Source of the DNA: Macrostomum lignano
Taxonomy: Eukaryota
Reading direction: 5' to 3'
Assembly (NCBI GenBank): GCA_002269645.1
Contig: NIVC01000547.1
Location: forward strand, 1 to 30,471
Length of the DNA: 30,471 nt
Of this stretch, positions 1 through 30,471 are shown piece after piece; positions within the stretch are counted from its first letter, which is position 1, and every line of letters starts with the position of its first letter. The notes below the pieces were generated by a model. It was not told the origin of the DNA. It made no database searches and saw only the letters and a list, made by a program, of their open reading frames with translations. Made by a program: the position numbers and the translations under genes.

Positions 1-2100
1 GGTGAGGAGGAAGGAGAGGAGAGGAGAGAAGGGAGAAGAGACGGGGAAGGAGAGACGGGAGAGAGAGAGGCAGGAGAGACGGGAGGAGAGAGGGCAGGAG
101 AGACGGGAGGAGAGAGGGAGGAGAGACGGGAGGAGAAGGGGAGGAGAGACGGGAGGAGAGAGGGCAGGAGAGACGGAGGAGAGAGGGCAGGAGAGACGGT
201 AGGAGAGAGGGCAGGAGAGACGGGAGGAGAGAGGGCAGGAGAGACGGGAGGAGAGAAGGGAGGAGAGAGGGCAGAGAGACGGGAGGAGAGAGGCAGGAGA
301 GACGGGAGGAGAGAAAGGGAGGAGAGAGGGCAGGAGAGACGGAGAGGAGAAGGGCAGGAGAGCGGGAAGGAGAGAGGCAGGAGAGACGGGAGGAGAGAGG
401 GACAGAGAAGACGGGAGGAGAGAAGGGCAGGAGAGACGGGAGGAGAGAGGGCAGGAGAGACGGGAGGAGAGAGGGCAGGAGAGACGGGAGAGAGAGGCAG
501 GAGAGACGGGAGGAGAGAGGGCAGGAGAGACGGGAGAGAGAGGGCAGGAGAGACGGGAGGAGAGAGGGCAGGAGAGACGGGAGGAGAGAAGGGAGGAGAG
601 AGAGGGCAGGAGAGACGGAGAGGAGAGAGGGCAGGAAGACGGGAGGAGAGAGGGCAGGAGAGACGGGAGGAAGAGAGGGAGGAGAGACGGAGAGAGAGGG
701 CAGGAGAGACGGAGGAGGAGAGAGGAGCAGAGAGAGACGGGAGGAGAGAGGGCAGGAGAGACGGGAGGAGAGAGGGCAGGAGAGACGGAGGAGAGAGGGC
801 AGGAGAGACGGAGAGGAGAGAGGGCAGGAGAGACGGGAGGAGAGAGGGCAGGAGAAGACGGGAGGAGAGAGGGGAGGAGGAGAGGCAGGAGGAGAGAGGG
901 GAGAGAGAGGGAAGGAGAAGACGGGAGGAGAGAGGGGCAGGAGAGACGGGAGGAGAGAGGGCAGGAGAGACGGGAGAAGAGAGGGCAGAGAAGACGGAGG
1001 AGAGAGGGAAGGAGAGACGGGAGGAGAGAGGGCAGAGAGACGGGAGAGAGGGGGAGGGGGAGGAGAGGGAAGAGGGGGAGAGAGGGCAGGAGAGACGGGA
1101 GGAGAGAGGCAGGAGAGACGGGAGGAAGAGAGGGCGGAGGAGACGGGAGGAGAGACGGGAGGAGAGAGGGCAGGAGAGAGGGGAGAAGAGAGAGGGAGGA
1201 GAGAGACGGGAGGAGAGAGGGCAGGAGAGACGGGAGAGAGAGAGGGCAGGAGAGACGAGGAGGAGAGAAGGGAGGAGAGAGGGCAGAGAGACGGGAGGAG
1301 AGAGGGCAGGAGAGACGGGAGGAGAGAGGGCAGGAGAGACGGGAGGAGAGAGGGGAGGAGAGAGGGCAGGAGAGACGGGAAGGAGAGAGGGCAGGAGAGA
1401 CGGGAGGAGAGAGGGGAGGAGAGACGGGAGGAGAGAGGGCAGGAGAGACGGGAGGAGAGAGGGCAGGAGAGAGACGGGAGGAGAGAGGGGAGGAGAGACG
1501 GGAGGAGAGAGGGCAGGAGAGACGGGAGGAGAGAGGGCAGGAGAGACGGGAGGAGAGAGGGCAGGAGAGACGAAGGAGGAGAGAGGGCAGGAGAGACGGG
1601 AGGAGAGACGGGAGGAGAGAGGGCAGGAGAGAGGGGAGAAGAGAGGGGAGGAGAGACGGGAGGAGAGAGGGCAGGAGAGACGGGAGGAGAGAGGGCAGGA
1701 GAGACGGGAGGAGAGAAGGGAGGAGAGAGGGCAGGAGAGACGGGAGGAGAGAGGGCAGGAGAGACGGGAGGAGAGAGGGCAGGAGAGACGGAGAGGAGAG
1801 AGGGGAGGAGAGAGGGCAGGAGAGACGGAGGAGAGAGGGCAGGAGAGACGGGAGGAGAGAGGGGAGGAGAGACGGGAGGAGAGAGGGCAGGAGAGACGGG
1901 AGGAGAGAGGGCAGGAGAGACGGAGGAGAGAGGGGCAGGAGACGGGGAGGAGAGAGGCAGGAGAGACGGGTGAGAGAGGCAGGAGAGACGGAGGAGAGGG
2001 GGCAGAGAGACGGGAGAGAGAGGGGAGAGAGACGGGAGAAGAGAGTGCAGGAGAGACGGGAAGGAGAGAGGGAGAAAGAGGGGGAAAAAGGGGAAAAAGA
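1..2100. repeat. Polypurine minisatellite, ~24-bp unit GGGAGGAGAGAGGGCAGGAGAGAC, running off the window start
   Basis: Unit read directly; many copies carry 1-2 nt indels; almost no T on the + strand. Confidence 0.97.
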
Positions 2101-2143
2101 AAGGAGAAGAGATAAGAAAGATATTTGGATGTTGTGACATTTT

Positions 2144-2250
2144 GGGTTTGTGAAATTTCGGGTTTGTGAAATTTCGGGTTTGTGAAATTTCGGGTTTGTG
2201 AAATGTTGGGTTTGTGGAATTTCACGTTAGTGAAATTTTGGGTTTGTGAA
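2144..2250. repeat. 16-bp tandem repeat GGGTTTGTGAAATTTC, ~6-7 copies
   Basis: Copies start at 2144, 2160, 2176, 2192, 2208, 2224 (diverged) and 2240. Confidence 0.92.
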
Positions 2251-2947
2251 ACGACCCCGTTCAAACATGCCAAAACTGCCAACTATCAATCATGATATAA
2301 TAATTAACTAAGTTCACTAATTCGCAATAAACTTGATATTACCTGGCTGTTGACAGGTGCGGCTTGGACAATAGGCCGTATCTTAACTGCCAATACTTCC
2401 TGATGTAGTAATTGCCAGCCATGCCTAATAGTTATCTTGTGTGCGACTTCAAGATTCCTTTGTCAGAGTTCGCCTGCGGTACTTATAGCGTGCTTTGATT
2501 CCAGGCAGGCGCAGAACTGAACCGAATGTCTGTCTTCCCATTCTGGGATCACTGTTTATTGCACATTGCGGCCAGCCAGTGTTTGTGGTGGCCGATGTAC
2601 GTTTGTACTTTTTTCTAGCCCCTTCCCCCCAGAACATCGACGTCAAGTATGAATCCTCTCTTTCGTCTTTCTTCTCCTATAGTAGGTAGAAATTGCTTAT
2701 TCAATGCTGGTGCAGTAAAACTGGGTTTGCTTGGACAGGCGAGGCATCAAGGGCCTCTGCACATTCAAGGTAGACTTTTAGCTGACGGGCTATAAAAATT
2801 AAATATTACCCATATTTTTGTGCGTTGTGCCCTTTGGTCGAATTCGATTCATGTTCGATGAAAATATAAAAAATACGGTTTTACTAGAGTACCCCTTCTC
2901 ACGCAAATTCCACCCACTAGCTATGCGATATCTCATTCTCAAGCTCA

Positions 2948-3333
2948 TATCTCGGACAGTTTCAGTTTCATCTCTCGGACAGTCTCATTCTCATCTCTCG
3001 GACAGTCTCAGTATCATCTCTCGGACAGTCTCAGTATCATCTCTTGGACAGTCTCAGTATCATCTTTCGGACAGTCTGAGTATCATCTCTCGGACAGTCT
3101 GAGTATCATCTCTCGGACAGTCTGAGTATCATCTCTCGGACAGTCTGAGTATCATCTCTCGGACAGTCTCAGTATCATCTCTCGGACAGTCTCAGTATCA
3201 TCTCTCGGACAGTCTCAGTATCATCTCTCGGACAGTCTCAGTATCATCTCTCGGACAGTCTCAGTATCATCTCTCGGACAGTCTCAGTATCATCTCTCGG
3301 ACAGTCTCAGTATCATCTCTCGGACAGTCTCAG
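2948..3333. repeat. 23-bp minisatellite AGTATCATCTCTCGGACAGTCT(C/G), ~17 copies
   Basis: Direct reading; left-edge copies are diverged. Confidence 0.95.
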
Positions 3334-3821
3334 CCACTTATATCCAACATTTTGTGACTAATGGCTAATACCCTCCGTGACTAATGACTCATCTATCTTA
3401 ATAGCCATTAGAAAATCTTTTCTAAGACTGATGTCCGACATTATCGATTATACATTGACTGGAAAAAAATCTAAGAAATCTTGAAAGTCTACCAACAGGC
3501 TAAGACAGGTATTAAAGAGACCCGCCTACACAAAACATTTCTGTTTAATCATTTTTTTCTAGCCTGATGAACACAAGCAGGTGGTGAAGATTATTCGAGT
3601 GTCTGAGGCCAGTAAATATTAATTAGAATTGCGAATTATTTTCCAGCTTGTCCCGCGAAATGCCTGGGCTTTAGAGAGGATTAAAGAGGGTTATTCTCTC
3701 CGGCTCATACCTGGTCATCATTTTCTAAATTATTATAGTGAACTCAAGCGTAGTATTAAGTTCGAATTGTGATTATTAGGTTTTCGAATACCCATGCAAA
3801 TTTGTATAGGATCGAGATCTA

Positions 3822-4049
3822 GATGCAGTTGGGGATTCGGACACGAGTCTCAGTTGGGATTAGAGGCTCGGACATGGATCTCCGTTGGGATTAGAGACTC
3901 GGACAGGGATCTCAGTTATGATTAGAGACTCGGACAGGGATCTCAGTTATGATCAGAGACTCGGACAGGGATTTCAGTTGGGATTAGAGACTTGGACAGG
4001 GATTTCAGTTGGGATTAGAGACTTGGACAGGGATTTCAGTTGGGATTAG
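3822..4049. repeat. 31-bp minisatellite CTCGGACAGGGAT(C/T)TCAGTT(G/A)(G/T)GATTAGAGA, ~7 copies
   Basis: Direct reading; lies in the intron downstream of the 4145 donor. Confidence 0.92.
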
Positions 4050-4144
4050 GGATCGAGAATTTAGTATGGTCAAAGTGAATCAACATTAAAAAATCTCCCT
4101 GAATGGCGCCCCCCTGGACAGCCAACTTCATCACTTGGACTCAC

Positions 4145-4752
4145 CTCAGCCGCTCGTCCTCCTCCAGCTCGGTCTGCCGAGCCCTGGCCAGCACCCGAGC
4201 GATCTGCAGCCGCTCCTCATCCGTCAAGTGGCTCAGGTCCGGCTCTGGCGGGGTGACCGGCGAGTCCTCGCTTGACGTCGGCACCGTCGACCCGCTGCCG
4301 CCTCCGTCTTCGTCATCGACCGCAGCATCCTCGGCTTCGTCAGTTCGCGGATGCGCCAGCGGCTGCTTGGTGAACGCCGCCGTCAGGAAACTGGCCGCCG
4401 GTGAGAAGAAAAACGACGTCGATGACGGGCCGGCCGAGGCGTGGCCGGGGTCGTTTTGAACATCCCGACTGTCGTCGCCATCGCCGGTGGAGGCCATCCG
4501 GTCTCGCGCTGTCCGACGCCGGCTCGTCTCCGGTGTGGCGCTCGCCGAAGCGCTCGCCGTGGCGAAGCCGCCAGCAACCAATCGACGGAAGCCGGAGGCG
4601 GCCGGCGAGGCGGGCATCGAGTTGGCGGGCTGGCGGGGCTTCGGCACCGCGTCCGAATCGCTTTCGCGATCGTCGACAGCTTGAGACTCGTCTGGCTGCT
4701 GCTGCTGCTGCTGCTGGCCGCCGCCGCCCCAGAGCTTCCTGACGAAGAGCAT
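4145..4752 (-). CDS. First coding exon of a Rab-effector-like protein (RIM / rabphilin / Slp-type N-terminal Rab-binding helix)
   Basis: The ORF ends ...PPEPDLSHLTDEERLQIARVLARARQTELEEDERLR, matching the Rab-binding helix pattern (DLS-x-LT-x-EE-xxx-I-xx-V-xx-R...EE-x-R) of RIM, rabphilin and Slp proteins. It is followed by a canonical donor AG|GTGAGT (GT at 4144-4143, phase 2). There is an in-frame stop upstream of ATG 4752 (4789-4791). The segment is GC/CpG-rich, unlike its flanks. Downstream exons were not identified, so the subfamily is unassigned. Confidence 0.8.
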
Positions 4753-4953
4753 CTTCAGGAGGCGGCGGCGGTGGCACCTCCTGCTGACTCAGTTCGAGAG
4801 AATCTCGGCCATTCTCCGTGGATGGGCAGCGGCTGGCCGCTCCGCTCGATTGAAGGAATGACGGCCGGGCTGAAAAATAGCATCAGTGTTGGTGTTTTTC
4901 CACGGCTGTTTCTTAAAAGGTTGACATTCATAATTTTGGTTGCTATTATAGAT

Positions 4954-4975
4954 CTGTAAGCCAAATCGATACAAA
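4954..4975 (-). other. Candidate 3' splice acceptor for the 5'UTR/first coding exon of the Rab-effector gene
   Basis: Minus strand reads ctcttatttgtatcgatttggcttacag|ATC; exon would start at 4953. Confidence 0.45.
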
Positions 4976-4988
4976 TAAGAGAGTCGCA

Positions 4989-5413
4989 TGTTAGACAGAG
5001 TATTTACCTGTTAGACAGGGGTGTTTATTATTTACCTGTAAGACAGGGAGTAGTTACCTGTTAGACATGGAGAAGTTACCTGTTAGACAGGGAGTATTTA
5101 CCTGTTAGACAGGGAGTATTTACCTGTTAGACAGGGAGTATTTACCTGTTAGACAGGGAGTATTTACGTGTTAGACAGGGAGTATTTACGTGTTAGACAG
5201 GGAGTATTTACCTGTTAGACAGGGAGTATTTACATGTTAGACAGGGAGTATTTACGTGTTAGACAGGGAGTATTTACGTGTTAGACAGGGAGTATTTACC
5301 TGTTAGACAGGGAGTATTTACGTGTTAGACAGGGAGTATTTACGTGTTAGACAGGGAGTATTTACCTGTTAGACAGGGAGTATTTACGTGTTAGACAGGG
5401 AGTATTTACCTGC
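4989..5413. repeat. 22-bp minisatellite GTTAGACAGGGAGTATTTAC(C/G)T, ~19 copies
   Basis: 22-bp period verified (5101 vs 5123). Confidence 0.96.
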
Positions 5414-5956
5414 TAGAGAGACAGGCAGACAAGAAGTGCAGCCAAGACAACAAGTAGAAGAAATTGGCGCAGAAATATGGTTAGAAAATCTCTCTTTAAA
5501 TAGGACAGAATGGGGGTGAGTAGAACTTCCGCTCCTGAAGTTTGGCCAGCGGTACTACACTGCTTTTTGCGCCAAGAGAATAAAAGCAAGAGACAATGCG
5601 CCTCTTTCTTCAACTATCCGCAATCTTGACTGCATGGCCATGCTCTTCTGACAAGGCGCAGAAAACCTGACCCTAAACAAATCTTCCGTAATCTCCAAAC
5701 GCCAGCTTTGCTCCAAATATGACTCTTTGTGGGCGTCAGCTCTTTTTCTCTGCGGACAAAATATTTTTCGTTCAGCTTAGTGAAAATAGGAAAAGTGCAT
5801 CAGGCTGATTCGCATTGATTTTGACTGCTTCAAACGGTGCACATGGTGCTTAGTTTGCCTTATTAAAAGTTGTACTTGTAGTCTGTAGTGCTGCCAAAAA
5901 ATTCTATTCTAAATTATACACATGGAACAGGAGTTTCTTGAAGTCTAATTGGATTG

Positions 5957-6348
5957 TAGCTTCCCTCGGCTAGATAAAGCTTCCTTCGGCTAGATAAAGC
6001 TTCCCTCAGCTAGATAAAGCTTCCCTCGGATAGATAAAGCTTCCCTCGGCTAGATAAAGCTTCCCTCAGCTAGATAAAGCTTCCCTCAGATAGATAAAGC
6101 TTCCCTCAGCTAGATAAAGTTTCCCTCAGCTAGATAAAGCTTCCCTCAGCTAGATAAAGCTTCCCTCGGCTAGATAAAGCTTCCCTCAGATAGATAAAGC
6201 TTCCCTCAGCTAGATAAAGCTTCCCTCGGATAGATAAAGCTTCCCTCGGGTAGATAAAGCTTCCCTCGGCTAGATAAAGCTTCCCTTGGCTAGTTGAAGC
6301 TTCCCTCAGCTAGATAAAGCTTCCCTCGGCTAGGTAAAGCTTCCCTTA
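5957..6348. repeat. 20-bp minisatellite AGCTTCCCTC(G/A)GCTAGATAA, ~19 copies
   Basis: Period of 20 is visible as column alignment; AAGCTT in nearly every unit. Confidence 0.97.
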
Positions 6349-6764
6349 ATTTTTCTAAGCTTCCGTAAACTGTACCAGCATCAGTAGCTTAACTGATTAA
6401 TACCACAGTGTCTTATAAAGCAGTTTCTTCAGCTTCTTCCTTAAGCCCTATTATTTATCAAAGATATGAAGACTACAGAGCAAAGAAGAGAACTTCACAC
6501 AGCAAACAGACGCTGAGGCAAAAGTAAACTTCTCAAAGAATTTACAGCCCCAGTAGGAAGGTAAAATCCACGAATCGATCTGGGACAAAAACAATAAATC
6601 CCTGCAGGTTGCATACTGAGCTGAGGCTCCTCAGCACTCATGGGCAGGAAGTAGGTTATCGAAAAACTTGCGCGTGACTTTTTTGAACTTTTTTCCGCCC
6701 GCATTGTAACTCAATTTTGTCCAAATTTCAGATTTTTGATTAGGACTCTTCAAAATTTTAGGGA

Positions 6765-7342
6765 TTCTTTAGATTCATGAGATAGGGCAGCTTCATGAGA
6801 TGAGGGAGATTCATGAGATAGGGCAGCTTCATGAGATGGGGGAGATTCATGAGATAGGGCAGCTTCATGAGATGGGGGAGATTCATGAGATAGGGCAGCT
6901 TCATGAGATGAAGGAGATTCATGAGATAGGGCAGCTTCATGAGATGGGGGACATTCATGAGATAGGGCAGCTTCATGAGATGGGGGAGATTCATGAGATA
7001 GGGCAGCTTCATGAGATGGGGGACATTCATGAGATAGGGCAGCTTCATGAGATGGGGGAGATTCATGAGATAGGGCAGCTTCATGAGATGGGGGACATTC
7101 ATGAGAAAGGGCAGCTTCATGAGATGGGGGACATTCATGAGATAGGGCAGCTTCATGAGATGGGGGAGATTCATGAGATAGGGCAGCTTCATGAGATGGG
7201 GGACATTCATGAGATAGGGCAGCTTCATGAGATGGGGGACATTCATGAGATAGGGCAGCTTCATGGGATGGGGGACATTCATGAGATAGGGGAGATTCAT
7301 GAGATTCATGAGATTTGTGAGATTCGTGAGATTCATGAGATT
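6765..7342. repeat. 36-bp minisatellite built from two related 18-bp halves (TTCATGAGATAGGGCAGC / TTCATGAGATGGGGGA(G/C)A), ~15 copies
   Basis: Direct reading; TCATGA palindrome every 18 bp; produces the spurious 206-aa and 230-aa ORFs. Confidence 0.96.
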
Positions 7343-7617
7343 GAGAAACAAAAATATCGGAGCTTTAATGGAAATGGGCAGCAGTGGCAAGGAGACTCGG
7401 TCCAAGTGAAGAGTAAATGACTGACAAGCGCCATGCAGTGTAAAGGACAAATGCAGTCAATACTGTTGTTGTGGAAGTGATGGAAATTCACTTGCTGCAT
7501 AGGAGTAGGCGGACGGCGTCAGAGTTTGGATAAAGAACTCAATCAGTTGGGTTTCCGCTAGAGGCAAAGTAATTAACTGGGACAGTGAGATGCTGGATGG
7601 CAGATGCAGCGTTTGCT

Positions 7618-8095
<478 letters not shown>

Positions 8096-8871
8096 ATCGA
8101 TCTATCAGTGCCTCGCTCGTGCTTAAGAGTCAGCCATTTCGAACTTGGCAGCAGAGGATTAGGAAGAACAGTAGGAGGGAATGGCTGCAAGGGGTTTGAA
8201 GTTGGTCTCTGTGCCAGTGTAGTATTTCACATGAATATACATATATATATGTGTGTACATACCCCCTGAGAGCAGATCGCAGCCCGGAGTCCAGTCAGGG
8301 CCAGCGGTATGGCATGGCTGACACCGGAGGGTAGAGAGGTCTTAATTAATTATTTATTGTAAGCCACGGGCCGCCTCCCCACCACCTCGCATCTTCCCTC
8401 TCCCGCCCAGGCTCTACTTCTTCAGCAGCAAGCGGTCAGCAATCCCAGCGGCTGGCAGTCCGGCATGACCACAGGGCTGCCTTGAACAAAACGTGGAGAC
8501 CCAATAAAAGCCATATACATCCTCATGCAGCCCGTCATTGCACTGAAGTAAGCTTAAAAGTTTCTTATGAATTAAAGAGCTAACTATAATAAATAAGAGT
8601 TTACTGTGTTTAATACTTGGAGCTACTATATCAATAGACAGTTGATAAGTTAAACAAATTGCACTGGTGCCAAGAAGTTAGCAAGGAAATGGCATGCACC
8701 ATTCCAGGGTGTCAGAAAGTGAGAGTGGAGAGCAATTAAGGGAAACTGGGAGTGTTTTAGACTGAGCATCCGGCCCTATCAGTTATGGCGACTGAGACTG
8801 GCAATAAAATTGGTTGAAAGTGTTTCTTAAGCTTAGTAGAGCTTACCCACATAAACCACTGTCTGTGGTTT

Positions 8872-10519
8872 ATCGATCACAGATCACAGAATCGGAGTTA
8901 AGGAGGGCGATGACAGAATCGATGAGGTGGAGGGCGATGACCGATCATATAGAATCGGTGAGGTGAAGGGCGATGACCGATAATATAATCGTTGAGGTGA
9001 AAGGCGATGACCGATCATATAATCAATGAGGTGGAGGGCGATGACCGATCGCAGAATCGGAGTCGAGGAGGGCGATGACCGATCACAGAATCGAAGCGAA
9101 GGAGGGCGATGACCGATCACAGAATCGAAGCGAAGGAGGGCGATGACCGATCACAGAATCGAAGCGAAGGAGGGCGATGACCGATCACAGAATCGGAGTT
9201 AAGGAGGGCGATGACCGATCACAGAATCGGAGTTAAGGAGGGCGATGACCGATCACAGAATCGGAGTTAAGGAGGGCGATGAACGATCACAGAATCGGAG
9301 TTAAGGAGGACGATGACCGATCATACAATCGGAGTCAAGGAGGGCGATGACTGATCACAGAATCGGAGTTAAGGAGGGCGATGACCGATCATAGAATCGG
9401 AGTCAAGGAGGGCGATGACCGATCATAGAATCGGAGTCAAGGAGGGCGATAACCGATCACAGAATCGGAGTTAAGGAGGGCGATGACCGATCACAGAATC
9501 GGAGTTAAGGAGGGCGATGACCGATCACAGAATCGGAGTTAAGGAGGACGATGACCGATCATATAATCGGAGTCAAGGAGGGCGATGACCGATCATAGAA
9601 TCGAAGTCAAGGAGGGCGATGACCGATCACAGAATCGGAGTTAAGGAGGGCGATGACCGATCATAGAATCGGAGTTAAGGAGGACGATGACCGATCATAG
9701 AATCGGAGTCAAGGAGGGCGATGACCGATCATAGAATCGGAGTCAAGGAGGGCGATGACCGATCACAGAATTGGAGCGAAGGAGGGCGATGACCGATCAC
9801 AGAATCGGTAAGGTGAAGGGCGATGACCGATCATAGAATCGGAGTCAAGGAGGGCGATGACCGATCACAGAATTGGAGCGAAGGAGGGCGATGACCGATC
9901 ACAGAATCGGAGCGAAGGAGGGCGATGACCGATCACAGAATCGGAGCGAAGGAGGGCGATGACCGATCACAGAATTGGAGCGAAGGAGGGCGATGACCGA
10001 TCACAGAATCGGAGCGAAGGAGGGCGATGACCGATCACAGAATCGGTGAGGTGAAGGGCGATGACCGATCACAGAATCGGAGCGAAGGAGGGCGATGACC
10101 GATCACAGAATCGGTGAGGTGAAGGGCGATGACCGATCACAGAATTGGAGCGAAGGAGGGCGATGACCGATCACAGAATCGGTGAGGTGAAGGGCGATGA
10201 CCGATCACAAAATCGATGAGGTGGAGGGCGATGACCGATCATAGAATCGGAGCTGAGAAGGGCGATGACCGATCACAGAATCGGTGAGGTGAAGGGCGAT
10301 GACCGATCACAAAATCGATGAGGTGGAGGGCGATGACCGATCATAAAATCGGAGCTGAGAAGGGCGATGACCGATCACAGAATCGGAGTTTATGAGGGCG
10401 ATGACCAATTACAGAATCGATGAGGTGGAGGGCGATGACCGATCATAGAATCGGAGTTGAGGGGGCGATGATCGATCATAGAATCAGAGCTGAGGGGGGG
10501 GGGCGATGACCGATCACAG
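8872..10519. repeat. 34-bp minisatellite GGGCGATGACCGATCACAGAATCG + variable 10 nt, ~48 copies
   Basis: Period 34 verified (9171 vs 9205); variant segments GAGTTAAGGA, GAGTCAAGGA, GAGCGAAGGA, GTGAGGTGAA, ATGAGGTGGA, GAGCTGAGAA. Confidence 0.97.
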
Positions 10520-12204
10520 GTATCTTTTAAATGTCTAATTGAGTCAAACAGGTGCAGAGATCTCACCTTTGTTAACAGCCGGTTAAGAATTTGGACAAAA
10601 GCTAATTAGGAGCAATATTTTAAATTAGTTGACGAGTCGATAAAAAATGACGCATGTTGCGTTAAACTTTTCGGTTGAGCAAAGCTAAACCAGAAGCCGC
10701 TGTCTGTGACCCGTTCTGCAATTTTATAGCCAAATAGGCGGTGGATAACAATTTTTTTGGCTGGAGTGGCGTGGAACAGCAGAAACCCATCTCTATCCGG
10801 CTTTGAGAAGGGCAGGGATGGCGGAGGGAGACGGCTGAGAGGGTGAAGGGTTGACTGAAGGGGGGCGAGGTGGGGGGGGCTCTGACCCCGCACTAGCGGG
10901 CTGGGGGAATCCGCATCTTCTCAAACACCCCACGAAAGTCGCGAATCAGACTCAGCTCCGCCTACCCCATCCTCTCTTCTCCCCTGGCTCTTCTGTCGTC
11001 TGCTTTTCCTTCCCCCCCCCTGCGCTGGCTTTTCCCGGCTTCAACTGGAAACTGGGAGGCGGGCAGGGGGAGACAGCATTGCCAGCATCCAGCTCATACC
11101 CATAGGGAGCTGTACTCAACCTCCCGGTCGGACATGAAGCTTCATTCTCTTTGCACTCTTGACTCTCCACATGCTCTGTCCCGGGTTTCTCTTGCCCTAT
11201 CCTGCACCCCCCCCCCAGTGCACTCGGGTGGCGAACGAGCTTTCTCGCGCCTGCTCAATTAAGAAGCTCAGGCAGAATTTCGTTCTGTACGCTTTCACCC
11301 CAGCGTCCAGCTATTTCAGTGGCACACTTTTGCGTGCAAGGAGAATATCGCCGCTTAGGGGGGGGGGATAAATTTAGAAATCCCCTCAGTCCAAACTCTC
11401 CCTCTAACCACCAGCCAGCTCGAAATGAGCGCCTCAGGATGGCCTCGAGCGCATCTCCTGATCGCCACCCCGCCCACCAGCAAAGTGTAACTATTACTCC
11501 GAGGCCGAGTGCAGATGGACAGATACCCCCTCCTGAGACAGCCAGAGTCCTGCACCACCCACTCCGAATTGGCGATCCCAATAAAGCCGGCTAAAATCCC
11601 CAACCCGCACCTCGAGAGCTACCCAGTATTCGAGAGCTATGACTATAAATACTCGGACAGAATTCCTTCTGCATCCCTATTTTTTGCTCGATTGCTGAGA
11701 CTGGCCCCAGCTGGGAGATCTTAGCCCGGGGGCAAACCGCCACAGAGAGTGCACACATTCCTGCGGCGACAAATATGGGCAGAATTGTCGTCAGCTCTGG
11801 TTGTGATACGATGTCTTCCAAAGGTTGCTTGCAGCTGCACAGAGATGCCAGAGCCAAATTTGCTGTACAAAACGGGAGATGATTGCATGGCTTCAGTGCA
11901 CCTTCCAAACTGTCGTTCCCAGCAGACAGGCAGCTATCAATTATTTTCTCTCGCTCCACTTGAGATCTACAACAGATATACAACAGACAAATGACAAAAG
12001 TGACGATATCGAAAAAAGCGTTTGCTATTTTTAAAAAATGAAACTGCTTATCAAACAATTTGAAAGGATCAATTTTAAAAAAATGCTTCAACTCGCGCGC
12101 CAACATGGGTTTGTGTTTCTGTACGAGCTACTTGTAGTAGCCTGACTATAGGTCAACAACAAAAATACGGTCGATGTGAACGTTCGAAGCTACTACATGA
12201 ACTG

Positions 12205-12541
12205 TGACGAATAATAATGTAATAGTAATAATTGATTACACCTGCACTAAACGGCCAGATGTGCAACCGACAGCTCAGCCGCAGCTATTGCGCGGCGCAT
12301 CTGAAGGCTGCGTACGGCTGTTCAGTCCAAGCACTGGGGGGTCGCCACACACCCTTAATTACCTCAGATTACGCTGGCAACCATTTTACAGCTGGGTGAA
12401 GCTGTTAAAGCATTTTACAGCTGGGCGATGCAGAGTTAAGTATTTTGCTCAAGGATACAAATTTTTCCCGATTGGGTCGAGAATCGAACCCCCGACCTTT
12501 CAGTCGTGAGTCCGACGCTCTGACCACTAGGCTGCAAACCC
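12205..12541 (-). mobile_element. tRNA-derived CORE-type SINE
   Basis: Minus strand has a tRNA-like head with A-box-like TAGTGGTCAGAGC and B-box GGTTCGATTC. Next comes TGTATCCTTGAGCAAAATACTTAAC...CAGCTGTAAAATGG, resembling the CORE/MIR motifs CCTTGGGCAAG..ACTTAAC and CTGTAAAATGG. A 3' body and a (TAT)-rich tail follow near 12208-12240. No clear target-site duplication. Confidence 0.8.
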
Positions 12542-12974
12542 GTAGTGACCAATGAATTTTTTTATAGTTTCGACTTGAGAAGCCAGTCTTGACTTTGGAG
12601 TTGACTTTGAGACGTAACTTTACCCCACCCCCCCTGGGAGACGTATATAAGGAATTCCTTTAAAATATGAGCTTTACCTTGACCGTGAGCATAGGATAAA
12701 ATAGTTTAGCTTCTTCCTCTTAGTCATGGCTAGATGTGTGCGTATCGATTTAAAGACTATCTATATAGACCAAAATAACTTGTCCAGACTATCCAGTGTT
12801 GGTGTGCATATGGCCCTATATCTATTCGTACATGCGTTCTCGTTAAAACACTTCCTAATGCTAAGAGGATTAATTATTCGAAAGATTTTTCCAAATGCGT
12901 TCGTTCGATTGGCGATCAAAGCATTCCAAAAAAACTTGAATTCCAAAAGAATTCCAAAAGAAACTTGAAAAACT

Positions 12975-13470
12975 TGAACGCAGAAGGCTGCGACCTTCTC
13001 CCAGCACACCGGAACCTGCTCTACCGTTGTCCAGAACGAACTTCTCGCCATCAGCTGCTGTCACCACTCGGATCAACCAGTGGGTGGCTTCAAAGCACAG
13101 GGAGAGGTGGGCTAACGCCCCCGACTGCCGGCAATCCCGCGCGGCTGTCCCCTGTCTTTCCCCCGCCCTCCGCAGGGCCCTGCATGCTTGGACTCAACCT
13201 CAGGGACATCAGGGCGGTCTCTCGGGTCATGGCCGTTTTGCCAGGCATCGCCACTTCCGGGGAAAATCCGTAGTGAGAAATGCCCATTCTGTCTCTTCGG
13301 TGTTGAGCATGCGGAGCACTTCATTTATGAATGCTTCACCTTTACTCTGGACAGGCTCACTTACCTCGGACAAAACCCTGGACGCTTCCAGGCCCGAGAG
13401 TTTCGATCTCTGCCAGCTCGTCCGCTACCTAAGGACGAGCGACCATTTGCCTCCTGGACTCTCCAGAGGG
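12975..13470 (+). mobile_element. Frameshifted 3' fragment of a non-LTR retrotransposon ORF2 (post-RNase H region and CCHC knuckle; LOA/R1/I-like)
   Basis: Joined across frames: PEPALPLS...INQWVASKHRERWANAPDCRQSR / LGLNLRDIRAV / LSGHGRFARHRHFRGK / IRSEKCPFCLFGVEHAEHFIYECFTFTLDRLTYLG / LVRYLR. This matches the W..W..CRQ, L.GH...H, C-x2-C-x7-H-x4-C, R...LG pattern at the C-terminus of such elements. At least 3-4 frameshifts; no RT domain upstream (5' truncated). Confidence 0.75.
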
Positions 13471-13809
13471 GGGACCGCGCTGCGGACACCGACACCACCG
13501 GATCTCCCTGCACGACACCGCAGCACCAGCTGCCCGTGGTCGCCAGGGGTTAGCTAGAGCGACGAGATCTCTACAATCTTAGAGATTACAAGGCTCTGTA
13601 ATGTCCGGGTAAATCTTAGCAGAAAAGACGTGCGGGCCATCACCATGACCTTCACGGTGCTACGCCAAGCATTGTTTTTTCCGCCTAGACATTAAAAATA
13701 ACAAGCATTTTGTCTGCCAATTTCTAGTCTTTGACAAGGATCGACTGCAATACATTGGGCCAAGCCCATGCTTGGGAATACGTCCATGAAATAGGTCTTA
13801 GTGTCTGTC

Positions 13810-14425
13810 TGTGCTAATGCCCTTCCATCTTAGTATCCGTCTGTGCTAGTACCCTTCCATCTTAGTATCCGTCTGTGCTAGTGCTATTCCATCTTAGTAT
13901 CCGTCTGTGCTAGTACCCTTTCATCTTAGTATCCGTCTGTGCTAGTGCTATTCCATCTTAGTATCCGTCTGTGCTAGTGCTATTCCATCTTAGTATCCGT
14001 CTGTGCTAGTACCCTTCCATCTTAGTATCCGTCTGTGCTAGTGCCCTTCCATCTTAGTATCCGTCTGTGCTAGTACCCTTCCATCTTAGTATCCGTCTGT
14101 GCTAGTGCCCTTCCATCTTAGTATCCGTCTGTGCTAGTGCAATTCCATCTTAGTATCCGTCTGTGCTAGTGCCCTTCCATCTTAGTATCCGTCTGTGCTA
14201 GTGCAATTCCATCTTAGTATCCGTCTGTGCTAGTGCCCTTCCATCTTAGTATCCGTCTGTGCTAGTGCCCTTCCATCTTAGTATCCGTCTGTGCTAGTGC
14301 AATTCCATCTTAGTATCCGTCTGTGCTAGTGCAATTCCATCTTAGTATCCGTCTGTGCTAGTGCCCTTCCATCTTAGTATCCGTCTGTGCTAGTGCCCTT
14401 CCATCTTAGTATCCATCTTAGTATC
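13810..14425. repeat. 32-bp minisatellite CCTTCCATCTTAGTATCCGTCTGTGCTAGT(G/A)C, ~19 copies
   Basis: Period 32 verified (13821 vs 13853). Confidence 0.96.
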
Positions 14426-14609
14426 TTAATATCCGAAAACTCTTTAAATAATCTGAATGCTTCTTTCACCCGGATGGTAAAAGCTGACTCTACAGCTGCG
14501 GAGCCACGACAGTATATTTTTTCGTTCAAAATCGAATGGTTCAATCTTTAGCTTATCTTTAAATCAGCTTTAGTTTGTGTTAAAGAATAGCAACTCGACT
14601 TGTTGCAAG

Positions 14610-15332
14610 TTAGTAACGATAGGGGCCATTGTACCTGGCCGTGGATCGGAAACGCATGGCGGAACCGAGGTAGCGCTTGCCCTGCCGCTGGTACCAGTTC
14701 GGCCAGGAGTACCGCCACCGACGTTCGCCTCCAAAACGAACGGCGGCGCCAAGATGTCTTTTAACCAGCTGTTCAGCAGAATCCTCCAAATCGTTGTTAG
14801 CGTCTTGGTCAATGTTGTGCGCAACACCTGTATCGAAGTACCAGTCAGCAAGGTAAGGCAGATTGTAGCTTCGCTTGTAATTAGGCACGCTCCAACGCCA
14901 GGGCGTGCCGACGTGACGCTTGAAACGGAGTCTCATAGCAGAGCCCATGTTCTTCTTGCTTCGGAGTCTCATCGCAGAGCCCATGTTCTTCTTGCTTCGG
15001 AGTCTCATAGCAGAGCCTAAGTACTTCTTGCCTCGAAGTCTCATGGCAGAAGCCATGCTCTTTTTGCCTCGAAATCTCATGGCAGAGCCCATGTTCTTCT
15101 TGCCTCGAAATCTCATGGCAGAACCCATGTTCTTCTTGCCTCGAAATTTCATGGCAGAACCCATGTTCTTCTTGCCTCGAAATCTCATGGCAGAACCCAT
15201 GTTCTTCTTGCTTCGGAGCCTCATGGCAGAGCCCAAGTACCGTTTAACCTGCTCAATTCGATTTATCAGGTCGCTTGAAGCGCTTTGAGAAAATTCCTGC
15301 AGCGTTGGCTCATTGTCAATCGAATTGGCGCT
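14610..15332 (-). CDS. Neuropeptide precursor, coding exon 2 (repeated xGSAM(R/K)(F/L)R peptides and Trp-rich peptides)
   Basis: Acceptor aattgatttcag|AGC at 15333/15332, phase 0. Translation: SANSIDNEPTLQEFSQSASSDLINRIEQV-KR-YLGSAMRLRS-KK-[8 further copies, five ending G-KK]-...-KR-HVGTPWRWSVPNY-KR-acidic spacer-KR-HLGAAVRFGGE-RR-WRYSWPNWYQRQG-KR-YLGSAMRFRSTARYNGPYRY*. Repeat copies differ at synonymous sites (Ala GCT/GCC/GCG, Gly GGC/GGT, Leu TTA/TTG, Lys AAA/AAG) and have no indels. Confidence 0.9.
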   Translation of the reverse strand, partial: SANSIDNEPTLQEFSQSASSDLINRIEQVKRYLGSAMRLRSKKNMGSAMRFRGKKNMGSAMKFRGKKNMGSAMRFRGKKNMGSAMRFRGKKSMASAMRLRGKKYLGSAMRLRSKKNMGSAMRLRSKKNMGSAMRLRFKRHVGTPWRWSVPNYKRSYNLPYLADWYFDTGVAHNIDQDANNDLEDSAEQLVKRHLGAAVRFGGERRWRYSWPNWYQRQGKRYLGSAMRFRSTARYNGPYRY

Positions 15333-15421
15333 CTGAAATCAATTGATTAGCGATGCAGATTGAGTGAGGGCTAGTTTGAAATGATTAAAAATATAGGTGC
15401 AACTCGGTAAGTAGGACTCAC
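15333..15421 (-). other. 89-nt phase-0 GT-AG intron of the neuropeptide precursor gene
   Basis: GAG|GTGAGT donor at 15421; ...TTTCAG acceptor at 15333; joins the signal peptide in frame with the peptide repeats. Confidence 0.88.
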
Positions 15422-15481
15422 CTCGGCGATCACGGCAAGTGCGCTGCACAGAAGCAACATCAGTAGAGCTGCCCGGGTCAT
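15422..15481 (-). CDS. Neuropeptide precursor, coding exon 1 (signal peptide MTRAALLMLLLCSALAVIAE)
   Basis: ATG at 15481, basic residue, hydrophobic core and small-residue cleavage region. Ends at a GTGAGT donor. Preceded by the acceptor ttttatctccaacatttcag| at 15510 with a 28-nt leader. Confidence 0.88.
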
Positions 15482-16364
15482 TTCTCAGTAAGGCGGAGTT
15501 TTGCGAGGCCTGAAATGTTGGAGATAAAACAGTAGCGACTTCGCTAAAAATTTCTGTCACGTCTGATCAAGCTGTTTGATTTTGAGCTGAATAAATTAGA
15601 CAAATTTTACAGCTTCATAACAAGCTGAGTGAAACGTTTTCTTTCCTAGAAATGATTTGTTTTCAAAATCAGGCATCACGCAAAGCAGTAGAGGTCTTGA
15701 GCAGCTTTGCGAGTCCACAGCAGCATTCCGATGCCAAATTTGAATTTGAGAAGCTCTCGCGGAGACCGCTAGGATTACCCAGAGCGATTGCACAAGACAT
15801 TTGCTTAATCTCAATCCCTGTTAATTCTGCTCGGGTAGCACAAGCTGTCAGCGGATTTGTGCATAATCTAAAATATGCTTCATCACGTAATTACTGCAAG
15901 CCTAATGGAGCCCAACAACCAAATGGCTATAAATCCGCTCTACGAGTATGCTTGAGTCTCGCTTAGCGAGTTCATTGAGTAAGCAAGTCTGGCTGAGTTA
16001 CAGACAGCCACCTGCAGCCTGTAGTTGCTACGCTAGACTTACTCAGTAGGCGAATGAAGTTCTGCAGCCTTGATCGAGTCTGTGTTTGAAATCTGTATTT
16101 ATTCAATGAGCAGAAAAAATTCTATGTCGAATTCTAGGGGGAACGGAGGCGAAATCCAAGTGGAGAGGGAACGCGAAAGATTTTCGTCGCTTTTATTTTT
16201 CACTACTCGAAACTGAGACTACTGAGAACACTGGATGGGCTGAGACCGTCAGGTACAACCAATGAGAACGCGTCTTGGTGAGAATGAAGCTCAGTACAAG
16301 CTCAGAAAATGCTGCACCGAAAAATCCTCATTGGTCATTTCAGGGAGTCGAATTTAAAAAAAAG

Positions 16365-16850
16365 TTTGAGCTCAGGTTCGAGAATAGAGTTCAGTTTCAG
16401 ATTCGAGTTCGGGTAGGGCTTAGGTTCGGTATTTGAGTAGGGTTTAGGTTCGGGTTTCGGGTAGGGTTTAGGTTCAGGATTCGGGTAGGGTTTACATGTA
16501 GGTTCGGATTTCGGGTAGGGTTTAGGTTCGGGATTCGGGTAGGGTTTAGGTTCGGGTTTCGGGTAGGGTTTAGGTTCGGGATTCGGGTAGGGTTTAGGTT
16601 CGGGATTTGGGTAGGGTTTAGGTTCGGGATTCGGGTAGGGTTTAGGTTCGGGTTTCGGGTAGGGTTTAGGTTCGGGATTTGGGTAGGGTTTAGGTTCGGG
16701 ATTCGGGTAGGGTTTAGGTTCGGGTTTCGGGTAGGGTTTAGGTTCGGGTTTCGGGTAGGGTTTAGGTTCTGGATTGGAGTAGAGTTTCGGATTCGAGTTT
16801 AGACTCAAGCTTCGAGCTTCTAGTTCAGGTTTAACGATTTTCAATTCGAA
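16365..16850. repeat. 24-bp telomere-like G-rich minisatellite GGGTAGGGTTTAGGTTCGGG(A/T)TTC, ~15 good copies plus degenerate hexamer flanks
   Basis: Unit is four hexamers, each close to a rotation of TTAGGG; flanks decay into hexamer-periodic sequence. Confidence 0.93.
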
Positions 16851-17176
16851 GTTTAGAGAGCCGCTATGAAAATTGCGGAAAAAAAGTGCATTCAGAAATT
16901 GTTTCTGGTCCGATTTGTTCTATTTCTTGGAATGAGATACTCCCCTCATCCCATTCTCGGCATGGAGAGGCGCGATAATAATCAGTTTGCTGTGAGTCAG
17001 TGAACGAGTAGGTGAATCCCAAGAGAAAGGCAGTCGTCTTCTGCGGGGGGAGAGAGGGCAATCTGTTCTTGGGGAAGGCAATACTTCGAGCGTCCTTGGC
17101 TATTTTATCTCAGACTCTGCTAGAGCGAAAGAGATCTTCAGGGCGCTCTCTGAAAGAAGCAACGATATTGCGGACA

Positions 17177-18905
17177 TGTAGTCTGACCAACATTGTGTCG
17201 ACTCGCTAATATTTATGTCAGTAGTCTGACCAACATTGTGTCGACTCGCTAATATTTATGTCAGTAGTCTGACCAACATTGTGTCAGACTGGCTAATATT
17301 TGTGTCAGTAGTTTGACCGACATTGTGTCAGACTGGCTAATATTTGTGTCAGTAGTTTGACCGACATTGTACCAGCTTCGCTAATATTTGTGTCAGTAGT
17401 TTGACCGACATTGTGCCAGACTGGCTAATATTTGTGTCAGTAGTTTGACCAACATTGTGTCAGACTGGCTAATATTTTTGTCAGTAGTTTGACCGACATT
17501 GTGTCAGACTGGCTAATATTTGTGTCAGTAGTTTGACCGACATTGTGCCAGCTTCGCTAATATTTGTGTCAGTAGTTTGACCGACATTGTGCCAGACTGG
17601 CTAATATTTGTGTCAGTAGTTTGACCGACATTGTGTGAGCTTCGCTAATATTTGTGTCAGTAGTTTGACCAAAATTGTGTCAGACTGGCTAATATTTGTG
17701 TCAGTAGTTTGACCGACATTGTGTGAGCTTCGCTAATATTTGTGTCAGTAGTTTGACCAAAATTGTGTCAGATTGGCTAATATTTGTGTCAGTAGTTTGA
17801 CCAAAATTGTGTCAGACTGGCTAATATTTGTGTCATTGGTTTGACCAAAATTGTGTCAGATTGGCTAATATTTGTGTCAGTAGTTTGACCAAAATTGTGT
17901 CAGACTGGCTAATATTTGTGTCATTAGTTTGACCAAAATTGTGTCAGATTGGCTAATATTTGTGTCAGTAGTTTGACCAAAATTGTGTCAGACTGGCTAA
18001 TATTTGTGTCATTAGTTTGACCAAAATTGTGTCAGATTGGCTAATATTTGTGTCAGTAGTTTGACCAAAATTGTGTCAGACTGGCTAATATTTGTGTCAT
18101 TAGTTTGACCGACATTGTGTCAGACTGGCTAATATTTGTGTCAGTAGTTTGACCGACATTGTGCCAGCTTCGCTAATATTTGTGTCAGTAGTTTGACCGA
18201 CATTGTGCCAGACTGGCTAATATTTGTGTCAGTAGTTTGACCGACATTGTGTGAGCTTCGCTAATATTTGTGTCAGTAGTTTGACCAAAATTGTGTCAGA
18301 CTGGCTAATATTTGTGTCAGTAGTTTGACCGACATTGTGTGAGCTTCGCTAATATTTGTGTCAGTAGTTTGACCAAAATTGTGTCAGACTGGCTAATATT
18401 TGTGTCAGTAGTTTGACCAAAATTGTGTCAGACTGGCTAATATTTGTGTCATTGGTTTGACCAAAATTGTGTCAGATTGGCTAATATTTGTGTCAGTAGT
18501 TTGACCAAAATTGTGTCAGACTGGCTAATATTTGTGTCATTAGTTTGACCAAAATTGTGTCAGATTGGCTAATATTTGTGTCAGTAGTTTGACCAAAATT
18601 GTGTCAGACTGGCTAATATTTGTGTCATTAGTTTGACCAAAATTGTGTCAGATTGGCTAATATTTGTGTCAGTAGTTTGACCAAAATTGTGTCAGACTGG
18701 CTAATATTTGTGTCATTAGTTTGACCAAAATTGTGTCAGATTGGCTAATATTTGTGTCAGTAGTTTGACCAAAATTGTGTCAGACTGGCTAATATTTGTG
18801 TCAGTAGTTTGACCAAAATTGTGTCAGACTGGCTAATATTTGTGTCAGTAGTTTGACCGACATTGTGTCAGCTTCGCTAATACTGGTATTTGTGTCAGTT
18901 AACTA
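17177..18905. repeat. 44-bp minisatellite GTAGTTTGACC(G/A)A(C/A)ATTGTGTCAGACTGGCTAATATTTGTGTCA, ~39 copies
   Basis: Period 44 verified (17281 vs 17325); two half-units each ending TTGTGTCA. Confidence 0.97.
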
Positions 18906-19222
18906 GCTGATATTGTGTCAGGTTACTAGTCTTGGAAAAGCGCAAAACCAAAAAAAAATTTTCCAAATCGAAATTATAAAAACATTTCTTTTCAAATTTT
19001 AGAGGCTGGTTATTCATTGTCACGTATTCTCTGTCTTTTTATTAAAATGAGGGCGAAAGAGTTAAAATTAGGATATGCATTTATTGGCTCAGCCGCAATG
19101 CTTCTCGTTGCATCAATTGGCGAATGTGTTAAGGTCGTTGTTTAACTGTTTCTTTAACGTTTAACTAGGGAGTAGGTCCATTTTGTAAACATTTCGCTCG
19201 CATGCATTCAGAGCAGAACCAG

Positions 19223-21131
19223 AATGGATTGCTAATCTAAGAGTATCTCATTCAATGTAGAATCATAATGGATTGCTAATCTAAGAGTATCTCATTCAAT
19301 GTAGAATCATAATGGATTGCTAATCTAAGAGTATCTCATTCAATGTAGAATCATAATGGATTGCTAATCTAAGAGTATCTCATTCAATGTAGAATCATAA
19401 TGGATTGCTAATCTAAGAGTATCTCATTCAATGTAGAATCATAATGGATTGCTAATCTAAGAGTATCTCATTCAATGTAGAATCATAATGGATTGCTAAT
19501 CTAAGAGTATCTCATTCAATGTAGAATCATAATGGATTGCTAATCTAAGAGTATCTCATTCAATTTAGAATCATAATGGATTGCTAATCTAAGAGTATCT
19601 CATTCAATGTAGAATCATAATGGATTGCTAATCTAAGAGTATCTCATTCAATGTAGAATCATAATGGATTGCTAATCTAAGAGTATCTCATTCAATGTAG
19701 AATCATAATGGATTGCTAATCTAAGAGTATCTCATTCAATGTAGAATCATAATGGATTGCTAATCTAAGAGTATCTCATTCAATGTAGAATCATAATGGA
19801 TTGCTAATCTAAGAGTATCTCATTCAATGTAGAATCATAATGGATTGCTAATCTAAGAGTATCTCATTCAATGTAGAATCATAATGGATTGCTAATCTAA
19901 GAGTATCTCATTCAATGTAGAATCATAATGGATTGCTAATCTAAGAGTATCTCATTCAATGTAGAATCATAATGGATTGCTAATCTAAGAGTATCTCATT
20001 CAATGTAGAATCGTACTGGATTGCTAATCTAAGAGTATCTCATTCAATGTAGAATCATAATGGATTGCTAATCTAAGAGTATCTCATTCAATGTAGAATC
20101 GTACTGGATTGCTAATCTAAGAGTATCTCATTCAATGTAGAATCATAATGGATTGCTAATCTAAGAGTATCTCATTCAATGTAGAATCATAATGGATTGC
20201 TAATCTAAGAGTATCTCATTCAATGTAGAATCATAATGGATTGCTAATCTAAGAGTATCTCATTCAATGTAGAATCATAATGGATTGCTAATCTAAGAGT
20301 ATCTCATTCAATGTAGAATCGTACTGGATTGCTAATCTAAGAGTATCTCATTCAATGTAGAATCATAATGGATTGCTAATCTAAGAGTATCTCATTCAAT
20401 GTAGAATCATAATGGATTGCTAATCTAAGAGTATCTCATTCAATGTAGAATCATAATGGATTGCTAATCTAAGAGTATCTCATTCAATGTAGAATCATAA
20501 TGGATTGCTAATCTAAGAGTATCTCATTCAATGTAGAATCATAATGGATTGCTAATCTAAGAGTATCTCATTCAATTTAGAATCATAATGGATTGCTAAT
20601 CTAAGAGTATCTCATTCAATGTAGAATCATAATGGATTGCTAATCTAAGAGTATCTCATTCAATGTAGAATCATAATGGATTGCTAATCTAAGAGTATCT
20701 CATTCAATGTAGAATCATAATGGATTGCTAATCTAAGAGTATCTCATTCAATGTAGAATCATAATGGATTGCTAATCTAAGAGTATCTCATTCAATTTAG
20801 AATCATAATGGATTGCTAATCTAAGAGTATATCATTCAATTTAGAATCATAATGGATTGCTAATCTAAGAGTATCTCATTCAATGTAGAATCATAATGGA
20901 TTGCTAATCTAAGAGTATCTCATTCAATGTAGAATCATAATGGATTGCTAATCTAAGAGTATCTCATTCAATGTAGAATCATAATGGATTGCTAATCTAA
21001 GAGTATCTCATTCAATGTAGAATCATAATGGATTGCTAATCTAAGAGTATCTCATTCAATGTAGAATCATAATGGATTGCTAATCTAAGAGTTTCTCATT
21101 CAATGTAGAATCATAATGGATTGCTAATCTA
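19223..21131. repeat. 44-bp highly homogeneous minisatellite ATGGATTGCTAATCTAAGAGTATCTCATTCAATGTAGAATCATA, ~43 copies
   Basis: Period 44 verified (19223 vs 19267); only a few variant copies. Confidence 0.98.
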
Positions 21132-21465
21132 TTTTACTATTGTATAAATTAATACTATATTCTTAAACTAGTTAAACTATTATTAAACAGTAACTTGTAT
21201 ATTATAAGCACAACAAAATTTTAGTTTTCCTATCTCAAATTATATGCAGCCTCTTTCAAATTTCTTGCTGAAAAATAAACAAATCTGAGCAAACATCACA
21301 TAATTATCTTGGCGATGAGTTTTCTTTCCTAAGCTAGTTTGCTATTAAAAGCAAAGAGAAATGTTTGTACGCACAAGGAAATTTGATATATAGTAGGTCA
21401 AAGTTATTGATAGGACCTAGAATTTCTCTTGTAAAATTTTTGAATACAAACCCTGGTTTGTATTC

Positions 21466-24400
21466 TGTGAATGTCTCTAATTCGGGTGAGTGAATGTCTC
21501 TAATTCTGGTGTGTAAATGTCTCTAATTCGGGTGTGTGAATGTCTCTAATTCTGGTGTGTGAATGTCTCTAATTCGGGTGTGTGAATGTCTCTAATTCGG
21601 GTGAGTGAATGTCTCTAATTCTGGTGTGTAAATGTCTCTAATTCGGGTGTGTGAATGTCTCTAATTCTGGTGTGTGAATGTCTCTAATTCGGGTGTGTGA
21701 ATGTCTCTAATTCGGGTGTGTGAATGTCTCTAATTCTGGTGTGTGAATGTCTCTAATTCTGGTGTGTGAATGTCTCTAATTCGGGTGTGTGAATGTCTCT
21801 AATTCTGGTGTGTGAATGTCTCTAATTCGGGTGTGTGAATGTCTCTAATTCTGGTGTGTGAATGTCTCTAATTCGGGTGTGTGAATGTCTCTAATTCTGG
21901 TGTGTGAATGTCTCTAATTCTGGTGTGTGACCGTCTCTAATTCTGGTGTGTGAATGTCTCTAATTCGGGTGTGTGAATGTCTCTAATTCTGGTGTGTGAA
22001 TGTCTAATTCTGGTGTGTGACCGTCTCTAATTCTGGTGTGTGACCGTCTCTAATTCTGGTGTGTGACCGTCTCTAATTCTGGTGTGTGAATGTCTCTAAT
22101 TCGGGTGTTTCAATGTCTCTAATTCGGGTGTGTGAATGTCTCTAATTCGGGTGTGTGAATGTCTAATTCTGGTGTGTGAATGTCTCTAATTCTGGTGTGT
22201 GAATGTCTCTAATTCGGGTGTGTGAATGTCTAATTCTGGTGTGTGACCGTCTCTAATTCGGGTGTGTGAATGTCTCTAATTCTGGTGTGTGAATGTCTCT
22301 AATTCGGGTGTGTGAATGTCTCTAATTCGGGTGTGTGAATGTCTCTAATTCGGGTGTGTGAATGTCTCTAATTCGGGTGTGTGAATGTCTAATTCTGGTG
22401 TGTGAATGTCTCTAATTCTGGTGTGTGAATGTCTCTAATTCGGGTGTGTGAATGTCTAATTCTGGTGTGTGAATGTCTCTAATTCTGGTGTGTGAATGTC
22501 TCTAATTCGGGTGTGTGAATGTCTCTAATTCTGGTGTGTGAATGTCACTAATTCTGGTGTGTGAATGTCTCTAATTCAGGTGTGTGAATGTCTCTAATTC
22601 AGGTGTGTGAATGTCTCTAATTCTGGTGTGTGAATGTCTCTAATTCTGGTGTGTGAATGTCTCTAATTCGGGTGTGTGACCGTCTCTAATTCTGGTGTGT
22701 GACCGTCTCTAATTCTGGTGTGTGACCGTCTCTAATTCTGGTGTGTGAATGTCTCTAATTCTGGTGTGTGAATGTCTCTAATTCGGGTGTGTGAATGTCT
22801 AATTCTGGTGTGTGAATGTCTCTAATTCGGGTGTGTGAATGTCTCTAATTCGGGTGTGTGAATGTCTCTAATTCTGGTGTGTGAATGTCTCTAATTCGGG
22901 TGTGTGAATGTCTCTAATTCTGGTGTGTGAATGTCTCTAATTCGGGTGTGTGAATGTCTCTAATTCGGGTGTGTGAATGTCTCTAATTCTGGTGTGTGAA
23001 TGTCTCTAATTCTGGTGTGTGAATGTCTCTAATTCGGGTGTGTGAATGTCTCTAATTCTGGTGTGTGAATGTCTCTAATTCGGGTGTGTGAATGTCTCTA
23101 ATTCTGGTGTGTGAATGTCTCTAATTCGGGTGTGTGAATGTCTCTAATTCTGGTGTGTGAATGTCTCTAATTCTGGTGTGTGACCGTCTCTAATTCTGGT
23201 GTGTGAATGTCTCTAATTCGGGTGTGTGAATGTCTCTAATTCTGGTGTGTGAATGTCTAATTCTGGTGTGTGACCGTCTCTAATTCTGGTGTGTGACCGT
23301 CTCTAATTCTGGTGTGTGACCGTCTCTAATTCTGGTGTGTGAATGTCTCTAATTCGGGTGTTTCAATGTCTCTAATTCGGGTGTGTGAATGTCTCTAATT
23401 CGGGTGTGTGAATGTCTAATTCTGGTGTGTGAATGTCTCTAATTCTGGTGTGTGAATGTCTCTAATTCGGGTGTGTGAATGTCTAATTCTGGTGTGTGAC
23501 CGTCTCTAATTCGGGTGTGTGAATGTCTCTAATTCTGGTGTGTGAATGTCTCTAATTCGGGTGTGTGAATGTCTCTAATTCGGGTGTGTGAATGTCTCTA
23601 ATTCGGGTGTGTGAATGTCTCTAATTCGGGTGTGTGAATGTCTAATTCTGGTGTGTGAATGTCTCTAATTCTGGTGTGTGAATGTCTCTAATTCGGGTGT
23701 GTGAATGTCTAATTCTGGTGTGTGAATGTCTCTAATTCTGGTGTGTGAATGTCTCTAATTCGGGTGTGTGAATGTCTCTAATTCTGGTGTGTGAATGTCA
23801 CTAATTCTGGTGTGTGAATGTCTCTAATTCAGGTGTGTGAATGTCTCTAATTCAGGTGTGTGAATGTCTCTAATTCTGGTGTGTGAATGTCTCTAATTCT
23901 GGTGTGTGAATGTCTCTAATTCGGGTGTGTGACCGTCTCTAATTCTGGTGTGTGACCGTCTCTAATTCTGGTGTGTGACCGTCTCTAATTCTGGTGTGTG
24001 AATGTCTCTAATTCTGGTGTGTGAATGTCTCTAATTCGGGTGTGTGAATGTCTAATTCTGGTGTGTGAATGTCTCTAATTCGGGTGTGTGAATGTCTCTA
24101 ATTCGGGTGTGTGAATGTCTCTAATTCTGGTGTGTGAATGTCTCTAATTCTGGTGTGTGAATGTCTCTAATTCGGGTGTGTGAATGTCTAATTCTGGTGT
24201 GTGACCGTCTCTAATTCGGGTGTGTGAATGTCTCTAATTCTGGTGTGTGAATGTCTCTAATTCGGGTGTGTGAATGTCTAATTCTGGTGTGTGAATGTCT
24301 CTAATTCGGGTGTGTGAATGTCTCTAATTCGGGTGTGTGAATGTCTAATTCTGGTGTGTGAATGTCTCTAATTCGGGTGTGTGAATTTCTAATTCTGGTG

Positions 24401-24947
24401 TGTGAATGTCTCTAATTCTGGTGTGTGAATGTCTCTAATTCGGGTGTGTGAATGTCTAATTCTGGTGTGTGAATGTCTCTAATTCTGGTGTGTGAATGTC
24501 TCTAATTCGGGTGTGTGAATGTCTAATTCTGGTGTGTGACCGTCTCTAATTCGGGTGTGTGAATGTCTCTAATTCTGGTGTGTGAATGTCTCTAATTCGG
24601 GTGTGTGAATGTCTCTAATTCGGGTGTGTGAATGTCTAATTCGGGTGTGTGAATGTCTCTAATTCTGGTGTGTGACCGTCTCTAATTCGGGTTTGTGACC
24701 GTCTCTAATTCGTGTTTGTGACCGTCTCTAATTCGAGTTTGTAACCGTCTCTAATTCTGGTTTGTGACCGTCTCTAATTCTGGTTTGTGACCGTCTGTAA
24801 TTCGGGTGTGTAAATGAATTTAATTCAACTGTGTGAATGTCTAACTCGGGTGTGTGAATGTCTCTAATTCGGGTGTGTGACCGTCTCTAATTCGCGTGTG
24901 TGAATGTCTCTAATTCTGATGTGTGAATGTCTCTTATTTGGGTGTGA
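21466..24947. repeat. 23-bp minisatellite GTGTGTGAATGTCTCTAATTC(T/G)G, ~150 copies
   Basis: Period 23 verified (21481 vs 21504); recurring 21-bp deletion variants and GACCGTC variants. Confidence 0.98.
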
Positions 24948-25376
24948 GAATAGCGCAAGAACTTCACACTGAGAGCGCTCTCGGAACGGAATCAAGTGCA
25001 GTATTTTCTGCTAACAGAAACCGAGTGGCAAAAGTGCAGTCACAATTAACACTAGTCACTAACCAAGTCCCACCCTGAGGGCAGCAGATCACGGGTTGCA
25101 CCTGGTTGAGACTGTTCTCAGCACCCGAACTGAGCAGGCTAGGACTTTCGGAGGCACAATACTGAGCAGCAGATGCTGATTACGCACGAATGTGCAACGA
25201 AGGGAGAAGAGGATTTTTTCAACACCTGATCAGAATTTTTGTATATATGAGGGGGGTTAGGATTGGGGGTTCGATAGGAAGCCAGTGCTGCTTGGATACT
25301 CTCTGGGGACTTCAGAGGGAACAGATTCCTTCACGAGTAGAGTTGTCTTACTAGCACCTCCAGACACTCGAGTAGT

Positions 25377-26332
25377 CAGAGAGTGATAGAGAGTGACAGT
25401 GTGACAGAGAGAGTGACAATGAGAGAGTGACAGTGAGAGAGTGACAGTAAGAGCGACAGTGAGAGAAAGACAGTGAGAGAGTGACAGTAAGAGCGACAGT
25501 GAGAGAGTGACAGTGAGAGAGTGACAGTGAGAGAGTGACAGTGAGAGTGACAGTGAGAGAGGGACAGTGAGAGAGTTGCAGTTAGAGAGTGACAGTTAGA
25601 GAGTGACAATGAGAGAGGGACAGTGAGAGAGTGACAGTGAGAGAGTTGCAGTTAGAGAGTGACAGTGAGAGAGTTGCAGTTAGAGAGTGGCAGTTAGAGA
25701 GTGACAGTGAGAGAGGGACAGTGAGAGAGGGACAGTGAGAGAGTGACAGTGAGAGAGTGACAGTGAGAGAGTTGCAGTTAGAGAGTGGCAGTTAGAGAGT
25801 GACAGTGAGAGAGGGACAGTGAGAGAGGGACAGTGAGAGAGTGTTAGTAAGAGCGACAGTGAGAGAGTGACAGTGAGAGAGTGGCAGTGAGAGAGTGGCA
25901 GTGAGAGAGTGGCAGTGACAGAGTGACAGTGAGAGAGTGACAGTGAGAGAGTGACAGTGAGAGAGTGGCAGTGAGAGAGTGACAGTGAGAGAGTGGCAGT
26001 GAGAGAGTGACAGTGAGAGAGTGGCAATTAGAGAGTGGCAGTGAGAGAGTGACAGTGAGAGAGTGACAGTCAGAGAGTGACAGTGAGAGAGTGTTAGTAA
26101 GAGCGACAGTGAGAGAGTGAAAGTTAGAGAGGGACAGTGAGAGTGACAGTCAGAGAGTGACAGTGAGAGAGTGACAGTGAGAGAGTGTTAGTAAGAGCGA
26201 TAGTGAGAGAGTGACAGTGAGAGAGTGGCAGTGAGAGAGTGACAGTGAGAGAGTGACAGTGAGAGTGACTGATAGAATGACAGTTAGAGAGTGACGGTGA
26301 GAGTGACAGTTAGAGAGTGACAGTGAAAGAGT
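25377..26332. repeat. 14-bp minisatellite GAGAGAGTGACAGT, ~68 copies
   Basis: Direct reading; source of the spurious SLSHCH-type ORFs. Confidence 0.96.
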
Positions 26333-26782
26333 TACGCATCCGAAGTTAGTGAGAATGTGAATTTTCGTTCCATTTTTTAGCTTCCATATTGACGCAGCGC
26401 CGGATCTCAGTAATCCGAACCAGAGTCGTTTAAGTTCCTAATTCGGCTGTTCTTATGGCCGTCCTGTCACTCTTAACGCCTTCCTTTCCTTATGGCAACG
26501 GGATACTTTTGATTCTTTGCTGCTCTTTGAAGCCAAGTCTTTGGAAAGCTGATAACAGGTGCCAACAAAGCAAATCAGGGGGGGGGGGCATCTCTAGCAA
26601 AATTAATTAGTTAGTTGCCGGAAGGAGGTGCGAGCTAAAAAGCAGGAGAAAGATGAAAGAACGTGTTATACAACAGGGACTTGAGGTGGAATTGATTGAA
26701 GTGAAAATTCAACTACAGTTCAGGCAGAGGGCCAAGTGACAGAGACAGGCGAATGAGCTGTGATAAGAAAAGAGCAGGGAAT

Positions 26783-27676
26783 GGAACTCAGAGAGAGGGG
26801 GGAGAAAGGAGGATGAAGAAGAAAGGAGGGGGGAAAGTAGAAGAGGGAGAGGAGAAGAGGGAGAGGAGAGGAGAAGAGGGAGGGAGAGGAGAAGAGGGAG
26901 AGGAGAGGAGAAGAGGGAGAGGAGAGGAGAAGAGGGAGAGGAGAGGAGAAGAGGGAGAGGAGAGGAGAAGAGGGAGGGAGAGGAGAAGAGGGAGGGAGAG
27001 GAGAAGAGGGAGGGAGAGGAGAAGAGGGAGAGGAGAAGAGGGAGGGAGAGGAGAAGAGGGAGGGAGAGGAGAAGAGGGAGAGGAGAAGAGGGAGAGGAGA
27101 GTAGAAGAGGGAGGGAGAGTAGAAGAGGGAGAGGAGAAGAGGGAGGGAGAGGAGAAGAGGGAGAGGAGAGTAGAAGAGGGAGGGAGAGGAGAAGAGGGAG
27201 AGGAGAAGAGGGAGGGAGAGGAGAAGAGGGAGGGAGAGGAGAAGAGGGAGAGGAGAAGAGGGAGGGAGAGGAGAAGAGGGAGGGAGAGGAGAAGAGGGAG
27301 AGGAGAAGAGGGAGAGGAGAGTAGAAGAGGGAGGGAGAGTAGAAGAGGGAGGGAGAGGAGAAGAGGGAGGGAGAGGAGAAGGAGAGGGAGAGGAGAAGAG
27401 GGAGGGAGAGGAGAAGAGGGAGGGAGAGGAGAAGAGGGAGGGAGAGGAGAAGAGGGAGAGGAGAGGAGAAGAGGGAGGGAGAGTAGAAGAGGGAGAGGAG
27501 AAGAGGGAGGGAGAGGAGAAGAGGGAGGGGGAGGAGAAGAGAGAGGGAGAGGAGAAGAGGGAGGGGGAGGAGAAGAGGGAGGGAGAGGAGAAGAGAGAGG
27601 GAGAGGAGAAGAGGGAGGAGGAGGAGAAGAGAGAGGGAGAGGAGAAGAGGGAGGGAGAGGAGAAGAGGGAGGGAGA
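26783..27676. repeat. Polypurine repeat, ~14/18-bp units (GAGAGGAGAAGAGG[GAGG])
   Basis: Almost purely G/A; source of the spurious 317-aa ORF. Confidence 0.96.
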
Positions 27677-27769
27677 GGTCAGGTGGATATGATGAGGAGG
27701 AGCTAAAAGAGAAAGGCTAAGCTAAAATAGCAGTAAAGATTAGCGAGATTAAGATCGACTTAAAAGGTC

Positions 27770-27860
27770 GCCGCCAATGTGCGATGAGCACTCGATCCCA
27801 ACGAGTGCAGCTCCCCCGCGGCGCCTGAAGTGTCCGTAAGCATGTCGAAGCACTGGGGGG
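27770..27860 (-). mobile_element. Diverged fragment related to the 3' body of the SINE at 12205-12541
   Basis: Ordered shared motifs ATGTGC, GCAGCT, CGCGGCGC, CTGAAG, CGTA and AAGCACTGGGGG occur at both 12258-12350 and 27776-27859. Confidence 0.5.
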
Positions 27861-28269
27861 TGTCAAGCAGTCATTGATTGACAGCCTAAAATTAGCAGCC
27901 ACCGCTCCAAGAGCTAAACTGCTTCGTGCCCTGACTAACTTTAATCTCGATCGATGTATAACTATTGAGTAATCGACCAGGGGCCGGAGCCTGATCTCCT
28001 ACTCAAGCCCTAGGAACCGATAAAGCCCAAACTGCATACACAGCGCAGTAGAGTAGTATGGTATGATAAACATTATGTAATAAATATTTTCTAGGCTCTC
28101 TGTTAGTGATAATCTGGATTAAGTGATGACTTAAAAAGCTGATTAAGTCATTCATCTGCAACAGTTTCCTTCAAGGCCTTTAATAACATATAGCGGTAGC
28201 CGGTATACACAGAAGATATTTTTGCGACTTGAGTTTATGGATTTTAATTCCTTCCAATCCCTTCCAATC

Positions 28270-30471
28270 TACTCTCTCTTCTCGCTCCCCTATCCTCTCC
28301 TCCCGTCCTCTCTCCTGTCCTCTCCCTCCCGTCCTCTCCCTCCCGTCCTCTCTCCTGGCCTCTCCCTCCCGTCCTCTCTCCTGTCCTCTCCCTCCCGTCC
28401 TCTCCCTCCCCTCCTCCTCTCTCCTGGCCTCTCCTCTCCCTCTCTCTCCTGTCCTCTCCCTCCGTCCTCTCCTCCCGTCCTCTCTTCCTGTCCTCTCCCT
28501 CCCGTCCTCTCTCCTGTCCTCTCCTCCGTCCTCTCCCTCCCGTCCTCTCTCCTGTCTCTCCCTCCCGTCCTCTCTCCTGTCCTCTCCCTCCCGTCCTCTC
28601 TCCTGTCCTCTCCCTCCCGTTCTCTCTCCGTCCTCTCCCTCCCGTCCTCTCTCCTGTCCTCCCTCCCGTCCTCTCTCCTGTCCTCTCCTCCCGTCCTCTT
28701 CTCCTGTCCTCTCCTCCCGTCCTCTCTTCCTCCCGTCCTCTCTCCTGGTCCTTCTCCCTCCCGTCCTCTCTCCCTGTCCTCTCCTCCGTCCTCTCTCCTG
28801 TCCTCTCCCTCCCGTCCTCTCTCCTGTCCTCTCCCTCCCGTCCTCTCCCTCCCGTCCTCTCTCCTGTCCTCTCCCTCCCGTCCTCTCTCCTGTCCTCTCC
28901 CTCCTCGTCTCTCTCCTGTCCTCTCCCCTCCCGTCCCTCTCTCCTGTCCTCTCCCTCCCGTCCTCTCTCCTGTCCTCTCCCTCCCGTCCTCTCTCCTGTC
29001 CTCTCCCTCCCGTCCTCTCTCCTGTCCTCTCCCTCCCGTCCTCTCTCCTGTCCTCTCCCTCCCGTCCTCTCTCCTGTCCTCTCCTCCCGTCTCTTCTCCT
29101 GTCCTCTCCCTCCCGTCCTCTCTCCTGTCCTCTCCCTCCCGTCCTCTCTCCTGTCCTCTTCCCTCCGTCCTCTCCTGTCCTCTCCCTCCCGTCCTCTCTC
29201 CTGTCCTCTCCCTCCCGTCCTCTCTCCTGTCCTTCTCCTCCCTTCCTCTCTCTCTTTCCTCCCCTCCGTCCTCTCTCCTGTCTCTCCCTCCTGTCCTCTC
29301 TCCTGTCCTCTCCCTCCCGTCCTCTCTCCTGTCCTCTCCCTCCCGTCCTCTCTCCTGTCCTCTCCCTCCTGTCCTCTCTCCTGTCCTCTCCCTCCCGTCC
29401 TCTCTCTTGTCCTTTTTCCTCCCTGTCCTCTCTCCTCCTGTCCTCCTCCTCCCGTCCTCTCTCCTGTCCTCTCCTCTCCCTCCGTCTCTTCTCTGTCCTC
29501 TCCCTCCCGTCCTCTCTCCTGTCCTCTCCCTCCCGTCCTCTTCTCTGTCCTCTCCCTTCCCGTCCTCTCTCCTGTCCTCTCCCTCCCGTCCTCTCTCCTG
29601 TCCTCTCCCTCCCGTCCTCTCTCCTGTCCTCTCCCTCCCGTCCTCTCCCTGTCCTCTCCCTCCCGTCCTCTCTCCTGTCCTCTCCCTCCCGTCCTCTCTC
29701 CTGGCCTCTCCCTCCGTCCTCTCTCCTGGCCTCTCCCTCCCGTCCTCTCTCCTGTCCTCTTCTTGTCCTTTCCTCCTGTTCCTCTCCCTCCTGTCCTCTC
29801 CCGTCCTCTCTCCTGTCCTCTCCCTCCCGTCCTCTCTCCTGTCCTCCCCCTCCCGTCCTCTCTCCTGTCCTCTCCCTCCCGTCCTCTCTCCTGTCCTCTC
29901 CCTCCCGTCCTCTCTCCTGTCCTCTCCTCTCCCCTCCTCTCTCCTGTCCTCTCCCTCCCGTCCTCTCTCCTTGTCTCTCCTTTTCCCGTCCTCTCTCCTG
30001 TCCTCTCTCCTCCCGTCCTCTCTCCTGTCCTCTCCTCCCGTCCTCTCTCCTGTCCTCTCCCTCCCGTCCTCTCTCCTGTCCTCTCCCTCCCGTCTCTCTC
30101 TCTGTCCTCTCTCTCCCGTCCTCTCTCCTGTCCTCTTCCCTCCCGTCCTCTCTTCCTGTCCTCTCCCTCCCGTCCTCTCTCCTGCCTCTCCTCCCGTCCT
30201 CTCTCCTGGCCTTCTCTCCTCGTCCTCTCTCCTGGCTCTCTCCTCCCGTCCTCTCTCCTGGCCTCTCCTCCTGTCCTCTCCCTCCTGGCTTCTCCCTCCT
30301 GTCCTCTCTCCCTCCCGTCCTTTCTCCTATCTCTCCTCCCGTCCTCTCTCCTGTCCTCTCCCCCTGTCCTCTCCCTCCTGGCCTCTTCCCTTCCGTCCTC
30401 TCTCCCGCTCCTCTCCCTCCCGTCCTCTCTCCTTGCCTCTCCCTCCCGTCCTCTACTCCTGTCCTCTCCCT
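28270..30471. repeat. Polypyrimidine minisatellite, ~26-bp unit CCCTCCCGTCCTCTCTCCTGTCCTCT, running off the window end
   Basis: Direct reading; scattered indels; the reverse complement resembles the array at 1-2100. Confidence 0.97.

What the first reader, a model, noticed from the sequence alone, without database searches (positions are those of the whole stretch)
14610..15509. Complete, unrecognised neuropeptide prohormone hidden among minisatellites (xGSAMRFR-amide type)
Seen: a 36-bp repeat that looks like just another minisatellite is in frame with a signal-peptide exon across an 89-nt GT-AG intron, giving a ~260-aa secreted precursor. Nine tandem copies of (NM/YL/SM)(G/A)SAM(R/K)(F/L)R are separated by KK/KR, with a tenth at the C-terminus. 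Established: signal peptide + acidic spacers + dibasic sites + Gly before the dibasic pair is the classic prohormone convertase/PAM amidation architecture. Inference: the main products are NMGSAMRFR-amide-like peptides. I do not recognise the family. It only loosely recalls FMRFamide-like/myomodulin peptides and Hydra FRamides, so it may be undescribed.
Basis: partly seen in the sequence, partly recalled or inferred. Interest (0 to 1): 0.88.

Follow-up and report, generated by a model that had tools for sequence, protein, structure and literature searches.

The report
Flatworm HIGA-type neuropeptide precursor gene
The 36-bp "minisatellite" is the coding repeat of a real, spliced, secreted multi-copy peptide precursor in the flatworm Macrostomum lignano, but it belongs to the already described spiralian "HIGA" neuropeptide family rather than being a new family.

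Summary
On the minus strand, exon 1 (15481-15422, signal peptide), an 89-nt GT-AG intron and exon 2 (15332-14610) give a 260-aa precursor. It has nine tandem 12-residue units plus a tenth diverged copy. The window is Macrostomum lignano. The identical protein is already deposited as "hypothetical protein BOX15_Mlig010852g1", from an annotation built only from RNA-seq transcripts, so the splice is transcript-supported.

It is a prohormone, but not of an undescribed "RFR-amide" family.
- Only 5 of 9 units carry the amidation Gly; in the paralogue only 1 of 7 does.
- What is conserved is the N-terminus x(L/M)G(S/A)A(M/L)(R/K)(F/L) directly after the dibasic site.
- That is the signature of HIGA, a proneuropeptide named in the annelid Platynereis dumerilii (MS-confirmed, non-amidated KR-to-KR peptides) and later found in nemerteans.
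- The M. lignano protein hits Platynereis HIGA at phmmer E = 3.7e-33 and none of eight control precursors.

I found no flatworm HIGA in the accessible literature, so this is a new member of a known kind. A weaker but systematic resemblance to arthropod NPLP1 peptides (e.g. shared IGSLAR) is the most novel reading left open.

The parts
15482..15509 (-). Probable 5' UTR downstream of a candidate splice acceptor (CAACATTTCAG|G; the AG is at 15511-15510). This may be a spliced-leader trans-splice site or a 5'UTR intron acceptor.
   Evidence: Sequence only. The stretch is conserved in the paralogous locus. About 39% of M. lignano genes are trans-spliced. This is an inference and was not tested.
15422..15481 (-). 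Exon 1: Met1-Glu20, the signal peptide (MTR + 16 hydrophobic residues + AVIA|ES).
   Evidence: mean Kyte-Doolittle hydropathy of aa 4-19 is 2.76, small residues sit at -3/-1 (V-I-A), and the one basic residue is in the n-region. The three exon-1 differences from the paralogue are all synonymous. SignalP itself was not available.
15333..15421 (-). 89-nt phase-0 intron, GTGAGT...TTTCAG.
   Evidence: Read-through terminates after 36 aa. The spliced product equals the deposited transcript-derived model P0001. The same intron is present in paralogous locus L001 at 10061-10149.
15240..15332 (-). N-terminal propeptide SANSIDNEPTLQEFSQSASSDLINRIEQV followed by the first KR site (aa 21-51).
   Evidence: Identical in the paralogue, with one synonymous change.
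14916..15239 (-). Nine tandem 36-bp / 12-aa units (aa 52-159): YLGSAMRLRS-KK, 3x NMGSAMRFRG-KK, NMGSAMKFRG-KK, SMASAMRLRG-KK, YLGSAMRLRS-KK, NMGSAMRLRS-KK, NMGSAMRLRF-KR. These are HIGA-type peptide units.
   Evidence: TRF array 14929-15235. Units and codon analysis, pN/pS 0.34 in frame. Each unit scores p < 3e-6 on a profile built only from published HIGA units; SMASAM scores 5e-5.
14871..14915 (-). HVGTPWRWSVPNY + KR, a Trp-rich non-HIGA fragment of unknown status.
   Evidence: It has one V/A replacement in the paralogue and only a weak fit to the HIGA profile (p = 0.01).
14757..14870 (-). Acidic spacer SYNLPYLADWYFDTGVAHNIDQDANNDLEDSAEQLV + KR.
   Evidence: It carries four of the seven paralogue replacements and the NN indel, i.e. 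it is the least constrained part.
14673..14756 (-). 'Long' HIGA unit HLGAAVRFGGERRWRYSWPNWYQRQG + KR, the only unit that keeps the canonical N-terminal His. It is predicted to be C-terminally amidated (…QRQ-NH2) if the internal ERR is not cleaved.
   Evidence: It aligns with the long units of Platynereis (HLGPALNVGYGGQFWF…), the nemerteans (YLGSLLRSGFGTRKENYPWW…) and the anonymous relatives (HLGSALNMRFGGWRYRQGES). This segment is what retrieved P0078 in the exhaustive profile search.
14610..14672 (-). C-terminal tenth unit YLGSAMRFRSTARYNGPYRY and the TAA stop (14610-14612).
   Evidence: Its DNA is strongly diverged from the tandem units (pS 0.76) but the peptide core is kept (pN/pS 0.39). Identical in the paralogue apart from two synonymous changes.

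Best explanation
This is the Macrostomum lignano orthologue, one of two recently duplicated copies, of the spiralian HIGA proneuropeptide gene.

Shown:
- A two-exon gene encodes a 260-aa protein with an N-terminal signal-peptide-like exon.
- The spliced form exists as a transcript-derived GenBank model.
- The protein contains 11 HIGA-type units, each starting immediately after KK/KR with x(L/M)(G/A)(S/A)A(M/V)(R/K)(F/L).
- It is significantly and specifically similar to the published HIGA precursors of an annelid and of nemerteans.
- The coding sequence is under purifying selection.

Inferred mechanism:
1. The signal peptide is removed, predicted after Ala19.
2. Prohormone convertase 2 cuts at the KK/KR pairs. 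M. lignano has a neural, essential pc2 homologue.
3. A carboxypeptidase trims the basic residues.
4. The five Gly-extended tandem units and the long unit are amidated.

The predicted mixture is 3x NMGSAMRFR-NH2, NMGSAMKFR-NH2, SMASAMRLR-NH2, 2x YLGSAMRLRS, NMGSAMRLRS, NMGSAMRLRF, HLGAAVRFGGERRWRYSWPNWYQRQ-NH2 and YLGSAMRFRSTARYNGPYRY. Receptor recognition most likely depends on the conserved N-terminal core, as the family-wide conservation pattern suggests, and not on an RFR-amide C-terminus.

The flatworm version is a compacted variant. The acidic tails that follow each peptide in annelid and nemertean HIGA are lost, the units abut through KK, and the canonical His1 is replaced by Asn, Tyr or Ser in 10 of 11 units. 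Neuronal expression, the receptor and the physiological role are unknown. HIGA is an orphan family.
For: - Gene structure and frame.
- Identity to deposited model BOX15_Mlig010852g1, and paralogue BOX15_Mlig018182g1.
- The GenBank annotation of Mlig_3_7 derives only from the RNA-seq genome-guided transcriptome: PMC5730564.
- Selection: pN/pS 0.34 among units against 0.68 and 1.34 out of frame; 0.17 between paralogues, p = 1.4e-4, with replacements concentrated in the spacer.
- Family identification: the HIGA precursor of Platynereis (GenBank KF515947) and the nemertean HIGA sequences found in supplements and described in text.
- Formal similarity: phmmer E = 3.7e-33 to Platynereis HIGA; seven nemertean entries typed in from the Thiel 2021 list hit at E from 5e-11 down to 0.8; BLASTP E = 1.3e-12 with composition correction; none of 8 control KR-rich multi-copy precursors hit. 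The non-repeat C-terminal third alone scores E = 1e-15.
- Unit-level test: each unit has p < 3e-6 (one at 5e-5) on a profile of 73 published HIGA units, and p <= 1e-5 for seven of the eight distinct units (SMASAMRLRG p = 1.5e-4) on an independent profile from anonymous relatives.
- The shared 'long unit' aligns across phyla.
- Processing precedent: Platynereis HIGA peptides were detected by MS as KR-to-KR fragments starting with H(I/L)G.
- pc2 homologue in M. lignano: nervous-system in situ pattern, lethal RNAi (PMC4490696).
Against: - There are no direct expression, localisation or peptidomic data for this gene. 'Neuro' is inherited from the family name.
- SignalP could not be run.
- Repeat-rich queries inflate HMMER and BLAST statistics. 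This is mitigated, not eliminated, by the eight negative controls and by the non-repeat-only query.
- The canonical N-terminal His is missing from 10 of 11 units and the acidic tails are absent, so the peptides may not act on the same receptor as annelid HIGA.
- The word-indexed database search with a unit profile found nothing, and the exhaustive search found only three other HIGA-like proteins, so taxon sampling is thin.
The precursor might already be listed there under an npp number.
Confidence: 0.85

Rival explanations
1. It founds a new, flatworm-specific 'xGSAMRFR-amide' neuropeptide family, unrelated to known families. The RFR-amide C-terminus would be the pharmacophore.
For: Five of the nine tandem units are Gly-extended and would give ...(R/K)(F/L)R-NH2. 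'GSAMRF' occurs in no searchable paper. Pfam has no model for it.
Against: The Gly position is variable within the gene and is A/S/G/F in the paralogue, with only one Gly in seven units. There is significant, control-checked similarity to the published HIGA precursors, including in the non-repeat part. Nemertean HIGA contains near-identical units such as HLGSAMRLG-KK and FLGSAMRYRQR.
Confidence: 0.04
2. It is a HIGA-derived gene whose products are not neuronal signals. They would be secreted cationic peptides with another role, for example gland, epidermal or antimicrobial secretion.
For: The peptides are short and strongly basic (Arg 34 and Lys 22 of 260 residues). No expression data were obtainable. 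HIGA has no known receptor or function.
Against: The architecture (signal peptide, KK/KR sites, Gly-extended copies) and the conservation of a precise 6-8-residue core across three phyla are typical of receptor ligands. The Platynereis HIGA peptides were recovered in a neuropeptidome study.
Confidence: 0.08
3. It is a non-functional open frame: a minisatellite that happens to be in frame, or a decaying duplicate, with the gene model being an annotation artefact.
For: About 62% of the window is tandem repeat, and several arrays have periods divisible by three. The deposited paralogue protein has one unit fewer than its genomic locus, showing that repeat collapse occurs in the annotation.
Against: Frame-specific purifying selection. 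Both copies are intact. The model is transcript-derived. Cross-phylum homology includes the non-repeat part. A tenth unit is strongly diverged at the DNA level but conserved as peptide.
Confidence: 0.03

Closest known systems
HIGA proneuropeptide of Platynereis dumerilii (GenBank KF515947; Conzelmann et al. 2013, PMC3890597)
   Same: Both have a signal peptide and many copies of peptides that begin directly after KR with H(I/L)GAAM(R/N)L, e.g. HIGAAMRLRPSKFED against NMGSAMRLRS. Both have one 'long' unit, HLGPALNVGYGGQFWF… against HLGAAVRFGGERRWRYSW…. Both show a mix of mostly non-amidated and a few amidated products. phmmer E = 3.7e-33.
   Different: The annelid precursor is more than 850 aa with about 35 units, each carrying an acidic tail before the next KR. 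The flatworm precursor is 260 aa and its units are trimmed to 10 residues and joined by KK with no acidic tails. His1 is replaced by Asn/Tyr/Ser in 10 of 11 units. Position 4 is Ser rather than Ala in most units.
Nemertean HIGA precursors (Thiel et al. 2021, PMC8557429, supplementary proneuropeptide list)
   Same: These have the closest unit sequences: HLGSAMRLG-KK, HLGSAMKFG-KR, FLGSAMRYRQR…, NLGSAMRWKGG-KR and YLGSLLRSG…YPWW. Short, basic, often Gly-extended units with KK sites occur as in M. lignano.
   Different: The nemertean units keep His1 and mostly keep acidic spacers (…GKKDDDEFEKR…). Their precursors also have a conserved N-terminal HLGSLARHNWLPKPAIRYYPF region that M. lignano lacks.
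Arthropod neuropeptide-like precursor 1 (NPLP1; Drosophila peptides MTYamide, IPNamide, VQQ, etc.)
   Same: The logic is the same: one precursor and several peptides that share only their N-terminal stretch right after the dibasic site, with a mix of amidated and free-acid C-termini. The motif is similar: YIGSLAR/NVGTLAR/NLGALK against YLGSAMR/NMGSAMR/HLGAAL. Nemertean HIGA even contains HIGSLAR. All six Drosophila NPLP1 peptides outrank 17 other Drosophila neuropeptides on the HIGA profile (Mann-Whitney p = 1e-5; single-peptide p from 2e-5 to 0.02).
   Different: Only short-motif similarity was tested. No full NPLP1 precursor was available for a profile-profile comparison. The six peptides are paralogous, so the statistics are not independent, and the hypothesis was chosen post hoc. 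No paper I could search links NPLP1 with a lophotrochozoan family.
Flatworm myomodulin-like (npp-6 / mpl-1,2: AVRLMRLamide) and npp-14 / spp-4 (GLRNMRMamide, GLRLMRLamide) peptides (Collins et al. 2010, PMC2953531)
   Same: They come from the same phylum, are multi-copy basic peptides, and contain an (A/L)MRL string.
   Different: Those families are defined by a C-terminal MR(L/M)-amide. Here MRL is followed by R plus a variable residue, and no unit ends in MRL-Gly. They do not fit the HIGA N-terminal profile (p = 0.26-0.66). No HIGA-type motif occurs in the planarian peptidome supplements.

Membership tests
HIGA proneuropeptide family (Spiralia) | Significant, specific sequence similarity to the reference HIGA precursor(s). 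| tested here: met
   phmmer E = 3.7e-33 and BLASTP E = 1.3e-12 to Platynereis HIGA. Seven nemertean entries typed in from Thiel 2021 are hit. Zero of 8 control multi-copy Platynereis precursors are hit. The non-repeat C-terminal part alone scores E = 1e-15.
HIGA proneuropeptide family (Spiralia) | Multiple peptide copies that start immediately after a dibasic site with H-(L/I/M)-G-(S/A)-A-(M/L). | tested here: met
   Eleven units have x(L/M)(G/A)(S/A)A(M/V)(R/K)(F/L) right after KK/KR. Their profile scores have p < 3e-6, with one at 5e-5. Deviation: His1 is kept in only 1 of 11 units and is Asn/Tyr/Ser elsewhere. N, Y and F also occur at this position in published nemertean units.
HIGA proneuropeptide family (Spiralia) | N-terminal signal peptide (secreted precursor). 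| tested here: met
   Heuristic only: MTR + 16-residue hydrophobic core (mean KD 2.76) + AVIA|ES. Platynereis HIGA is SignalP-positive. SignalP was not available here.
HIGA proneuropeptide family (Spiralia) | Presence of the single 'long' unit HLGxAL..(F/Y)G(G/T).W.Y. | tested here: met
   HLGAAVRFGGERRWRYSWPNWYQRQG aligns with the long units of Platynereis, the nemerteans, P0078 and P0094. It was the segment that retrieved P0078.
HIGA proneuropeptide family (Spiralia) | An acidic tail or spacer after each peptide core, before the next KR. | tested here: not met
   The tandem units abut through KK with no acidic residues, and there is only one acidic spacer (aa 175-210). This is a typical rather than a defining feature. 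Nemertean HLGSAMKFG-KR-HLGSAL… also abut. I treat it as a variant trait, not an exclusion.
HIGA proneuropeptide family (Spiralia) | Mature peptides detectable by mass spectrometry; neuronal expression. | not testable with these tools
   Shown for Platynereis only. There are no M. lignano peptidomic or in situ data for this gene.
NPLP1 (arthropod neuropeptide-like precursor 1) | Several peptides sharing an N-terminal x-(I/V/L)-(G/A)-(S/T/A)-(L/V/M)-A-R motif after a dibasic site. | tested here: inconclusive
   All six MS-verified Drosophila NPLP1 peptides score above 17 control peptides on the HIGA profile (MWU p = 1e-5). The M. lignano units score p = 0.0007-0.02 on an NPLP1 profile. The motif is short, the peptides are non-independent and the hypothesis is post hoc.
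NPLP1 (arthropod neuropeptide-like precursor 1) | Whole-precursor homology or orthology (profile-profile, synteny, receptor). | not tested
FMRFamide-like peptides (FaRPs/FLPs) | C-terminal -RF-amide, i.e. RF-Gly followed by a basic site in the precursor. | tested here: not met
   No unit has RF-G-(K/R). The units end ...RFR-G-KK...RLR-S/F-K(K/R), and HLGAAVRFGG is followed by ERR.
Myomodulin-like peptides (flatworm mpl / npp-6) | C-terminal -(L/M)R(L/M)-amide. | tested here: not met
   No unit ends in MRL-Gly. The known flatworm peptides AVRLMRLa and GLRLMRLa do not fit the HIGA profile.

The most novel reading that the evidence does not exclude
Spiralian HIGA and arthropod NPLP1 may be the same ancient protostome neuropeptide family. 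Both are multi-copy precursors whose peptides are recognised through a conserved N-terminal x-φ-G-(S/T/A)-φ-(A/M)-(R/K) core, with free or amidated variable tails. The M. lignano gene would then be the flatworm orthologue of NPLP1. Because one NPLP1 peptide is reported to signal through the receptor guanylyl cyclase Gyc76C (cited in PMC4022047), HIGA peptides might act through receptor guanylyl cyclases rather than GPCRs. Independently of that, this would be the first HIGA member reported from Platyhelminthes, which would push the family back to the last common ancestor of flatworms, annelids and nemerteans.
Probability: 0.35. Interest if true: 0.6.

Novelty: new member of a known kind. Interest (0 to 1): 0.4.

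Why it matters
HIGA is an orphan peptide family. It was known only from sequence and mass spectrometry in one annelid, and from transcriptomes of nemerteans, and has no receptor or function. A flatworm member extends the family across Spiralia. It also places the family in Macrostomum lignano, an animal with transgenesis, RNAi and in situ methods, where its function could actually be tested.

The flatworm gene shows how such a precursor can be compacted into a minisatellite-like 36-bp coding array, with copy number and the amidation site evolving quickly between very recent duplicates. The gene is worth re-annotating from 'hypothetical protein'.

If the NPLP1 link holds, two 'lineage-specific' families would merge into one protostome-wide system.

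Tried and rejected
1. Exhaustive profile search with the two M. lignano paralogues. 90 of 91 hits were spurious 12-residue-periodic repeat proteins matching only the repeat block, e.g. LGSSLSLRSFAR arrays. Only P0078 was real.
2. Word-indexed search with a profile of peptide units. The 48-column concatemer version found nothing at E <= 1, not even known members. It was uninformative and used the last search.
3. Pfam scans of the precursor and its relatives gave only repeat-driven noise. Other ORFs in the window had no Pfam hit and there were no Rfam families.
4. Literature string searches for GSAMRF, HLGSAM and similar in main texts returned nothing relevant. The family was found only in supplementary files.
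5. Flatworm sources contain no HIGA-type motif: the planarian peptidome supplements, the T. crassiceps npp supplement and the S. mansoni cercarial peptidome. McVeigh 2009 and Koziol 2016 are not held, so I cannot exclude an earlier npp designation.
6. The mollusc catalogue supplements showed only unrelated matches.
7. FMRFamide-like, myomodulin-like and Hydra-type affinities were rejected on C-terminal criteria and profile scores.
8. Paralogue comparison as a test of exon against intron constraint was uninformative. The loci are 95-99% identical everywhere.
9. The organisms of the anonymous relatives (ENA ERZ25767047 and ERZ26052287; Logan SRR30767268) could not be identified. Their best match is Platynereis HIGA.
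Full report
**1. What is in the sequence**

On the minus strand an ATG at 15481 opens a 60-nt exon. It ends at a consensus donor (GAG|GTGAGT, 15421). After an 89-nt intron with acceptor TTGATTTCAG|AG (15333), the frame continues for 723 nt to a TAA ending at 14610. Unspliced, the frame stops after 36 codons.

The 260-aa product reads as follows:
- MTRAALLMLLLCSALAVIA|E, the signal-peptide-like exon.
- A 29-residue propeptide, then KR.
- Nine tandem 12-residue units: YLGSAMRLRS-KK, three NMGSAMRFRG-KK, NMGSAMKFRG-KK, SMASAMRLRG-KK, YLGSAMRLRS-KK, NMGSAMRLRS-KK, NMGSAMRLRF-KR.
- HVGTPWRWSVPNY-KR.
- An acidic spacer, then KR.
- HLGAAVRFGGERRWRYSWPNWYQRQG-KR.
- YLGSAMRFRSTARYNGPYRY.

Tandem Repeats Finder reports the coding repeat as a 36-bp array (14929-15235) among 18 other arrays that cover about 62% of the window.

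Two details need correcting. Gly precedes the dibasic pair in only five of the nine tandem units. And the units abut directly, with no acidic spacers between them.

**2. Is it more than an open minisatellite?**

Yes, for four reasons.
- Among the nine units, variation is biased to synonymous changes only in the proposed frame: pN/pS is 0.34, against 0.68 and 1.34 in the other two frames. The tenth, C-terminal copy is heavily diverged at the DNA level (pS 0.76) but keeps the peptide core.
- The N-terminus has the features of a signal peptide: one basic residue, a 16-residue hydrophobic core with mean hydropathy 2.76, and V-I-A at -3 to -1. SignalP itself was not available.
- A database search shows that the window is Macrostomum lignano. 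The identical 260-aa protein is already deposited as "hypothetical protein BOX15_Mlig010852g1", and there is a paralogue, BOX15_Mlig018182g1.
- The genome paper states that the GenBank annotation was produced exclusively from the RNA-seq-based genome-guided transcriptome (PMC5730564).

**3. The paralogous locus**

The second copy lies on a 195-kb contig (L001). The whole window is colinear with it. The same minisatellite families occur in the same order but with very different copy numbers. This fits the known large-scale duplication in the sequenced DV1 line.

The two loci are 95-99% identical even in the intron and flanks. Exon-versus-intron conservation is therefore uninformative.

The non-repeat coding sequence is informative. 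It shows 12 synonymous against 7 non-synonymous differences (pN/pS 0.17, Fisher p = 1.4e-4). Four replacements and the only indel sit in the acidic spacer, and none sit in an xLGSAM core.

The paralogue's units end in A, A, A, A, S, G and F before the dibasic pair. The "amidation glycine" is thus the most variable position of the unit. This already argues against an RFR-amide pharmacophore.

**4. Finding the family**

An exhaustive HMMER search with the two paralogues returned 91 hits. Of these, 90 were spurious 12-residue-periodic proteins matching only the repeat block. One, P0078, matched the non-repeat C-terminal part.

P0078, an adjacent 732-aa ORF on the same contig, and two further anonymous proteins (P0093, P0094) are multi-copy precursors. 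Their units all begin, right after KR, with H(L/M/I/F)G(S/A/P)A(M/L). Examples are HLGSAMKFGHWNNEND, HMGAALAA-G-KR and HLGPAMRYFSSGDD. The conserved element is therefore the peptide N-terminus, and the C-termini are free to vary.

String searches of paper main texts found nothing. The supplementary files of two spiralian neuropeptidome papers did contain the motif:
- The Platynereis dumerilii proneuropeptide "HIGA" (GenBank KF515947; units such as KRHIGAAMRLRPSKFED and KRHLGAAMRLVQPKEND).
- A set of nemertean "HIGA" precursors (KRHLGSAMRLGKK, KRHLGSAMKFGKR, KRFLGSAMRYRQR…).

Conzelmann et al. introduced HIGA as a multi-copy precursor with MS support and no known orthologues at the time. Thiel et al. 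later found it in nemerteans but not in brachiopods or phoronids.

**5. Formal membership test**

Whole-protein comparison:
- The M. lignano protein hits Platynereis HIGA at phmmer E = 3.7e-33 (database size set to 1e5) and BLASTP E = 1.3e-12 (composition-corrected, database size 1e8).
- It hits seven nemertean entries typed in from the Thiel 2021 list.
- It hits none of eight other KR-rich multi-copy Platynereis precursors taken from the same file.
- The non-repeat C-terminal third alone still finds HIGA (E = 1e-15).

Unit-level comparison:
- On a position-specific profile built only from 73 published HIGA units, every M. lignano unit exceeds all 300,000 random peptides, except SMASAMRLRG at p = 5e-5.
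- An independent profile from the anonymous relatives gives p <= 1e-5 for all units but SMASAMRLRG (p = 1.5e-4).

A further shared feature is a single "long" unit, which aligns across all lineages:
- M. lignano: HLGAAVRFGGERRWRYSWPNW…
- Platynereis: HLGPALNVGYGGQFWF…
- Nemerteans: YLGSLLRSGFGTRKENYPWW…
- P0078: HLGSALNMRFGGWRYRQ…

I therefore file the gene as a HIGA-family member.

It differs from the described members in three ways. The units are trimmed to ten residues. They are joined by KK without acidic tails. The canonical His1 is replaced by Asn, Tyr or Ser in ten of eleven units. N, Y and F do occur at this position in a few nemertean units.

**6. How it most likely works**

By analogy with the reference species, the precursor is cut at each dibasic pair. 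In Platynereis, HLGSAIRWVDANRGRPGLE, HIGAAMNLAQADNENMD and two more were detected by MS as complete, non-amidated KR-to-KR fragments.

M. lignano has a prohormone convertase 2 homologue with a nervous-system expression pattern and a lethal RNAi phenotype (PMC4490696).

The predicted products are a mixture of amidated and free-acid peptides (list and masses). Because the N-terminal core is what is conserved across annelids, nemerteans and this flatworm, I infer that it carries receptor recognition.

Processing, neuronal expression, the receptor and the function are all inferred. None could be tested here, and HIGA as a family is still an orphan.

**7. Other comparisons**

FMRFamide-like and myomodulin-like assignments fail their defining C-terminal criteria. 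The known flatworm myomodulin-like and npp-14 peptides do not fit the HIGA profile.

A lead from memory was that arthropod NPLP1 peptides look similar. I checked it against MS-verified Drosophila sequences:
- NPLP1 peptides share only their N-terminal stretches, as HIGA units do.
- All six outrank 17 other Drosophila neuropeptides on the HIGA profile (Mann-Whitney p = 1e-5; best single p = 2e-5).
- Nemertean HIGA contains HIGSLAR, against Drosophila YIGSLAR.

The caveats are real. The motif is short, the six peptides are paralogous, the hypothesis was post hoc, and I could not obtain a full NPLP1 precursor. I rate common ancestry at about one in three.

None of the papers I could search connects NPLP1 with a lophotrochozoan family.

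**8. Novelty and verdict**

The gene model exists but is unannotated. The family is known.

I found no flatworm HIGA in the planarian, schistosome or cestode resources I could read, nor in Thiel's list.

The finding is best described as a real, correctly delineated gene that is a new, probably first platyhelminth, member of a known kind. It is not a new neuropeptide family. Interest is moderate. It extends an orphan spiralian peptide family into a genetically tractable flatworm and raises a testable HIGA-NPLP1 link.

Noticed in passing
window 5746-29019 vs L001 2009-20806: The whole window is a colinear segmental duplicate of a region of contig NIVC01001359.1. The same minisatellite families occur in the same order but with very different copy numbers: the 32-bp array has 19.5 copies here against 58.5 there, and the 23-bp array has 153 against about 16. 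The 44-bp AGAATCATAATGG… array at 19215-21131 has no counterpart among the TRF arrays of L001.
   Followed up: partly
L001 10001-10806 vs protein P0002: The genomic paralogue encodes seven tandem units (238 aa), but the deposited protein BOX15_Mlig018182g1 has six (226 aa). One 36-bp unit is missing from the transcript-derived model. The cause is either assembly collapse of the repeat or copy-number polymorphism.
   Followed up: partly
window 14610-15900 vs L001: Synonymous divergence between the two gene copies (pS 0.115) is higher than the divergence of the intron (2.2%), the 5' flank (1.2%) and the 3' flank (4.4%). This is unexpected for a simple recent duplication. Numbers are small. Possible causes are gene conversion of the flanks, conserved regulatory sequence, or repeat-associated mutation.
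   Followed up: no
window 15510-15535: A polypyrimidine-AG acceptor-like site (CTACTGTTTTATCTCCAACATTTCAG|G) lies 28 nt upstream of the ATG and is conserved in the paralogue. It could be the spliced-leader trans-splice acceptor. No AATAAA/ATTAAA motif was found within 300 nt downstream of the stop.
   Followed up: no
L002 2776-6698 (ENA ERZ25767047, 1.39-Mb contig): A very large HIGA-type precursor sits in an unidentified eukaryote inside a metagenome assembly. It has more than 40 alternating copies of HLGSAMKFGHWNNEND and HMGAALAA-G-KR, and prokaryote-style gene calling split it into two ORFs (P0078 plus a 732-aa ORF). Its best match is Platynereis HIGA (E = 1e-145), so the organism is probably an annelid. 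P0093 (L003) and P0094 (L004, Logan SRR30767268) are further unannotated family members.
   Followed up: partly
L001 1-1083: A sulfate-transporter (SLC26-type: Sulfate_transp + STAS) gene lies about 9 kb upstream of the paralogous HIGA gene. The corresponding position would lie beyond the end of the window, and I did not see it in the window.
   Followed up: no
window 10520-13795 and 15510-16367: The non-repeat stretches flanking the gene contain only short ORFs with no Pfam match. The window has no Rfam family at gathering threshold. No second gene was recognised in the 30 kb.
   Followed up: partly
Nemertean HIGA sequences (PMC8557429, supplementary file 2): Nemertean HIGA precursors share a conserved N-terminal block (KRHLGSLARHNWLPKPAIRYYPFLPSDDDRLPY…RRYLGSLLRSG…YPWWK) that is absent from the M. 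lignano precursor. The HLGSLAR/HIGSLAR units in it are the closest match to Drosophila NPLP1 YIGSLAR.
   Followed up: partly
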